DNA of 64,000 nt from a virus (IMGVR_UViG_3300013137_000010:19241-83240), one strand, 5' to 3'. Counted from the stretch's first letter, positions 1 through 64,000 are shown. The notes: generated by a model from the letters alone, not told the origin. Program-made: numbers and translations.

Positions 1-633
1 TATATTTTTGTCTCTAGTGTGTTCTTTTTCAAAAATTTTAAAAAATACTTTTTTAAACTCTCTCCACAAGTTAAATCTAGCTAGATAACCATTTGTGTCT
101 ATCGATCTATAATCAAAAATGAAACTTTTTAGACTATTTTGTTTAGGTGTTTCAGAAACGGTATCATCACCAACGAATAATGGTGAATCCTCATCAAAGA
201 ATAACTCAAATGATGGATAAAAGGGGTCTTCGTACCAATAATCAGTCTGTCTATATCCGCCCAATTCTGGATTAGAATATAAACCTCTTTTAAACACATC
301 TGTATCCCTATCATATTGTCGTTGAATTATTTTACCATCTGTTTTTTTATCACCCGAATACCAAAATTCTTCCTTCTTAGCATCTGATGTATGATAAGGA
401 TCATATTTGTCTAGTTGCTTATTCTCTATACCCATTGCTCTTCTAAAAAGATCCAAACTCATATTGGGATCTATTTTATTTGCTAAGGCTTCAATAGCAC
501 TTTGTTCAGCATAACCTCTGACATATTTTGCAATATTTTGATTTTTCTTTTTAATAACTTTTGAAAAATCACCGGTTGTGAGTGCATCGGCTAGTTGATT
601 GGTGTCTATAATATTTCTAAAACTTGCTGGCAT
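1..633 (-). CDS. Hypothetical (probably structural) protein, runs off the window's left edge
   Basis: ATG at 633 (MPASFRNIIDTNQLADAL...) is open to position 1; not in the ORF track because it has no stop; co-oriented with the baseplate-like genes. Confidence 0.75.
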   Translation of the reverse strand, partial: MPASFRNIIDTNQLADALTTGDFSKVIKKKNQNIAKYVRGYAEQSAIEALANKIDPNMSLDLFRRAMGIENKQLDKYDPYHTSDAKKEEFWYSGDKKTDGKIIQRQYDRDTDVFKRGLYSNPELGGYRQTDYWYEDPFYPSFELFFDEDSPLFVGDDTVSETPKQNSLKSFIFDYRSIDTNGYLARFNLWREFKKVFFKIFEKEHTRDKNI

Positions 634-641
634 ATTTTATA

Positions 642-2078
642 TTATTTTGATAATTTTCTTAAATCACTTTTCTGGTCGTTTCCTTTACCATAATCTATAC
701 TCAAATCTCTTCTCATAAGAGTTATTTCTTGTTCAGCACCACCGCTTCTTTTATATATGTAATTTATACCTGTAACAAACCAAAAACCAGATAATCTACT
801 ATTTATATTGTCTGAAGGTTTATTTGTATCTCCGGCATTAGAAGATGTTATATCTTGTGGATTATATATATCTACTCTAATATTTTGAAACCTTTTAATT
901 GAAAAATTGATTTGGTTTAACGTAACAATCATTTTCATTTTTTCCAGATTATCCAGATTATACTTATTAAGAAGTTTAGCAAATGCATAATTCTTATGAA
1001 CGTTGTTCTGTGTATCAATTTTACCTATGAAATATTCATCGTTTAAATTTCTAACAAATAAAGTGGATTCTTTATCGTAAAGTTGTCTTAGTGTACCCTC
1101 ATCTTTTTGGAGCTTTTGATCATCATTCTCTAAATGTTTTAATAATTTCTTTATTACTGTGTTATCATTCTTATCATACCAAGTACCTTTCATTTTATAA
1201 AATTTCTGTAAATTGACTTTAAAAGATTGATTAACAAGATTGAATCTGCTAATGAATTTATTTGACATTGTAAAAGCTCTATTATTAGTTAAATATTGTG
1301 TAACAACTTTTTCTTCCGCATCTTTATCTATTTTCTTATCTGTTATAGTTCCTTTCTCATCTCTATTAAATTCATTCATTTCTTTTTGAACATCTACATA
1401 ATTTAGATTATAATAAAAATCTATAAATGTCCATATAAAAGAATCTTCTGAAATATATGCATATTTAGTTATATCTTTAATAAATTCTAAATTGGTATTA
1501 CTAGGATTAATCCAGGTCATTTCGTCATCACTAGATTGAATGTTAGAGGCGAAACCAAGACTCATTGATAATGCCAGATCTTGTAATATTTTATAACTTG
1601 TACCTCTATATGAATTATAATTTGTATAATGCAAATCGTCGACATTCAATATACCTTTGATAAGATATTTAAATATGTCTTTATTTTCATCTGGTTTAAC
1701 AGTTTCATATTCAGTAACCCTGAAATCCATTCTTATAGGCATAGTGATTTCTGAATTTGATTTTATAAAAATACATAAAAGAGTATCATGATCAAAAGGA
1801 TATAAATCGTTAAATAGTATACCTTTTGAATCATAACAGTATAATTCTATTTCTGGTAAAAACCTACTATTAAACAATTTCACATAAATAACATCTCTTG
1901 GATCAATAGATGTACCGTCTATCGGAGGTGAATTTATAGTATCATTAACTTTTTTAATATATAAATATGGAACATAATCAAATGATTGTACCATTAAATC
2001 TACGGATTCTTTGTCATTTAATTTAAAAGCGATTGGCTCTGTTTTAATTTTAGATGCTGATATAACTTCAATTGCCAT
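642..2078 (-). CDS. Putative baseplate hub-like protein
   Basis: 478 aa; C-terminal 'LSGFWFVTGINYIY...QEITLMRR' resembles phage hub/gpD-type C-termini; structural neighbourhood. Confidence 0.5.
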   Translation of the reverse strand: MAIEVISASKIKTEPIAFKLNDKESVDLMVQSFDYVPYLYIKKVNDTINSPPIDGTSIDPRDVIYVKLFNSRFLPEIELYCYDSKGILFNDLYPFDHDTLLCIFIKSNSEITMPIRMDFRVTEYETVKPDENKDIFKYLIKGILNVDDLHYTNYNSYRGTSYKILQDLALSMSLGFASNIQSSDDEMTWINPSNTNLEFIKDITKYAYISEDSFIWTFIDFYYNLNYVDVQKEMNEFNRDEKGTITDKKIDKDAEEKVVTQYLTNNRAFTMSNKFISRFNLVNQSFKVNLQKFYKMKGTWYDKNDNTVIKKLLKHLENDDQKLQKDEGTLRQLYDKESTLFVRNLNDEYFIGKIDTQNNVHKNYAFAKLLNKYNLDNLEKMKMIVTLNQINFSIKRFQNIRVDIYNPQDITSSNAGDTNKPSDNINSRLSGFWFVTGINYIYKRSGGAEQEITLMRRDLSIDYGKGNDQKSDLRKLSK

Positions 2079-2096
2079 TATTAATCTAAATGTTTT

Positions 2097-2585
2097 TTAT
2101 TCAAAGGTATTTATAATTTGAACACTATTATCATTACCAACTTTAATTTGTTCTAATCCTGATGGTTTGATAGTAGGTGCGAGAAGTTTATTTTTATCTC
2201 CAGCTGTAACTTCTCTTTTTGGTTTAGATGCCTTCATTAGTTCTTGACGTTTAATTTCATTCTGATCAGATAGTTCATCCCTAGTATATAAATTATATAA
2301 ATAATTTACATCACAATAATAAATATATTGACCTTCTTTTACAGAGTATGGACTAATAATATTATTTAATGTCATTAATTCTTCAACATAATCGGGTACA
2401 CCATATATATACTCAGATATTCTATCCAATCTCATTTCAAATTCTCTTGGAACAATATAAACATTTAACGGTATGGTCTGATTATTAACGATATTTTTTT
2501 GAAATACATCAAAAAGAGTTTCTTGTTTAGGATCTCTTTTTAATCTACTGTTAGCAATACTTGAATCAAATGAGTATATTTTCAT
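2097..2585 (-). CDS. Baseplate wedge-like (gp53/LysM-like) protein
   Basis: 'RLDRISEYIYG...ELMTLNNIISPYSVKEGQYI' is a LysM/gp53-like pattern. Confidence 0.55.
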   Translation of the reverse strand: MKIYSFDSSIANSRLKRDPKQETLFDVFQKNIVNNQTIPLNVYIVPREFEMRLDRISEYIYGVPDYVEELMTLNNIISPYSVKEGQYIYYCDVNYLYNLYTRDELSDQNEIKRQELMKASKPKREVTAGDKNKLLAPTIKPSGLEQIKVGNDNSVQIINTFE

Positions 2586-2607
2586 GTTTTAATCTATTTT
2601 TTTTTTA

Positions 2608-4200
2608 TTAAATTGGTCTACCATAAATATCGGTTTTAGTTTCCTGATCACTAGAATCTAGCGGTTCAGAATATGTCCTTCTATAAGTATTATTAAACAT
2701 TCTCATCAATTCTTGTTTACCTAATGATCTTGAAAATTCGCAGTTAAAAGTTGCTGTTATCCATTGAGGTTGATCGTTAAATGCTAATTCAGTACTAGTT
2801 TCAACATAACAACTTTTCACAATTATATGATTGGTTGATAACCAAGGTGAGTAAGGATTACCTATAGTTAAGTGCCAAGGTGTAGAACTATATTTACCAC
2901 CAACCATCAATTCCAATGTGCCTCTAGTTTGAAATCTGTATATGGATAGTGTACTGGTTAATAATGTTTGTAAGAAGCCTTTGGTTATTCCAATAAGTCC
3001 TTTACCTGCATCACTTTTTGCACCACTGACTGCATTTTGAACATTGTCAGCAATATTATTTAATGTGCTATTTTTATTTTCTTCTGTTTTTTGTGAAGAT
3101 TTAGATTCTTCTGCACTCTTTTTAGACTTTTCTACTACTTTTTCTATTTCTGTTCTTACGTCATTAAATAAATCTTTTAATCCTTCCCAAAAACTCTTCA
3201 AAACTTCTTGCATAAATTTCCACCAAGCAGCAGGACTATTAGCTTCACCACTATTTGCTATTCTTGCTTTGTTTATTATCGGAGATTCATCATTCCAATA
3301 AAATAACATATTCGATGTACCCATTGCAAAAATATTATCTATTATATCTAGCATGGCGGAACCAGGATCAACAGATCCTAATAATTTTTGTTCATATGTA
3401 GTTTTTAATTCAAATGTAAAATCAGATTGAATATTTTGACTAAATGGATCTCTATAAGGTGCTTCTTGTAACACATTTGGATCACCAACCGGTATATTAC
3501 TTAATCCCCAATTATCTCCTTGTAATTCACCACTATAACTTTCAATAACTTCATCTACGCTATCTTGATTATTACCACCAGCTAATCCAGCTCTTTTGTA
3601 GAATTCAAAAAGAATACCTTGTGCAAAGTCTGGTATTGGAACCATAGCCGATATATTAATACCTCCAAAATTTCTTTGAACCAATTCATTCAATAACACA
3701 TCAAATCTTTTGTTGGTTTTTGTCCAGGTTTCGTTAAAATTAATTTTACCGAAATTTTCATCAGCCTTAACCCAACCTACAATTGTTGATATTGGTGATG
3801 TATTCATTTCTTCTAAATTCTCTGTAACAAATGAACCTTCAGGAAATCTTCTTAATATAGCTAATCTATTTATAGGATATACTCCTAATTCTCTTAGATA
3901 GGCTAGATCAGCTGCATTGATTCTTAATCCTGGACTACTTTTGAAATCATCCAATAATCTTAGATAAGGATTTCTTTCTCCTCTATTTCCAGTGTTTTCT
4001 CTCTTATATATGGAATCACCTAGGTATTGTTTAATTTCATTTGTATTTGTATTTTTCTTATTCTTATACACAACATAATGATAATCATCACCTCTAACAA
4101 CATTAGATGTATTATCCATGCTATTAGCATCTAAAATTTGGGTTACACTTTCTGCACCTGAACCATCAAAAAGAAAAGACATTTCAGAGTAATGAGCCAT
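2608..4200 (-). CDS. Hypothetical structural (baseplate/tail-associated) protein
   Basis: 530-aa ORF with an ATATATA promoter motif upstream; 'WHLTIGNPYSP' C-terminal region; context. Confidence 0.45.
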   Translation of the reverse strand: MAHYSEMSFLFDGSGAESVTQILDANSMDNTSNVVRGDDYHYVVYKNKKNTNTNEIKQYLGDSIYKRENTGNRGERNPYLRLLDDFKSSPGLRINAADLAYLRELGVYPINRLAILRRFPEGSFVTENLEEMNTSPISTIVGWVKADENFGKINFNETWTKTNKRFDVLLNELVQRNFGGINISAMVPIPDFAQGILFEFYKRAGLAGGNNQDSVDEVIESYSGELQGDNWGLSNIPVGDPNVLQEAPYRDPFSQNIQSDFTFELKTTYEQKLLGSVDPGSAMLDIIDNIFAMGTSNMLFYWNDESPIINKARIANSGEANSPAAWWKFMQEVLKSFWEGLKDLFNDVRTEIEKVVEKSKKSAEESKSSQKTEENKNSTLNNIADNVQNAVSGAKSDAGKGLIGITKGFLQTLLTSTLSIYRFQTRGTLELMVGGKYSSTPWHLTIGNPYSPWLSTNHIIVKSCYVETSTELAFNDQPQWITATFNCEFSRSLGKQELMRMFNNTYRRTYSEPLDSSDQETKTDIYGRPI

Positions 4201-4244
4201 TTTGAAATAATTTTTTATTTATATATAAAAAAATTATTTCTCTG

Positions 4245-4646
4245 TTAGTAGTCTCTTATTATCTGAATAGCATCGAACAAAGAAATATTTGATAAAAGAT
4301 TTTCGTAAAGTTTTTGATTATCTTTAAAATCCTCAAAAAAGAACAAGAGATTAAAATTTATTTTTCCTATTAAATTTTCTTTTATTTGAAAAATATCATC
4401 AATATCTAAAGTATTTATTTTATTTAAATTGGGTATGTAATATACATCCTTATTCTTTCTAATAGTTTGTGTTATTTTAGTATAAATTATGAGATTAAAA
4501 TATTCTCTCCATTCAGAAACATCTTCTAAACCATGATCATCTAACTGTTGTTTTATATCAATAATGGTTTTGCTTCTTATTCTATTGATTTTTATGTACT
4601 TATCTAATTTTTTCCTATTTTTAACGAATACTATGTAGAAATCCAT
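4245..4646 (-). CDS. Hypothetical protein
   Basis: 133-aa ORF. Confidence 0.6.
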   Translation of the reverse strand: MDFYIVFVKNRKKLDKYIKINRIRSKTIIDIKQQLDDHGLEDVSEWREYFNLIIYTKITQTIRKNKDVYYIPNLNKINTLDIDDIFQIKENLIGKINFNLLFFFEDFKDNQKLYENLLSNISLFDAIQIIRDY

Positions 4647-4849
4647 ATATTAAAAGATTATATTTGAAATTATATATATTTGAAATTAAGTTTCCTACTA
4701 ATAATAAAAACTTTTTATTTTTTATTTTCTAAATAATAAGCATTAGTTTGAAATATATGAAAATATAGATTATATATTTAAAACTTTTTGTTATCTTTTA
4801 TTTATAATACATTATAGATAAAAGATTGTGCAAAAAATAATTAATTAGT

Positions 4850-6103
4850 ATGGCTAAAATTCAAAAAACTTCTCAAAAAAAGTCTAATGAATTTAATTTT
4901 TCTAATATATCAAATCTAATTGATAATATTTCTAAAAAAGATATTATTTCAATAGAAGATTTTGATAAAGAAAAAACTTTCATTTCAACCGGAATCCACG
5001 TATTGGACGCATTATTATCAAAAAGTATATTAAAAGGTGGAATTCCAAATAATAAAATTACAATTATTGCTGGTCCAAAACAGACTGGTAAATCATTTAT
5101 TTCATTGAATATAGCGAGAAATGCTCAAAAAATGGGATATAATATTGTTTGGATTGATACAGAATATTCAATTGAAAAAACGGATTTTGATATGTACGGT
5201 ATTGATACATCAAATCCTGATAAATTCATGCTAATCAGAACTAATATTGTAGAGAAAATTAAAATGTTTATGATGTCATTTCTGGATGCACTTCAAAAAT
5301 TAAAAGATACAGGTGTTGATGTTTCAAAAACAATTTTCTTTATTGATTCTATTGGTATGTTATCTTCTGAAAAAGAAAAAGAAGATACGCTTAAATTAAA
5401 TGTTAAGCAAGATATGACTCGTGCTAAACAGATTAAATCTCTTGTTAGACTTATTACAAATGATTTAGGATATCTAAATATTCCTTTAGTAGCAACCAAT
5501 CACGTTTACTTAACCCAAGATATGTTTCCACAAACTATTATGTCTGGTGGTGAAGGTTTATATTATGCAGCTAGTGTAATTTTATTATTAAGTGATGCAA
5601 AATTGAAAACTGGAGAAGAAGATGAAATGGATCTCGGAAGATCAGGTTCAATTATTACAGCAAAATCAGCAAAGAATAGACTAGCAAAACCTAAGAAGGT
5701 TAAATTTGAAATTGATTACAGCAAAGGTATTAATCCTTATAAAGGTTTAGATCTTTTCTGTACACCAGAAAATTTCGATAAAGTAGGTATAGCTCAGGTG
5801 AAAAAAGTTATAGATAAGGATACTGGTGAAATAACCTATCAACCATCTAATAGATGGTTTGTAAAACATTTAGATACAACACTTGCTGAGAAACAACTTT
5901 TTAATAGAAAGGTGTTTAATTCTGATGTATTAAAATCTATGGAGCCAATTATTTATGAATATTTTAAATATCCCTCTTATGATGAATGCTTACGCGAATT
6001 GGAAGATATTGATATGAGGTTGAATGAAATAGAAGATAAAGATTCAGATATGTTGTCTTCTGATGAATTTAATCTTAGTTCTGACGATAAACTTTTTGAT
6101 TAG
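4850..6103 (+). CDS. uvsX: UvsX/RecA-like recombinase
   Basis: Walker A GPKQTGKS, 'IDTE', 'FFIDSIGML', 'MSGGEGLYYAAS', 'KSAKNR'. Confidence 0.9.
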   Translation: MAKIQKTSQKKSNEFNFSNISNLIDNISKKDIISIEDFDKEKTFISTGIHVLDALLSKSILKGGIPNNKITIIAGPKQTGKSFISLNIARNAQKMGYNIVWIDTEYSIEKTDFDMYGIDTSNPDKFMLIRTNIVEKIKMFMMSFLDALQKLKDTGVDVSKTIFFIDSIGMLSSEKEKEDTLKLNVKQDMTRAKQIKSLVRLITNDLGYLNIPLVATNHVYLTQDMFPQTIMSGGEGLYYAASVILLLSDAKLKTGEEDEMDLGRSGSIITAKSAKNRLAKPKKVKFEIDYSKGINPYKGLDLFCTPENFDKVGIAQVKKVIDKDTGEITYQPSNRWFVKHLDTTLAEKQLFNRKVFNSDVLKSMEPIIYEYFKYPSYDECLRELEDIDMRLNEIEDKDSDMLSSDEFNLSSDDKLFD

Positions 6104-6146
6104 TTTATTGTAACTTTTGTAAAAATATTTTATACAATAATTTCAT

Positions 6147-6869
6147 ATGGCAGAAGCAATGAATACAAATATGGAAAAGCACTACTTTATCCATATATTA
6201 GATAATCCAGAGCAGTTTTCTAAGGTTGAACCATTTTTCTTTAGAAATTCTGATATACAGTTTATATACACAGTTATTAGAGATGAGTATATCAAAAGCG
6301 AAAGCCATATAATACCCAGTCCACAGCAAATTTATTCAATGGTTAAACTTGCTGATCAAGATAATAAAATTAATGATAAAGTTATTAAGTTACTTCTTCA
6401 GTCAGATAATGCAGATATTAGCCAAGAATGGCTATCACCTAGATTTAAAGCGTGGAAAATCAAAAATCAATTAAAAGGCGATGCGTTAAAGATGATCGAT
6501 ATGATTCGTGGAATAGATGAGATTGATTATGATGATGTTACAGAAATTGCACAAAAAACCAAAACTATGTTTAATAATGTGCTTTTAGTTGATGATGATG
6601 ATCAAGATTTGGGTGAAGATTTTGATGATCCTGAATCACATAAACAACAAATAAGTAAAAATAGTATTCCAACTGGTTGGTCTAGTATAGATTCTATATT
6701 AGGTGGTGGTTGGAGTAAATCAACATTAAATGTGATAATGGGAGAAACTAATGTTGGTAAGTGCTCAAAATCAGATACTCCTATAAGAATTAAAAGCAAA
6801 AAAACAGGTGAAATAAAGGAAATTACTATCGGTGATTTTTTTAATTTAATGAAAAATAAAAAATCCTAA
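6147..6869 (+). CDS. gp41/DnaB-like replicative helicase, N-terminal part, fused to a 35-aa N-intein
   Basis: 'IPTGWSSIDSILGGGW...GETNVGK' then Cys at 6762 starting 'CSKSDTPIRIK...'. Confidence 0.9.
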   Translation: MAEAMNTNMEKHYFIHILDNPEQFSKVEPFFFRNSDIQFIYTVIRDEYIKSESHIIPSPQQIYSMVKLADQDNKINDKVIKLLLQSDNADISQEWLSPRFKAWKIKNQLKGDALKMIDMIRGIDEIDYDDVTEIAQKTKTMFNNVLLVDDDDQDLGEDFDDPESHKQQISKNSIPTGWSSIDSILGGGWSKSTLNVIMGETNVGKCSKSDTPIRIKSKKTGEIKEITIGDFFNLMKNKKS

Positions 6870-6911
6870 ATTGGTCTCTCTTATTTTATATATAGAAATA
6901 AAAATATAGAT

Positions 6912-8030
6912 ATGAAATGTAAATTATGTGATAAAAAATTTGATTCTATTGTTGGTTTGTCTGTTCATTTATCTAAAGAACATAAAGAAGTATCTAAGAA
7001 AGATTATTATGATAAATATCTTAAAAAGGAAAACGAAGGTAAATGTTATTTTTGTGGAAATGATGCAATATTTAAAGATATATCTAATGGATATCACAGA
7101 ATATGTAAATCTAAAGAATGTTTAGGAAAAACAAGAGCAACTGGAACTCCAGAATTTTTAATGTATAAATATGGATTATCTAAAAAAGATGCCTTACTAT
7201 TAACAATTCAAAACGCAAAAGAACGAGGTGAAAAAATAAAAAAATCATTGGATCAAAGTTTTAGTAGAAATAAAAATTTTTTTAAGGAAAAATCTCATCA
7301 ATGTATTGAATTTTGGTTAAAAAGAGGATATACAGAAGAGGAGGCAAAGAAAAAAGTCGAAGATATTTTTAATGATATACATCAAAAAACTTGGAATAAA
7401 AGAAGGAATAATCCAGAATTATATCAAGATATAAATACAACTCAAATAGGATATTGGACTAAAAAAGGTCTTTCCGAAGATGATGCAAAAGAAAAAATAA
7501 AGGAAAGACAAAGAACTTTTACATTAAAAGGATGTATTGATAAATATGGTGAGGAAGAAGGATTAAAAATTTTTAATAATAGGCAGGATAAATGGAGTGC
7601 TAAGGTTGAAGATTTATATAAAAATGGAAAATTTACAAGATTTACTAAAGAACCATATTCTAAAAATGAAATAGAATTATTTGATTACTTATCAAATAAT
7701 TTAGATATAAAAGATAAAGTTCATTATGGTGATGATCAATTTTTCAGATATTTTTCAGATTTAGGCAGAACTTTTTCTTACGATTTTGTTTTTGGTAAAA
7801 AAATAATTGAATTCAATGGAGATTATTGGCATTGTAATCCTAATTATTATAATTCAAATTATTTTCATAAGTATCTTCAAATGTTTGCTTATGAAATTTG
7901 GGATAAAGATAAGTTAAGGATAAATTCTATTAAAAAAGTTGGATTTGATGTATTAATAATATGGGAAGACGATTTTAATAGAAAAAAACAACAAATTTTA
8001 CAGCAATGTATAGATTTTTTGAAAAATTAA
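6912..8030 (+). CDS. Free-standing homing endonuclease (Zn-finger N-terminus, PD-(D/E)xK/Vsr-like C-terminus)
   Basis: CxxC...H motif; 'YDF...IIEFNGDYWHCNP...IIWE'; lies between the two split-intein halves. Confidence 0.8.
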   Translation: MKCKLCDKKFDSIVGLSVHLSKEHKEVSKKDYYDKYLKKENEGKCYFCGNDAIFKDISNGYHRICKSKECLGKTRATGTPEFLMYKYGLSKKDALLLTIQNAKERGEKIKKSLDQSFSRNKNFFKEKSHQCIEFWLKRGYTEEEAKKKVEDIFNDIHQKTWNKRRNNPELYQDINTTQIGYWTKKGLSEDDAKEKIKERQRTFTLKGCIDKYGEEEGLKIFNNRQDKWSAKVEDLYKNGKFTRFTKEPYSKNEIELFDYLSNNLDIKDKVHYGDDQFFRYFSDLGRTFSYDFVFGKKIIEFNGDYWHCNPNYYNSNYFHKYLQMFAYEIWDKDKLRINSIKKVGFDVLIIWEDDFNRKKQQILQQCIDFLKN

Positions 8031-8039
8031 ATTAATAAA

Positions 8040-9116
8040 ATGATATTTGATAGAAAGTTTATAGATACAATAGAATTAGATGAATGGGAAGTTGAGACTG
8101 ATACTGGCTGGTCTGATATTAAAGCTATTGGTAAAACAATAGAGTATGATGAATGGTTGTTAAAAACCGATAAATTAGAACTAGTTTGTGCTGACACACA
8201 TATAGTTTTTGATGAATATTTTAATGAAGTTTTCATTAAAGATTTAAAAATTGGTGATAGAATAATAACTAAAAATGGAATAGAATCAGTTCAAATATGT
8301 TATAATACTAACATAAAGTCTAATATGTATGATTTACAATTAGACGATATAAATCATAGATTTTATACTAATGATATATTAAGTCATAATAGTATGTGGT
8401 TGCATAATATTGCAACTAATGCTGCAAATGCGGGTGCTAATGTTTTAGTAATAACATTAGAAATGGCAACAAGAAAGGTTATGAAAAGATTGGGTTCAAT
8501 GCGTCTTAAGATTAATTCAGATGAATATGATGAAAAATCTAAAGACGCAGTTTTTATGAAGCAAAGATTAAATAATCTTAAATCTCAGTCTAGTGTTGGA
8601 AATTTATTTGATTCTCAACCTGGTAAAATTTTTGTTAAGAAATACAATACTAGTGATTGTACTGTTACTGATATAGATAATTATGTTAAAAAATTTGAGG
8701 AAGTTAAAAGGATTAAAGTAGGAATGATTATTGTAGATTATATAAACATTATGGCAATTGAAAAAGGCTTTGATATTACTAATATGCTTTATTTAAAAGG
8801 AAAACATTTAGCAGAAGGTTTAAGAAAAATTGCAGATAAATATGAATGTGCAGTAGTAACTGCAACACAAACAGACAAAGCAGTTTGGGGTGCATCCGAT
8901 ATTAAACTTGGTGACATACCTGAAAGTAAAGCTATTGCTGATACAGCTGACTCTGTGTGGGGTATTATTAGAAATCCAGAAATGAAAAAGAATAACATAT
9001 ATAGATTAAAAATTTTAAAACTTAGAGATGGTGAACATCACGAAGAGCAAGTTAGATTTGATTTTAATACTAAATTTTTAACTATGGAAAATGATCAATT
9101 AGTTGGAACTAAATAA
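8040..9116 (+). CDS. 117-aa C-intein fused to the gp41/DnaB helicase C-terminal part
   Basis: '...MYDL...FYTNDILSHN|S' splice junction at 8390/8391, then 'ITLEM', 'IVDYI', 'TATQT', 'LKLRDG'. Confidence 0.9.
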   Translation: MIFDRKFIDTIELDEWEVETDTGWSDIKAIGKTIEYDEWLLKTDKLELVCADTHIVFDEYFNEVFIKDLKIGDRIITKNGIESVQICYNTNIKSNMYDLQLDDINHRFYTNDILSHNSMWLHNIATNAANAGANVLVITLEMATRKVMKRLGSMRLKINSDEYDEKSKDAVFMKQRLNNLKSQSSVGNLFDSQPGKIFVKKYNTSDCTVTDIDNYVKKFEEVKRIKVGMIIVDYINIMAIEKGFDITNMLYLKGKHLAEGLRKIADKYECAVVTATQTDKAVWGASDIKLGDIPESKAIADTADSVWGIIRNPEMKKNNIYRLKILKLRDGEHHEEQVRFDFNTKFLTMENDQLVGTK

Positions 9117-9142
9117 TATCTAAAAATTAACTTATTTAATTA

Positions 9143-9850
9143 ATGAAGAAAAAGGATGTAGATGAAATAGAAGATAATTTAGATAATGATTTGGAAGATG
9201 AGTTAAATGATATTGATGAAGTTATTATAGAAGATGAATATGTAGATGAATCTTCAGATGAATCTTCAGATGAAATAGATATAGCTGAGATAGATGAAGA
9301 AATAGAAGGTGAGGATGAAGAAGATGAAGATGATGATGATGATATCATGTTTAAGTTTAATACCAACAATCATAAACTTGAAGGTAAACATTCTCTTGCA
9401 AGAGATACTATTTTTAAAGGAAAATTAGAGGATAATGCAGAAGAATCAGAACATCTAATACATCAGGATGACTTTAATATAAGTGACGGACTACCTATAG
9501 AGATGGGAACCACTTATGAATTTGAAAGTAAATATCACGAAGAATATGTAAATAGATTGAATCTTCAAAAGGATGTTTATGATTTACTAAATGATAAGAC
9601 TGATTTAGATTTTTCTTCTAATAGAAGAAAACCGAACAGGCAGGCATTTAATGACTATTATAAAATGCTGCTAGATCATATCGGTAAAGATTATACCAAA
9701 TCAGAAATCTTTGTGGAACTTTCATATTATTTTACAGATAATATTTTTAATATGTTTAAACTACTTGATAAAGAATGTGCAACTCAAATAATAGTAGAGT
9801 TAAAGCAGAGTGGTTATTTAACTAATTTGAATAATATAAATTTTATATAG
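9143..9850 (+). CDS. Hypothetical protein with a highly acidic N-terminus
   Basis: 235 aa; first ~70 aa are D/E-rich. Confidence 0.7.
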   Translation: MKKKDVDEIEDNLDNDLEDELNDIDEVIIEDEYVDESSDESSDEIDIAEIDEEIEGEDEEDEDDDDDIMFKFNTNNHKLEGKHSLARDTIFKGKLEDNAEESEHLIHQDDFNISDGLPIEMGTTYEFESKYHEEYVNRLNLQKDVYDLLNDKTDLDFSSNRRKPNRQAFNDYYKMLLDHIGKDYTKSEIFVELSYYFTDNIFNMFKLLDKECATQIIVELKQSGYLTNLNNINFI

Positions 9851-9870
9851 AAAAAATAATTAAAAACGGT

Positions 9871-12417
9871 ATGAATTATAAAAGAGACGATGTATATGAA
9901 GCAACGTTGAAATATTTTAAGGGTGATACTTTGGCAGCTGATGTTTGGGTAAATAAGTATGCTCTTAAGGAAACAGTGAATGGTGAAACTGTTTATCACG
10001 AATTAACACCAGATGATATGCATAGAAGAATTGCAAAAGAACTGAATAGAATTGAAAATAAATATGAAAATCCGCTTTCAGAAGATTTGATTTTTGATCT
10101 AATAAAAAACTTTGAATATATCATTCCTCAGGGTTCACCAATGTCAGGTATTGGTAATGATAAGCAAGTTGTATCTCTATCAAATTGTTTTGTTATTGGT
10201 AATCATCCATCTGATTCGTATGGTTCTATTATGCAAATTGATGAAGAACAAATACAATTAATGAAACGTAGAGGTGGTGTTGGACATGATCTTTCACATA
10301 TTAGACCTGCAGGTACACCAGTTAAAAATTCAGCATTAACATCAACTGGCTTAGTTCCTTTTATGACAAGATACTCTAACTCTACCAATGAAGTTGCACA
10401 AGGCGGACGAAGAGGTGCACTAATGCTAACTTGTTCTATTAAACATCCGGATTCAGAACATTTTATTGATGCAAAATTGGAACAAGGTAAAGTTACTGGT
10501 GCAAATATTTCAGTTAAAGTAACTGATGAATTTATGAAAGCTGCAATGAGCACCAAAGTATTTACTCAGCAATTTCCAATTGATTCTGATAATCCTTTGT
10601 TTAAAAAAGATATCGATGCACAAAAATTATGGAAAAAGATTATTCACAATGCTTGGAAATCCGCTGAACCAGGCGTGCTATTTTGGGATACTTTGATTAA
10701 TGAATCTGTACCTGATTGTTATCGGGAAGAAGGTTTTGAAACTGTATCAACAAATCCTTGTGGTGAATTGCCATTATGTCCATATGATTCTTGTAGATTA
10801 TTAGCTATTAATTTATATAGTTATGTAGTTAACCCATTTACAGATAAATCTTATTTTGATTGGAAAAAATTTAAACAGCATGTGATATATGCTGAAAGAT
10901 TTATGGATGATATAGTTGATTTGGAGTCTGAAAAAATTCAAATGATATTATCTAAAATTGAGTCTGATCCAGAGCCAGAAAATATTAAACGAGTAGAGAG
11001 AGAAACATGGAGTAAAATAATGGAAATGACATTAAAAGGTCGTAGAACTGGTTTAGGTGTAACATCAGAGGGTGATATGTTAGCTGCACTAGGTTTAAGA
11101 TATGGAACACCTGAAGCAACTGATTTTTCAACTGAAGTTCATAAAAATTTAGCTATTAGTGCATATAAATCATCAGCAATTATGGCTAAAGAAAGAGGAA
11201 CATTTTCAGTTTATAATTATGAAAAAGAACTAAATAATCCATTTATTCAAAGATTAAAAGAAGCAGATCCTGAATTAGACAGAATGCTTAAAGAATGTGG
11301 TAGAAGAAATATTGCATTGCTAACTATTGCGCCAACAGGCTCAGTTTCTATTCTAACTCAGACAACTTCTGGTATTGAGCCGGCATATCTTGTTTCATAT
11401 AAAAGAAGAAGAAAAATCAATCCAACCGATAAATCAGGTAGAATTGATTTTATAGATGCTGAAGGTGTGAAGTGGGAAGAATATAATGTCTTTCATCATA
11501 AATTTGAGACCTGGTTGAAAGTTAATGGTTATAATGTGAATGAAGTTAAAAATATGAAGGATTCTGAGTTAAAACCAGTCATTGAAAAATCACCATATTA
11601 TAAAGCTACATCAAACGATGTTGATTGGGTTGAAAAAGTTAGAATGCAAGGTATGATTCAAAAATTCGTTGATCATTCAATTTCAGTAACTGTTAATTTA
11701 CCAAATAATGTAACCGAAGAAATTGTATCTAAAGTTTATGAAACTGGTTGGTCGAGTGGATGTAAAGGTTTAACAATTTATCGTGACGGATCTCGCCAAG
11801 GTGTTATTATGTCAAATGAAGGTACTACTCAGAATGTTGTTAAAGAGCCTGAAGAAAATAATGCAAAACCAAGACCTAAGCGTCTTGAATGTGAGGTTGT
11901 TAGATTTACTAATAATAAAGAAAAGTGGGTTGGTTTCTTAGGATTAATGACTGATGATAAAGGTGAGAAATATCCATACGAACTTTTTACAGGTTTATTG
12001 GATGAATTTTACGTTCCACCAAGTGTAGAAAAAGGCGAAATTGTTAAATTTAAAGAGGGTGGTGAGAAAAGCAGATATGACTTTGTTTATAAGGATAAAG
12101 ATGGTTATCATGTAACAATGGAAGGCTTAAATAGAGCTTTTGATAGAGAATTTTGGAATGTTAGTAAATTTTTATCTGCATTTTTGAGACATAGAATACA
12201 TTTACCTAGTGTTATTAATCTTATAGATAGTCTCCAATTAAGTTCAGATGTTGCTGCGTTTGGAACCTGGAAAAGTGGGGTAAAAAGAATTATTAAGAAG
12301 TATATTAACTCAACAGTTGCCGGTGAATCGTGTCCTGAGTGTGGTTCTACAGATTTAAAATATGAAGCTGGCTGCAAAACTTGCAACAACTGTGGATGGA
12401 GTAAATGTTCTGATTAA
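9871..12417 (+). CDS. nrdJ: Class II (adenosylcobalamin-dependent) ribonucleotide reductase
   Basis: 'SLSNCFV', 'QGGRRGALM', 'TNPCGE', 'IAPTGS', 'KGLTIYRDGSR', C-terminal Zn ribbon ending 'GWSKC'. Confidence 0.92.
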   Translation: MNYKRDDVYEATLKYFKGDTLAADVWVNKYALKETVNGETVYHELTPDDMHRRIAKELNRIENKYENPLSEDLIFDLIKNFEYIIPQGSPMSGIGNDKQVVSLSNCFVIGNHPSDSYGSIMQIDEEQIQLMKRRGGVGHDLSHIRPAGTPVKNSALTSTGLVPFMTRYSNSTNEVAQGGRRGALMLTCSIKHPDSEHFIDAKLEQGKVTGANISVKVTDEFMKAAMSTKVFTQQFPIDSDNPLFKKDIDAQKLWKKIIHNAWKSAEPGVLFWDTLINESVPDCYREEGFETVSTNPCGELPLCPYDSCRLLAINLYSYVVNPFTDKSYFDWKKFKQHVIYAERFMDDIVDLESEKIQMILSKIESDPEPENIKRVERETWSKIMEMTLKGRRTGLGVTSEGDMLAALGLRYGTPEATDFSTEVHKNLAISAYKSSAIMAKERGTFSVYNYEKELNNPFIQRLKEADPELDRMLKECGRRNIALLTIAPTGSVSILTQTTSGIEPAYLVSYKRRRKINPTDKSGRIDFIDAEGVKWEEYNVFHHKFETWLKVNGYNVNEVKNMKDSELKPVIEKSPYYKATSNDVDWVEKVRMQGMIQKFVDHSISVTVNLPNNVTEEIVSKVYETGWSSGCKGLTIYRDGSRQGVIMSNEGTTQNVVKEPEENNAKPRPKRLECEVVRFTNNKEKWVGFLGLMTDDKGEKYPYELFTGLLDEFYVPPSVEKGEIVKFKEGGEKSRYDFVYKDKDGYHVTMEGLNRAFDREFWNVSKFLSAFLRHRIHLPSVINLIDSLQLSSDVAAFGTWKSGVKRIIKKYINSTVAGESCPECGSTDLKYEAGCKTCNNCGWSKCSD

Positions 12418-12578
12418 TTTTAAAATAATCCACATATTTTACATTTTTGACAACCAATATTTTACAAGGTGGTGAAAATGTTATAAATATAAAGATGTGC
12501 TGTTGAAAGAGCAGGTAAAAAATATTTATTGATTCTTGATAAAGATTATTCTGATTTTGAAAAAATTATGAATTTAAT

Positions 12579-13769
12579 ATGACACAATTTGTTACTAGAT
12601 TTAGAGATGATCACGTTTATTTAGAAATCGTAGGTGATGTAGATGATACAAATGAATATTTTGTTGAATTTATAGACGAAAATTCTGGAACGATTGAATA
12701 TTCCACCATAATTAAAGTTAATTATTGGTCAAAAATTAATACTAATGAAGATAAAAATATAACAATTAGAATAACATCTAATGATACAGTTATATTTGAG
12801 AGAAATCAAAATTACAAATATAATAGAGTCTATATTTTGATAGGTTCAACATCTCTCGGAGATAGCATTGCATGGATTCCTTGTGTTGAAGAATATAGAA
12901 AATTACATAATAATGTTAAAGTTGTATTATTTACATATCATAATTATCTATTTAACAAAGCATATCCTGATATTGAATTTACTAATGTATCTAATCCTGA
13001 TTATATCAACGATGTAGACAAGAAATTTAGGATTGATTATGGACCTGAACTTTATAGAGTTAATAATATTCTGGCTCCTGAGCTTTGGAAAGTGGCTAAT
13101 CAAAAGTATGATAATGTTATCAAATATTTTGATTATAGAACTTGTTCATTGCAATCTATAGGCAATATGATATTAGGTTTACCTAATATTGAAATTATAC
13201 CTAAGGTAAATATACCTGATGATAATGGTCCTAAGATAAAAGGTAAGTATGTTGTTGTTGCAATTCAATCTACATCTCAACTAAAATATTGGAATAATCC
13301 TTTTGGCTGGGAGAGGTTGTTTGATTTTTTAGGTAGAAATGGTTATAAGGTTGTTATTATTGATAAATATAAGAATTTCGGTGTAACTGGATATTTTAAT
13401 CAAGCACCTAAAAGTAAATATGTGATAGATAAAACTGGAGATTATCCACTAAGCGATAGAATAACAGATATTAAATATGCTGAAATGATGATTACAATTA
13501 GTTCTGGTTTGGCTTGGCTATCCTGGGCTGTTGGAACTTCTGTGGTTATGATAAGTGGATTCACCAAACCATCAAATGAGTTCCAGAGTAATATTATTAG
13601 AATTCATAATCCAAATGTTTGTAATGGATGTTGGAATGACACATCTATAACTTTTGATGCAGTAGATTGGTTATTTTGTCCTAGGAAGCAAGATTTTATT
13701 TGCTCTAAAGCTATATTACCTAAAGATGTGATAGATGCTGTTAAGAGATTTATGAAAAAAGAGAGCTAA
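12579..13769 (+). CDS. GT-B glycosyltransferase (Aah/TibC heptosyltransferase-like)
   Basis: 'SLGDSIAW', 'SSGLAWLSWAVG..VVMISGFT', 'CNGCWN...CP...FICSK'. Confidence 0.75.
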   Translation: MTQFVTRFRDDHVYLEIVGDVDDTNEYFVEFIDENSGTIEYSTIIKVNYWSKINTNEDKNITIRITSNDTVIFERNQNYKYNRVYILIGSTSLGDSIAWIPCVEEYRKLHNNVKVVLFTYHNYLFNKAYPDIEFTNVSNPDYINDVDKKFRIDYGPELYRVNNILAPELWKVANQKYDNVIKYFDYRTCSLQSIGNMILGLPNIEIIPKVNIPDDNGPKIKGKYVVVAIQSTSQLKYWNNPFGWERLFDFLGRNGYKVVIIDKYKNFGVTGYFNQAPKSKYVIDKTGDYPLSDRITDIKYAEMMITISSGLAWLSWAVGTSVVMISGFTKPSNEFQSNIIRIHNPNVCNGCWNDTSITFDAVDWLFCPRKQDFICSKAILPKDVIDAVKRFMKKES

Positions 13770-14149
13770 ATGGCTCTCTTTTCTATTTTATTGAGTTTAT
13801 CTATTCTGGTTTCTCTTAGATATCTTGGACGATCTACCTCTATTAGTATTTTATTTCTATTTTGAATATCTTTTGTGATCTGAATTTTATATTTTTTAAT
13901 AGATTTACGAGAAAAAAATAATCCCCAAGACCAAATAATGAAACAAAGATTCCATGAAATAAAATTAATAAGATTAATTGTATCTGATAGATCTTTGTTT
14001 ATGATAATCATTTTAATTATTAAAAATAAATAAAGCAGAGAAAATATTATAGAACAAATGAAATAAAGTTTCATTCTTTTTAACGCTTTTTTTGATCTTT
14101 TTATAGAATATTCATAATATTCTAATATTTCACTATTAAGTTTATTCAT
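13766..14149 (-). CDS. Hypothetical membrane protein (2 TM)
   Basis: 127 aa with two hydrophobic segments. Confidence 0.6.
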   Translation of the reverse strand: MNKLNSEILEYYEYSIKRSKKALKRMKLYFICSIIFSLLYLFLIIKMIIINKDLSDTINLINFISWNLCFIIWSWGLFFSRKSIKKYKIQITKDIQNRNKILIEVDRPRYLRETRIDKLNKIEKRAI

Positions 14150-14169
14150 ATTTTTTGTTTTATAAGAGT

Positions 14170-14206
14170 AAAAAGTAAAGCCACCTTTAAGGTGGCTTTA
14201 CTTTTT
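14170..14206. terminator. Intrinsic terminator (bidirectional form)
   Basis: AAAAGTAAAGCCACC-tttaa-GGTGGCTTTACTTTT. Confidence 0.75.
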
Positions 14207-14218
14207 CTTTGTTAATGA

Positions 14219-15493
14219 TTATTTTTCATCATCATCAACATGCTTCATTATGGCATCACGGAATTTATTGAATCTCTTATCAGCCAAGAATTTTTCAGCT
14301 GCTTTGTTGTCTTTAGTATCCTCGGAGAGTGTATATTCAACATCAAGAACGTGAAGCAGGTAACCTACAATTTCATCATCAGAGATAGTCTGAAGGAACC
14401 TGACAAGGTTTTCCTGCTCTTTTGGTTTCAACTGAGAGATCTTCCTTTCTTTCATGTTAGTAAGAAGTTCGGATTTCTTATCACGGTTGAAGTTTTTAAT
14501 ATCATCTTCAATTTCATCAAACCTGTTAAGAACATCATCAAGAGTGATTTTGAGAGTATCTTCACAGTATCGGATAAATCGAGCGTTAGATGCACCAACA
14601 TAACCATGTCCGATTTCTTTAATATCGTTGATCCAGACACGAATATTCGGAAATTTCTTAATCATAATCGGAGCTTTGGTATTTTCATCAAGAATATCAT
14701 TTCCCCTCGGGTCTTTTTTAGTTACCCATTCGCCATAGTTTTCAAAGATATAATCTGAGAGAAAAGTCCAGGAACGAGGTGTTGCATAGGCTTTATTCCT
14801 CTGATTTCTTTCATCTGGTTTTTTGTAATAGTGTTCAGTGTGTGTTTTCAAAAACTGAACAATTACCGGACAAACATTTTCATTGGCATACTGCTCAACC
14901 CATTCTGGATAAGGCAAAGTATGTTCAATGTGGATCAGACGGTTGTTAAGAGCCTGGTCAAATTCTTCAACATCAGTACCATCTTCTTCACCAAGGTTAC
15001 CTGATGCACACATCATTACATTTGAATTAAATTTGAAGAAAGCACCGATTTCACGTTCAAGAAGCATCTGAAGTGCAGCGTTACGAACAGCAAGAGTGGA
15101 ACGGTTCAATTCCTCAAAGTGAATAATTGACGGTTTTTCATTTGCAATATAAGCCCATTTTGGTGCAACGTGAGCAAGCATTTTCTGCTTAACAATATTA
15201 CCTTCACTATTAGTGATGTCGCACTCATCAACAGCAGGAAATAGACCCACATCAGTTTCATCCACCATTGAAAGTCGAATATCAAAATACTGAAACCCCA
15301 TCTTATTTGCGATAGATCTCATAATTGCGGATTTAGCATATCCAGGAGCAGATTGAATGTAGAGAACACCACTTTTAGCATTCATCATCTTAAAATACCT
15401 TTTTTCTCTGTCGGAGAGAGATTCAAAACCTTTCGGGAACTTGTTCGCACCTTCGAAAGAAATACCTTTACCGATTTTGTTTTTAACTGCCAT
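14219..15493 (-). CDS. MoxR-like AAA+ ATPase
   Basis: Walker A variant SAPGYAKS, Walker B 'IHFEELNR', 'SGN', 'ALNNR', 'ATPRSW'. Confidence 0.85.
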   Translation of the reverse strand: MAVKNKIGKGISFEGANKFPKGFESLSDREKRYFKMMNAKSGVLYIQSAPGYAKSAIMRSIANKMGFQYFDIRLSMVDETDVGLFPAVDECDITNSEGNIVKQKMLAHVAPKWAYIANEKPSIIHFEELNRSTLAVRNAALQMLLEREIGAFFKFNSNVMMCASGNLGEEDGTDVEEFDQALNNRLIHIEHTLPYPEWVEQYANENVCPVIVQFLKTHTEHYYKKPDERNQRNKAYATPRSWTFLSDYIFENYGEWVTKKDPRGNDILDENTKAPIMIKKFPNIRVWINDIKEIGHGYVGASNARFIRYCEDTLKITLDDVLNRFDEIEDDIKNFNRDKKSELLTNMKERKISQLKPKEQENLVRFLQTISDDEIVGYLLHVLDVEYTLSEDTKDNKAAEKFLADKRFNKFRDAIMKHVDDDEK

Positions 15494-15527
15494 AATGAAT
15501 TATTATTTATGTTTCTTAATTAGATTA

Positions 15528-15535
15528 CAAATATA
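15528..15535 (-). promoter_or_regulatory. Bacteroidota housekeeping promoter -7 element (TAnnTTTG)
   Basis: TATATTTG upstream of the AAA gene; also at 17737-17744, 20674-20681, 21470-21477, 22487-22494 and 23461-23468 (minus), and 39410-39417, 42571-42578 and 49359-49366 (plus). Confidence 0.7.
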
Positions 15536-15576
15536 CGGTTTTATTTTTTATCACCAAAACAAATTATATATTTTTT

Positions 15577-16482
15577 TTATTTTTTTATGATTTTTCGAGC
15601 CTCATTATTGTTCACGATAATGAAATATAATCCTGATGAAATGTTCATGTTCATTTTATATTCTTTAGTTAGTTCATCTTTAAATGTTTTATAAACCAGG
15701 AGTTTACCAGTCGCATCAAAAATTTTAATATTTTCAATTGGATGCCCACTACTAATATTTAGCACACTCGTAACTGGATTTGGATAAAGATTGAGTGAAT
15801 TTTCTGCGATGTTATTCTCAATTCCTGTAAATGTTGATCTAATTGGTATTTGAGATATACCAATTACTTTTCTATTTGAATCCTCAATAATTATTGTTAA
15901 TTCACTATTATCAAGTGTCCAGTTACTTTTAAATGCGATAGAATATTTGATTTCAGTGCCATTATATAGTGTGTCATACATAATTTGTCGCATTACATGC
16001 ATATATTTCGTACCTGGAAAATTTTCCGTTACCATAGCAACAATATGCATCTCACCTGTATATATACCCGATAAATTAACATAAGTAGTAAAAACATTAA
16101 GAGGTGGATTCATATATGCAAACCTTTCTATTTTGCTTTTTACTGATGGTGTTATACAAAAACGAGTAGAAATAGAATCTATTTCTTTCCATTTATCTAA
16201 ACTCAATAGATCATTATCACTGAGTTTGTATCCTTTAATAAATACACTAGGAATAACATTTGCACCGAGTTGAGTCATACGTTTACTAACATCTGGATTT
16301 TTCAAAGTATCAGAACTCCAAAAATGATTCATGACATAAGCCATATTTAGGCTTGCACATAAAGTCTTAAGACTATCATATTCCTGTGTGAATTTATTTA
16401 CAAAGAACTCACCGAAACTTTGCTGAGCGAATGCTGATGTAATTGTCAAAAAAGCAATTACTGTTAAAAATACTTTTTTCAT
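15577..16482 (-). CDS. Secreted protein with a T9SS type A C-terminal sorting domain
   Basis: Signal peptide MKKVFLTVIAFLTITSAFA; C-terminus 'LYPNPVTSVLNI...IFDATGKLL...SGLYFI...KIIKK'. Confidence 0.85.
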   Translation of the reverse strand: MKKVFLTVIAFLTITSAFAQQSFGEFFVNKFTQEYDSLKTLCASLNMAYVMNHFWSSDTLKNPDVSKRMTQLGANVIPSVFIKGYKLSDNDLLSLDKWKEIDSISTRFCITPSVKSKIERFAYMNPPLNVFTTYVNLSGIYTGEMHIVAMVTENFPGTKYMHVMRQIMYDTLYNGTEIKYSIAFKSNWTLDNSELTIIIEDSNRKVIGISQIPIRSTFTGIENNIAENSLNLYPNPVTSVLNISSGHPIENIKIFDATGKLLVYKTFKDELTKEYKMNMNISSGLYFIIVNNNEARKIIKK

Positions 16483-16501
16483 GTTATTTATATTAAATTA
16501 T

Positions 16502-17527
16502 TTAATTGTTATCATTATTATCATTATCATTTTCTATATCATCATCTTCATTCTCTGAAGAAATTTTATCAATATATTCTTTTTCTTTTCTTTCTCTTTC
16601 TGCTTTAAATATCGGAACCAAATAGTCAATTACATAATTAAATCTATCAGTGCTATTTTTGAATTCCCATTCTGAAACATCAGATAAATCAACATCATAG
16701 AGATTTGCTAAAAATTCATAATCTGGCATACAGTTTGGTGTTTCATTCTTTTCGATTTTAATTACGTTTTCAGTAATCAAAACAGTTTTATCAAATCTTA
16801 GAATTGCAGTATATGAATGTTCGTTATTATCTGTTAAAAAAACATCTAATTTATCATTGTCAAGTGAAATAGGCTCAACTCTACACACAAAAGGATTATC
16901 ATTAACTTTAATCCAAGTATTTGGATCTATCAAATTCGAGATAATTCTTTCCAATACTTCTTCCAAATTAAAATCTCTCTTCTCATATTCAACAACACTT
17001 TCTAAATTATCTTTTAATAATTTAAATAGATTATTTTCATATTCTAAAAGAGCTTCTTCCCTTTTTTTCTTTTTACTATTCATTTGTTCAATCAATTCTC
17101 CCCATAACTCTTTCTGATGCTCTTCATGTTCTTTTTGTTTAGCATCCTCATAAGCTTCAGGATCTTTTTTATAAAGAAGAGAATCCTTTATCTCCAAAAT
17201 ACGATATTCATCTTTAATTTCTTCGATAAAAGAAGAAAAATCAGTATCTTCTGTCAATTTGTCATTAAGTTGATACTTGAGTTTTTCTGTATTCTCTTCT
17301 TCTGTAAAAAAGATACATGGTGCAAATTTTTCAATTTTTACATCACAACCCTTAATAAGATTTTCAGCAATCAGTGTAGGATAGAATTCATAAAGTTCCC
17401 TATCTAATTTAGAACCGTTCTTAATAAGATAGATTAAGTGTCCATTAGGTTCTTCTGTTTTAATAAGATGATAATTATATTTTACATCTTCTGTAAAAAG
17501 GTTCATTAGATTTTTTTTCTTGTTCAT
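16502..17527 (-). CDS. Hypothetical protein
   Basis: 341-aa acidic ORF. Confidence 0.7.
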   Translation of the reverse strand: MNKKKNLMNLFTEDVKYNYHLIKTEEPNGHLIYLIKNGSKLDRELYEFYPTLIAENLIKGCDVKIEKFAPCIFFTEEENTEKLKYQLNDKLTEDTDFSSFIEEIKDEYRILEIKDSLLYKKDPEAYEDAKQKEHEEHQKELWGELIEQMNSKKKKREEALLEYENNLFKLLKDNLESVVEYEKRDFNLEEVLERIISNLIDPNTWIKVNDNPFVCRVEPISLDNDKLDVFLTDNNEHSYTAILRFDKTVLITENVIKIEKNETPNCMPDYEFLANLYDVDLSDVSEWEFKNSTDRFNYVIDYLVPIFKAERERKEKEYIDKISSENEDDDIENDNDNNDNN

Positions 17528-17780
17528 AATTTAATATTAATTATTATTCGTTAGCATGATATAAAATCATAGCACCAGATTCTAAAATTAGAGGTTCTTT
17601 ATTTAAACAGATATAACTTCAGTATAATGAAGATTCTCTAATTCTTTTCTCGCATCTTCTAGTGTTTCTGATAATGAAAGCAAAATTTCATATTCTGTTG
17701 TCCAGATATATAATTTTTTCATATTCTTATTTTTTACAAATATAATCATTTCTTTTTAATAAAAAAATTTTGGAAAGATT

Positions 17781-17810
17781 AAAAAAGATAAAAAAAGATA
17801 AAAAAAGATA
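17781..17810 (+). repeat. Three tandem 10-bp repeats (AAAAAAGATA)
   Basis: Read directly; upstream of a small RHH-like ORF. Confidence 0.8.
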
Positions 17811-17842
17811 AAAATGACTTTTAAATATTTATATATAACATA

Positions 17843-17986
17843 ATGAGAAATTTAAAAAATATAAAAATAGATGAGAATTTGCATATAGAATTAAAGAAAT
17901 ATGCAAAGGAAAATTCACTTAAGTTGAATGAATGGATTGAGAAACTTATTAAAATGGAATTTGAAAAAATAAAGAATAAAGAATGA
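17843..17986 (+). CDS. Small ribbon-helix-helix-like DNA-binding protein (47 aa)
   Basis: MRNLKNIKIDENLHIELKKYAKENSLKLNEWIEKLIKMEF; ATGA overlap with the next gene; below the ORF-track size cutoff. Confidence 0.65.
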   Translation: MRNLKNIKIDENLHIELKKYAKENSLKLNEWIEKLIKMEFEKIKNKE

Positions 17987-19005
17987 TAATAGATGAATAT
18001 GTTTTTGTTAAGCCAAACAATCATAGTATAATGCATTATATAAATAAAGGTTATGATGCAAAGTGTAGAAAAGAATTATTAATTAAAGTAGATGATTTGA
18101 CACCTTCATCTAGAGTGAAAGTTAATTGCAAATGTGAGAAATGTGGAAATATTAAAAGTATAAGATATCAAGATTATTATAAATGTTTAAAATTGAATAA
18201 TATATATTTATGTAGTAATTGCAAATTCGAAAAAACAAAAATTACAAATAATGAACGATATGGAAAAGATGATTCTTTTAATATGGAAAAAACGATTAGG
18301 ACTATGAATATTAAATATGGTTGTAATTATTCTTTACAAAATAAAGAAATAAAAAATAAAAAAGAAAATACTTGTGTAGAAAGATATGGTTATAAAAATG
18401 CTTCTGAAAATTACGATATTAAAAATAAAGTAAAACAAACTAATATTAGAATATTTTTAGATATGGATAAGAAACAGTCTATTTTAAATAAAAGAAAAGA
18501 AACATGTATAGAGAAATATGGTGTTGATAATTATAGTAAGACTGAAGAATATAAATTAAAATCAGAAAGTACTTGTATGAAAAAATATGGTTATAAACAT
18601 AATGGATCTGTACCAGAATTAATAAAAAAAAGATTAGAATCTAGAAATATAATTAATTCACAAGAACGAAGTTTATTTTTTTTGTATAAGAAAGATGTGA
18701 ATAAAATTAGTAGAAGGTTCAGTAAAAAATTACTTGAAGAATGGAATGGTTATGATTATTATGATGGAGAATTAATAATAAATAATTTTTTATTAAAGAA
18801 AAATTCAAGATTATATCCATCAATCGATCATAAGATTCCTATTTATTACGGATTTGTTAATAACATCAAACCAGAGATTATTGGTGAAATAGATAATTTA
18901 TGTATTACAAAAAAATATATAAATTCTAGAAAAAAGAATATGATATATGAGCCAAAATTATTAATTAAAATCAAATTGAAAATAGTTGATGATATAATTA
19001 AATAA
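17983..19005 (+). CDS. HNH-type homing endonuclease with KYG repeats
   Basis: N-terminal CxxC Zn motifs, repeated 'TC.EKYG', C-terminal 'SIDHKIP...NLCIT...INSRK'. Confidence 0.75.
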   Translation: MIIDEYVFVKPNNHSIMHYINKGYDAKCRKELLIKVDDLTPSSRVKVNCKCEKCGNIKSIRYQDYYKCLKLNNIYLCSNCKFEKTKITNNERYGKDDSFNMEKTIRTMNIKYGCNYSLQNKEIKNKKENTCVERYGYKNASENYDIKNKVKQTNIRIFLDMDKKQSILNKRKETCIEKYGVDNYSKTEEYKLKSESTCMKKYGYKHNGSVPELIKKRLESRNIINSQERSLFFLYKKDVNKISRRFSKKLLEEWNGYDYYDGELIINNFLLKKNSRLYPSIDHKIPIYYGFVNNIKPEIIGEIDNLCITKKYINSRKKNMIYEPKLLIKIKLKIVDDIIK

Positions 19006-19032
19006 AAAAGCCAGTTTTTAACTGGCTTTTTT
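19006..19032. terminator. Bidirectional intrinsic terminator
   Basis: AAAAGCCAGT-tttta-ACTGGCTTTT between convergent genes. Confidence 0.8.
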
Positions 19033-19034
19033 AT

Positions 19035-20645
19035 TTAATCTTGCTTATCTATGTCTGTAATTTGTTTAACACGACCATTATCGTGATCTATCGGACATTT
19101 ACTTGCGGTGGACAAAATCAAGGTTTTTGTTTTGATCTTACTGAAATTTAAAGAATCTGTATAGCCATCAGTAAGAATCACCGTGTTATACATATAGATT
19201 TTATTTTTCTTTTCCGCAATAAAATCAAGTCCTGGCATTAGGGAAGTCCCGCCCAATCCCCTGATCCTCATCTTTTCAAGCTCTTTTTTTTCTTTAATTT
19301 TAAGAACCTGCTGAATTTGAGCATCACACTGAATAAGATTAATCTGAATGTCATTCTGGAAGATATAAGAGAGAACTTTTTCAAAACTTCCCCCCATACT
19401 TCCACTAGTATCTAGAAGAACGTTAATTTCATTCTTATATTTTTTGTGACCTTTAAGACCAGAAATACCTCTACGGTTAGGACGAACGATGGTTTTTTCT
19501 TTCTTGGAGCCAAAGATATGATTACTCATAGTTCTTTTAATTTCTTTTAAGTAATCTTTTTTGGTTTTACGAAGTTTATTAAGAATAGATTCAACATCAC
19601 CAGAGTTTAAACCTCTATTTTTCAATTTAGTCATTGCATTCTCAACAATTTCTCTTTTTAATTCCTGAGGAATTTCATCACCAAGATGTGCATCAAGAGT
19701 ATTCTGTTCTTCACGTTCTTCACCTTCAAAAATGGTTTCTAACGAATAGCATTCGGCATCATTTTTACCATATTTACCATATCTATCATTACCTGAAGTA
19801 TCTTTCTGACCCTGACGAGATTTATTATTATGATTTTCGTGACCGCAATTTGGACATTTATTACTCTGGCTATTATCACCACTTTCACCGCCACTTCCAT
19901 CATTACCATTTTCATTATTTTCGTTAGATTTTTCTTTTCCTTTTCCTTTTCCTTTCTGATCTTTCTGATCTTTCTGTTCTTTACCCTCTCCCTCTCCATT
20001 TTCATCACCTGATTTATCTCCAGACTGATCACCTGGCTGATTCATTGGTGAACCACATTTTGGACATTTGTTCGATTCGTTGCGCATTTTCTGAATAGCT
20101 TCTTTATTTTTTTCCTGCCATTCACGTTTCTTATTAACATACCATTCATATAAATCTTCAAAGATTGCTTCACCTTTGTATTCTTTAGGAATAAATAAGG
20201 CACTGTTTCTTTTAAATTCATCTTTAGGAATACTAAGAAATGGCTTAGAACCCTGACCTAATCCCTGCTGCTTCATAATTTCATCATAAATAATTTGATT
20301 GATAATCATGTCTTGAACAATATTAGCAGAGCGTGCATCATAACCAACACTTCTTTTAACATGATCAAATAGAAGATGAAATTCCTCGTGAATTAAGAGG
20401 AAATTAATCTCAGATTGAGGTAATTTGTCAATAAATTTACGATCCCAATAGAAATTCATACCTTTTGATGTAACATTAACACCAGCAGTTGGAATATACG
20501 GATTATTTTTTGATTCGTAAAAATTGATGAACAAAGCAAATTCACCATAATAAGGTAAATTACCAGTCGCCATCATTGCTACTACGGCTTCTGTGAGCTT
20601 TTCGTGCATCTGTCCAGGAATCACATGTTTATAGAAATCAACCAT
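19035..20645 (-). CDS. Metallopeptidase-like plus vWA domain protein (DUF2201-type), likely MoxR partner
   Basis: HEEFH motif; low-complexity linker flanked by CxxC; MIDAS 'DTSGSM', 'GGT', 'LTDG'. Confidence 0.8.
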   Translation of the reverse strand: MVDFYKHVIPGQMHEKLTEAVVAMMATGNLPYYGEFALFINFYESKNNPYIPTAGVNVTSKGMNFYWDRKFIDKLPQSEINFLLIHEEFHLLFDHVKRSVGYDARSANIVQDMIINQIIYDEIMKQQGLGQGSKPFLSIPKDEFKRNSALFIPKEYKGEAIFEDLYEWYVNKKREWQEKNKEAIQKMRNESNKCPKCGSPMNQPGDQSGDKSGDENGEGEGKEQKDQKDQKGKGKGKEKSNENNENGNDGSGGESGDNSQSNKCPNCGHENHNNKSRQGQKDTSGNDRYGKYGKNDAECYSLETIFEGEEREEQNTLDAHLGDEIPQELKREIVENAMTKLKNRGLNSGDVESILNKLRKTKKDYLKEIKRTMSNHIFGSKKEKTIVRPNRRGISGLKGHKKYKNEINVLLDTSGSMGGSFEKVLSYIFQNDIQINLIQCDAQIQQVLKIKEKKELEKMRIRGLGGTSLMPGLDFIAEKKNKIYMYNTVILTDGYTDSLNFSKIKTKTLILSTASKCPIDHDNGRVKQITDIDKQD

Positions 20646-20720
20646 CTTGTTATAATTTTATTTGATTTGAGTACAAATATACGATTAATAATTAAAATAA
20701 AAAAATATTTTCAATATTTT

Positions 20721-21446
20721 TTATGCTGTTTGAATAAGTTTTTTCTTTGACCAATATAACGTAATTAGATAACCACCAATCAATCCACCCAAATGTCCAA
20801 AGTGTCCGATTCCAAATCCTAATACTGGATCTATCAGAGATAGTATACCAAATATGAGTGAGAATAATGCAAATCCATAAACCAGACTCTTAACTTTTAC
20901 AGGTAATACAAAGAAAAGATATACTTTTGTTTCGGGTGAAATAAAAACAAAAGTGGATAATAGTCCACATAATGCTCCGGATGCACCAATAGCAGCACCA
21001 GTTCCAAATAACATCCAAAGAATACCAGATACTAATCCACTTACAAAGTAAATAAATAGAAACTTTCTAGTTCCAATAATTTGTTCAAGTGGGTTTCCAA
21101 ATGACCATAGCATTATCATATTAAATAGTATATGAATAATACCGGCATGAAGGAACATTGATGTTAGTGGCTGATAGAAGGCAAAGTTTTCATCTGAGAT
21201 ATTGTAACTAGCAAAGTTAGTTACAATTGAAGGTACTATATAGCTTATAATAAATATAAGAATATTAGAGAGAATTAAAAATCTAACTGTGTTGGTAGAA
21301 TTACCAATAGAAGTAACTTTATAAATATCTTCTTTTCTCTTCTGTTTTTTCTTCTGTTTTTCTCTATATTCTTGAAAGTCTGTAGTATTAAAAATATTTT
21401 TTATTTCATCTTTTTTTGACGAAAAATCATAATTTTTATTTTTCAT
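20721..21446 (-). CDS. Rhomboid family intramembrane serine protease
   Basis: 'FLHAGIIHILFNM', 'GASG', 'HLGG'. Confidence 0.9.
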   Translation of the reverse strand: MKNKNYDFSSKKDEIKNIFNTTDFQEYREKQKKKQKRKEDIYKVTSIGNSTNTVRFLILSNILIFIISYIVPSIVTNFASYNISDENFAFYQPLTSMFLHAGIIHILFNMIMLWSFGNPLEQIIGTRKFLFIYFVSGLVSGILWMLFGTGAAIGASGALCGLLSTFVFISPETKVYLFFVLPVKVKSLVYGFALFSLIFGILSLIDPVLGFGIGHFGHLGGLIGGYLITLYWSKKKLIQTA

Positions 21447-21501
21447 TTTATTATTTTTTAATGTGAATACAAAGATAACGTTAATTTCTCATTTGAGAAA
21501 A

Positions 21502-21753
21502 TTAAATATCATTTCTATCAATTATAGTTTTTGCCGAAAATTTATGCATTTTACTTAATTCTACATGACGCTTTATATACTTCCACTCTTTATTAAGATC
21601 TTTTTTACTGCTTTCTTCAAGTTGCTTATCCAAGAGAAGTTCTATAAAAAAATTTACATTTATAAGATTTTTAAAATGAAGCAAGATAGCATATAAATAC
21701 CATCTTTGTCTCCATAATTTAACATACCATTTTGAACTTTCGTAAGAGATCAT
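21502..21753 (-). CDS. Hypothetical protein
   Basis: 83 aa; overlaps the sigma-factor stop. Confidence 0.55.
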   Translation of the reverse strand: MISYESSKWYVKLWRQRWYLYAILLHFKNLINVNFFIELLLDKQLEESSKKDLNKEWKYIKRHVELSKMHKFSAKTIIDRNDI

Positions 21754-22385
21754 ATTTCATCTTCGTTACCGTTATGATCTATTTCTTGAAATTTCTTCAT
21801 TACTTTTTTCTTAATGATATTCCTACCTTTTTTTATCTGAGATTTAATGGTAGAAAGATTTATATTTAGCTCTTCTGAAATTTCTTTATAGGCCATACCT
21901 TCTATTTCTCTCATAATAAGAACTTTCTTATATTTAGAGTCTTTTTCTGATAAATTATAAATGGTTTCTTTTATAAGATTTGCTTTTTTTACAAAAATAT
22001 TATATTCATCATTATTTCTTTTACCATCATCGTATGGTATCAAGTTAGATAACTTGAAATTCTCTGCCATCTCTTTATCCAATGAGTTGGTTGGTATTCT
22101 TTCACTATCTTTATGTGCCTTTTTCACAATGTTTTCTGCGATCTTATATATCCAAGTGTTAACCTGTGCACCACCTTCTTCGGGTCTTTTGTATGTGTTA
22201 ATATTTAACAGGGCTTGGATGAAAGCATCTTCAACATGATCTTCAGCAATTTTCGTATCTTTAGTATATCTAGCAATATGCCACATTAATTTTGGTTTGT
22301 TATTTTTGTAAAAGTTTTGGAAATTCTGACCGGTGCGTTCTTCGAACCTAAGTTCGAGTTCATTGATTTTATCGTTTTTCTTCAT
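21750..22385 (-). CDS. ECF-type sigma-70 family RNA polymerase sigma factor
   Basis: Region 2 'AEDHVEDAF...TWIYKIAEN'; region 4 'GMAYKEISEELNINLSTIKSQI'. Confidence 0.88.
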   Translation of the reverse strand: MKKNDKINELELRFEERTGQNFQNFYKNNKPKLMWHIARYTKDTKIAEDHVEDAFIQALLNINTYKRPEEGGAQVNTWIYKIAENIVKKAHKDSERIPTNSLDKEMAENFKLSNLIPYDDGKRNNDEYNIFVKKANLIKETIYNLSEKDSKYKKVLIMREIEGMAYKEISEELNINLSTIKSQIKKGRNIIKKKVMKKFQEIDHNGNEDEI

Positions 22386-22530
22386 ACTTGTTATTTGAAC
22401 TTATATATAGTAAATCTATAACATTTTGTTTATTATTTTTAATTCAAAAAGTTTAAGATTTTTATTTTTTTTTTTAATGCTTAATACAAAGTTAATGCCC
22501 ATTTTTTTATTCTCCAAATTATTTAAAAGA

Positions 22531-22564
22531 AAAAAAGTACTAATTCTAAAATTAGTACTTTTTC
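22531..22564 (-). terminator. Intrinsic terminator
   Basis: AAAAAAGTACTAATT-ctaa-AATTAGTACTTTTTT. Confidence 0.65.
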
Positions 22565-22577
22565 TGAGAATTTAGTA

Positions 22578-23450
22578 TCATAAACTATCAATAGCTTCTA
22601 TTACCCTTCTTGATTCTCTTGCGATAATAGAAGTGTCCGAATCTTTGAACAGTTCAATATAAGCGCTATAAATAGTTTTGGCATTAATTTCAAAATCATC
22701 AATTCTATCGATATTTGATGCTGTCATATTCATGAGAGTACTGTAGTTCTTTTTGAAACCATATTCATAATAAAGTTTTTTACCGAGTGCACGAAGTTTA
22801 AGTTCCATAGATTTAATTACCTTACCATCTTTATCAAAAAGAAGTGATTTGGCAAAATCAATAATAGAGAAATTTTTATTTTTCAAATCTTCAATAGTTT
22901 TAATATGAAAATCAATATCCATATTGAAATTGATGAGATTATCAGAAAAAGCCTTAATTTTATCAGGAAGAGATGCTTTATAATGTTTGTTACTGAAATT
23001 GGTGAGAATGGTATAGAACAGAGGTCTTTCACCTTTATTACATCTGATCAAGCCAACATTCATTGAAAGAGCTTTGGATTTGTCAGTTGAATTAACGATA
23101 CTAATCATTTTTTCATACCTTTCGTTATCGATATATAATTCATCACCAACAAGCCTAATTTCCTGTACACCACTAGCAGCCTTGAGTGCATATTTTTCAG
23201 GATTGAAATAATTCAGAATTTCAGAAACAATAGTTTTTGAAAAATTTGTAAAATCAAAATTATAATAAATTTTAGATACTTCAACTCTGCAAATTTCACG
23301 ACCATCATAACTAGTTATTAACCAACCGTCTTCAATTTTGTTGGAAAATTTATCAAGATCTTCGTTAATTTTAACTGAATCAAAAACTTTAGTGATTGCT
23401 ACTGACCTGTTGTAGAAGTAATTTTTTCTCATAGTTTTATTTTTTATCAT
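22578..23450 (-). CDS. Hypothetical protein
   Basis: 290-aa ORF downstream of a TAnnTTTG promoter. Confidence 0.65.
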   Translation of the reverse strand: MIKNKTMRKNYFYNRSVAITKVFDSVKINEDLDKFSNKIEDGWLITSYDGREICRVEVSKIYYNFDFTNFSKTIVSEILNYFNPEKYALKAASGVQEIRLVGDELYIDNERYEKMISIVNSTDKSKALSMNVGLIRCNKGERPLFYTILTNFSNKHYKASLPDKIKAFSDNLINFNMDIDFHIKTIEDLKNKNFSIIDFAKSLLFDKDGKVIKSMELKLRALGKKLYYEYGFKKNYSTLMNMTASNIDRIDDFEINAKTIYSAYIELFKDSDTSIIARESRRVIEAIDSL

Positions 23451-23636
23451 TTTGATAACACAAAGATAACGTTATTTTTTTATCTGGCAAAATTTAAATG
23501 GTATATCTTGCATGTTTTTTTAACTTTTTTTTTAAAAATAGAATTAATATATAATAGAAGTAAAAAGAAGCCAGCTAAAAATTGATTTTTTTTACAAAAA
23601 TATTTTAATATATACATAAAAAATAATTTTTAAATT

Positions 23637-26600
23637 ATGCCAATTAAAGACAAAGATTTCGGAAAATACAAAAGGCCAGGTGTTTTCATTAATGAGATTG
23701 ATGACAGTATTATAGAACTTCCAGTACAGGATGTTCTTATTAATCTTGTCCCAGGGTTTTCTAAAAAAGGACCTTTTAACGCACCAATTTATGTAACAAA
23801 TCCAACTGATTTTACTGCTATTTTTGGTGACGATGATAGACGATTAGAAAACAAAGGATCATTTTTTCACAAAACAGTAAAACAAATGTTGAAAAGTGGA
23901 CCAGTTTGGGCACTTAATCTCCTAGCAACCAATCCAAATAGAGATAAGGTTGAATGGCAAACTATTTCAGTTTCTTCTCAGTATCAGAATAGTGATGTTA
24001 AAAGCTCAGCTTACGAATCATTTTTCAATAGACAAGATTTCTGGGAAAGAGATCCAGATGCTTTTATGAATGTTGTAAAAGCTAATAACTATGGTGTTCA
24101 AGATAATCAAAGACTTTTACATATTACTAACATGGGTGATAAAGATATCACTGTTTTTATGTATAAGTCAGATATAACTGGTTTTGACGTAACCGCAGAA
24201 GAATGGTACGGTGATAGAACAAAAGTTCCAGCGTATATCGATTATAGAGAATGGATTTCAGATTATATGGTAACTGTGTTAGTGTTGGCTGGTGATTGGT
24301 CAGATTATAGAACCTTATCAAATGATACTACTTATGGTAACTATTTCAATAGAAATGGTTTAATTAAAACTGAGGTTGATAATTTTATCAATGAGAGAAC
24401 CGTAACCGTTCTTGCTAAATACGATTGTTCATTAATACCTTATTTCAAAGATTTGAACGATAGAGACATGTACATTAAAAATATCGTAAATAATAATACC
24501 GATAAAACTGGTTTATTCTGTACCTATAATGAAGACTCATTATTAGAAGCAGATTTCAAACTTGGTAACCTTGATATTATTGGTGATGTTTTAGTTGGAC
24601 AAGATATTAGTAGTATTAAATTTATGTCTTACGAAACTACACTTAAAGAAGAGTTAACATACTCACAAAAATATCTAGATTCAAGCAATAATGTTATTAC
24701 TAACGATATTAATAGCTATAATCAAGATTATTTAAATAGTGGTGTTAATGATAGATCTGGTGTATTCACTAATGGACATACATTTGATATATATTTTAAT
24801 TCTGGCTCAACCGTAACTGGAACGACAACTTGTACAATTGAATTCGCAGACGGTGGAACTGATACTTATTATGTTATTAATGGTTCCGTTGTTAGTGGAT
24901 TTACTACCACTTCAATTGAATTAAGTAGTGTAACATATACCGTTGGATCAAGATATGATGTTTTATATCTTACTAACGATAATTCTGTTAACATACTCTA
25001 CGGTACATCTTCTAATCTATATACTGGTGCAGTTAAACCAGATTACAATTATAGTTTAGCAAGTACTATTATATTAGGTTATGTACATCATCTTAAATCA
25101 GGTACAACCTATACTCTTGATTATTACCCAGTAACTGTTAATTCAACAGCAGGTTCAGCTTCATATGTAGCACTTGGTAAAACTACAGGTTACCAAACCA
25201 CTATAACAGATAGTTATGATACATTAGGAACCTATATGCTTATTGAGTTTCTTGGTACATCAGGACAAACAGGTGTATATAACGATTATGAATATCTCAG
25301 ACTAATGCAAGGTTTTACTGAAATTTATGATAATATCTCAACTCAGAGTGTTATGATTAAAACAACTGGTGGTACTTTTGATACTGGTGATAAGGTTCCA
25401 GTTGTTTCGGTAATTCCAATTGAGGCAACCACAACATCAAACTCAAAAATTAAAATTTATTGTGATACTCCATCTTCATGCTATTCAGGAACCTCATTCT
25501 TACTTTACTATGTTGATAATGAGTTCTTATTACATGATAGTGTTATAAATACAGATACATTATTAACCAGATATGATGTTTTAGGTACAACTACTAAAAA
25601 TGGTATCGTTGCAACTTATTCACAATTATATCAAGATTATTATAATGGTGTAATTAATAACTTGGATTATTTCTATGTAAATAACAATAGCGGAACTACT
25701 AATAAGGTATACTTAAAAATGTATCTTGATCAAAACAATCTTCTTACTGTTAACTTCTTATCAGCTTTAGATCCAGATGTTGCTTATGAAGTTATCCAGT
25801 CAGATTGGTCAGATGTAACCAAATATGATTACGATTTAATCTTACATTCAAATAAATCAAACTGGCAACAATCAGTAGAAATTGAAGAATGGTATGGTGA
25901 TGATCTTACAACTTGTCAACAAATTAAAGTTGATAAAAATAGATACTCAGAAGTTACTAAGGGTAGTTTCTTAGCTGCTTATTATGATGAATCATATTGG
26001 GCTGCACCTAGTGGACCAGGTTATCTTGAAGGATCAGTTCCAAGAAAATTCACTAGAGTAATCAAAGTACAAAACGATCCAACCGATGTTAACGCTAAGA
26101 TCCTTTATGCTGATGCTCCAATTAGAATTGTTGATTATAATATCGTAACTGGTACAACTGAAGTAGATTATCAAACATTCACATACCCATCAATTGATGT
26201 TTATGTTGATGAATATAAAGCTTTGGTAATTTCACCATTCGTTGTTCACACAGATTCAATTCCAAACGGTACAGATGAAAGACAAAATTCGATTCTTAAT
26301 GTTATCGCAAAAGATACAAATCTTGCTAAAGGCTTAGCTGATAAGAATAAAATATCTTGGAGATACCTTGTAGATTCTTTCGGTTTAGGACTTGTACCTA
26401 TGGACGGATTCGGTTCAAAACAACAACTTGCTGATATTTGCGGTATGAAAATGAACTGTTTAGGTTTCATCAATATGCCAAGTGCAAAAATATTCAGAGA
26501 GTCAACTAATCCATCGTTTACTAATGATGATGGTACTCTTAATCTTGAATATGTTAAAGATGGTGCCGATGATAGCAAAAACCCAGATTTCTACTATCAA

Positions 26601-27278
26601 TTTGCACAAAAACATGGTGAAATCAATGGTAGTAGCTGTGTTGGATACTTCTTCCCATATATTAAAATATATGACAATGGTATTCCAAAATGGGTTCCAC
26701 CAGCAATGTTCGCAGCAACAACTTATATGAATAAATTCGTATCTAATGTTGCTGGTATGTTGCCTTGGACAATTGCAGCAGGTATTACAAACGGTAGAGT
26801 TAATAATATAACTAAGACCGAAATGGACTTCACAAATACCGATCTTGAGAACTTACACGCAATGGGCGCTAACCCAATTGTATATAAGATTAATAACGGT
26901 TATTGTATTAATGACGAATCAACCGCTCAAATCTTTCCATATAGTTCACTTAGTTTCATGCATTCAAGAGAAGTTCTTATCGAACTTGAAAATAGACTGT
27001 ATGATATGTTATTGAAATATCAATGGAGCTTCAATACACCTGAGATTAGAGCCGAGATTAAATATCGCGCAGATAAAATCTGTAAAGATATGTTAGATAA
27101 CGACGCATTCTACGATTTCTGGAACGTTTGCGACGAAACCAATAACACAGATTATGTTATTGACCTACAGATGGGTGTGTTGGATACTTACGTGGAAATA
27201 ATAAAAGGAATGGGTATTATTGTAAATAATATCACAATCTTGAAAAAAGGTGATATTCAATCAATGGGATTTAGATAA
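23637..27278 (+). CDS. Contractile tail sheath protein (large, with central insertion)
   Basis: N-terminal 'RPGVFINEID...GFSKKGPFN'; C-terminal 'VPPA...PWTIAAG...VCDETNNT'. Confidence 0.9.
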   Translation: MPIKDKDFGKYKRPGVFINEIDDSIIELPVQDVLINLVPGFSKKGPFNAPIYVTNPTDFTAIFGDDDRRLENKGSFFHKTVKQMLKSGPVWALNLLATNPNRDKVEWQTISVSSQYQNSDVKSSAYESFFNRQDFWERDPDAFMNVVKANNYGVQDNQRLLHITNMGDKDITVFMYKSDITGFDVTAEEWYGDRTKVPAYIDYREWISDYMVTVLVLAGDWSDYRTLSNDTTYGNYFNRNGLIKTEVDNFINERTVTVLAKYDCSLIPYFKDLNDRDMYIKNIVNNNTDKTGLFCTYNEDSLLEADFKLGNLDIIGDVLVGQDISSIKFMSYETTLKEELTYSQKYLDSSNNVITNDINSYNQDYLNSGVNDRSGVFTNGHTFDIYFNSGSTVTGTTTCTIEFADGGTDTYYVINGSVVSGFTTTSIELSSVTYTVGSRYDVLYLTNDNSVNILYGTSSNLYTGAVKPDYNYSLASTIILGYVHHLKSGTTYTLDYYPVTVNSTAGSASYVALGKTTGYQTTITDSYDTLGTYMLIEFLGTSGQTGVYNDYEYLRLMQGFTEIYDNISTQSVMIKTTGGTFDTGDKVPVVSVIPIEATTTSNSKIKIYCDTPSSCYSGTSFLLYYVDNEFLLHDSVINTDTLLTRYDVLGTTTKNGIVATYSQLYQDYYNGVINNLDYFYVNNNSGTTNKVYLKMYLDQNNLLTVNFLSALDPDVAYEVIQSDWSDVTKYDYDLILHSNKSNWQQSVEIEEWYGDDLTTCQQIKVDKNRYSEVTKGSFLAAYYDESYWAAPSGPGYLEGSVPRKFTRVIKVQNDPTDVNAKILYADAPIRIVDYNIVTGTTEVDYQTFTYPSIDVYVDEYKALVISPFVVHTDSIPNGTDERQNSILNVIAKDTNLAKGLADKNKISWRYLVDSFGLGLVPMDGFGSKQQLADICGMKMNCLGFINMPSAKIFRESTNPSFTNDDGTLNLEYVKDGADDSKNPDFYYQFAQKHGEINGSSCVGYFFPYIKIYDNGIPKWVPPAMFAATTYMNKFVSNVAGMLPWTIAAGITNGRVNNITKTEMDFTNTDLENLHAMGANPIVYKINNGYCINDESTAQIFPYSSLSFMHSREVLIELENRLYDMLLKYQWSFNTPEIRAEIKYRADKICKDMLDNDAFYDFWNVCDETNNTDYVIDLQMGVLDTYVEIIKGMGIIVNNITILKKGDIQSMGFR

Positions 27279-27300
27279 GATCATCTAAATATGGTTAATA

Positions 27301-27330
27301 AAAAGAGGAAGATTAATCTTCCTCTTTTTT
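27301..27330. terminator. Bidirectional intrinsic terminator
   Basis: AAAAGAGGAAGAT/ATCTTCCTCTTTT inverted repeat. Confidence 0.75.
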
Positions 27331-29050
27331 ATTGCTTTTTCCAGATAAATTTAATCTGTCCTGAATCATATATTCTATAAATTTTTCTTTCCAACATTAT
27401 TTGATGTTCAGTTTTAGTAGGATCAAAACCATCATTAATAAGTTTATTTTTTCTATATGTAAAACGATGTTTTCTTATTTTATCCACAATGTAATAATAA
27501 TTTGGATTTGTAATGTGGGAATAATTAAAATTTAATTTTTTATATAAATTTCCATTTGAGTAACTTCTATTTGCGTATGTAATAATTTCATTTGGATTAT
27601 AATTAATTGTAAAATAATTAAATAATTTTGATGCCCCTCCAATAACATTAGTATTTAATTTATTACAAAATCTACTTAATTCCCATTCATTTTTTATATT
27701 TTTATCATTCATCACAATTCTTTTATTTCCAAATGTCATTAAACTAATTAATTCCTCATTGTAGTATAGACCTAAACCAATTTTATTTGTTATATAACCT
27801 TGAATATGATTTTTTTCTAAAAATTCCTTAATTACTTTATTATCTGATATTTCTTTTATTTTACATTTTCTGGCAAAAATTCTATTAGTTGTTTTATTTA
27901 ATTTGTTTAATATCATAGATTTAATAATATTTTTTTTATGAATCCAATCATCTTCCCATATGTGGATTAGCTGAATATTTTTTTCTACACATAGATTTGT
28001 TTTATCTAAATGATAGTTATCGGTTTTATTAATTTCATTGTGCCACCATAAACCATTAAATTCAAATGCTAGATTTAAATCGGGTAAATATATATCTAAT
28101 TCTTTACCAATAATATCTTTATCATTAAACGAAATTATTTTATTATAATTTTCTTGAATAAATTGTTTCATTTCAATTTCTAATCCAGAGATACCTTTAT
28201 TAATTGGATTACATTCTGTGCATATTAAAGTGCTGGTTTTTCTTCTAGAATTTAATAAAACGTAATCAATATCAAATATATGACCATTATCGCATTTCAT
28301 TGTATATTTTCTGTTTTTATTGTCAATATTTAATATATTATATTCTTTATAATATTCTTTAATATTTTTTGCTAATGTTAATAATTGATTTTCTTTTGAT
28401 TTAATTTTAATTTTTTCATTTTGTAAAGCATGTTCTACACCATATTTTAATAACATAGTTTCTTTAATTTTATTATTTATTTCTTTGCTTTTTTTTGGAT
28501 TATCAACGCCATAATTTTTCATTAATGTTTTTATTGATTTTATCCTTATTTCTTCTGATTTATTTGGATTATCAACGCCATAATTTTGTAATAAGGTATC
28601 TTTAGATTTCTTTAGTATATTTTCATTTTGCATTGGACTATTTGAACCATATTTTTTATTATTAGTTTTAATAATTTTAGCTTTGATATCACTGTTCATG
28701 GCAGGAGCCTTGGTGCCGTATTTTTCATAAGATTTATTTTCTTTAGTTTTTTTGATATTTGGATCACTACTTATGCAAGCTGTACAACAATATTTATAAT
28801 ATCCCAAAGTTGAATTTTTAAATTTTGTTGTATTATCACAATTTATATTTGCACATTTTACAATTTCTTGCAAATTATTAACATAATGATATACTTTTTC
28901 TTTAAAAGGCAAATCTGATAAATTATCTTTACAAAATTCAATAATATCATTAAATATATCAGGATAATTACTTTTTACATACTTTTCAACATACATCCTA
29001 CCAGATGGTCCATTTTCTTTTTTTATTATTTCTACGAAATTGTTTTTCAT
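27329..29050 (-). CDS. Hef-like homing endonuclease
   Basis: KYG repeats; 'ELDIYLPDLNLAFEFNGLWWH...IHIWEDDW'; C-terminal 'IYDSGQ'. Confidence 0.8.
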   Translation of the reverse strand: MKNNFVEIIKKENGPSGRMYVEKYVKSNYPDIFNDIIEFCKDNLSDLPFKEKVYHYVNNLQEIVKCANINCDNTTKFKNSTLGYYKYCCTACISSDPNIKKTKENKSYEKYGTKAPAMNSDIKAKIIKTNNKKYGSNSPMQNENILKKSKDTLLQNYGVDNPNKSEEIRIKSIKTLMKNYGVDNPKKSKEINNKIKETMLLKYGVEHALQNEKIKIKSKENQLLTLAKNIKEYYKEYNILNIDNKNRKYTMKCDNGHIFDIDYVLLNSRRKTSTLICTECNPINKGISGLEIEMKQFIQENYNKIISFNDKDIIGKELDIYLPDLNLAFEFNGLWWHNEINKTDNYHLDKTNLCVEKNIQLIHIWEDDWIHKKNIIKSMILNKLNKTTNRIFARKCKIKEISDNKVIKEFLEKNHIQGYITNKIGLGLYYNEELISLMTFGNKRIVMNDKNIKNEWELSRFCNKLNTNVIGGASKLFNYFTINYNPNEIITYANRSYSNGNLYKKLNFNYSHITNPNYYYIVDKIRKHRFTYRKNKLINDGFDPTKTEHQIMLERKIYRIYDSGQIKFIWKKQ

Positions 29051-29151
29051 TATATGTATCTTTTATTCCTATATATTAAAATATTTATATCATGTTTATC
29101 AACTATACATTAATTTTTTGATATATTTTTTATCAAAAATAATCCAATATT

Positions 29152-29826
29152 ATGCAAATTGCAATAGAATCCACAGTTGGCGCTGGCAAAACTACACTTG
29201 GAAAATTTCTCTCAGAATACACTAATATACAACTTTACGAAGAACTTACCAGTAACGACACCTCAGTTTTATTAGATAAATTTTATGCAGATCAAACCCG
29301 ATGGTCATTCGCACTTCAAATTCACTTTCTAAATGAAAGATTTAGAATGATTAAAGAAATTAATAAATTATCAGAAGGCATTCTAGATAGAAGTATATAT
29401 GGTGATAAAATATTCGCAGAAATGCTTTACGAAGATGAAAAAATGACAAAAGAAGAGTTCAATACCTATAAAACATTGTTCGATAATATGATACAACATA
29501 TTAAACCACCTCATCTTATGATATATCTAAAATGCTCAACTGAAACCGCAGTTCAAAGAATAGCAACCCGCAATAGAGGTATAGAAACTAGCGTACCTAT
29601 TAAATATTGGCTAAGATTAAACGATAAATACGAATCATGGTATAATAACTATAACCAATCTGAAAAAATGAGTTTAGATGTAGATAATTTTAATATTTAC
29701 GATGATAACCAGCGTAAAGACTTTTTAGATAAGATAGTAAATAAATTAGATAGTTTAAGATCACCGGAATATGTTAAAAGAAAGAAATTTGTTCAGGAAA
29801 TTTCTAAAAATATAAGATCATTTTAA
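29152..29826 (+). CDS. Deoxynucleoside kinase
   Basis: 'ESTVGAGKTT', 'DRSIYGD', 'RIATRNR'. Confidence 0.9.
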   Translation: MQIAIESTVGAGKTTLGKFLSEYTNIQLYEELTSNDTSVLLDKFYADQTRWSFALQIHFLNERFRMIKEINKLSEGILDRSIYGDKIFAEMLYEDEKMTKEEFNTYKTLFDNMIQHIKPPHLMIYLKCSTETAVQRIATRNRGIETSVPIKYWLRLNDKYESWYNNYNQSEKMSLDVDNFNIYDDNQRKDFLDKIVNKLDSLRSPEYVKRKKFVQEISKNIRSF

Positions 29827-29989
29827 AAACTGGTATATATAAATTTTTTTTAATCGTTTTTTGTATTTTTTGTTAAAAACCTTATTAAATGTGTTAAAAT
29901 TTAAGAAAAAAAGTTTTTCTTCTTAATTTTCAGAGGGAAAGGATATATTATTTATATATATAAAAAAATATAAAAAATAATATAAAAAT

Positions 29990-30553
29990 ATGCCATTAGC
30001 ACATTTCACTGCCATTGATTCTCACAGAGAAAAATGGGAACCCATTCACAAGAATCTATACGAAGTTACGATTATTTTACCAACCGTACTTCAAACGATT
30101 CACCCAAATGCAACTCATTTATTGATGGAGAATACCAAATCGGCTAAGTTCCCAACTTATCCAGATTTACAATCTCAAACACAAAGATTTAAATACTCAA
30201 CTAGAGTATTCGTCATGATGCCTGCACAAACTCACGTTGATGATTTAACTATGACATTCAATCTCAACCAGAATGATGACTATCAAATTTTTTGCTTCAA
30301 AATGCTTAAAGATTGGTATGATTTAGGATGGAACAATGAAACAGGTACACTTCATTACAAGAAAAATTTAGTTGGTGATATTATCATACACCTACACGAC
30401 AAAGAAGGTAAAGTTATCCGTAGAGTTACTTACCATAATGCAATGCTAAGACAATTTACAGGGTTTGAAGAAGTCAACTGGGACGATTCAACAGCAATCT
30501 TCGATCTTTCTTGTACTTGGGTAGCAGACTACTGGGAAGATTTCTACTATTAG
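29990..30553 (+). CDS. Tail tube protein (gp19-like)
   Basis: 187 aa near the sheath gene; 'N.YEV...FN...DW...F/W.ADYW' pattern; late-type promoter. Confidence 0.8.
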   Translation: MPLAHFTAIDSHREKWEPIHKNLYEVTIILPTVLQTIHPNATHLLMENTKSAKFPTYPDLQSQTQRFKYSTRVFVMMPAQTHVDDLTMTFNLNQNDDYQIFCFKMLKDWYDLGWNNETGTLHYKKNLVGDIIIHLHDKEGKVIRRVTYHNAMLRQFTGFEEVNWDDSTAIFDLSCTWVADYWEDFYY

Positions 30554-30571
30554 GCTATAATGCTTATAATC

Positions 30572-30613
30572 AATAGATTACAAAAAAAGATACAAGAAAT
30601 TGTATCTTTTTTT
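30572..30613 (+). terminator. Intrinsic terminator after the tail tube gene
   Basis: AAAAAAAGATACAA-gaaa-TTGTATCTTTTTTT. Confidence 0.65.
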
Positions 30614-30666
30614 GTTTTTATGACTATTGGGAACGATAAATATTTATATATACAAATAAAAAGATT

Positions 30667-31368
30667 ATGGAAAAGCAATGTAGAATTTGTGGAAAAATTA
30701 AATATGTAAATGAATTTCACAAGAAGAAAGGAACATCTGATGGCTATAGAAATGAATGTAAAGAGTGTGTGAAAGATATCCAAAAAAAATATAAGGAAGC
30801 ACCTGGATTTAAAGAAAAACAAAAAGAATATGATAAGAAAAGATATGATGAAAATAGAGAAAGTGTTTTAGAAAGAAAAAAAGAGTATCATAAAGAAAAT
30901 AGAGAAAAAATATTAGTTCAAAAGAAGCAATATAGAAATGATCCTGATAATAAAGAAAGAATTAAGGAATATTTAAATGAATATAGGATTAATAATAAAG
31001 AAGAGTTGAAAGAGTGGAGAAAAAATAATCGACATATTTTAGCAAAGAACCAAGAAAATTATAGATTAAATAATCCTCATATAATCGCTTGGCGTTCTGT
31101 TTTATATTCAACTCTTAAACGACTTGATACTAAAAAACAAGGACATACCATAGATATGTTAGGTTATTCTGCATTAGAATTAAAGCATTATATTGAGAAA
31201 CAATTCACAGAGGGTATGACTTGGAAGAATCATGGTGAGTGGCATATTGACCATATACGTCCTGTAACTAAGTTTGCAACAACTGAAGATGTTAAAATTG
31301 TATGTGCTTTGGAGAATTTACAACCTTTGTGGGCGGATGAAAATTTACATAAAAATAATAAATTTTAA
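30667..31368 (+). CDS. HNH homing endonuclease
   Basis: CxxC...CKEC N-terminus; 'WHIDHIRP...NLQPLWADEN..K'. Confidence 0.85.
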   Translation: MEKQCRICGKIKYVNEFHKKKGTSDGYRNECKECVKDIQKKYKEAPGFKEKQKEYDKKRYDENRESVLERKKEYHKENREKILVQKKQYRNDPDNKERIKEYLNEYRINNKEELKEWRKNNRHILAKNQENYRLNNPHIIAWRSVLYSTLKRLDTKKQGHTIDMLGYSALELKHYIEKQFTEGMTWKNHGEWHIDHIRPVTKFATTEDVKIVCALENLQPLWADENLHKNNKF

Positions 31369-32003
31369 TAAACTCTAATTTCTGATATTAGAATATCTAA
31401 GGTATTGGGATACTTAATTTTCTCATTAATCCATGCTGAATAAAATGTTATATAAGCTGGTCCTGGTTTAAACCAGGAAATATCTATCATTGGATTACCT
31501 GTAGGTGGTATTCCCCCATAAAATTTAAGTATTCTTCCGTTTTTTATTTCAAACTTATAACTATTCGGATCTGTGATATATTTAGGTGAATGTCCAATTT
31601 GCTCGTATTGTGGTATTATTGTATATGTTTCTATAGTTGGCGTGTAGAGACCTCTGAATTCATTTATTTTTGGATTTTTATTTCCTAATATTTTCCATTG
31701 TGGACCGTGTTGATAATATAAATTATAATATTCTTTTTCGTCATCCGCATTTAATGTAAGGATACTAGAATTTATTGGTTCTATTTTTGTTGATACTTTT
31801 GGCATTAGTTGGCATACTATACTTGGTGAACCTTGTCCTGATATAATATGAAAAGGTGGTTCTACTGTCCATAGATATGAATTCTTTTTTGCACCCTCAT
31901 AATGTAATTTATAAAGAATTTGTGGTTGTGAATAGCCAGGTGGTTTATTTGGATAGGAATGCTCTAGTGTCGTGTTGGATATAAAATTTTCAGATATAAT
32001 CAT
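31365..32003 (-). CDS. Hypothetical protein
   Basis: 212-aa ORF. Confidence 0.6.
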   Translation of the reverse strand: MIISENFISNTTLEHSYPNKPPGYSQPQILYKLHYEGAKKNSYLWTVEPPFHIISGQGSPSIVCQLMPKVSTKIEPINSSILTLNADDEKEYYNLYYQHGPQWKILGNKNPKINEFRGLYTPTIETYTIIPQYEQIGHSPKYITDPNSYKFEIKNGRILKFYGGIPPTGNPMIDISWFKPGPAYITFYSAWINEKIKYPNTLDILISEIRVY

Positions 32004-32097
32004 TTTAGCACATTTTCTTTTATATATTAATTAATTAATCTAATTTTTTTAAGGGGACGGGATTGTTTTAATATATAAATAAAAATAATATTTTAAT

Positions 32098-33057
32098 ATG
32101 AGTGATAATTTTAAAAATAAAAAAGAAGAAGATGCACTAAATTACTTAGAAAAAAATTTTGTTGGTGGTGAGCAAGATAATTCTATTGAGTCGGTTAAGA
32201 AAGTAGATTTATCTTATTTTGATAGTGTACCTTCTAATGAATATATTGCTATACCGTTGGATGTTTTACCGTGTGGTACATTTTATAAACAAGGAACAAA
32301 GATTAGTATTAGAGCCGCTAGAGTTCAAGAAGTTCAGGCTTATTCTGTTGTTGATGATAATAATTATCTAGATATAACTGAGAAGATGAATGGTATTTTG
32401 GCTTCTTGTATAAAATATTATTATCCTAATGGTATGCAAGGATCTTATAAAGATATTAAAGATGGTGATAGATTATTTTTAATTTTTATGATTAGAGAAT
32501 TAACTTTTCCTGGTGGTAAAAATTTATCGAAAGAAGTAACTTGTGGTAACTGTGGTAATGAATTTAAGATGGAATTAAGAGCCACTGGAACTGAAGCAAA
32601 TGGTAAAACTTTTGTTAATTATGAGATGCCAGAGAAACTTTTTAAATTTTTTGATCCTACTGAAAGAGTTTTTTCTTTTAATATAGAAGGTGCAGATTAT
32701 AAATTAGCACCTCCTACTATAGGTATACAGGAGATATTTTTCGGTGATATTAAGAATAAGATTCAGGTTGATAAAAATCCTAATGTTGCATTTTTAAAAG
32801 TTGCTTCATTTATGCTACATGATAGAAATAGAATCACCGAAGATGGTATTAAAGTTAAGGAGCAAGAATTTAAAAAATTGAGTATGTCAACTTTTCAAAT
32901 TTTGAATAGTGCTGTAAATCAGATGGTTTTTGGTATAAAGGAACTTAAGTGTAACTGTCCATCGTGTGGAGTGGAGGTCCGCACTGATATGTCCTTTCCC
33001 ACAGGAGCCTCAAATATTTTCGTTATTCCAGATGCCTTTGACGAATATTTTGGATAA
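32098..33057 (+). CDS. Baseplate hub assembly protein (T4 gp26-like)
   Basis: 'LPCGTFY', 'GDRLFLIFMIRE', CxxC pairs; near the tail tube gene. Confidence 0.65.
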   Translation: MSDNFKNKKEEDALNYLEKNFVGGEQDNSIESVKKVDLSYFDSVPSNEYIAIPLDVLPCGTFYKQGTKISIRAARVQEVQAYSVVDDNNYLDITEKMNGILASCIKYYYPNGMQGSYKDIKDGDRLFLIFMIRELTFPGGKNLSKEVTCGNCGNEFKMELRATGTEANGKTFVNYEMPEKLFKFFDPTERVFSFNIEGADYKLAPPTIGIQEIFFGDIKNKIQVDKNPNVAFLKVASFMLHDRNRITEDGIKVKEQEFKKLSMSTFQILNSAVNQMVFGIKELKCNCPSCGVEVRTDMSFPTGASNIFVIPDAFDEYFG

Positions 33058-33280
33058 TAAATTTGGATTCATGGATATTGATCATATTCCACCTAGATAT
33101 ATGAATGAATTGGCTTGGTGGGAATTTGAGGAATATGTTAAAAGACTGAATGATAGAATAGAAAGAGAAAATAAAGCGCATAAGGATTCTGAGAAAAATC
33201 AACCTAAGATACCTGATTATTCAAACAAAATACCGAATGTTGGTTCAATGATGAGCAATTTAGGAAAATATAAACCATAA
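33032..33280 (+). CDS. Baseplate hub assembly catalyst (gp51-like)
   Basis: Probable start MPLTNILD at 33032; 'MNELAWWEFEEYV' resembles the gp51-like family; overlaps the gp26-like stop. Confidence 0.55.
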   Translation: MPLTNILDNKFGFMDIDHIPPRYMNELAWWEFEEYVKRLNDRIERENKAHKDSEKNQPKIPDYSNKIPNVGSMMSNLGKYKP

Positions 33281-33287
33281 TCTTCAG

Positions 33288-33314
33288 AAAAGTTCACAAA
33301 ATGTGAACTTTTTT
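33288..33314 (+). terminator. Intrinsic terminator
   Basis: AAAAGTTCACA-aaa-TGTGAACTTTTTT. Confidence 0.7.
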
Positions 33315-33355
33315 GATTTTAAAATTAAATATATAAGAAAAAATAATTTAACACT

Positions 33356-33562
33356 ATGAAAAATATTAAGTCTTATAATGAATTTAATCAAACACCTGTA
33401 AATGAATCTTTTACAATAACATTAGATCAATTACCAAGCATTGGTGATATAGTAGATAAGGTAAGTTGGAGAGAGGGTGAGAAGATTGCGTTTATAGATT
33501 TTAAGGGAATTAAAAATATACCTGTTCAAATTACAAAAAAAGAATCAAGTTCAGAAATTTAA
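33356..33562 (+). CDS. Small hypothetical protein
   Basis: 68 aa; MKNIKSYNEF N-terminus. Confidence 0.6.
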   Translation: MKNIKSYNEFNQTPVNESFTITLDQLPSIGDIVDKVSWREGEKIAFIDFKGIKNIPVQITKKESSSEI

Positions 33563-33583
33563 GATTTAGAGACCGCCTAATTT

Positions 33584-34051
33584 ATGATTAGTTTTTATGA
33601 ATATATAATGGAAGCTGTAAGTCATCATAGACTTTCAGGTGTCGTACTTATTTATAATAATAAGATTTTATTGGTTAGACCTAAGAAATTTAGAAGAAAT
33701 ATGAGAAAATGGTCTATACCAAAGGGTCATATTGAGGCAAAGATGAATAAAATGGAAACTGCTCTAAAAGAATTAAGAGAAGAATCTAGAATAAAATTAA
33801 ATAAACAAAAACTAAAAAAGTCTGAAAAAATTACAATTAAATATTTTAAAGCTGGTTACAATAAAGAATTAACATGTTATGTTGTTAAAGTTGAAAGGTA
33901 TGAAATTAACGTTAGATTATTTAATGATATGATATTAAGTAATTTTTTAAAAGGTGAGACTGTGGAGGCTGGTTTTTTTAATAAAAATGATGCAAAAAGA
34001 ATTATAGAAAGACATCAATTACAATTATTGAATTTTTTAGATTATGAATAA
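33584..34051 (+). CDS. NUDIX hydrolase
   Basis: 'WSIPKGHIE...ALKELREES' Nudix box. Confidence 0.85.
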   Translation: MISFYEYIMEAVSHHRLSGVVLIYNNKILLVRPKKFRRNMRKWSIPKGHIEAKMNKMETALKELREESRIKLNKQKLKKSEKITIKYFKAGYNKELTCYVVKVERYEINVRLFNDMILSNFLKGETVEAGFFNKNDAKRIIERHQLQLLNFLDYE

Positions 34052-34922
34052 AGAAATTGCTTTTTTTGATTTGGATAATACTCTTTGGTTTATAAAGAGT
34101 GATATTTGGGTAATTGATAAGAATGATCCATCTAAACCGATTTTAAAAATTTCACCTATTGAATTTGCTCTTATTAAAAGTGGAATTTATGTTAAGGATG
34201 ATATTTTAATTGAATTCAATGGTGATAGTTTTTATATTTCTAAAGATATGGTTGAAAGAATTCAAAGAAAGAAAAATATTAGATTGGGTAATATTGGTAT
34301 TTCTTATGCTGAATTTTTTGATGAAGATATACTCAATAAGAAAGAGGTTCAATTGTTGCTTAATAATATTAGGCATTTAATAGGTAAAAATATTGAAATT
34401 GGTGTTTTAACTGCTAGAAGTGATAGAAAAAAGCATGCAAATTTACTTAATAAATTGAGATTAAAATTAAAAGAATATGGTTTCGAAATAAACAAGATAT
34501 ATTTTGTTTCTGAATCAATTAAATTGGTCGGACATTTAGATAAAGTTTTTTATGATAAAAATAAAATTCTATTAGAACATTTAGTTGGTTTAACAATTGA
34601 AAAAGATAGATTTGTACCCATTAAAAAAGAAGCATATAATACTGTTTATTTTTACGATGATATTAAATCAAATATAGTAAATGCTAATAATTTACAAGAG
34701 TATTTTGATATTTTAGTTAGGAATAGTGATGATGAGTGTCAGGAATATATAAATAATAGATTGGAAAATAACAAATTAATCTTGACTACCAATTTAATTA
34801 CTAATAATGAAGAAAATCCATTTGAAATAGAAACCATAGAATTAAAATTTCCTATTAAATTTCCTCTTAAAGTTTCAGATAATAAACTTACTATTAAATT
34901 TCAAGATTTCAAAAATAAATAA
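34044..34922 (+). CDS. HAD-superfamily protein
   Basis: 'FFDLDNTL', 'LTAR', 'FYDD'. Confidence 0.7.
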   Translation: MNKEIAFFDLDNTLWFIKSDIWVIDKNDPSKPILKISPIEFALIKSGIYVKDDILIEFNGDSFYISKDMVERIQRKKNIRLGNIGISYAEFFDEDILNKKEVQLLLNNIRHLIGKNIEIGVLTARSDRKKHANLLNKLRLKLKEYGFEINKIYFVSESIKLVGHLDKVFYDKNKILLEHLVGLTIEKDRFVPIKKEAYNTVYFYDDIKSNIVNANNLQEYFDILVRNSDDECQEYINNRLENNKLILTTNLITNNEENPFEIETIELKFPIKFPLKVSDNKLTIKFQDFKNK

Positions 34923-34923
34923 C

Positions 34924-36576
34924 TTATGGTGATGGTGTAGTTGTTGTAGTAGTTGTTCCACAAGCAAGAACACAACTAACATAACCAGTTAATAATGTAT
35001 GCTCTGGATAAGCTCCAGATGTTGTTGGACCTTGAATTTGTAATGCAACAGAGCCAGATAGATAATATTTACCATAATCACCAGGTGCCACATAATCTAA
35101 TGTTTTTATATCATAAGTGCTATTCAATGTACATCCTGGACAACTAAATTCTTTAACAGTATAATAATTATAAGGATCTGGTGCTGGTGTAGTAGTTGGT
35201 AATGATGTTGTTGGTGAAAATATGGTTGTAGTTGTTGTTGTTTCACCACCGTCTGTAGTAGTTGTTGTAGTTTCGGATGATCCTGTTGTTGTGGTTGTTG
35301 TCTCTGATGAACTTCCGGATGGACTAACACCGCTACTTCCGCTTGCTCCGCTTGTTCCACTTGTGCCAGGTTTTCCACTAGAACCGCTAGTACCACTAGT
35401 TCCAGATGCGCCTTTTTCTGGCATAGGTCTTATTTTAATTCTGACTGTTCCTTCTTTAACCTCGCCAGTAGTTTTATCTGTAACTTTAGCCGTATAGATT
35501 GTTGTTTTTTCAGGAGCTATACTAACATTTCTATCTGTTCCGATTACATTACCTTGATCATCAGTCCATTGATAATCATAATCCCAACTTCCACCACTTG
35601 GATATGCATCTAATTTTGTAGATTCACCTGGTTCTAAATTCGTATCACTTGCTCTTGGATCTACTTCTAGCTTCTGTTCATCTTTTTTCTTCATTAATTT
35701 TTTGAATGCTTCAACTACTTTATTTAATAATCCTAATATTGAAGTTAAAGAACCTATTATACCTAAAATTACAGTTATTACAGCGATAATTTGAGAAATT
35801 ATTGCTTGAGCTTGTTTTGAAAGTACTATACCTAATTTTTTTAATACACTTAAAAATGGTAATAATTCTGCTACCTTTTCTTGAAGTGCTTTAATAGTTC
35901 TAAATACTGTTTGAACAGCGGTTAATGCTGTCGGTACACCTGAACCTGGTGGTATTATGATTATTGAAGAAATTAGAGATAATAATGCAAGTACAATTTG
36001 AATAATAGCTTCAGGTAAAGCAAGTATGAATTCTGCAATTTTAATTGCCAATTGCTTTAAATCTTCCTTTAATCCTTTGACCAAATCTTTTGCATCTTTA
36101 AACATAGGATGCTTAGTATCCATAGGTGGCATATAATCTTCTTCACCAGGATGAGCAACACATTCTATATTACTATCATCATAATTTGCATTCTTATACC
36201 ATACCCATGCGGATCCTTCATAATCTTTGTCGTATAGCTTACCATCTTTATAAAAAACTTTACCATATACAATTAATTGTGCTCTTTCTTCATCAATCGG
36301 TTCTGCACCTGGAAACCAACCAGGATTGAATTTACTGCCTTGAATAATTAACATTTTTTTAGAGATCTGTCTAGGTGATAATAAAAATTTATCTTGGATT
36401 AATTTCCAAATCATATTTGCTACATCTTTAATTCCAGGTAGACCTATTTCTTGTAGTTTATTTATTTTATCTTTAGCATCATCAATAATTTTTTCAAAAT
36501 CATCCACATTGGGACTATTAAAATTTTCCTTGTCCAAAGGATTAGGAATTAATTGTTTTAAAAATTCGATTGGCAT
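34924..36576 (-). CDS. Hypothetical protein with hydrophobic helices, an Ig/PKD-like domain and an S/G/T-rich tail
   Basis: Likely start MPIEFLK at 36576; 'SGGSWDYDYQW...TTIYT.KVTD'; GTSG and poly-T repeats. Confidence 0.65.
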   Translation of the reverse strand: MPIEFLKQLIPNPLDKENFNSPNVDDFEKIIDDAKDKINKLQEIGLPGIKDVANMIWKLIQDKFLLSPRQISKKMLIIQGSKFNPGWFPGAEPIDEERAQLIVYGKVFYKDGKLYDKDYEGSAWVWYKNANYDDSNIECVAHPGEEDYMPPMDTKHPMFKDAKDLVKGLKEDLKQLAIKIAEFILALPEAIIQIVLALLSLISSIIIIPPGSGVPTALTAVQTVFRTIKALQEKVAELLPFLSVLKKLGIVLSKQAQAIISQIIAVITVILGIIGSLTSILGLLNKVVEAFKKLMKKKDEQKLEVDPRASDTNLEPGESTKLDAYPSGGSWDYDYQWTDDQGNVIGTDRNVSIAPEKTTIYTAKVTDKTTGEVKEGTVRIKIRPMPEKGASGTSGTSGSSGKPGTSGTSGASGSSGVSPSGSSSETTTTTTGSSETTTTTTDGGETTTTTTIFSPTTSLPTTTPAPDPYNYYTVKEFSCPGCTLNSTYDIKTLDYVAPGDYGKYYLSGSVALQIQGPTTSGAYPEHTLLTGYVSCVLACGTTTTTTTPSP

Positions 36577-36664
36577 TGATAAAAATATTTTATGATATAT
36601 ATTAAATTCTTTATTCTCAAAATGATTTTGAAAAATTAATATATAAAAAAAAATATTTAAACAA

Positions 36665-37696
36665 ATGAAGAATTTATATACAAGAAATGAGTTCAAAAAT
36701 CTTGAAAATTTAGATAAATTAAATGAAGGATTATTTCAATTCATGGGAAATATTTTTAAGAAAATCAATGCCGTCATTAATAAGGTTAAGGGTGCCAAAG
36801 AGGTTGATGTAATTTTCAAAGAATATCAAACAATTATAGATAACGAATTTAAGAAAAAATTTAATATTGATTTAGGTATAACAGCCGAAGAACAATTACA
36901 AGATATGAAAGATTCTGGAAAAAATCCAGTAAAGGAAGCTGTTGATACAGAACAAAAACAAACTACTCAACCTGATCAAACTGATAATACAGAAGAACAA
37001 GAAAAAAATACTAAATTATCATTAAAAACATTAAAAGAGAAACAGAAATTAATTCAAAATCTTATTAATCAATATCGAGATAAGGCTTTACTTAAAATGG
37101 ATAGAGTTTTACAAAAAATGGGAGGAAAAGAAAAAAATCCTAAATTGGCCTTGTATATAGAAACTAAAAAAGATGAATTTAGATTAATGTTTTTGAATGC
37201 TGAAATTTCTGCCCTTGAAAAAGGTGGTGATAAAACCACTGCATCTAAACTTGCGATAGAAAGAAATAAATTAGCTAAAGAAATAAATGCAAGACTTGAT
37301 AATATAGTAAAGAATAAGGATGTTGAGATAAATGTAGGTGGTAATTTATTTAGAGTTGGCGTTCCATATAGATACAAAAAGAAAGATGGTAGTATTGCAA
37401 TTATTAAAATTTCAGATAAAGCTAAAGATCCAGATGAAGTTATTGCTAGATATATTTCAGATGAAATGGGTAAGACTGAACTTCAGCCATTTAGAGCTGA
37501 AAATATAGATAAGGACTTTACTCCGGAGAAAGGTAAAGATTACAATTTTTATAATTCGAAAGGTGAGATAATTAAAGTAAAAGTAAAATCAGATAAACCA
37601 AACGATAAAGGACTAGTAACTGTTATTGGACCTAAAGGTGGAGGCGGATTTATGATTAATAAAAATACTTTAATGGATATAACTGAAGGTGCTTAA
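36665..37696 (+). CDS. Hypothetical (possibly virion-internal) protein
   Basis: 343 aa; late-type promoter at ~36638. Confidence 0.7.
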   Translation: MKNLYTRNEFKNLENLDKLNEGLFQFMGNIFKKINAVINKVKGAKEVDVIFKEYQTIIDNEFKKKFNIDLGITAEEQLQDMKDSGKNPVKEAVDTEQKQTTQPDQTDNTEEQEKNTKLSLKTLKEKQKLIQNLINQYRDKALLKMDRVLQKMGGKEKNPKLALYIETKKDEFRLMFLNAEISALEKGGDKTTASKLAIERNKLAKEINARLDNIVKNKDVEINVGGNLFRVGVPYRYKKKDGSIAIIKISDKAKDPDEVIARYISDEMGKTELQPFRAENIDKDFTPEKGKDYNFYNSKGEIIKVKVKSDKPNDKGLVTVIGPKGGGGFMINKNTLMDITEGA

Positions 37697-38533
37697 ATGA
37701 ATAATATAATTTCATATTACAATTTTTTAAATGAAGAATTATCTTCTGTGTCAAAGTTTTTAAAGACTTATTATAAAAACATTTTCAAAGAACCTAATCA
37801 ATCATTACATAATTTATTTGTTGATTTTACTAAAAAAGTAGATACAGATAAAAATGTTTCTAATCTATATCAAAGATATATCAAAGCTAATCAAACTAAT
37901 ATTCAAAATGAGATTAATCAAGCAGAATCTATTGATGCTGTTAATAAAATTGTTACAGATTCTTTAAAATATTTCTATTATTCTCTAAAACCGATAGTAA
38001 ATAAATTACAAAATGATGAATTTACTATGGATGAAATATTTAGTAGAGCAAGAGATAAAAGATTGAAAGTTTTAATGACATATCCAGAAGATCAATTTGC
38101 AAATGCCGCACCGGAGTATATTGGACAGGTTGCTGTACCACAAATAAAAGAATTATCTGGTCTGGATAAAGAAAAAGAAAACGAACCAGCTCAAACAGAG
38201 AATACAACTGAAAGAATAAAGTATAATATACAAAAGATATTAGAAGCTGATAATCCAAATGAACAGGCCGATTTAGTCGCATATAAAAAGGCAGCTACTA
38301 ATTGGATTAATACGACCTTATTTGATTTACTAAAACCTAAAATGCAATTATTAAATCAATTAGGTGCAAATACATCTAATGCAGTTGATCAAATATCGGA
38401 TCAGATAAAAGGCTCAGCTAATGATAATGCAAAAAAAATGATTCTTAATAAGATAATTAACATGAACGCAAAAGAATTACAAAATTTAGCTAAAACACTG
38501 GGCCTGTCTGAGGACGAAACGGGAAGAATATAA
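37697..38533 (+). CDS. Hypothetical (possibly virion-internal) protein
   Basis: 278 aa; abuts the previous gene. Confidence 0.7.
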   Translation: MNNIISYYNFLNEELSSVSKFLKTYYKNIFKEPNQSLHNLFVDFTKKVDTDKNVSNLYQRYIKANQTNIQNEINQAESIDAVNKIVTDSLKYFYYSLKPIVNKLQNDEFTMDEIFSRARDKRLKVLMTYPEDQFANAAPEYIGQVAVPQIKELSGLDKEKENEPAQTENTTERIKYNIQKILEADNPNEQADLVAYKKAATNWINTTLFDLLKPKMQLLNQLGANTSNAVDQISDQIKGSANDNAKKMILNKIINMNAKELQNLAKTLGLSEDETGRI

Positions 38534-38995
38534 ATGATGACGGAAAAAATTATACAAAAAATTATAAAATCAATAGGATCCACTGGTTCGTTGATAATTC
38601 ATTCTATAATATTTATTATAGCCTTTTTTCTATACTTTTCAGAAATATTTGATAAAAATACAATATTGCTAATCTTAACAACGATCGTATCATTAGAAGC
38701 AATTTATCTATCTATACTTATTCAAATGAGTGTAAATTTTCAATCCAAAAAATTTGAAGAAATTAAAAAAGATGTAGAAGATATACAAGAGAATGTTGAG
38801 GATATTCAAAAAGATGTTGAGGATATACAAGAGAATGTTGAGGATATACAAGAGAATGTTGAAGAAATCCAAGAAAATGTGGCGGAAGAAGATGAAGAGG
38901 ATGATGAGTATGAATCAGCATTAACAGAAGTTAGAGAAACGCTTAAAAAACTTTTGTTAAATTTCGATGAATTAAAAAACAAAAAGAAGAAATGA
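38534..38995 (+). CDS. DUF1003-like membrane protein with heptad repeats
   Basis: 'ILTTIVSLEAIYLSILIQMSVN'; (D/N)VEDIQ(E/K) repeated ~5 times. Confidence 0.7.
   Translation: MMTEKIIQKIIKSIGSTGSLIIHSIIFIIAFFLYFSEIFDKNTILLILTTIVSLEAIYLSILIQMSVNFQSKKFEEIKKDVEDIQENVEDIQKDVEDIQENVEDIQENVEEIQENVAEEDEEDDEYESALTEVRETLKKLLLNFDELKNKKKK
38771..38880 (+). repeat. About five 21-bp coding tandem repeats
   Basis: AATGTTGAGGATATACAAGAG-like units. Confidence 0.75.
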
Positions 38996-39255
38996 AATAC
39001 TTAAATAAAATAAATGAGACAATAGAAAATAAAAAACTCGTAATAATTTCTGGAGATGATTGGGAAGGTATTTATATTGATGGTAAATTAATTGATGAAG
39101 GACATAGTATAGACTGGAGATTTGTATTAAAAGTATTGGGTTATAATATTAGTGGTACTTACATAGAGGATGAAGAATTTTGGGAGATTGGTAATTTACC
39201 AGATAAATTAGAAGATTTAGAAGTAATATTAAATTCTAAAAAATATAATTTATAA
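38992..39255 (+). CDS. Hypothetical protein
   Basis: 87 aa. Confidence 0.6.
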   Translation: MKYLNKINETIENKKLVIISGDDWEGIYIDGKLIDEGHSIDWRFVLKVLGYNISGTYIEDEEFWEIGNLPDKLEDLEVILNSKKYNL

Positions 39256-39470
39256 AAACACCGCAAAAAATAAACTTTTTTTATAAATTTGCGTATAAAA
39301 TAGAAATTAGAAAAAAACGACATTTTTTGAGTAATATATAAGAAAAGAAAAAAATTATAAAAATTATAAAAAAATTACATTTTTAGTTTTTTATTTCGGA
39401 AAATATTTTTATCTTTGTAAAAGATTAAAGATGATAAAACAGAAACAAAAATTTTTAATATATAAGTAAT

Positions 39471-39566
39471 ATGAAAAACTTTAGGAAAAATACAGCAGTA
39501 GCCACGACAACCCCCGTAACAGGAGGCAGACCAGTCGGATTATGCTCGGGCGTATACCTAAAGTGA
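39471..39566 (+). CDS. Putative attenuator leader peptide MKNFRKNTAVATTTPVTGGRPVGLCSGVYLK
   Basis: 31 codons; GC-rich relative to the genome; follows a TATCTTTG promoter (39410) and overlaps the antiterminator 5' strand. Confidence 0.75.
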   Translation: MKNFRKNTAVATTTPVTGGRPVGLCSGVYLK

Positions 39567-39629
39567 AGTATGTTTTATAGATTATAGGTAGAAACCCGAG
39601 GGCGCTAAGCGACTTCGGGTTTTGTTTTT
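39545..39629 (+). promoter_or_regulatory. Antiterminator/terminator pair upstream of the tRNA array
   Basis: CTCGGG(39545-50) pairs with CCCGAG(39595-600) and TACCTA(39555-60) with TAGGTA(39585-90); this competes with terminator AAACCCGAGG(39592-601)/CTTCGGGTTT(39613-22) plus U-tract. Confidence 0.8.
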
Positions 39630-39655
39630 AATAGTGTGTTCTTTGTAGAAAATAT

Positions 39656-39730
39656 CTAGGTGCGATCCATGTGGTGTGGTTACCCGGCTTGGAACCGGGG
39701 TTATTGGAGGTTCGACTCCTCTCACTTAGA
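39656..39730 (+). tRNA. tRNA-Pro(UGG), atypical D arm
   Basis: Acceptor CTAGGTG/CACTTAG; CCCGG-CTTGGAA-CCGGG; GGAGG-TTCGACT-CCTCT. Confidence 0.75.
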
Positions 39731-39735
39731 CAACT

Positions 39736-39812
39736 GGTCCTGTAATGGCGGAGTCTTCTAAACTCTATGTGCATAATGGATGAAAATGAGAGTTCGAATC
39801 TCTCCTGGATCA
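39736..39812 (+). tRNA. D-arm-less tRNA-Arg(UCU)-like RNA
   Basis: Acceptor GGTCCTG/CTGGATC; GGAGT-CTTCTAA-ACTCT; GAGAG-TTCGAAT-CTCTC; only 7 nt between acceptor and anticodon stems. Confidence 0.65.
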
Positions 39813-39818
39813 CAAATT

Positions 39819-39898
39819 GGCCCTGTAATGGCGGAGTTTCCTAAACTCTATGTGCATAATTGGAATGAAAAATGAGAGTTCGAATCTCTTCTGGGTCA
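39819..39898 (+). tRNA. D-arm-less tRNA-Arg(CCU)-like RNA
   Basis: Paralogue of the previous RNA; loop TTCCTAA. Confidence 0.65.
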
Positions 39899-39912
39899 CA
39901 AAAATAAAGATT

Positions 39913-40134
39913 ATGAAAACAAAAAAAGTAGCAGTAAAAAAAGTAGAATCAAAAGTTTTAGCAGTAGAAATATTCTGTGAAAACTTAGAGAAAAATGTGA
40001 CTGTGGATATATCTAAGTTATATTTTTTGGGTAGTGAAAGTGAGTGTGAATTGTGTGGTTCACACGGTTCTGTGAATGTTTCAGTAAATTGTGAGTGTGG
40101 TAAAAATCACAGTATTGAATTGAGTAGTTGGTAA
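39913..40134 (+). CDS. Small Cys-rich hypothetical protein inside the tRNA array
   Basis: Likely start MKTKKVAVKK at 39913; CELC and CECG motifs. Confidence 0.6.
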   Translation: MKTKKVAVKKVESKVLAVEIFCENLEKNVTVDISKLYFLGSESECELCGSHGSVNVSVNCECGKNHSIELSSW

Positions 40135-40166
40135 GAGTAGTTGTTCTTTGACATGTTGGAAAATTA

Positions 40167-40239
40167 GGGGGCGCATGTACCAAGGCTGGCGAGAGACATT
40201 TGCAATGTTTCTGGGAGATTTCGATTATATTCGTCTCCA
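40167..40239 (+). tRNA. tRNA-Ala(UGC), weak T stem
   Basis: GGGGGCG/CGTCTCC with G3.U70; AGACA-TTTGCAA-TGTTT. Confidence 0.7.
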
Positions 40240-40318
40240 CTATTTTATTATAGGGTAAATATTATGATACTGAAATAAAAATATTTATAGATTTAAATGA
40301 ATTAAAAGAAATTTATAT

Positions 40319-40392
40319 GGGTTGTGTAGTGTAACCTGCTTAGCACGAAACACTTGCAATGTTTAAGAGGAGTTGAAATCTCACACGATCCA
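40319..40392 (+). tRNA. tRNA-Ala(UGC), 8/4-type fold
   Basis: GGGTTGTG/CACGATCC with G3.U70; AAACA-CTTGCAA-TGTTT. Confidence 0.7.
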
Positions 40393-40436
40393 CATATCCG
40401 GGATGATCCTCTGTTGTATCGCAGAGCCCGGTCCAT

Positions 40437-40509
40437 GCGATTGTAGTTCAGTTGGTAGAATACTTCCTTGGTAAGGAAGAGGTCGTGAGATCGTAACTCA
40501 CCTTTCGCT
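40437..40509 (+). tRNA. tRNA-Thr(GGU)
   Basis: CTTCC-TTGGTAA-GGAAG; two U.U pairs in the acceptor stem; T loop ATCGTAA. Confidence 0.8.
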
Positions 40510-40518
40510 CTAAGATAA

Positions 40519-40656
40519 AGAATACATACAGCAACAAAAAAATGCATGGTTAGCAAAAAAAGTATTCTGTTCTTAAAAAATTATCTAAAGATTACATACA
40601 GCAATCTTAAAAAAGGACCAAACTTGTAATTTGAAATTCTGAAAAAATGTAATCTG
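40519..40656 (+). ncRNA. Two tandem CWGCAA stem-loop RNAs (copy A 40519-40569, copy B 40589-40656)
   Basis: AGAATAC..ACAGCAA..GTATTCTG and AGATTACA..ACAGCAA..TGTAATCTG. Confidence 0.6.
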
Positions 40657-40665
40657 TGATAAAAT

Positions 40666-40738
40666 GCGAATGTATATCAGCGGTAGATAGTCTGGTTGCC
40701 AACCAGAAGGTTCGTGGGTTCGAATCCCATCATTCGCT
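40666..40738 (+). tRNA. tRNA-Gly(GCC)
   Basis: GCGAATG/CATTCGC; TCTGG-TTGCCAA-CCAGA; canonical T arm. Confidence 0.9.
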
Positions 40739-40747
40739 CAGTAAATT

Positions 40748-40821
40748 GCGAAATGTAGCTTAACGGTAAAGTATCTGGCTTCCAACCAGAGGAAGGGGTT
40801 CGATTCCCACATTTCGCTCCA
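40748..40821 (+). tRNA. tRNA-Gly(UCC), 8/4-type fold, encoded CCA
   Basis: GCGAAATG/CATTTCGC; TCTGG-CTTCCAA-CCAGA. Confidence 0.85.
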
Positions 40822-40822
40822 T

Positions 40823-40900
40823 GCGAGCATAACTCAGTAGGTTCAGAGTACTTGTCTTACAAACAAGAAGTCGATGGTTCGACTCCATCTGTTCGCACCA
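40823..40900 (+). tRNA. tRNA-Val(UAC), encoded CCA
   Basis: CTTGT-CTTACAA-ACAAG; canonical cloverleaf. Confidence 0.92.
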
Positions 40901-40902
40901 AT

Positions 40903-40986
40903 GCTGATGTAGTATAGCGGCTATTACACTGGCTTTGTAACCCAGCGTCTGAGAAGACATCGTGAGTTCGAGTCTCACCATCAGCT
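40903..40986 (+). tRNA. tRNA-Thr(UGU) with a long variable arm
   Basis: GCTGATG/CATCAGC; loop TTTGTAA; variable arm GTCT-GAGA-AGAC. Confidence 0.8.
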
Positions 40987-40996
40987 CAAAATGAAT

Positions 40997-41163
40997 GGGA
41001 AATCAACGATGAAAAGGCGGATCGTACAGGCAACGAAAGTAATCCTGATTGGATAACGAATTGCGGATGCACCTATAGCGACCTTATTGAGGTGGTGAAA
41101 AAATGAGCAAGGGAAGCGCGTTACTAGTTACCAACGTCGCGGGTTCGAATCCCGCATTTTCCA
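40997..41163 (+). ncRNA. 167-nt tRNA-like RNA (acceptor stem plus T arm, large internal domain)
   Basis: GGGAAAT/ATTTTCC-A with G3.U70; GCGGG-TTCGAAT-CCCGC. Confidence 0.6.
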
Positions 41164-41207
41164 CAAAAAAATTAAAACTTTTTTTTTCATATTATAAAAG
41201 TAAATAT

Positions 41208-41280
41208 CGAGGATATGGTGTAACCTGGTAACACGGGGCATTTGGGATGCTCAGAAGCCGTTCAAATCGGATATCTTCGA
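41208..41280 (+). tRNA. tRNA-Pro(UGG), 8/4-type fold
   Basis: CGAGGATA/TATCTTCG; GGGCA-TTTGGGA-TGCTC. Confidence 0.8.
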
Positions 41281-41306
41281 CAACTCTGATAATCAGGTAT
41301 TTATAA

Positions 41307-41393
41307 GCCGAATTCCCATAGTGGTTGATTGGGCGTGACTTGTAATCACGAGGGTTTTTATACCCCGCACTGGTTCGAATCCAGTATTCGGCT
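41307..41393 (+). tRNA. tRNA-Thr(UGU) with a long variable arm
   Basis: GCCGAAT/ATTCGGC; CGTGA-CTTGTAA-TCACG; variable arm GGGT..ACCC. Confidence 0.8.
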
Positions 41394-41412
41394 CTCATAC
41401 CTAATAAAAAAT

Positions 41413-41445
41413 AAAAATTCATTTCTCTCTCGAAATGAATTTTTG
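41413..41445 (+). terminator. Possible intrinsic terminator
   Basis: AAAATTCATTTC/GAAATGAATTTTT inverted repeat. Confidence 0.5.
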
Positions 41446-41479
41446 ACTTAAAAATATTTATATATACAAATAAAAAAGT

Positions 41480-42151
41480 ATGAAGTGGTCTGAAGAAGAA
41501 GAAAATGATTTAATTTCTTTATTAGAAAATGGATTTACATATTTGGATATATCTATTAAATTAAATCGAACTAAAAAAAGTGTTAAAGAAAAAGCTAATA
41601 AGTGTGGACTTAATTTTAAGTCTTTCCTTAAAAAGGAGGCAAATAAATGCTTAGAGTGTAATAAAGATATTGAAAAAAATAAAAAATTCTGTTCATCATC
41701 ATGTTCTGCAAAACATAACAATAAAAAAAGAATTCACAAAGAATCAAATTGTATAGTTTGTGGAAACAAAACCAAAAAGTTTGGATACAAATTTTGTTCT
41801 AATAAATGTCAAATAGAACATCAATATGCTGTATATATTCAGAAGTGGAAAAATGATGAAGTTGATGGTGTGTCTGGTGAATATGGAACATCAAGATATA
41901 TAAAAAAATATTTATTTGAAAAGTTTAATGGAAAATGTACGAGATGTGGATGGGGTGAAAAAAATCAATATACAGGTAATATTCCATTAGAGATAGAGCA
42001 TAAAGATGGCAATAGTAAAAATAATAAAGAAGAAAATTTAACTCTATTATGTCCTAATTGTCATTCTTTAACAGAAACATATAAGGGTGCAAATAGAGGA
42101 AATGGTAGATATAATAGGCGAGAAAGATATAAAGATAAAAAATCATACTAA
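41480..42151 (+). CDS. HNH homing endonuclease
   Basis: 'FCS..C' repeats; 'LEIEHKDG...NLTLLCPNCH'. Confidence 0.88.
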   Translation: MKWSEEEENDLISLLENGFTYLDISIKLNRTKKSVKEKANKCGLNFKSFLKKEANKCLECNKDIEKNKKFCSSSCSAKHNNKKRIHKESNCIVCGNKTKKFGYKFCSNKCQIEHQYAVYIQKWKNDEVDGVSGEYGTSRYIKKYLFEKFNGKCTRCGWGEKNQYTGNIPLEIEHKDGNSKNNKEENLTLLCPNCHSLTETYKGANRGNGRYNRRERYKDKKSY

Positions 42152-42432
42152 GGTCCCGTAGCTCAGCTGGATAGAGCAACAGCCTTCAAAAGGAGCTTCA
42201 TAGATGAAAATGTGTGTCGAATGGTGTAAATTCAAAGAATGCTTAACAGGTAATGCTGATGTTAACTTTGAGCGAAGTTCTTGTATAAGAAAACGTGCAG
42301 AGACTATAATCACCCACCTAAGATAGAAATATTAAGGTGAAGGCATAGTCCAGACCACAAACAATAATTGGCAGTGAAAACTGTAGTGGTAGGCTAAGCT
42401 GTGGGTCATAGGTTTGAATCCTATCGGGATCA
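42152..42432 (+). tRNA. tRNA-Arg(UCU) interrupted by a group I intron (exons 42152-42186 and 42394-42432)
   Basis: Spliced anticodon arm ACAGC-CTT|CTAA-GCTGT; acceptor GGTCCCG/CGGGATC. Confidence 0.88.
42187..42393 (+). mobile_element. Group I intron, 207 nt, no ORF
   Basis: P1 CTT|C-AAAA-GGAG with U.G at the splice site; R-like CAGAGACTA and S-like AAGGCATAGTCC; terminal G at 42393. Confidence 0.85.
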
Positions 42433-42458
42433 CATATATTTTATATACATTTTATAAT

Positions 42459-42531
42459 GCCTTCTTAACTCAATTGGTAGAGTAGTTCTTTCGTAAAGAA
42501 CAAGTTATCGGTTCGAATCCGATAGTTGGCT
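42459..42531 (+). tRNA. tRNA-Thr(CGU)
   Basis: GTTCT-TTCGTAA-AGAAC; two U.U pairs in the acceptor stem. Confidence 0.85.
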
Positions 42532-42593
42532 CTTAAAATTCCTTAATTTTTTTATTTCAGAGTTTTTCCTTATCTTTGTAGTATTAAAACAAT

Positions 42594-42670
42594 GCCCTTG
42601 TATTGGCGGAGTTTCCTAAACTTTGTGTGCATAATGGATTAAAATGTGGGTTCAAGTCCCATCAAGGGTA
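42594..42670 (+). tRNA. D-arm-less tRNA-Arg(CCU)-like RNA, third copy
   Basis: GCCCTTG/CAAGGGT; GGAGT-TTCCTAA-ACTTT; GTGGG-TTCAAGT-CCCAT; own TATCTTTG promoter at 42571. Confidence 0.65.
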
Positions 42671-42716
42671 CAATTAAAAATTAAACAATTGGATTTTTTA
42701 TACTATAATATAGTAT

Positions 42717-43427
42717 ATGACAAAATTCGAAAAATATTTTATAGAACAAATAGAAAATTTTAAAACTTACCACTCCAATCTTGTTACACAGATAACAGAA
42801 GATGATGTTCATAAATTGAGAACAACACTGAAAAGATTAAGAACGTTAAATATTATATTAGATGGTTTACTTTTCAGAGAAAAAGATTTTCCAACAGAAC
42901 TTTCTAAATTATTCAAATCAGCAGGTGATATTAGGGACATTCATATTCAACAATCTATATTTAGAGAATATGATGATGAGTATAATAATTATTTAATGGA
43001 GTCTTACAAAAGTAAGATTGCTAAGTTTAAAATAAATTCCACTTATCAAAAAGAACTAGAATATCTAACGGATAAATTAAATAAAGTTAAAAACTATCAC
43101 ATAGAAGATGAGATAATAGGTAATATTGAGGCTAGAATAGATATTGGTCTTGATGAGATTCGTGATTTTTCAAATATTACACCAGAGAATTTACATGACA
43201 TAAGAAAAAAAATTAAGCATATATTTTATATTTTTATGATGTTAGGTATAGATAAAGTGAGTAACAATTTGGATGAGTTACAGGAAACTATTGGAACTTG
43301 GCATGATTATGATGTAGCAATTAATAATATTAAAAATTTCGATAATAATTTAGAGATTATAAAATCTCTAGAAAACAAAAGAGATTCACTATATAGCAAA
43401 TCTCTTAAATTACTCAAAAAAATATAG
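42717..43427 (+). CDS. CHAD domain protein
   Basis: 'VHKLRTTLKRLR', 'GDIRD', 'LHDIRKKIK', 'LQETIGTWHD'. Confidence 0.85.
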   Translation: MTKFEKYFIEQIENFKTYHSNLVTQITEDDVHKLRTTLKRLRTLNIILDGLLFREKDFPTELSKLFKSAGDIRDIHIQQSIFREYDDEYNNYLMESYKSKIAKFKINSTYQKELEYLTDKLNKVKNYHIEDEIIGNIEARIDIGLDEIRDFSNITPENLHDIRKKIKHIFYIFMMLGIDKVSNNLDELQETIGTWHDYDVAINNIKNFDNNLEIIKSLENKRDSLYSKSLKLLKKI

Positions 43428-43430
43428 AAT

Positions 43431-44231
43431 TTATAAGATACTTTCTCCTAAGAAATAATGGTTTCTTTTAGCTACTTTAATTTCACCTTTATATGATTCC
43501 TTATCAAAAAGGAGAATAGTTTGAGAACCCCATACAAAATATCCTAGTTTATCGGCAATTTCTATTTGATCACCTTTTTTAACGTAAAAATTAAAATCTT
43601 GAATAGCTGATTCTCCAACTAATAAAAAGAATACAGGCTTTTTTTCTGTTTCAAATTCTAAAAACCAAAGAGAATTCTTTCCAAATAATCCTAATTTTCT
43701 ATCAACAGGTGTAATTTTTTTAAGTCTACCTGAAATTGGTGAATGAATGTTATGATAATAGCTGAGATATAATTTCATATTAATGAACCAATAGTTTTCT
43801 GGTACTCCTAAATTCATTAAGTCTTTTGCGACTTCTGTAGCACTTTTTTTTAATCTAATAATACTTGATGTATCTTTAATTTGTCCTATTGATTCAATAT
43901 TACATTCATTTGGAATTATAATTTCAGATTTTAAGGATTGTTCTTTAATATCTTTGAATTTTTCTGATGTTAAGCTTCTGTTGAAAAAATCCATAAAATT
44001 TTCGTAACCATTTGTGAACCACTCCTGGTTTACTTCTTTGGTTTTTATTCTCCAGCTCTTATTATTTTTTGCATCTTTTTCTTTAAAACATTGAATCAGA
44101 TTATTTATATTTTGTTCTCCTATTTCTTTATACTTAACATGTTTAAGTTTTCCAAGTATGTATCTTTCGTGTCCCCTTTTAGATACTAACTCAAATAACT
44201 CTTCAAGAATTTTTTCTTCTGTCATCTTCAT
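43431..44231 (-). CDS. Phosphatidylserine decarboxylase-like protein
   Basis: 'FMDFFNRSL', 'YHNIHSPISG', 'LGYFVWGSQT' (GS cleavage-like motif). Confidence 0.7.
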   Translation of the reverse strand: MKMTEEKILEELFELVSKRGHERYILGKLKHVKYKEIGEQNINNLIQCFKEKDAKNNKSWRIKTKEVNQEWFTNGYENFMDFFNRSLTSEKFKDIKEQSLKSEIIIPNECNIESIGQIKDTSSIIRLKKSATEVAKDLMNLGVPENYWFINMKLYLSYYHNIHSPISGRLKKITPVDRKLGLFGKNSLWFLEFETEKKPVFFLLVGESAIQDFNFYVKKGDQIEIADKLGYFVWGSQTILLFDKESYKGEIKVAKRNHYFLGESIL

Positions 44232-45502
44232 TTGATTTTTTTTGTTATACTGATAGGTCTTTTTAAGGAATAAGGACTTATTCCAGATTTTAAAGCTAAT
44301 AGAATACCAGCGGCTTCCAGATAGCTTTTAGCTTTGAAGAATTGATTGTCATTCCAAGGTAAAAGGTCTAAATCATTCTTCATTAAGTTTGTTTCATCTT
44401 CTATTGCAACAACTGGAATGTTTTGTTCTAAAGCTGCAATCAAAGGTAGACCGATACATCTATCAGGCGTTACTAATGCGCTTATGTTTCTATTTGTGAT
44501 TATTCCAGATTCGTATGTCGGTGTAACTATTTTAGGCGTTAAATACATACCTTTAATAGTACAAAATAATTCGGTGGTAGAAAGTATTTCTGGTGTTTTT
44601 CTAGGATCCACTATTTCAAAAGGATATTCTAGAAACATTTTTTCGAGAACTGGCGCATGCGCGCAAGGTATATCATAAAGATTTGATATTGTATGAGTTA
44701 AAAGGCTTTCTGCGGATCCCCACGGATTAGCCATATTTTTTTCGCTATAATAATCATCTAATAGCTCTTGTGTATCACCGTTTAATAAAGTATATAGTAT
44801 AAATGAATCGTAATCATCTTTATATTTTTCTATAATATTTGTTAATTTTTCAAGATTTTCTATTTTACCAGTAGCCATTCCAAGATCATTATAAAATATT
44901 TCATAATATGGTGTATTATATAATTCAATAACATCTATTTCACAACCTAATGTTACTCTGGCAGCTGATGCCATATTGAGAGGTCTAAAATTATGATAAT
45001 AATTACTTTTATTTGTATCGTATATTAGTAATATTTTGTTTTTTCTTCTTGGAGCTAAGCCAATCGTACCCATCATGAATCTACTTAAAGTGCTACCTTC
45101 AACATATAGTGTATTACTAGTCATTTCGTTAATATCTGCCGCGTTTACAACATTTGGATGTGTAATAAGTGTATCTGCGATACTTCCTAAAAGTCTTGCT
45201 GATGGATTTCCATCACCAGAATTACCACCAACATCAGCTCTGATACCTGTTGGTATTATTTGTACTATGTTAAATTTTGTTTGATCTGTGAATAATGTTG
45301 GATTAAAATCAAAAATATTTTTATATTGATAATTATTAATATTTTCAATTTCAGCATACTCACATTCTATGATATCATCTTTATACTCAACTATGGCAAA
45401 TCTTGATATATTTTTATTTTTGAAAATTTCCTTTAATCTAATGAAATTTCCTTTCTTATCAAATTTAAATGATATTTTTTTATTTTTCTGAAAAACTTCC
45501 AT
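44228..45502 (-). CDS. DUF3326-like protein
   Basis: 'IIPTGI...GG..GD...LITHPNVVNA...YVEG', 'NPWGSAE...H', 'AHAP', 'YLEAAG'. Confidence 0.7.
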   Translation of the reverse strand: MEVFQKNKKISFKFDKKGNFIRLKEIFKNKNISRFAIVEYKDDIIECEYAEIENINNYQYKNIFDFNPTLFTDQTKFNIVQIIPTGIRADVGGNSGDGNPSARLLGSIADTLITHPNVVNAADINEMTSNTLYVEGSTLSRFMMGTIGLAPRRKNKILLIYDTNKSNYYHNFRPLNMASAARVTLGCEIDVIELYNTPYYEIFYNDLGMATGKIENLEKLTNIIEKYKDDYDSFILYTLLNGDTQELLDDYYSEKNMANPWGSAESLLTHTISNLYDIPCAHAPVLEKMFLEYPFEIVDPRKTPEILSTTELFCTIKGMYLTPKIVTPTYESGIITNRNISALVTPDRCIGLPLIAALEQNIPVVAIEDETNLMKNDLDLLPWNDNQFFKAKSYLEAAGILLALKSGISPYSLKRPISITKKIK

Positions 45503-46190
45503 CGTTATTTCTTATTAATTTTTTTATCAATTTGTAGCCGTTACACTCACCTTTATCTAATATTAATCTACTATAGTCAAAAAAATTCATCAGATTTTTG
45601 AAAGTCTTTATTTCAATAGTTTCACCTGTCGGAGATTTTAATACATAAATGACATGACAAAAACCTTTTTGTTTTCCACCACTATAATTTTGTCTCATTT
45701 TTTCTATACTTTCTTCCGAATGTTTTTTACCGAACATTCCATTTTTATTACCAGACAATAAACCTTTATGCTTATCGCTAATTTTTTTTCTAGTTTCTTC
45801 GGGGAGATGTTTTCCAAAAAGATAATGATTTTCACCTGATATTTTTTGAGATATTTTCTTTAGTATTTCTGATTTGTTTGGATTGTATGTATAAGTATCG
45901 CCTCCTTCACCACCAATAGAAATATTATAACCGTTTGGTACAAATGAATTTAGTTTTTTTATCCAATATTTTTCTCTTTCACACATTTCTTCAATAGTTT
46001 TACAAGTTTCTATGATTGATATTTCAAAATTGTTGACACCATATTTTTTAAAAGCTGAATAGAGTGGTCTATTTTCGTTATATTTTGATCTTTTTATATG
46101 TTTAATAAGTCTGGTGTTGATATCATCTTCTTTGGTCATACCAATATAAATTTTATGATTAATTTTATTTTCTATTTGATAAATAAACAT
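45480..46190 (-). CDS. GIY-YIG homing endonuclease with NUMOD3 repeats
   Basis: 'IYQIENKINHKIYIG', 'GYN...GGEGG', 'GKKHSEESIEKM'. Confidence 0.88.
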   Translation of the reverse strand: MFIYQIENKINHKIYIGMTKEDDINTRLIKHIKRSKYNENRPLYSAFKKYGVNNFEISIIETCKTIEEMCEREKYWIKKLNSFVPNGYNISIGGEGGDTYTYNPNKSEILKKISQKISGENHYLFGKHLPEETRKKISDKHKGLLSGNKNGMFGKKHSEESIEKMRQNYSGGKQKGFCHVIYVLKSPTGETIEIKTFKNLMNFFDYSRLILDKGECNGYKLIKKLIRNNDGSFSEK

Positions 46191-46365
46191 TATTTATTTT
46201 TTCTTATATATTATATTTTGATATGAATTTTTCTTAATTTTTACTTAAAAGTAGAAAAATTAGACATTTTTTAAAAAATATATAATTTTTGAAAAATATT
46301 TCAACTTTTATAAAAAGTCGAACTATCAATATATTCGTTCTTTGAAAATATTAAAAAATTATTGA

Positions 46366-46848
46366 TGAATACGCTGGCTTAAGTGCCGCACTGCAAAACC
46401 AAAAATATGCAAATTAAATATGGCTAATCGGAACCGTATTCAGTTAATTTTTTTAATAAATTGATATTACTCATAAAGAATACATTCTGCAAATGATTAA
46501 AAATCATACGACAAATAGGCAGAAGCTGTGATGTGTTAGTGTTTTTATACTTTTCTAAGTTCTCACTCGTCGAACACATCAACACCGGAAGGTGAGAAGC
46601 TTCAGACAAATAAAAAAATTTAGTAAAGAAAGTTTTATGAGGTTTTTGAGAAAAACTTCTTGTATTCTGTTGGGAGAAATTTTGTCACCACTCATGTTGA
46701 GTGGAGGACTTGGTTGTTCACATTACTGTAAATGTGAAAATTTAAAATCCCAACTAATGCATTATATGATGTAATAGTTGGGATTTTTTATTTTATTATT
46801 ATTTATTAACCTCTAGATTACTAACAGCAAAAAATAAAATGTAATCTG
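46366..46848 (+). ncRNA. Structured non-coding leader/RNA locus upstream of the DUF2828 gene (CWGCAA copies C, D and E, plus a terminator)
   Basis: Three motif stems, internal hairpins and a pseudoknot, terminator 46744-46787, boxA-like site at 46337. Confidence 0.55.
46744..46789 (+). terminator. Intrinsic terminator within the DUF2828 leader
   Basis: AAAATCCCAACTA/TAGTTGGGATTTT plus T run. Confidence 0.7.
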
Positions 46849-46877
46849 GATAAAAAATTAAAAAAAGGAGGTTTATT

Positions 46878-48284
46878 ATGGAATCTAAATCTAATTTAGT
46901 GAACGCAACCAGACAAGAAGATGTCTTAACTGACAACGGTATGGTTACAAATTCAACTAGCTTGAATTCAAATGTTGATATGTTTTTCTTAGCCGGTGCT
47001 TCGAGAAATATGTCTGAAAAGGATATTGAAATTCTTTTTCAAAAAGCAATTGTGGAAGATCCATTAGTTGCTCTTAAAACCTTATTTTGGGCCCGTGATG
47101 TCAGAGGTGGAGCTGGTGAAAGAAGGTTCTTCAGAATTTGTTCTAAATTCTTGAATAAGAATTATTTTGAATATATTGAAAAGAACGCCAAATATGTTCC
47201 TGAATATGGTCGTTGGGATGATATTTTTGAATTGGACGACAAAATCGTTTTACCTTTGATCAAAGAAGGATTAGAAAACGGTAATGGACTTTTAGCAAAA
47301 TGGTTACCTCGTCAAGGTGATTTTGCTAATAAAGTTCGTAAATATTTAAAGATGAATCCTAAGGAGTATCGTAAACTTGTTGTTGGTTTATCTAACACAG
47401 TTGAGCAAAAGATGTGTGCAAAAGAGTGGGAAAAAATTACTTATTCACATGTTCCTTCTGTTGCTATGAACAAATATAGAAAGGCGTTCTTGAAGAATGA
47501 TGAAGGTCGTTTTAATGAATTCATCAACTTGGTTCACGAAGGTAAAGAAGAAATTAAGGCTGGTGTTTTGTTTCCACATCAATTATATCAAGCGTATAAA
47601 AAAGGTGAAGATAAGAAAGCAATTGAAGCTCAATGGATCAATTTACCTGATTATATGGCAGATTCGAATGAGAGAATCATTCCAGTTTGTGACGTTTCAG
47701 GTAGTATGACTAGTAAACTTGGTAAAAGTAATCTTGCGCCAATGGATGTTTCGGTTGCACTTGGTCTTTATATTTCAGAAAGAAATAAGAGCATTTTTAA
47801 AGATGCTTTTATTACTTTCTCCGCTAGACCTACAATGCAATATTTGAAGGGTTCTTTTAGCCAAAGGATTAATCAATTAGAGCATGCTGAATGGGGTATG
47901 AATACTAATTTGGAAGCAGTCTATAAACTTATTTTAGATAAGGCTACTGAATATCATATTTCTGAAACTGAAATGCCAACTAAAATTCTTATTATCTCTG
48001 ATATGGAATTTGATCAATGTGCAACAAATGGTTCAGATACTGCTTTAAAAATGATCGATAGAATGTATCAATCAGCTGGTTATAAGATGCCAGAAATTAT
48101 TTTTTGGAATGTTAATGGTAGACTTGGTAATGTACCTGCAAATTTTAAAACAAAAGGTGTAGGTTTAGTTTCAGGTTTTAGTCCATCAATATTAAAATCA
48201 ATATTACAAGGTAATATCGATACTCCACAGAGTTTAATGTTGAGAACTGTTATGTCTGAAAGATATGAACCAATCAATACTTAA
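46878..48284 (+). CDS. DUF2828 family protein (TROVE/Ro60-like helical domain plus vWA)
   Basis: 'ARDVRGGAGERRFF', 'YGRWDD', 'AKWLPR', MIDAS 'DVSGSM', 'SDMEFD', 'FWN', 'SGFSP'; strong AAGGAGG RBS. Confidence 0.85.
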   Translation: MESKSNLVNATRQEDVLTDNGMVTNSTSLNSNVDMFFLAGASRNMSEKDIEILFQKAIVEDPLVALKTLFWARDVRGGAGERRFFRICSKFLNKNYFEYIEKNAKYVPEYGRWDDIFELDDKIVLPLIKEGLENGNGLLAKWLPRQGDFANKVRKYLKMNPKEYRKLVVGLSNTVEQKMCAKEWEKITYSHVPSVAMNKYRKAFLKNDEGRFNEFINLVHEGKEEIKAGVLFPHQLYQAYKKGEDKKAIEAQWINLPDYMADSNERIIPVCDVSGSMTSKLGKSNLAPMDVSVALGLYISERNKSIFKDAFITFSARPTMQYLKGSFSQRINQLEHAEWGMNTNLEAVYKLILDKATEYHISETEMPTKILIISDMEFDQCATNGSDTALKMIDRMYQSAGYKMPEIIFWNVNGRLGNVPANFKTKGVGLVSGFSPSILKSILQGNIDTPQSLMLRTVMSERYEPINT

Positions 48285-48309
48285 AAAAAGCCTCATTTGA
48301 GGCTTTTTT
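48285..48309 (+). terminator. Intrinsic terminator
   Basis: AAAAAGCCTCA/TGAGGCTTTTTT. Confidence 0.75.
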
Positions 48310-48369
48310 ATTTTATTTTATTTAATCATTTGATTATTTTTTTTATATATTAAAATAAAATCTTATACA

Positions 48370-48984
48370 ATGTTAATTTCTTTTGATGATATAATAAAAA
48401 AATATAACCTTAGAATAAAGGGTGTCTTGCACATCGGTGCACATTATGGTCAGGAGTATGCGGATTATGCTAAAAATAATATTAAGAACATGATATTCTT
48501 TGAACCATTAGAGAAAAATTTTAATAGAATGTTGCTTAATGTACCGTTAAATGAAAATGTTAAGGCATATAAGATTGCATTGGGTGACATGACTGGCCAA
48601 GCTGAAATGTTTGTAGAAACAGCAAATAATGGAGTGAGTTGTTCTTTATTAGAACCTAAGCTTCATCTAATACAATATCCTAAAATTAAGTTTCATAGTA
48701 AAGAGATTGTTAAGGTCGATAAATTAGATAATATTGATTTTGATAGAAATAATTATAATATGATTAATATAGATGTTCAAGGTTATGAATTAGAAGTTTT
48801 TAAAGGTGGTAAAGATACTCTAAATCATATAGATATTATCTATACTGAAGTTAATAGAGATGAAGTCTATGTTAATTGTGCCAGGGTTGAGCAACTAGAT
48901 GATTTTTTATCTGATTATGGTTTTAAGAGAGTTTTAACAAGTTGGGATGGTGATACTTGGGGTGATGCTTTATACTTAAAATAA
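48370..48984 (+). CDS. FkbM family methyltransferase
   Basis: 'HIGAHYG', 'FEP', 'NIDVQGYELEV'. Confidence 0.88.
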   Translation: MLISFDDIIKKYNLRIKGVLHIGAHYGQEYADYAKNNIKNMIFFEPLEKNFNRMLLNVPLNENVKAYKIALGDMTGQAEMFVETANNGVSCSLLEPKLHLIQYPKIKFHSKEIVKVDKLDNIDFDRNNYNMINIDVQGYELEVFKGGKDTLNHIDIIYTEVNRDEVYVNCARVEQLDDFLSDYGFKRVLTSWDGDTWGDALYLK

Positions 48985-48993
48985 TTTAATACT

Positions 48994-49350
48994 ATGATAT
49001 TTAGATTGAAAGAGGATTGGACTTATGAAGTTGATTTTATGGGTATAAAAGAAAAGCAAGTTCTTTTTAAAAAAGGCCATATTTTTAAACCTGACGAAAA
49101 TGGTTTATATATTATTAGATTCACCGATGATATCGTGAAAGAGTGGAGTCTTGATGATATGAGAACTAATGCTAAAGAAATGAGTTATTTAATAGAAGAA
49201 ATTGAAGATTTATCTTTAAATATATCTGAAATTCAGAATGATGATGATGAAATTAAAAATTGGCGAATTCAATTAGATGTTAAAACTTCATTTAATAATT
49301 TGAAAAAAATCGAAAAATTTTTACGAGAAAATATACCAGATTATTTATAA
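48994..49350 (+). CDS. Hypothetical protein
   Basis: 118 aa. Confidence 0.6.
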   Translation: MIFRLKEDWTYEVDFMGIKEKQVLFKKGHIFKPDENGLYIIRFTDDIVKEWSLDDMRTNAKEMSYLIEEIEDLSLNISEIQNDDDEIKNWRIQLDVKTSFNNLKKIEKFLRENIPDYL

Positions 49351-49369
49351 TTTTTTTGTATATTTGTGA

Positions 49370-49600
49370 ATGCATAATAGAGATGTGATATGGAAAACTG
49401 CTGATGGTAGATGTCTAAAACTTAGAGATATGACTTCTTCTCATTTGGATAATGCATATAAATATATCAATAAGAATATTGCTGCATATAATCAAAAGTA
49501 TGGTAAGAAAACTATTAAGAAACTTAAAAATAATATGTTACAGGAGATTAGATTGAGAAAATTAAATAGGTTAAAGAATAACGAAGAAGAATTATTTTAA
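49370..49600 (+). CDS. Hypothetical protein
   Basis: 76 aa; 'W.T.DG....DM...HL.N' phage small-protein pattern. Confidence 0.6.
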   Translation: MHNRDVIWKTADGRCLKLRDMTSSHLDNAYKYINKNIAAYNQKYGKKTIKKLKNNMLQEIRLRKLNRLKNNEEELF

Positions 49601-49627
49601 GTAAAGGATATACATTTATAAAAAAAT

Positions 49628-50098
49628 ATGGCAAACTGGAAACATAGAGAATTAACTACCGAAGAATTGAAAGAAATTGTTCGTGGTGTGTATGATGGAA
49701 AATATTTTACTTCATTACAATGTGCTGATGAGGTGATTACTGTATTTATGCCTATTTTATTTATTGGTGCTGAGCCATCTGTACCTCGTACTCCTAAAGT
49801 TGTTGAAGATATTCGTAAAAATCGTAAAAATAAATTAAATCATTTTAGAGATTTAGAACAGTATGAAAAAGATTTACAAGAATGGAAAGATAATACGGAT
49901 ATAAGAAATGAATTTATTGATAATATTGGAATGGTTTATGAAGATATTAGCAAGGCTGGTCCTGGAAGCATTAATGGTTATCCTACTTTTTTTAGTTGTA
50001 AAATTGTTTCACGTGAAGATACTAATAAATTCATAGAAATGTATAACAAATATGTAAAAATGCGGCAAGAATTTGAAAAAGAATGGGAGATTCTTTAA
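49628..50098 (+). CDS. Hypothetical protein
   Basis: 156 aa. Confidence 0.65.
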   Translation: MANWKHRELTTEELKEIVRGVYDGKYFTSLQCADEVITVFMPILFIGAEPSVPRTPKVVEDIRKNRKNKLNHFRDLEQYEKDLQEWKDNTDIRNEFIDNIGMVYEDISKAGPGSINGYPTFFSCKIVSREDTNKFIEMYNKYVKMRQEFEKEWEIL

Positions 50099-50358
50099 TG
50101 GTATTTGTTAATGGTATAGATTATGGTGATTTAATTTTTTCCAAAAGACATGAATTGGATAAATTAGCCTATTCTATATATTATAACAGTTGTTTTGATG
50201 AAATTGTCGATGTTGATGATATTGGTGATGTTATAATGATAACACCACCATTGAGTTTTAATAATTGGTATGGTTCTGAATTTCATAAAAAGTATATTGC
50301 AATTTTATTAAGAAAGAAAAAACTTGAAAAAATAAATAAAAATGAAAATAGGGGATAA
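50083..50358 (+). CDS. Hypothetical protein
   Basis: 91 aa (true start possibly 50098). Confidence 0.55.
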   Translation: MGDSLMVFVNGIDYGDLIFSKRHELDKLAYSIYYNSCFDEIVDVDDIGDVIMITPPLSFNNWYGSEFHKKYIAILLRKKKLEKINKNENRG

Positions 50359-50572
50359 AGTAAAGATTATTAAATGTGATTATAAGATATTTGATAGGAT
50401 CTCCTTAGTTGATAAAACAGGAAAATTAACCGAGTACTATCCTGATTCAGATGATGAAAAACAGTGTGCAGTAGCAATCTTATTTGATGATAATCCAATT
50501 CCTGAAATTACGAATAGACCTATCTTTTTATGGCCGGTTGAAGTCGTTGTTATTACTGACTTAATAGAATAA
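50342..50572 (+). CDS. Hypothetical SH3-like small protein
   Basis: 76 aa; MKIGDKV start. Confidence 0.55.
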   Translation: MKIGDKVKIIKCDYKIFDRISLVDKTGKLTEYYPDSDDEKQCAVAILFDDNPIPEITNRPIFLWPVEVVVITDLIE

Positions 50573-50577
50573 AAATG

Positions 50578-50607
50578 AAAAAGCCGAAAATTAATTTTCG
50601 GCTTTTT
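50578..50607. terminator. Bidirectional intrinsic terminator
   Basis: AAAAAGCCGAAAA/TTTTCGGCTTTTT between convergent genes. Confidence 0.8.
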
Positions 50608-50624
50608 AATTTTTTGTTAATTTA

Positions 50625-51641
50625 TTATTTCTTAAATAGATTCGAAATTGATTCATTATTATTCATTCTCTGAATTGATTTAGATATTAAATCACTTACA
50701 CTCAAAACTTTTATTTTTTCTGATGTTATTGTTAATGGTATAGTATCAGTTACAATAATTTCTGTAATTTTTGATTTTTCAATTCTTTCTATGGCTGGAC
50801 CAGATAAAACTGCGTGTGGTATACAAGCCCTTACACTTTTTGCACCTTTTTTATTTATTAATATATCAGCAGCTGTTGTAATAGTTCCGGCAGTATCAAT
50901 AATATCATCTATAAAAACAACATCACAACCATTAACGTCTCCAATAAGTTCCATTTTACCTATCAAATTTGCTTCGATTCTTTCTTTATACATAAAAATC
51001 ATTCGAGTTTTGAAATACTCTGCATAAGGTTTAGTGCGTTTTCCAGAACCTTCATCTGGTGCTCCAAATATAAGATTTTTAAGATTTAGTGATTCTATAT
51101 ATGGCATAAAAATATAAGAACTATTGAGAGCATCTACTGGTATATTAAAAAATGCTTGTATTTGTTCAGCATGCAAATCAATTGTTATGATTCTTGTTGC
51201 TCCAGCGGCTTGAATGATATCTGCTAATAATTTTGCAGTAATTGGTACTCTTGGCTTATCTTTTCTATCAGCTCTAGCAAATCCAAAATATGGAATACAG
51301 GCAACAATATCTTTCGCTGATGCTCTTTTTGCAGCGTCAATAAGTTGTAAAAGTTCAAAAACACTTGATGAGGACGATATTAAGGTTTTTAATATTTTTT
51401 CTGCTTCTGGTTGTTTATCTTCTGGTATCAAGCCCAATATTTTTCTCATATCATTATAAAATGAGAATAATGATGCTACGATAAATACCTTTTGACCCCT
51501 AACATTATCTCCTAATCCGTGACAAAATTCACCGTCAGAAAAAATCTTGAATTGGCTAGCACTAACATTTGTTCCATAGCAATTTGCGATTTTGTTTGCT
51601 AACTCTGTTGATCGTGAAGCTGAAAAAATTTTTACACTCAT
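50625..51641 (-). CDS. prs: Ribose-phosphate pyrophosphokinase
   Basis: 'FSDGE', 'PYFGFARADRK', 'DLHAEQIQ', 'IDDIIDTAGT'. Confidence 0.93.
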   Translation of the reverse strand: MSVKIFSASRSTELANKIANCYGTNVSASQFKIFSDGEFCHGLGDNVRGQKVFIVASLFSFYNDMRKILGLIPEDKQPEAEKILKTLISSSSSVFELLQLIDAAKRASAKDIVACIPYFGFARADRKDKPRVPITAKLLADIIQAAGATRIITIDLHAEQIQAFFNIPVDALNSSYIFMPYIESLNLKNLIFGAPDEGSGKRTKPYAEYFKTRMIFMYKERIEANLIGKMELIGDVNGCDVVFIDDIIDTAGTITTAADILINKKGAKSVRACIPHAVLSGPAIERIEKSKITEIIVTDTIPLTITSEKIKVLSVSDLISKSIQRMNNNESISNLFKK

Positions 51642-51730
51642 ATGTTGATAGTATTTTTATTTTTATAAGTATAAATATATTAAAAGTTTTTTAAAAAAAG
51701 AAAAACGACATTAAAATATTTATATATAAT

Positions 51731-51776
51731 ATAAAATAATATAAAACAATATAAAACAATATAAAACAATATAAAA
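51731..51776 (+). repeat. About 4.5 tandem 10-bp repeats (ATAAAACAAT)
   Basis: Read directly; between the promoter and the RHH-like ORF. Confidence 0.8.
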
Positions 51777-51778
51777 AT

Positions 51779-51931
51779 ATGAAAAAAGGTTTTAGCTTTA
51801 CTATTGAAGAGCAGGTTATTAAGGATTTAGATGAATTTTGCAAAGATGGATTGATAACCAAATCAAAGTTAGTTAATAAAATTTTAAAGGATTTTATTGA
51901 AAAAAATAAGAAAAAAAATGTTAATAAATGA
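51779..51931 (+). CDS. Small ribbon-helix-helix-like protein (50 aa)
   Basis: MKKGFSFTIEEQVIKDLDEFCKDGLITKSKLVNKILKDFIE; below the ORF-track size cutoff. Confidence 0.65.
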   Translation: MKKGFSFTIEEQVIKDLDEFCKDGLITKSKLVNKILKDFIEKNKKKNVNK

Positions 51932-52791
51932 TTCAATAGATATTATAGTTAATAGTATGGATGTTAAAAGATTATCAGAGATAAGTGATAAATATAAGAA
52001 TCTTCATAAAGGTGATATTATTAACATACTTGTTTCAGAATTATCAAAAAATAGTAAAAGAAAAATTAAAGTTAAGTGTGATATTTGTGGTAAAGAAAAA
52101 GAATTAAGTTATGATAAATATTTAAAGAATATAAATAATTGTGATTTTTATGCATGTTCGTCTAAATGTGCCCAAGAAAAAGTAAAAGGACGTGTGTAAT
52201 AAATTTTGGTGTTATGAATGCATCTTTTTCTGCTGAGAAAAAAGAAAAAAGAAGGCTTACTAATATAGAAAGATATGGAGTATCTAATGTTTTTGAAAAT
52301 GAAGATATACAAAATAAATTAAAAGAAATATCTAATATGGTGTTGATAATATTTTTAAATCAGATGAATTTAAGAAATATCTAAAATTTTATAATTTGCA
52401 ACGATACGGTGTTGAATATATTTCTCAAGTGTCTAAATTCTATATGAAACAGCAAAAATCCGGTTTTAGATTACACTTTCACGAAAATACACAATTATAT
52501 TATAGAGGAACATATGAAAGAGATTTTTTGGATTTTTGTTTTTCTAACAATATTATAGTTGAGCAAGGTAAGAGAATTAGTTATTACTTCAATGATTCTA
52601 ATCATTATTATTTTTCTGATTATTATATCATATCAAAAAATTTGATAGTTGAAATTAAAAGTTCTTGGACATATAATAAATATATTGATAAAAATTTAGC
52701 TAAACAAAGAACAACAATTGAATTAGGGTATAATTACATGTTTATAATTGATAAAAATTACGATGAGTTTAAAAAATATCTAAACATTTAA
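51918..52791 (+). pseudogene. Frameshifted homing endonuclease (Zn/KYG N-terminus, PD-(D/E)xK C-terminus)
   Basis: Three consecutive fragments in different frames (51897-52199, 52166-52384, 52396-52791); 'YYFSDYY...IVEIKS'. Confidence 0.75.
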
Positions 52792-53013
52792 TACATTTTT
52801 TCATATCTTAATTATGGAAAGTTTTACCGACGAAAACTATTTTTATAATCCTGGTGACGATGATTTTAATTTTGTAAAGAAAGAAGAGAATAAATCTACA
52901 AAAAGAAAAGCAGATTTGTCGAATAGTTGGAAATGATCAAGATTATTATAGATGATGCGAGATTATATTGTTATAAATGTGGTGAACCACTATATTAAAA
53001 AAAATAAAAATAT

Positions 53014-53424
53014 ATGAGAAATAGTAGTATAAATGTTTATGATCAAATTGAAGTTAGCTTTGATTATGAAGTAGAGATTGATGATATTTTAGATCTTGTT
53101 GAACAATGTGATAAAGATGAGAAAGCACGTATTGTTCAATTTATTAATGATTTTGATGATGATGGTAAGAGAAAAAGAAGAAAAGTATTATCAATAGAGG
53201 AATATGTCGACGTTGATTTTGAATATGATGTGGATTTTTATCAAGTTGTAGAGTTGGTCAGTAATTGTAGTGATCACGAAAAATTAAAGATAGTAGAAGA
53301 TATTAATTTTGATTCTGATATTGTTTTTAGAGCAGATAATCTTTATGATGAACAAAGAATTAAACTCTTATTTGATGCCTATAAAAAATATGATATTGAT
53401 GAATTGAAAGCTAGATTAGCTTAA
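53014..53424 (+). CDS. Hypothetical protein with an internal duplication
   Basis: Two copies of 'V.FDY.V......LV..C...EK.RIV..IN.D'. Confidence 0.65.
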   Translation: MRNSSINVYDQIEVSFDYEVEIDDILDLVEQCDKDEKARIVQFINDFDDDGKRKRRKVLSIEEYVDVDFEYDVDFYQVVELVSNCSDHEKLKIVEDINFDSDIVFRADNLYDEQRIKLLFDAYKKYDIDELKARLA

Positions 53425-53442
53425 AAAATAATTAATGTTTTA

Positions 53443-54744
53443 GTGTTAGATACATTATTAGAAAAGATTAAGAATAATCAAGAAAAAGTTGGTATAATTG
53501 GTTTGGGTTATGTGGGATTACCTCTTGCTGTTGGTTTTGCTGAGGTTGGAATTAATGTTCTTGGATTTGATAAATCTGATAAAAAAGTTAATAAAATTAA
53601 TGCAGGTGAGAATTATATCAAGGATATAAGAGATGTGGTTCTCCGTGAGGTTGTAGATAAAGTTAAACTTAGTGCAACAACCGATTTTAGAAGATTATCA
53701 GAATGTGACGCTATTTTGATTTGCGTTCCGACACCACTAGATGTTTTCAAAAAGCCGGATATGACTTATATTCAATCTGCTTGTGAAGATATCGGAAAAT
53801 ATATGAAATCTGGTACTTTTATTTCCTTAGAAAGTACTACTTATCCAACTACTACTGAAGAGTTTGTTTTACCGATTGTTGAAAAAGAATCTAATTTTAA
53901 ACACGGTAAAGATTTTTGGTTAGTTTTTTCACCTGAAAGAGTAGATCCTGGAAATAAAAATTATCACACAAAAAATACAACTAAGGTGATTGGTGCTATT
54001 GATGAAAATGGTTTAGAATTAGGTATGATGATATATTCTAAAGCCATTAATGATCTTTATCCAGTAAGTTCACCTAGAGTTGCAGAAATGGTTAAAATTT
54101 TAGAAAATACTTATAGATTGGTAAATATAAGTTTAATAAACGAATTAGCTTTATTAGCTAATAAAATGAATATTAATATTTGGGAAGTAATCGAGGCTGC
54201 AAAAACAAAACCTTTTGGATTTCAAGCTTTTTATCCAGGCCCCGGTATTGGTGGTCACTGTATACCATTAGATCCTTTTTATTTGAAATATATTGCAAAA
54301 AAATATGATTTTGATTTAAGTATGATACACACAGCTGGTCATATTAATATGCGTATGCCACATTATATGCATATTAAAATATCAACGGCTTTGAATAGGA
54401 TGCAAAAATCTATTAGAGGAAGTAAAATATTATTCTTAGGTGTTGCATATAAACCAAATATTGATGATGAACGAGAATCTCCAGCATTAGAAATTATTGA
54501 TGAAATAATAAAAAAAGGTGGAATTGTTAGTTATAATGATCCATTTATTCCTGCTATTAAAACACATGATGATAATATATTATATTCAGTAGAATTAACA
54601 GAAGAGAGTTTATCAAAATCAGACGTTGTTGTTATTACAACTAATCATTCTATTTATAATCCAGATTTTATATTAGAACATTCTCAACTTATTGTTGACT
54701 TAAGAAATATGTTACCTCAACATAATAAAGTTTTTAAACTTTAG
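53443..54744 (+). CDS. UDP-N-acetylhexosamine/nucleotide-sugar dehydrogenase
   Basis: 'GLGYVGLP', 'CVPTP', 'ESTTYP', 'SPERVDPG', 'GGHCIPLDP'. Confidence 0.92.
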   Translation: MLDTLLEKIKNNQEKVGIIGLGYVGLPLAVGFAEVGINVLGFDKSDKKVNKINAGENYIKDIRDVVLREVVDKVKLSATTDFRRLSECDAILICVPTPLDVFKKPDMTYIQSACEDIGKYMKSGTFISLESTTYPTTTEEFVLPIVEKESNFKHGKDFWLVFSPERVDPGNKNYHTKNTTKVIGAIDENGLELGMMIYSKAINDLYPVSSPRVAEMVKILENTYRLVNISLINELALLANKMNINIWEVIEAAKTKPFGFQAFYPGPGIGGHCIPLDPFYLKYIAKKYDFDLSMIHTAGHINMRMPHYMHIKISTALNRMQKSIRGSKILFLGVAYKPNIDDERESPALEIIDEIIKKGGIVSYNDPFIPAIKTHDDNILYSVELTEESLSKSDVVVITTNHSIYNPDFILEHSQLIVDLRNMLPQHNKVFKL

Positions 54745-56176
54745 ATGAACTACTACTACACTAAAGATGTAGTAGTTTCGGGAACATAATGTTCCTTCTC
54801 TTTAAGCGTTTCATTGCTTTTGCCTAATTTTTTAGGTCTTATTTTTGCTCCACGCTCGTAATCAGACGTTCCATCTGATATATTTTTTCTATATCCTTCA
54901 TTAAGGATATTAGTTGCAGCATTTAAATCTCTATCGTGTTTTTCACCGCATTTAGGACAAATCCATTCCCTGTCTTTTAATGTTAATGAGTTATTGATCC
55001 AACCACACTTAAAACATGTCTTGCTTGAAGGAAAAAATCTATCAATATGTATAACCTGCTTGTCGTTCCAAGATGCTTTATATTCAAGTGTATCAATAAA
55101 TTTACCCCAACTAACATCAAGTATTGATTTATTCAATCCTGATTTTCTTGATTGACCATTAGGAATATATTTTCCATTTTCGTCTTGCTTTGCTTTACAT
55201 CTGTGAGACATTCCTTTTATATTAAGGTCTTCCAAGTAAATTGTATCAAATTGATTTATCAAAGAATTAGTGGTTTTGTGTATCAAATCCATCCTTGAAT
55301 TAGTAATCTTTTCGTATATTCTTGCTACTTTTATTCGTTGCTTTTCATAACGATTTGATTTAATTGTTTTTCTGGATAGAGATTGTTGATTTAGTTTTAA
55401 TTGACGTTCGTAGTGTTTTAAAAATCTATGGTTCTTGATTTTCGTTCCATTAGATAACACTAAAAAATCTTTTAATCCTAAATCTATTCCTACTGAAAAT
55501 CCTGTTTTACTAACTGGAGTGTATTCCATTTCAGTTAGAATTGATACAAAGTATTTTCCAGTAGGAGTTTTACTTATAGTACAATGCTTAATAGTTCCTT
55601 TAATTTTTCTTTCCATTATCATTTCTATACCTTTTCTAAACTTCGGTATGATAAGTTTATCTTTCTTTACAGAAACGAATTGTGGTATAGTAAATGAATT
55701 TTTTGATTTCCTTGATTTAAATTTAGGAAATCGTGTTCTTTTTTTAAAAAATCCATCATAAGCGGTGTCTAAACAATTTAAAGAAAATTGTAATGTTTGT
55801 GAGTTTATTTCCTTCAACCACTTTTTATCCTCTTGTTTTTTAATTTGGGTTAGTTCTTTTGCTTGGTCGTAGTAATCTAATGATTTTTTGTTATTAAGGT
55901 ATTCATTCTTCCTTTGATTAAGAAAATAATTATAAGTCCATCTAACAGAGCCAAAATGTTTATTCAGTAATATTTTTTGATCTTCTGTTGGTTTTAACCT
56001 GAACTTGTATGTATATTTAATTATTTTCATCTTTTATGTTAAAACTTTTTTCTAACATAACTATATATAATTAAAAATATATCACTTTTTTCTATTTTTA
56101 AAAATGGTTTGAATGATTAAAGAGTTTAGTGTCAAATTCATCAAACTACACTAAAGATGTAGTTGTTTTCTTTGAC
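54745..56176 (-). mobile_element. IS200/IS605-family solo-tnpB element (IS1341-like)
   Basis: The same hairpin ACTACACTAAAGATGTAGT occurs at both ends (~54755 and ~56145); the right end reads ...GTAGTTCAT on the minus strand; no tnpA. Confidence 0.75.
54756..56030 (-). CDS. tnpB: RNA-guided endonuclease TnpB
   Basis: 'GIDLGL', 'EDLN', 'PSSKTCFKCG...CPKCG..HDRDLNAA.NI'. Confidence 0.93.
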   Translation of the reverse strand: MKIIKYTYKFRLKPTEDQKILLNKHFGSVRWTYNYFLNQRKNEYLNNKKSLDYYDQAKELTQIKKQEDKKWLKEINSQTLQFSLNCLDTAYDGFFKKRTRFPKFKSRKSKNSFTIPQFVSVKKDKLIIPKFRKGIEMIMERKIKGTIKHCTISKTPTGKYFVSILTEMEYTPVSKTGFSVGIDLGLKDFLVLSNGTKIKNHRFLKHYERQLKLNQQSLSRKTIKSNRYEKQRIKVARIYEKITNSRMDLIHKTTNSLINQFDTIYLEDLNIKGMSHRCKAKQDENGKYIPNGQSRKSGLNKSILDVSWGKFIDTLEYKASWNDKQVIHIDRFFPSSKTCFKCGWINNSLTLKDREWICPKCGEKHDRDLNAATNILNEGYRKNISDGTSDYERGAKIRPKKLGKSNETLKEKEHYVPETTTSLV

Positions 56177-56377
56177 GGACAATATAAAATAAGAGATAGA
56201 AAAACTAATGGAAAATATTATGTTATAGATTGGGGTGGACTCACTGATGTTGAAAACATTTATAATTTTTTATATAAAGATGCAAAAACATATTTAGATA
56301 GAAAAAAAGAAAAATATGATAAGGCAATTGTAGTAAATTCTTTAAAAAATAGATATAGAAAAAATAAAACAAATTAA
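56177..56377 (+). pseudogene. C-terminal remnant of a LAGLIDADG-type endonuclease
   Basis: 'YVIDWGG...IYNFLYKDAKTYLDRKKEKY'; the track ORF starts inside the IS end hairpin. Confidence 0.5.
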
Positions 56378-56414
56378 ATCTAAAATTATAAATAAGTAAA
56401 ATAATTATAATTGT

Positions 56415-57431
56415 ATGGGAAAAACTTTCATGTCATATTTTGGTGGTAAGAGCAAATTTGAAGATTTCATTGTTCCGGTGATACCAAAAAATATAAAAAG
56501 ATATGTTGAACCTTTTTCTGGTTCATTTGCTATTTATTTTTTAGCGGATTTTAATGATGATGTAGAAATAATTTTTAATGATTTGAATAGGGATCAAGCT
56601 AATATTTTCGAATGTGCTAAAGATTATAAAAAATATTTAGAGAGAATTAAATATCATTTAGAAAATCCAGAAGGTAAGTTGTATTGTAAAGAAACTGATA
56701 AAGAATTGAAAAAACAATTTTATAAAGAACTTTATTATACCTATAAAAAATCAGATTTTTCTAGTCAGGAATTTGATATTCCTGATTATGATAGAGCGGC
56801 TGTTTATGCTTATTTATCAACATCAGCGTTTAATTCTTGTCATTTTACAGCCGCTGGTTTTAGTGGATTTAATAAAGATAGAATGAAATATCTTACTTTT
56901 ATTAATAAATTAGAAAATAAAGAATTACAAAAAAAATTTGAAAGAATAGATATTGTTGAAACTTTAGGTTTTAAAGAACTTATTGAGAAATATGATTCAG
57001 AAGATACTTTTATGTATTTAGATCCACCATATTATGAAGAAAAAGATAAACGTTCTGGTTGGTATGGAACAAAAGATGAATTTGGACAACAAGAGCACGT
57101 AGAATTATTAAAATTATTGAGAACTACAAAATGTAAGTGGGCTTTATCCTACTATTATTTTCCTATATTGGAAGAATATCTACCTAAGGATCAATATGTC
57201 TGGCTTGAGAGAGATTTTTTCCGTTCATCTGCTAGTTTCTCGGATAATAAAGAAACAAAAGGTACTGAACTTTTGATACTAAATTATAATCCTGGTGATG
57301 TAATAAAGGATAAAGGTCCCAAGATAAAAACAGAACCGAAAAAAGAAAAAGAACCGAAAGAAGAACCAGTTGAGGAGATTAAGGTTAATTTTAAGGTTGA
57401 AGAGGAAATTGACGATTTTTGGAATTCATAA
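56415..57431 (+). CDS. Dam-like DNA adenine methyltransferase
   Basis: 'YFGGK', 'YVEPFSGS', 'YLDPPY'. Confidence 0.88.
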   Translation: MGKTFMSYFGGKSKFEDFIVPVIPKNIKRYVEPFSGSFAIYFLADFNDDVEIIFNDLNRDQANIFECAKDYKKYLERIKYHLENPEGKLYCKETDKELKKQFYKELYYTYKKSDFSSQEFDIPDYDRAAVYAYLSTSAFNSCHFTAAGFSGFNKDRMKYLTFINKLENKELQKKFERIDIVETLGFKELIEKYDSEDTFMYLDPPYYEEKDKRSGWYGTKDEFGQQEHVELLKLLRTTKCKWALSYYYFPILEEYLPKDQYVWLERDFFRSSASFSDNKETKGTELLILNYNPGDVIKDKGPKIKTEPKKEKEPKEEPVEEIKVNFKVEEEIDDFWNS

Positions 57432-57450
57432 AATAAACTAAATAAAAAAT

Positions 57451-57972
57451 ATGAATGAAACAATAAATAGTTTAAAACAACAAGTTATTATAGATTATAA
57501 AGAAAAATTCAATTATGAAGTTTTAATAGAAACTGGAACCTATTTAGGTGATATGGTCGATTCTCAAAAAGATAGATTTAAGAAAATAATATCTATAGAG
57601 CTGAGTGAATTATTATATACCAGAGCAGTTGATAAATTCAAAGGTTATTCTAATATAAGAATAATTAAAGGAGATAGTGGTAAGATTCTACCTGAATTAT
57701 TAGATGAGATAAAAGAATCAGCAATTTTTTGGCTAGATGGACATTATTCTGGTGGTTCTACAGCTTTGGGTGAAAAGCAAACACCAATTTTAGAAGAATT
57801 AAGTGCCATATTCAAGCATAAAAATATGAAACATATTATTCTTATTGATGATGCAAGATGTTTTATAGGTGAGGATGATTATCCAACGATTTCAGAATTA
57901 CAAATATTACTTGAGAGTAATAATTATAATTTCGAAGTGCTTGATGATATAATTAGATGTGAGCCTTTATGA
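57451..57972 (+). CDS. SAM-dependent methyltransferase-like protein
   Basis: 'IETGTYLG', 'GDS', 'FWLDGH', 'IDD'. Confidence 0.7.
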   Translation: MNETINSLKQQVIIDYKEKFNYEVLIETGTYLGDMVDSQKDRFKKIISIELSELLYTRAVDKFKGYSNIRIIKGDSGKILPELLDEIKESAIFWLDGHYSGGSTALGEKQTPILEELSAIFKHKNMKHIILIDDARCFIGEDDYPTISELQILLESNNYNFEVLDDIIRCEPL

Positions 57973-58577
57973 AAATATACACACTTGGAGATTCTCATGC
58001 CTCTAAATCATATACTTTTGCTGGTATTGATTATGTTCATTGTAATTGGATCGGTCCAGTTACGATGGAAAGTGTAGGAAAAAGTAGAGGTAATCATTCA
58101 TCTTCAGAATTGTTAGATGAAATTTTACAAAGTTACAATATAGATGTTAATGATGTTGTTATTTTATGTTTTGGTGAAATTGATTCTAGATGTATAATAA
58201 ATCCAAGAATTGTAAATGGTGAAAATGAAGATGATGTAATTAATTCTTTAGTTTTAAATTTCATAAATACAATAATTAATTCAAATCATAAGATCTTTTG
58301 GATTTTGAGTATCACTCCGCCAGTATATAAAAATGTTGATTCTGAAAATACGGGATTTCCTTTTAGAGGAAAAGATGAGGAAAGATCAAGATATACAAAA
58401 AAAATGAATACAAAATTGAGAATGGAATGTGAAAGATTACACATACCATTTGTAGATGTATATGATTATTATACTGATGAATTGGGTATGTTAAGAGAAG
58501 AAATTATAAAAGATTATGTTCATATTGGTGATTCTGGTTATGTTAAGAATGTTCTTGATAAAATGATAAATGGATAA
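57969..58577 (+). CDS. SGNH/GDSL hydrolase-like protein
   Basis: 'GDSHA', 'GEID', 'DYVH'. Confidence 0.7.
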   Translation: MKIYTLGDSHASKSYTFAGIDYVHCNWIGPVTMESVGKSRGNHSSSELLDEILQSYNIDVNDVVILCFGEIDSRCIINPRIVNGENEDDVINSLVLNFINTIINSNHKIFWILSITPPVYKNVDSENTGFPFRGKDEERSRYTKKMNTKLRMECERLHIPFVDVYDYYTDELGMLREEIIKDYVHIGDSGYVKNVLDKMING

Positions 58578-58599
58578 AATGAAAAAATAAAAGAAAAGT

Positions 58600-59034
58600 A
58601 TGGAAGTTAAAATAGTTAACAAATCAAATAATCCGTTGCCTGAATACGCAGAACCTTTTTCTGCTGGCATGGATTTAAGAGCAAATTTAGATGAACCAAT
58701 AGTATTAGAAAGTATGGAGCAAAAATTAATACCAACTGGTATCTATGTTGAATTACCTGAAGGTACATTTGGAATGATAACATCAAGAAGTGGTTTAGCC
58801 GCAAAATATGGAATTTCAATTGTTAATTCTCCTGGAATTCTCGATAGTTCATATAGAGGGGAAGCTAAAATAATATTAATTAATTTAGGTAAGAATCCTT
58901 TTAAAATTGAAAATGGAGATAGAATTGCACAATTTATTTTAATGAATTATCAAAAAATAGAATTTGAGAGTGTGGAAAAACTATCTGAATCAATTAGAGG
59001 TGAAGGTGGATTTAATTCGACTGGAGTTAAATAA
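58600..59034 (+). CDS. dut: dUTPase
   Basis: 'AGMDL', 'RSGLA', 'GILDSSYRGE', 'GDRIAQ', 'RGEGGFNSTG'. Confidence 0.95.
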   Translation: MEVKIVNKSNNPLPEYAEPFSAGMDLRANLDEPIVLESMEQKLIPTGIYVELPEGTFGMITSRSGLAAKYGISIVNSPGILDSSYRGEAKIILINLGKNPFKIENGDRIAQFILMNYQKIEFESVEKLSESIRGEGGFNSTGVK

Positions 59035-59272
59035 TGTTAAAAATTATTTGTCGAAATAACACCATTAGATACGCCAAAAGGTAAAATATTACAAACTATT
59101 AATAATAATGTATATTTTACTTTATCTCCATTGTCGATGGGAACTATTGATAGTAATAATTTTGTAAAGGTTGATAAATTAATCTCATTTTGTGTTAGTG
59201 TTGGTGTAGAAAATGATATGTTTTTATCAATATCGGATATTAGAAAAATGAAATTAGAAAAAATATATAAAT

Positions 59273-59569
59273 ATGAGATTTTATAGTCCTGAAAACGAAC
59301 ATGAACTAAATATTATGAGAGAGAATTTTAATATCACGGATATTTTTGGCTCGGACGTTTATTTCGATTTAGATAAAAAGACATTAAGAAAAACTAAACT
59401 TTTAACTCTCAAAAATAATGAATTGTCTTCTATTATTATTAGAAGGATAATTAAGAATTCGAAAAAGGTAAACGCAGAAGAATATTTGACATCAAAATTA
59501 TCTTATGATTTATCTCAACAAATTGATAAAGAGATATTAAATAAATTAAAAAACGAATATAATTTATGA
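59273..59569 (+). CDS. Hypothetical protein
   Basis: 98 aa. Confidence 0.55.
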   Translation: MRFYSPENEHELNIMRENFNITDIFGSDVYFDLDKKTLRKTKLLTLKNNELSSIIIRRIIKNSKKVNAEEYLTSKLSYDLSQQIDKEILNKLKNEYNL

Positions 59570-59736
59570 GATATTCATTTAAAAGAGATAAGAACAATAA
59601 AAATCCTTATGATTTAGGTGCGATATATGTTGCATGTAATAAATGTGGTAAAGAGAAGAGACCTGATTCACCTTATGAGCCGATGAATGTTTTTCGTGAG
59701 TATTGTAATTGTGATCTTAAAAAAATTAAGAAATGA
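59566..59736 (+). CDS. Small Cys-containing hypothetical protein (56 aa)
   Basis: MRYSFKR...CNKCG...YCNCD; ATGA overlap with the previous gene. Confidence 0.5.
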   Translation: MRYSFKRDKNNKNPYDLGAIYVACNKCGKEKRPDSPYEPMNVFREYCNCDLKKIKK

Positions 59737-59776
59737 CTTTCAATAGAACAAGACATTTCAAAAATGAATTGATATA

Positions 59777-60376
59777 ATGAGAATATTAATAATATCTTCG
59801 TATAGATGTGGTGGCTATTCTTTTTCTAATTGGCTTGGTAAAGAGTTAGACTACGAAATGGTTCATGAACCTTATAATTTTTGTTATGAAATGCAGAAAT
59901 TGAGATCCCTTTCAATAATTCCAAAAGATCCAGAATATATTTTCACTACAAATGATATTATTGTTAAATTTCCTTATCAAGATCTTGAAAAAATAAATAG
60001 AGATGATATGAAAAATTTACCAGAAGATTTAATTAATAAATTTGATAAAACTATTGGATTAACAAGAGAAAATCTTTTAGAATCTGCTCAAAGTATGGTT
60101 TGGGCTAGGAAGAATAATAAGTGGCATGATACTTATTCTATGACACCAGAATGGTTAGAAAATAATAAAGAGGAGATATTAACAACACGAAATGATCTTT
60201 TAGACACGAATGAGAAAATAAAGAAATTATCAATATTGCAAGTAGCATACGAGAATATTTTTATCAATAAAAGTGACATCTCGAAAATTCAAGATTATTT
60301 AAGTATTAAAAAATTAAGATTTTTGAATCTATTAGACTCACATTTTAGATATAGAAAAAATAATGAATATATTTGA
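59777..60376 (+). CDS. Sulfotransferase-like P-loop protein
   Basis: 'ISSYRCGG', 'HEP', 'LTREN..ESAQS', 'YE'. Confidence 0.55.
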   Translation: MRILIISSYRCGGYSFSNWLGKELDYEMVHEPYNFCYEMQKLRSLSIIPKDPEYIFTTNDIIVKFPYQDLEKINRDDMKNLPEDLINKFDKTIGLTRENLLESAQSMVWARKNNKWHDTYSMTPEWLENNKEEILTTRNDLLDTNEKIKKLSILQVAYENIFINKSDISKIQDYLSIKKLRFLNLLDSHFRYRKNNEYI

Positions 60377-60384
60377 AGAAAAGT

Positions 60385-60720
60385 TTAAATATTTATATTC
60401 AGATCTTTGTTAAAATGCGGATTATCTTTGAGTGATTCGAAATTTTCTTCAATTTTTTCACAGTTTTCAATAAAATTAGCTACATCCGATATATCCAGGT
60501 TAAACCATTCGTTTTTCACATTTTTGTGTTTATATAGATTATGTAGTGTGCTTTCTACTTTCCTACCGTGCGAGCTTTCAAAGTTTGCAATTTCTTTTAT
60601 CTGATAAGGATTTCCGGTTTGTAATTTTTCAATTCTGCTTTTGACAGATTTTTTTGTATAACCAATTTTATATAGTGTTGAGTCGTTATCTGAGCATTCT
60701 AGTAAATAAATAAAACCCAT
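60385..60720 (-). CDS. GIY-YIG/T5orf172 family nuclease
   Basis: 'FIYL...YKIGYT...R...LQTGNP...E..LH...EWF'. Confidence 0.85.
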   Translation of the reverse strand: MGFIYLLECSDNDSTLYKIGYTKKSVKSRIEKLQTGNPYQIKEIANFESSHGRKVESTLHNLYKHKNVKNEWFNLDISDVANFIENCEKIEENFESLKDNPHFNKDLNINI

Positions 60721-60840
60721 AATCTTAAATAATTTTTATTATATATTTAAGATTATGGGTCTGTAGTTTATAATTTTTTACAAATCTATATCATTCTCAA
60801 TCAATTCATCTTTTAAATCTTCTGCCCTATATGTTTCATA

Positions 60841-61158
60841 TTATTCTTCCGTTTTTAAGTTTTTTAAACTATCAATTTGTTCAGTAAGCCATTTCATATC
60901 AAAATTTCTATGAACATTAGCTTTAACATGCTCCAATGTTAGAACTCTTTCTTTAAGTTTTTGTTCTTCAATTAAAGATTTAATTTTTTCAACTAATTCT
61001 TCTTTGCCTTCAATGGTAATGTCCTTATCAATAGAATCTTCATTTGTAATTTTAATTAAAAGAGATTCTTCAATAATTGAATAAATATCATTTTTTAATG
61101 AATCTTTTGATTCATATTTTTGTTTTATTTCATCTTTTAAGGAACTGAATGTTTTCAT
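60841..61158 (-). CDS. Hypothetical protein
   Basis: 105 aa. Confidence 0.6.
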   Translation of the reverse strand: MKTFSSLKDEIKQKYESKDSLKNDIYSIIEESLLIKITNEDSIDKDITIEGKEELVEKIKSLIEEQKLKERVLTLEHVKANVHRNFDMKWLTEQIDSLKNLKTEE

Positions 61159-61164
61159 ATTTAT

Positions 61165-61494
61165 TTATTTTATTTTTATGTTTTTACTTTGTAAATTATT
61201 AACTATGTGATTTTTAATTTCTTGTTTTTCTTTTCTACTTGGTGTTATAAAATTAGGATAAAACAAATCTACTTCTCTAACAGAATCAATAGGGAAAAAT
61301 AATAATTTATTTTCATATTTTGAACCAATTTGCCAAACCCAATATTTAATTTCATAATCTTCAGGCTTTCTAGATACAACACATATAGACATCGGATCAG
61401 TTTCTAAATACGATTTATCAAAATAAATTTCACCTACTTTATATTCATCTCCAAATAAATCTATAAATCCTTCAAATGTTTTTAATTTTTTCAT
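61165..61494 (-). CDS. Hypothetical protein
   Basis: 109 aa; MKKLKTFEGF N-terminus. Confidence 0.6.
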   Translation of the reverse strand: MKKLKTFEGFIDLFGDEYKVGEIYFDKSYLETDPMSICVVSRKPEDYEIKYWVWQIGSKYENKLLFFPIDSVREVDLFYPNFITPSRKEKQEIKNHIVNNLQSKNIKIK

Positions 61495-61506
61495 ACTTTT
61501 ATTTTT

Positions 61507-61782
61507 TTATCTATAAGTGTAACCTGATCTTAAGTCCCAAATGAGACCTGATGGTTGTATGTAATACACATTATTAACTGTTATTGCTGGATAAGTATTA
61601 TCCATAGTAGTACCAGAAATATAGGGGTATTCATATTTCAAAACACCACCAGCTACAGTCTTTCTTTTTATTGCCCATTTTGATTCTGAGTCCTGTGTTC
61701 CTGCTGTTGCATAGCCATAATATGTAGTACCTGTTGTAGAATCTCCGTCCCAAGGATCCATTCTTTGAAGTTCTAATGCCAT
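61507..61782 (-). CDS. Hypothetical (possibly virion decoration) protein
   Basis: 91 aa; 'Y.G.A..GT..S...W.I.R...WD.R..YTY'. Confidence 0.6.
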   Translation of the reverse strand: MALELQRMDPWDGDSTTGTTYYGYATAGTQDSESKWAIKRKTVAGGVLKYEYPYISGTTMDNTYPAITVNNVYYIQPSGLIWDLRSGYTYR

Positions 61783-61893
61783 AATTCAATTTTTCTTTTA
61801 TATATAAAAATCTATATTTCATATTATATAAATAAAAAAAGTATCAATATTTTTTTCATAAATATTGATACTTTATAAAGTATTGATTATCAA

Positions 61894-62267
61894 TGGTGGA
61901 GGTGACGGGGTACGATCCCGTGTGCAATTTTGCCTTTTGGTATCATCTACAAGTTTATTTAATTTTTTCTAAAATTAACAAAAATACATAATTCTTATAA
62001 GGTAATTATTAATCCCTTTGAACATTTTTACTTAACTCTAAAATAGCTCATTAAAAAAGTTTTTCTGGTTTTATCGGAGTTTAGGCTACGAAAACTTCAT
62101 CTTCAACTACAGTTCCAGAAACTGAGAAGATTGATTTTGAAGTAACGATATGTGCGTGTGCATTGCCATTTATTGTTTTTATCTCTTAATTTATTAATCG
62201 CCTATTAGACAATGCGATACTTGCCGATAACCTCATTATACAAAACTGTCAAAGCCAAGACACCCCC
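61894..62267 (-). ncRNA. ssrA: tmRNA
   Basis: 5' GGGGGUG..UUUGAC; 3' CACCUCC-ACCA with G3.U70; tag ORF 62167-62081 after AUAAAU, reading GNAHAHIVTSKSIFSVSGTVVEDEVFVA*. Confidence 0.88.
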
Positions 62268-62358
62268 ATTATTCAAAGAACTAACCTATATAGTATTATT
62301 TTCTGTTAAGGTTTTTTCTATTTTTAAAAATAAGATGTAATTTTTCAATATTCATGAA

Positions 62359-62730
62359 TTATTCTTCAACCCGGCTCATTATCTCGTATTCAATCTCCTT
62401 AGAAGTTATATCAGGATATTTTTCCTTGATAGCTAAATAGAGTCTATCTGTATCATTTCTGAGATCTTCAATTGCATCATAGTAAGGTCGAATTTTATTT
62501 TGAATTATCTTAATTTCATTATCTAATTCCATCAACTTACTATTCAATTGTAAAGTTTTTCTAACATCATTTAAATCTGAATTTACAAGACTTCCCATTT
62601 CATCTTGAATTTCATTGAATTTTTTTCTTCTTTCCAGTATAGATGGTTCTAGCTTCAAAATTTCTTTCAAATTTTGAATATAAATTCGTCTTATTCTTAT
62701 GCCCTCATTAATATATTGTTCAGCGATCAT
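62359..62730 (-). CDS. Hypothetical coiled-coil protein
   Basis: 123 aa. Confidence 0.6.
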   Translation of the reverse strand: MIAEQYINEGIRIRRIYIQNLKEILKLEPSILERRKKFNEIQDEMGSLVNSDLNDVRKTLQLNSKLMELDNEIKIIQNKIRPYYDAIEDLRNDTDRLYLAIKEKYPDITSKEIEYEIMSRVEE

Positions 62731-63119
62731 TCGTCTATCTCTTTCTTTCTTTTCTCAATCATATATTGAAGATATTCTTCTTCGCTCACTTTAATAGAAA
62801 TTTCTTCTAGTTCCGGATTATCCATTTCATACTTAACTTTATACCATTTATTAACGTCAAAATCTATATCTTCAATTTTTTCGTCTAATCCGTACTCTTT
62901 ATATTTGGAAACCAAATATCCAACATCGAAAGTTCTTCCAACAGAGCCAGAAAAATAATCAATCAAAAAACCAGAAATAAGAGAAAAATCATCAGACTCT
63001 AATGCTCTATCAATATAATAGTCGGTAAGATAACCAGCCATCTTAACTATCTTCATTTCAAATTCTTGAAATTTCCTATGAGACATCATAAATTCCACTT
63101 TTTTATTAACTCTATCCAT
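62727..63119 (-). CDS. Hypothetical protein
   Basis: 130 aa. Confidence 0.6.
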   Translation of the reverse strand: MDRVNKKVEFMMSHRKFQEFEMKIVKMAGYLTDYYIDRALESDDFSLISGFLIDYFSGSVGRTFDVGYLVSKYKEYGLDEKIEDIDFDVNKWYKVKYEMDNPELEEISIKVSEEEYLQYMIEKRKKEIDE

Positions 63120-63133
63120 TTCTATAATTATTT

Positions 63134-63898
63134 TTAATTATTTTTCAATTCTTTATTTATTATTGATTTAAGTTGTTCATAAATTTGAAATTTTAAACTA
63201 GATGGATCTTTCATAATTTTATCTGAAATTATATTTGAATAATATTCAATTGCATCCGCCTCAACATTTTCTTGAACCATACCAATAAAGACAGGACTAG
63301 GAATATTTTCTTCTATTTCAATAGTTAATTTAACTGGATAATTATTTTTGAACATCTTAAACATCATCTTGATAGGATCAACTTTAGGCTCTTCTTTTTT
63401 AGTTGGTGTTTCTATTGGTTTATCACCATTTAAAAATCTTTCATCATCATCCCAATTTCTATTTTGAACTTCTGGTATTTGTGCACCTGGTTGTGTTTTG
63501 CGCCATTGTTCTAACATCGCCTTTTTTTCAGCCGGAGATAATTGAATAGAACCCTCCATTTGGGGTTGTTTTACTGATGCACCAGGTGGTAAAGAAGAAT
63601 CATTAAGAACAACTGTTGGCTCAATATACTTAACCTGTGCGCCTTCAGTTGCGACATCTGGAATCTTACTAGTATCCATATTCATCAGTTGCTTAGCCAT
63701 ATTTGACAAAGGATCATTAGAGAAATTAGAAGTTTTGAAAAATGAATCTGGATCTATTTCTTTTTGTTGCTCATACTTTTTAACAAAAACATCTTTCTTA
63801 ATTCTTACACTATTATCTAATACGTAAAAATTAGTATCTTCTTGTAATATTTTAACTTGCTCACCTGTTGATTTATCAACATAAACATTATTTGACAT
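63134..63898 (-). CDS. Hypothetical protein
   Basis: 254 aa. Confidence 0.65.
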   Translation of the reverse strand: MSNNVYVDKSTGEQVKILQEDTNFYVLDNSVRIKKDVFVKKYEQQKEIDPDSFFKTSNFSNDPLSNMAKQLMNMDTSKIPDVATEGAQVKYIEPTVVLNDSSLPPGASVKQPQMEGSIQLSPAEKKAMLEQWRKTQPGAQIPEVQNRNWDDDERFLNGDKPIETPTKKEEPKVDPIKMMFKMFKNNYPVKLTIEIEENIPSPVFIGMVQENVEADAIEYYSNIISDKIMKDPSSLKFQIYEQLKSIINKELKNN

Positions 63899-64000
63899 GA
63901 TAATACATTATTTTTAAAATATATATAATATAGTACAGGTTCTATAATAAAGTTTTAATTATGATAACGAAATTTAAAATATTTGAAAGTCAAAATGCTA

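Follow-up and report, generated by a model that had tools for sequence, protein, structure and literature searches.

A leader peptide that probably gates a phage tRNA array through a switchable transcription terminator

Directly before the tRNA genes of a phage genome lies a small open reading frame written almost only in the six amino acids that those tRNA genes serve, and it is coupled to an intrinsic terminator that can be replaced by an alternative pairing, so that the phage probably makes its tRNAs only when ribosomes run short of them. The window, a 64,000-nucleotide stretch of an 83-kb phage genome, carries this 31-codon ORF (39471-39566) between a conserved TAnnTTTG promoter box and a strong U-tailed hairpin (39591-39629) that ends 27 nt before the first tRNA, with all of these features on the plus strand. 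The arrangement had been pointed out in an earlier note, and on inspection of the sequence it proved to be as described. The note read it as a codon-sensing attenuator, a reading that the comparisons below support. The match between leader and array is firm at the level of amino acids, whilst exact matching of codon to anticodon is not specific, and the regulation itself is untested. Literature searches found no description of such an element in print.

The leader, its terminator and the tRNA array

The putative promoter consists of a T-rich upstream element, TTTTTTATTTCGG (39387-39399), and a Bacteroidota-type -7 box, TATCTTTG (39410-39417), with promoter activity inferred from sequence and not shown. 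A strict TAnnTTTG box lies 43-68 nt upstream of the ATG in 17 of 20 homologues, and the same upstream element plus TATCTTTG recurs at 42548-42578, directly before a tRNA. The leader ORF runs from the ATG at 39471 to the TGA at 39564-39566 and encodes the 31-residue peptide MKNFRKNTAVATTTPVTGGRPVGLCSGVYLK, which matches no Pfam or PHROG family. Within it codons 8-23 (39492-39539) encode only Thr, Ala, Val, Pro, Gly and Arg, a sensor block of 16 consecutive codons that is the only such window among 62,064 six-frame windows of the genome, the next-longest run outside this locus being 9 residues. Towards the end of this block lies the core AGGAGGCAGACCAGT (39521-39535; codons GGA GGC AGA CCA GT-), which would be the last codons where a stalled ribosome leaves the following segment free.

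That following segment, segment A (39545-39560), is the 5' strand of the predicted antiterminator, lies inside the ORF and comprises CTCGGG at 39545-50 and TACCTA at 39555-60. Their complements, TAGGTA at 39585-90 and CCCGAG at 39595-600, fall in segment B (39585-39605), which contains TAGGTA and the 5' arm of the terminator, GAAACCCGAGGGCGC (39591-39605), and is shared by the antiterminator and the terminator. In folds of the nascent RNA segment A pairs with 39585-39600. The terminator hairpin is completed by a loop at 39606-08 and by segment C (39609-39629), made up of the 3' arm GCGACTTCGGGTTTT (39609-39623) and a U tract to 39629, with a dG of -19.3.

The proximal tRNA array (39656-41394) holds Pro-UGG, two D-arm-less Arg-like tRNAs (UCU, CCU), Ala-UGC, Thr-GGU, Gly-GCC, Gly-UCC, Val-UAC, Thr-UGU, Pro-UGG and Thr-UGU. 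ARAGORN finds Pro-UGG twice, Ala-UGC, Thr-GGU, Gly-GCC, Gly-UCC, Val-UAC, Thr-UGU twice and Thr-CGU, whilst the Arg-UCU and Arg-CCU genes are odd tRNAs that Rfam scores at 29.5 bits (39736-39812, against a gathering score of 29) and 27.9 bits (42594-42670, below gathering), and that align with relatives, one of which ARAGORN calls Arg-CCU. The distal tRNAs (42152-42670) are a canonical Arg-UCU (42152-42435) split by an insert of about 207 nt, for which Rfam gave no group I intron hit, Thr-CGU (42459-42532) and the Arg-CCU-like gene (42594-42670), which has its own TATCTTTG box at 42571. These distal genes lie beyond a hairpin at about 41413-41445 and an HNH gene, so they may not be under the control of the leader.

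All 10 cognate codons of the array are present in the leader, as the earlier note had stated. The chance of this in 30 random codons under the codon usage of this genome is 1.6e-7, and given the peptide, with only synonymous codons resampled, it is 7.4e-4. However, 3 of the 19 Thr, Ala, Val, Pro, Gly and Arg codons of the leader (GCC, CCC, GTC) are not readable by any tRNA of the array under simple wobble rules.

Conservation of the module and of the alternative structures

About 23 distinct homologues were found in lake and other metagenomic phage contigs, and they keep the promoter box, the ORF, the terminator and the position directly before a tRNA array. Many of them were found with a pattern taken from the leader itself and so are not an unbiased sample. 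The ORF is kept in frame in all of them, with ATG-to-core distances that fall in 7 length classes from 51 to 69 nt, all multiples of 3. All 20 whose downstream sequence was analysed have a hairpin plus U tract, with dG from -12.6 to -22.3, and the B:C pairing, which shows covariation, is 93.5%, a value that 0 of 500 shuffles reach, although termination activity was not assayed. The geometry is also kept, with segment A starting 6-14 nt after the CCA codon and ending 8-17 nt before the stop codon (34 nt in one member), and segment B starting 18-31 nt after the stop codon.

The existence of a mutually exclusive antiterminator is supported by comparison and not only by folding. The A:B pairing is 93.3% paired over 20 sequences, 4 of its 6 pairs change on both sides, 1 of 500 shuffles reaches the covariation score and slid controls reach at most 59%, whilst RNAalifold finds the same helix unaided on 22 truncated transcripts. 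The covarying forms are CTCGGG/CCCGAG, CTCAGG/CCTGAG, CTCGGA/TCCGAG, TTCGGG/CCCGAA, TTTGGG/CCCAAA and CCATCGG/CCGATGG. Without the 3' arm the nascent RNA folds with B paired to the 3' coding part of the leader in 18 of 20 members, and in 20 of 20 when the part that a stalled ribosome would cover is left out, with antiterminator energies of -13 to -26 kcal/mol.

These folds bear on a different reading, in which the element is a general gauge of translation status rather than a codon-specific one. No 1:2 anti-antiterminator of the kind found in trp and his is predicted in the window family, so that an untranslated leader would read through, whereas one is predicted in two other phages (below), there from single-sequence folds only; whether termination without translation belongs to this element is left undecided by these observations. 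If the antiterminator forms whenever no ribosome reaches segment A, any block to translation, such as ribosome shortage, defence-induced shutdown or loss of any tRNA used early in the leader, would switch the array on, and the amino-acid bias of the leader would only tune sensitivity. The enrichment of rare codons in general and the induction of the Anabaena trn array by impaired translation in general (PMC8421152) are in keeping with this view, but a non-specific gauge would not need leaders that track the amino-acid set of their own arrays in four unrelated systems, and it is thought to be unlikely.

It is also possible that the ORF is an ordinary small-protein gene with a constitutive terminator, with the tRNAs transcribed from their own promoters, for example the GTTCTTTG boxes, and the A:B pairing only stabilising the 3' end of the small mRNA. 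The peptide motifs GGRP and SGVLYL are conserved, and a GTTCTTTG box, which may be a weak promoter or a boxA-like element, lies between the terminator and the first tRNA (39638-39645). This box occurs 9 times in the window against 2.4 expected, with copies also 6 nt before the tmRNA and before the tRNA-like gene at 40167, and if it is a promoter the array partly escapes the leader. Yet the box follows the terminator in only 5 of 20 homologues, and a strict promoter box lies between the terminator and the first tRNA in only 1 of 20. Furthermore, A and C compete for the same strand B and A follows every change in B, the conserved C-terminal residues coincide with the RNA helices, and the sensor block keeps its composition but not its sequence. 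This reading does not explain why four different leaders match four different arrays, and it is held to be improbable.

Less likely still is a nascent-peptide arrest switch like TnaC, SecM or the Erm leaders, in which the GGRP motif would stall the ribosome in response to a small molecule or a factor, independent of tRNA supply. GGRP is nearly invariant at the peptide level, and the core is invariant at the codon level in the 5 relatives found through a neighbouring protein, without using the motif; the invariance of the other members is ascertainment, as they were found with this very pattern. The core varies in the homologues L137 and L140, with L137 having GGNRPA, a further homologue, P0015, has TGRPV, and the motif is absent from the three unrelated leaders that share the architecture.

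Leaders that follow their own arrays

In the 18 of 20 relatives where ARAGORN found any tRNA downstream, the arrays hold only Pro, Ala, Thr, Gly, Val and Arg tRNAs in a conserved order, and L137 and L140 agree with this. In the leaders residue order varies between homologues but composition is kept, with the middle block being 88-100% those six amino acids. Leaders hold the exact cognate codon for 92 of 103 anticodons in 12 relatives, against about 65 expected from synonymous resampling. This codon-level match is not specific, as rare codons with no cognate tRNA in the array (GCC, GCG, GTG, CCC) are enriched as much as the cognate rare codons. In 23 leaders the third bases in the four-fold boxes are A.55, C.26, G.12 and T.07, against A.39, C.08, G.05 and T.48 in the genome, which fits a general preference for rare or GC-ending codons. 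In addition, two relatives with Pro-CGG (L001) or Ala-CGC (L111) in their arrays lack CCG or GCG in their leaders.

The earlier note had put forward covariation of leader codons with the array in other phages as a test of its reading, and when this was examined the outcome was positive at the amino-acid level in three unrelated systems with non-homologous leaders of the same design. Cellulophaga phage phi19:1 has MNNNTIHIQRLPQPKRF..., with the block HIQRLPQP, before Pro-UGG, Gln-UUG, His-GUG, Leu-UAG and Arg-ACG, with predicted 1:2, 2:3 and 3:4 pairings. Cellulophaga phage phi10:1 has the same promoter and MLKKWSYSCFSYSFK..., with the block WSYSCFSYSF, before Tyr, Trp, Phe, Ser and Cys, and also has a predicted 1:2 pairing that, as in phi19:1, would terminate without translation. 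Its Trp, Ser and Cys tRNAs appear only at a relaxed ARAGORN threshold, with Rfam giving 34.1 bits for Cys, 25.2 bits for Trp (below gathering) and nothing for Ser. The third system, huge phage LR756501, has ...TPAPAVAFRRGTGTGTGTCVPAG..., a T/P/A/V/R/G block, before Arg, Pro, Ala, Thr, Val and Gly tRNAs. In phi19:1 and phi10:1 the first tRNA starts within about 4 nt of the end of the U tract, which leaves no room for a separate promoter.

In six-frame controls, windows as good as that of the leader number 1 of 62,064 in the genome studied here, 14 of 49,381 in phi19:1 and 4 of 49,704 in phi10:1, with thresholds that were set at the observed values after the fact. The phi19:1 match alone is modest, as 9 loci in 50 kb score as well.

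A proposed gauge of tRNA supply

The best explanation, to which a probability of roughly 0.75 may be attached, is a multivalent leader-peptide transcription attenuator that gates read-through from one promoter into the tRNA array. In this view RNA polymerase starts a few bases after the TATCTTTG box and a ribosome translates the leader. If aminoacyl-tRNAs for Thr, Ala, Val, Pro, Gly and Arg are plentiful the ribosome would run on to the stop codon, where it covers or unwinds segment A, leaving B free to pair with C, so that the terminator forms and transcription stops at about 39629. If the ribosome stalls in the sensor block (codons 5 to about 21), A would stay free and pair with B as soon as B is made, the terminator could not form and polymerase would read into the tRNA genes. 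As the products of the array are what the leader measures, the circuit would act as a homeostat for the tRNA pool. Sequence comparison is enough to establish the conserved ORF, the two mutually exclusive structures and the match between leader and array amino acids in four independent systems, whereas translation of the leader, stalling and the regulatory outcome are inferred, since there are no transcript, ribosome or reporter data and no RNA run holds this DNA. The suggested link to anticodon nucleases is speculation.

The closest known systems are the multivalent leader-peptide attenuators of enterobacterial amino-acid operons, such as the thr leader (Thr and Ile) and the ilvGMEDA leader (Ile, Leu and Val), together with trpL, hisL, leuL and pheL. 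They share with the proposed element a short translated ORF rich in regulatory codons, a terminator whose 5' arm can instead pair with a segment at the 3' end of the leader, read-through upon a ribosome stall and the sensing of more than one amino acid. Here, however, the regulated genes would be tRNAs and not biosynthetic enzymes, so that the product measured would be the tRNA pool itself, five or six amino acids would be sensed, the element belongs to a phage of Bacteroidota-type bacteria, and the window family has three segments with no predicted 1:2 hairpin. There is also no sequence relation, as a covariance-model search of 39200-42800 against Rfam at E up to 10 listed only tRNA-like and chance hits, with nothing in 39400-39650 and no match to Thr_leader, His_leader, Leu_leader, Trp_leader, other leader families or the T-box. 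The pheM leader of pheST in E. coli also controls a gene of the translation apparatus by leader-peptide attenuation, but that gene encodes an aminoacyl-tRNA synthetase, one amino acid is sensed and the system is chromosomal. T-box riboswitches sense tRNA status through a terminator/antiterminator switch, but they bind uncharged tRNA directly and have no leader ORF, whereas the elements described here have a conserved ORF that is inferred to be translated. The trn L-array of Anabaena sp. PCC 7120 (PMC8421152; PMC10272220) is likewise a supernumerary tRNA array that is silent until translation is impaired, but it is controlled at the promoter through direct repeats bound by the repressor TrcR (PMC10272220), and the words attenuat-, leader peptide and terminator do not occur in PMC8421152.

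It is possible, and considered somewhat more likely than not, that leader-peptide tRNA gauges are a general and undescribed class of control in phages of Bacteroidota-type hosts, including phi10:1 and phi19:1, which are cultured on Cellulophaga baltica. Each block of tRNA genes would be switched on by ribosome stalling on a test peptide spelled in the amino acids of that block, and the phage would then top up exactly the tRNAs that its AT-rich genome, or a host attack on tRNAs, makes limiting. tRNA genes are usually treated as constitutively or growth-rate controlled, and why and when phages express their tRNA arrays is an open question. A translated gauge wired to a terminator would be the first case of tRNA genes under attenuation control, would give a compact, portable sensor of the supply of five or six aminoacyl-tRNAs, and would show that phages measure decoding speed directly.

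The leader, its tRNA array and the genomic setting

The window is part of a single contig of 83,240 bp with 27% G+C, which belongs to a tailed phage as it encodes a tail sheath, a UvsX-like recombinase, ribonucleotide reductase and homing endonucleases. The DNA runs in which it occurs are lake-water metagenomes, all of the entries being metagenomic DNA contigs, and as no RNA run contains it no transcript reads were mapped. All of the tRNA genes of the contig lie in one region of the + strand, 39656-42670. Next to this array, at 42717-48284, lie genes for a CHAD-domain protein, a phosphatidylserine decarboxylase-like protein, a DUF3326 protein and a Ro60/TROVE-like RNA-binding protein (phrog_850).

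The observation made in the earlier note is confirmed, with every feature it described found where it had been placed. There is a TATCTTTG box at 39410-17, followed by a 31-codon ORF at 39471-39566 in which sixteen consecutive codons (39492-39539) encode Thr, Ala, Val, Pro, Gly or Arg, and then a strong hairpin with a U tract at 39591-39629. The leader segments CTCGGG and TACCTA are complementary to 39585-39600, a stretch that includes the 5' arm of the terminator. The leader matches no Pfam or PHROG family, and a search of the region against Rfam gave no leader, T-box or riboswitch family.

The ten anticodons that the note had assigned to the array are also as it claimed. Eight anticodon types are found directly by ARAGORN and Rfam, whilst Arg-UCU and Arg-CCU come from odd tRNAs that score near the Rfam threshold (29.5 and 27.9 bits). 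There are three of these Arg-like tRNAs (UCU, CCU, CCU; 39736-39812, 39813-39895 and 42594-42670), which have almost no D arm and carry a conserved segment of about 22 nt after the anticodon stem, and they are conserved with compensatory stem changes in relatives and in the huge phages LR756501 and LR756503. A canonical tRNA-Arg(UCU) at 42152-42435 is split in its anticodon loop by an insert of about 207 nt, for which Rfam gave no group I intron hit, and an HNH endonuclease gene (41480-42151) abuts it.

All ten cognate codons occur in the leader. The probability of this arising by chance, a calculation that had been asked for when the element was first noticed, is 1.6e-7 for random codons and 7.4e-4 when the peptide is kept and only synonymous codons are resampled. 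No other six-frame window of the genome has 16 of 16 residues from the set (1 of 62,064 windows), and the next-longest run outside this locus is 9 residues.

Relatives and the alternative structures

A neighbouring protein of 278 aa led to seven loci in IMG/VR, 56-67% identical, and all but the short locus L002 carry the same module of promoter box, ORF, terminator and tRNA array. Pattern scans with the 15-mer core of the leader added more members. In viral contigs 99 stretches matched, most by chance, with nine loci being family members, of which only L008 and L057 added new sequence, whilst in metagenomes 23 stretches matched, of which 19 were family members. The scan of reference genomes gave one match, in an unrelated archaeal MAG. 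Two members were found without using the core pattern and they vary in it, L137 having GGG GGC AAC CGT CCA GCT and L140 having ...CCA GCG. A profile search found 19 protein clusters of 32-70 aa with no names and no Pfam domains, the DNA of which was not examined, a scan with the protein alignment added only two contigs, and a search for related loci with the leader-peptide alignment found none confirmed by tblastn. In several relatives a conserved element, GACTGTTAGAATTTCATAG...GTAGAAATTCA, whose nature was not identified, follows or replaces the first tRNA (the relatives L004 at about 12590-12680, L006 at about 14830-14900, and L111 after its terminator).

All 20 members analysed have a terminator hairpin, with a dG of -12.6 to -22.3, followed by a U tract. 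Folding to look for two alternative structures had been proposed as a check of the attenuator, and when the RNA is folded as it would exist before the 3' arm is made, the 5' arm pairs with the 3' coding part of the leader in 18 of 20 members, the exceptions being L004 and L011. When the part under a stalled ribosome is left out it pairs in 20 of 20, with energies of -13 to -26 kcal/mol that are close to the terminator state, and in 3 of 20 the antiterminator is the global optimum. The stem continues inward through helices that contain the stop codon.

This pairing is supported by covariation. On the alignment used for the test (A2) the six pairs between the leader segment (A) and the terminator 5' arm (B) are 93.3% paired, four pairs change on both sides, and one of 500 shuffles reaches the covariation score, whilst slid controls give 2.5-59% paired. 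The P2 and P3 inner helices are not column-consistent in the MAFFT alignment and no covariation count is given for them. The terminator itself is 93.5% paired, and 0 of 500 shuffles reach it. RNAalifold, given 22 truncated transcripts and no hint, returns the same A:B helix with 4 of 6 compensatory pairs. The variants include a two-base insertion that is mirrored in all three strands, CCATCGG / CCGATGG / CCATCGG, in the members L057, L116 and L120.

Segment A begins 6-14 nt after the first base of the CCA codon and ends 8-17 nt before the stop codon, or 34 nt in the member L003, with segment B beginning 18-31 nt after the stop. A bacterial ribosome covers roughly 12-15 nt on each side of its P site, therefore a ribosome at the stop codon would sit on the inner helices and on the 3' edge of A, whereas a ribosome stalled anywhere from about codon 5 to codon 21 would leave A free. 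The distances from ATG to core fall in seven classes of 51-69 nt, all multiples of three. Within the sensor block the order of residues varies and indels are common, yet its composition stays 88-100% T/A/V/P/G/R.

The match between leaders and arrays

Wherever ARAGORN found tRNAs downstream of a leader, which was in 18 of 20 loci and also in L137 and L140, the array holds only Pro, Ala, Thr, Gly, Val and Arg tRNAs, in a conserved order. Whether leader codons co-vary with array anticodons in related phages had been named in advance as a test, and leaders do hold the exact cognate codon for 92 of 103 array anticodons in 12 relatives, against about 65 expected. However, the comparison of codon with anticodon had little power and the match is not specific, as the leaders avoid T-ending codons and favour rare C- and G-ending ones in general, with third bases being T.07 and C.26 in leaders against.48 and.08 in the genome. 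GCC, GCG, GTG and CCC have no cognate tRNA in most arrays, yet are enriched as much as ACC, ACG, GGC and AGG, and the Pro-CGG of the relative L001 and the Ala-CGC of L111 have no matching leader codon. The match is therefore taken as firm at the level of amino-acid families, and as only suggestive at the level of single anticodons.

There are also independent systems. The first tRNA-Pro of the window is 90% identical to an unannotated tRNA in Cellulophaga phage phi19:1, a 57-kb phage of the Assiduviridae. In phi19:1 a TAATTTTG box is followed by a 30-codon ORF, MNNNTIHIQRLPQPKRFGEFAVYGSDGLIG, and then by a terminator, with the first tRNA starting about 4 nt after its U tract. The array is Pro-UGG, Gln-UUG, His-GUG, Leu-UAG and Arg-ACG, and the block H-I-Q-R-L-P-Q-P names all five amino acids. 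The leader segment GGGGAGUUU pairs with the terminator 5' arm AAGCUCUCU when the sensor part is removed (-22 kcal/mol, z -4.0), and otherwise it is held by the sensor part, which gives a full predicted 1:2, 2:3, 3:4 layout. The phi19:1 case alone is modest, as six-frame controls give 14 of 49,381 equally good windows (9 loci), with the threshold set at the observed value.

Cellulophaga phage phi10:1 shares the promoter with phi19:1 (94.6% over 55 nt), and the pattern for this promoter found only those two phages in IMG/VR. It has a different leader, MLKKWSYSCFSYSFKNGEVIL, and a different array of Tyr-GUA, Trp-CCA, Phe-GAA, Ser-UGA and Cys-GCA, of which two are found at default settings and five at a relaxed ARAGORN threshold, with Rfam giving 34.1 bits for Cys and 25.2 bits for Trp. 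Ten consecutive leader residues come from exactly those five amino acids, and GAGAGGU pairs with the terminator arm ACCUCUU. Here the six-frame control gives 4 of 49,704 equally good windows (2 loci), again at a threshold set at the observed value. The GenBank records of the two phages do not annotate the tRNA-Pro of phi19:1 (2505-2579 of the locus L141) or the Trp, Ser and Cys tRNAs of phi10:1 (1778-1848, 1932-2017 and 2022-2093 of the locus L142).

In LR756501, a 735-kb uncultured phage, a 42-codon ORF, ...TPAPAVAFRRGTGTGTGTCVPAG..., precedes a terminator and an Arg/Pro/Ala/Thr/Val/Gly array, and GGGUGUGGGU pairs with ACCCACACCC, which overlaps the terminator. The arrays of phi19:1, phi10:1 and the window family are sorted by codon block, with phi19:1 serving only codons that start with C (Pro, Gln, His, Leu-CUN, Arg-CGN) and phi10:1 only codons that start with T (Tyr, Trp, Phe, Ser, Cys), whilst the window family serves ACN, GCN, GTN, CCN, GGN and AGR.

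The reach of the leader and its closest parallels

Whether the array is transcribed only through the leader is complicated by the motif GTTCTTTG, which was first read as a second promoter. It follows the terminator in 5 of 20 family members and is over-represented in the window, with 9 copies against 2.4 expected. The motif, often GTTCTTTGACAT, recurs just before stable-RNA genes in this phage and in LR756501 (window 39638, 40143, 46337 and 62274 on the - strand; L147 about 733 and 756). One copy lies 6 nt upstream of a phage-encoded tmRNA (61894-62267, - strand; Rfam 59.2 bits) with the unusual tag GNAHAHIVTSKSIFSVSGTVVEDEVFVA, and copies also lie just before tRNA-like genes. It could be a weak promoter or, as it resembles the rrn boxA motif, a boxA-like element on the transcript, although the resemblance was not tested and a literature search for boxA together with this word returned only unrelated primer hits. 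The distal tRNAs (42152-42670) lie beyond another hairpin and an HNH gene, and one of them has its own TATCTTTG box, so the leader may control only the proximal genes.

No paper describing an attenuator or leader peptide before tRNA genes was found in the literature searched, and two papers that were consulted were irrelevant (PMC3082878, PMC5335546). The nearest case in print is the Anabaena trn array, which is induced by translational stress through the promoter-bound repressor TrcR (PMC8421152, PMC10272220).

The interpretation in the earlier note, that this is an attenuator whose leader peptide samples the anticodons of the tRNA array downstream, is supported, subject to the caveats above, among them the lack of codon-level specificity and the possible role of GTTCTTTG, and a probability of about 0.75 is given to this reading. 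Its logic matches that of the multivalent thr and ilv leaders, but the target, the number of amino acids sensed and the host differ.
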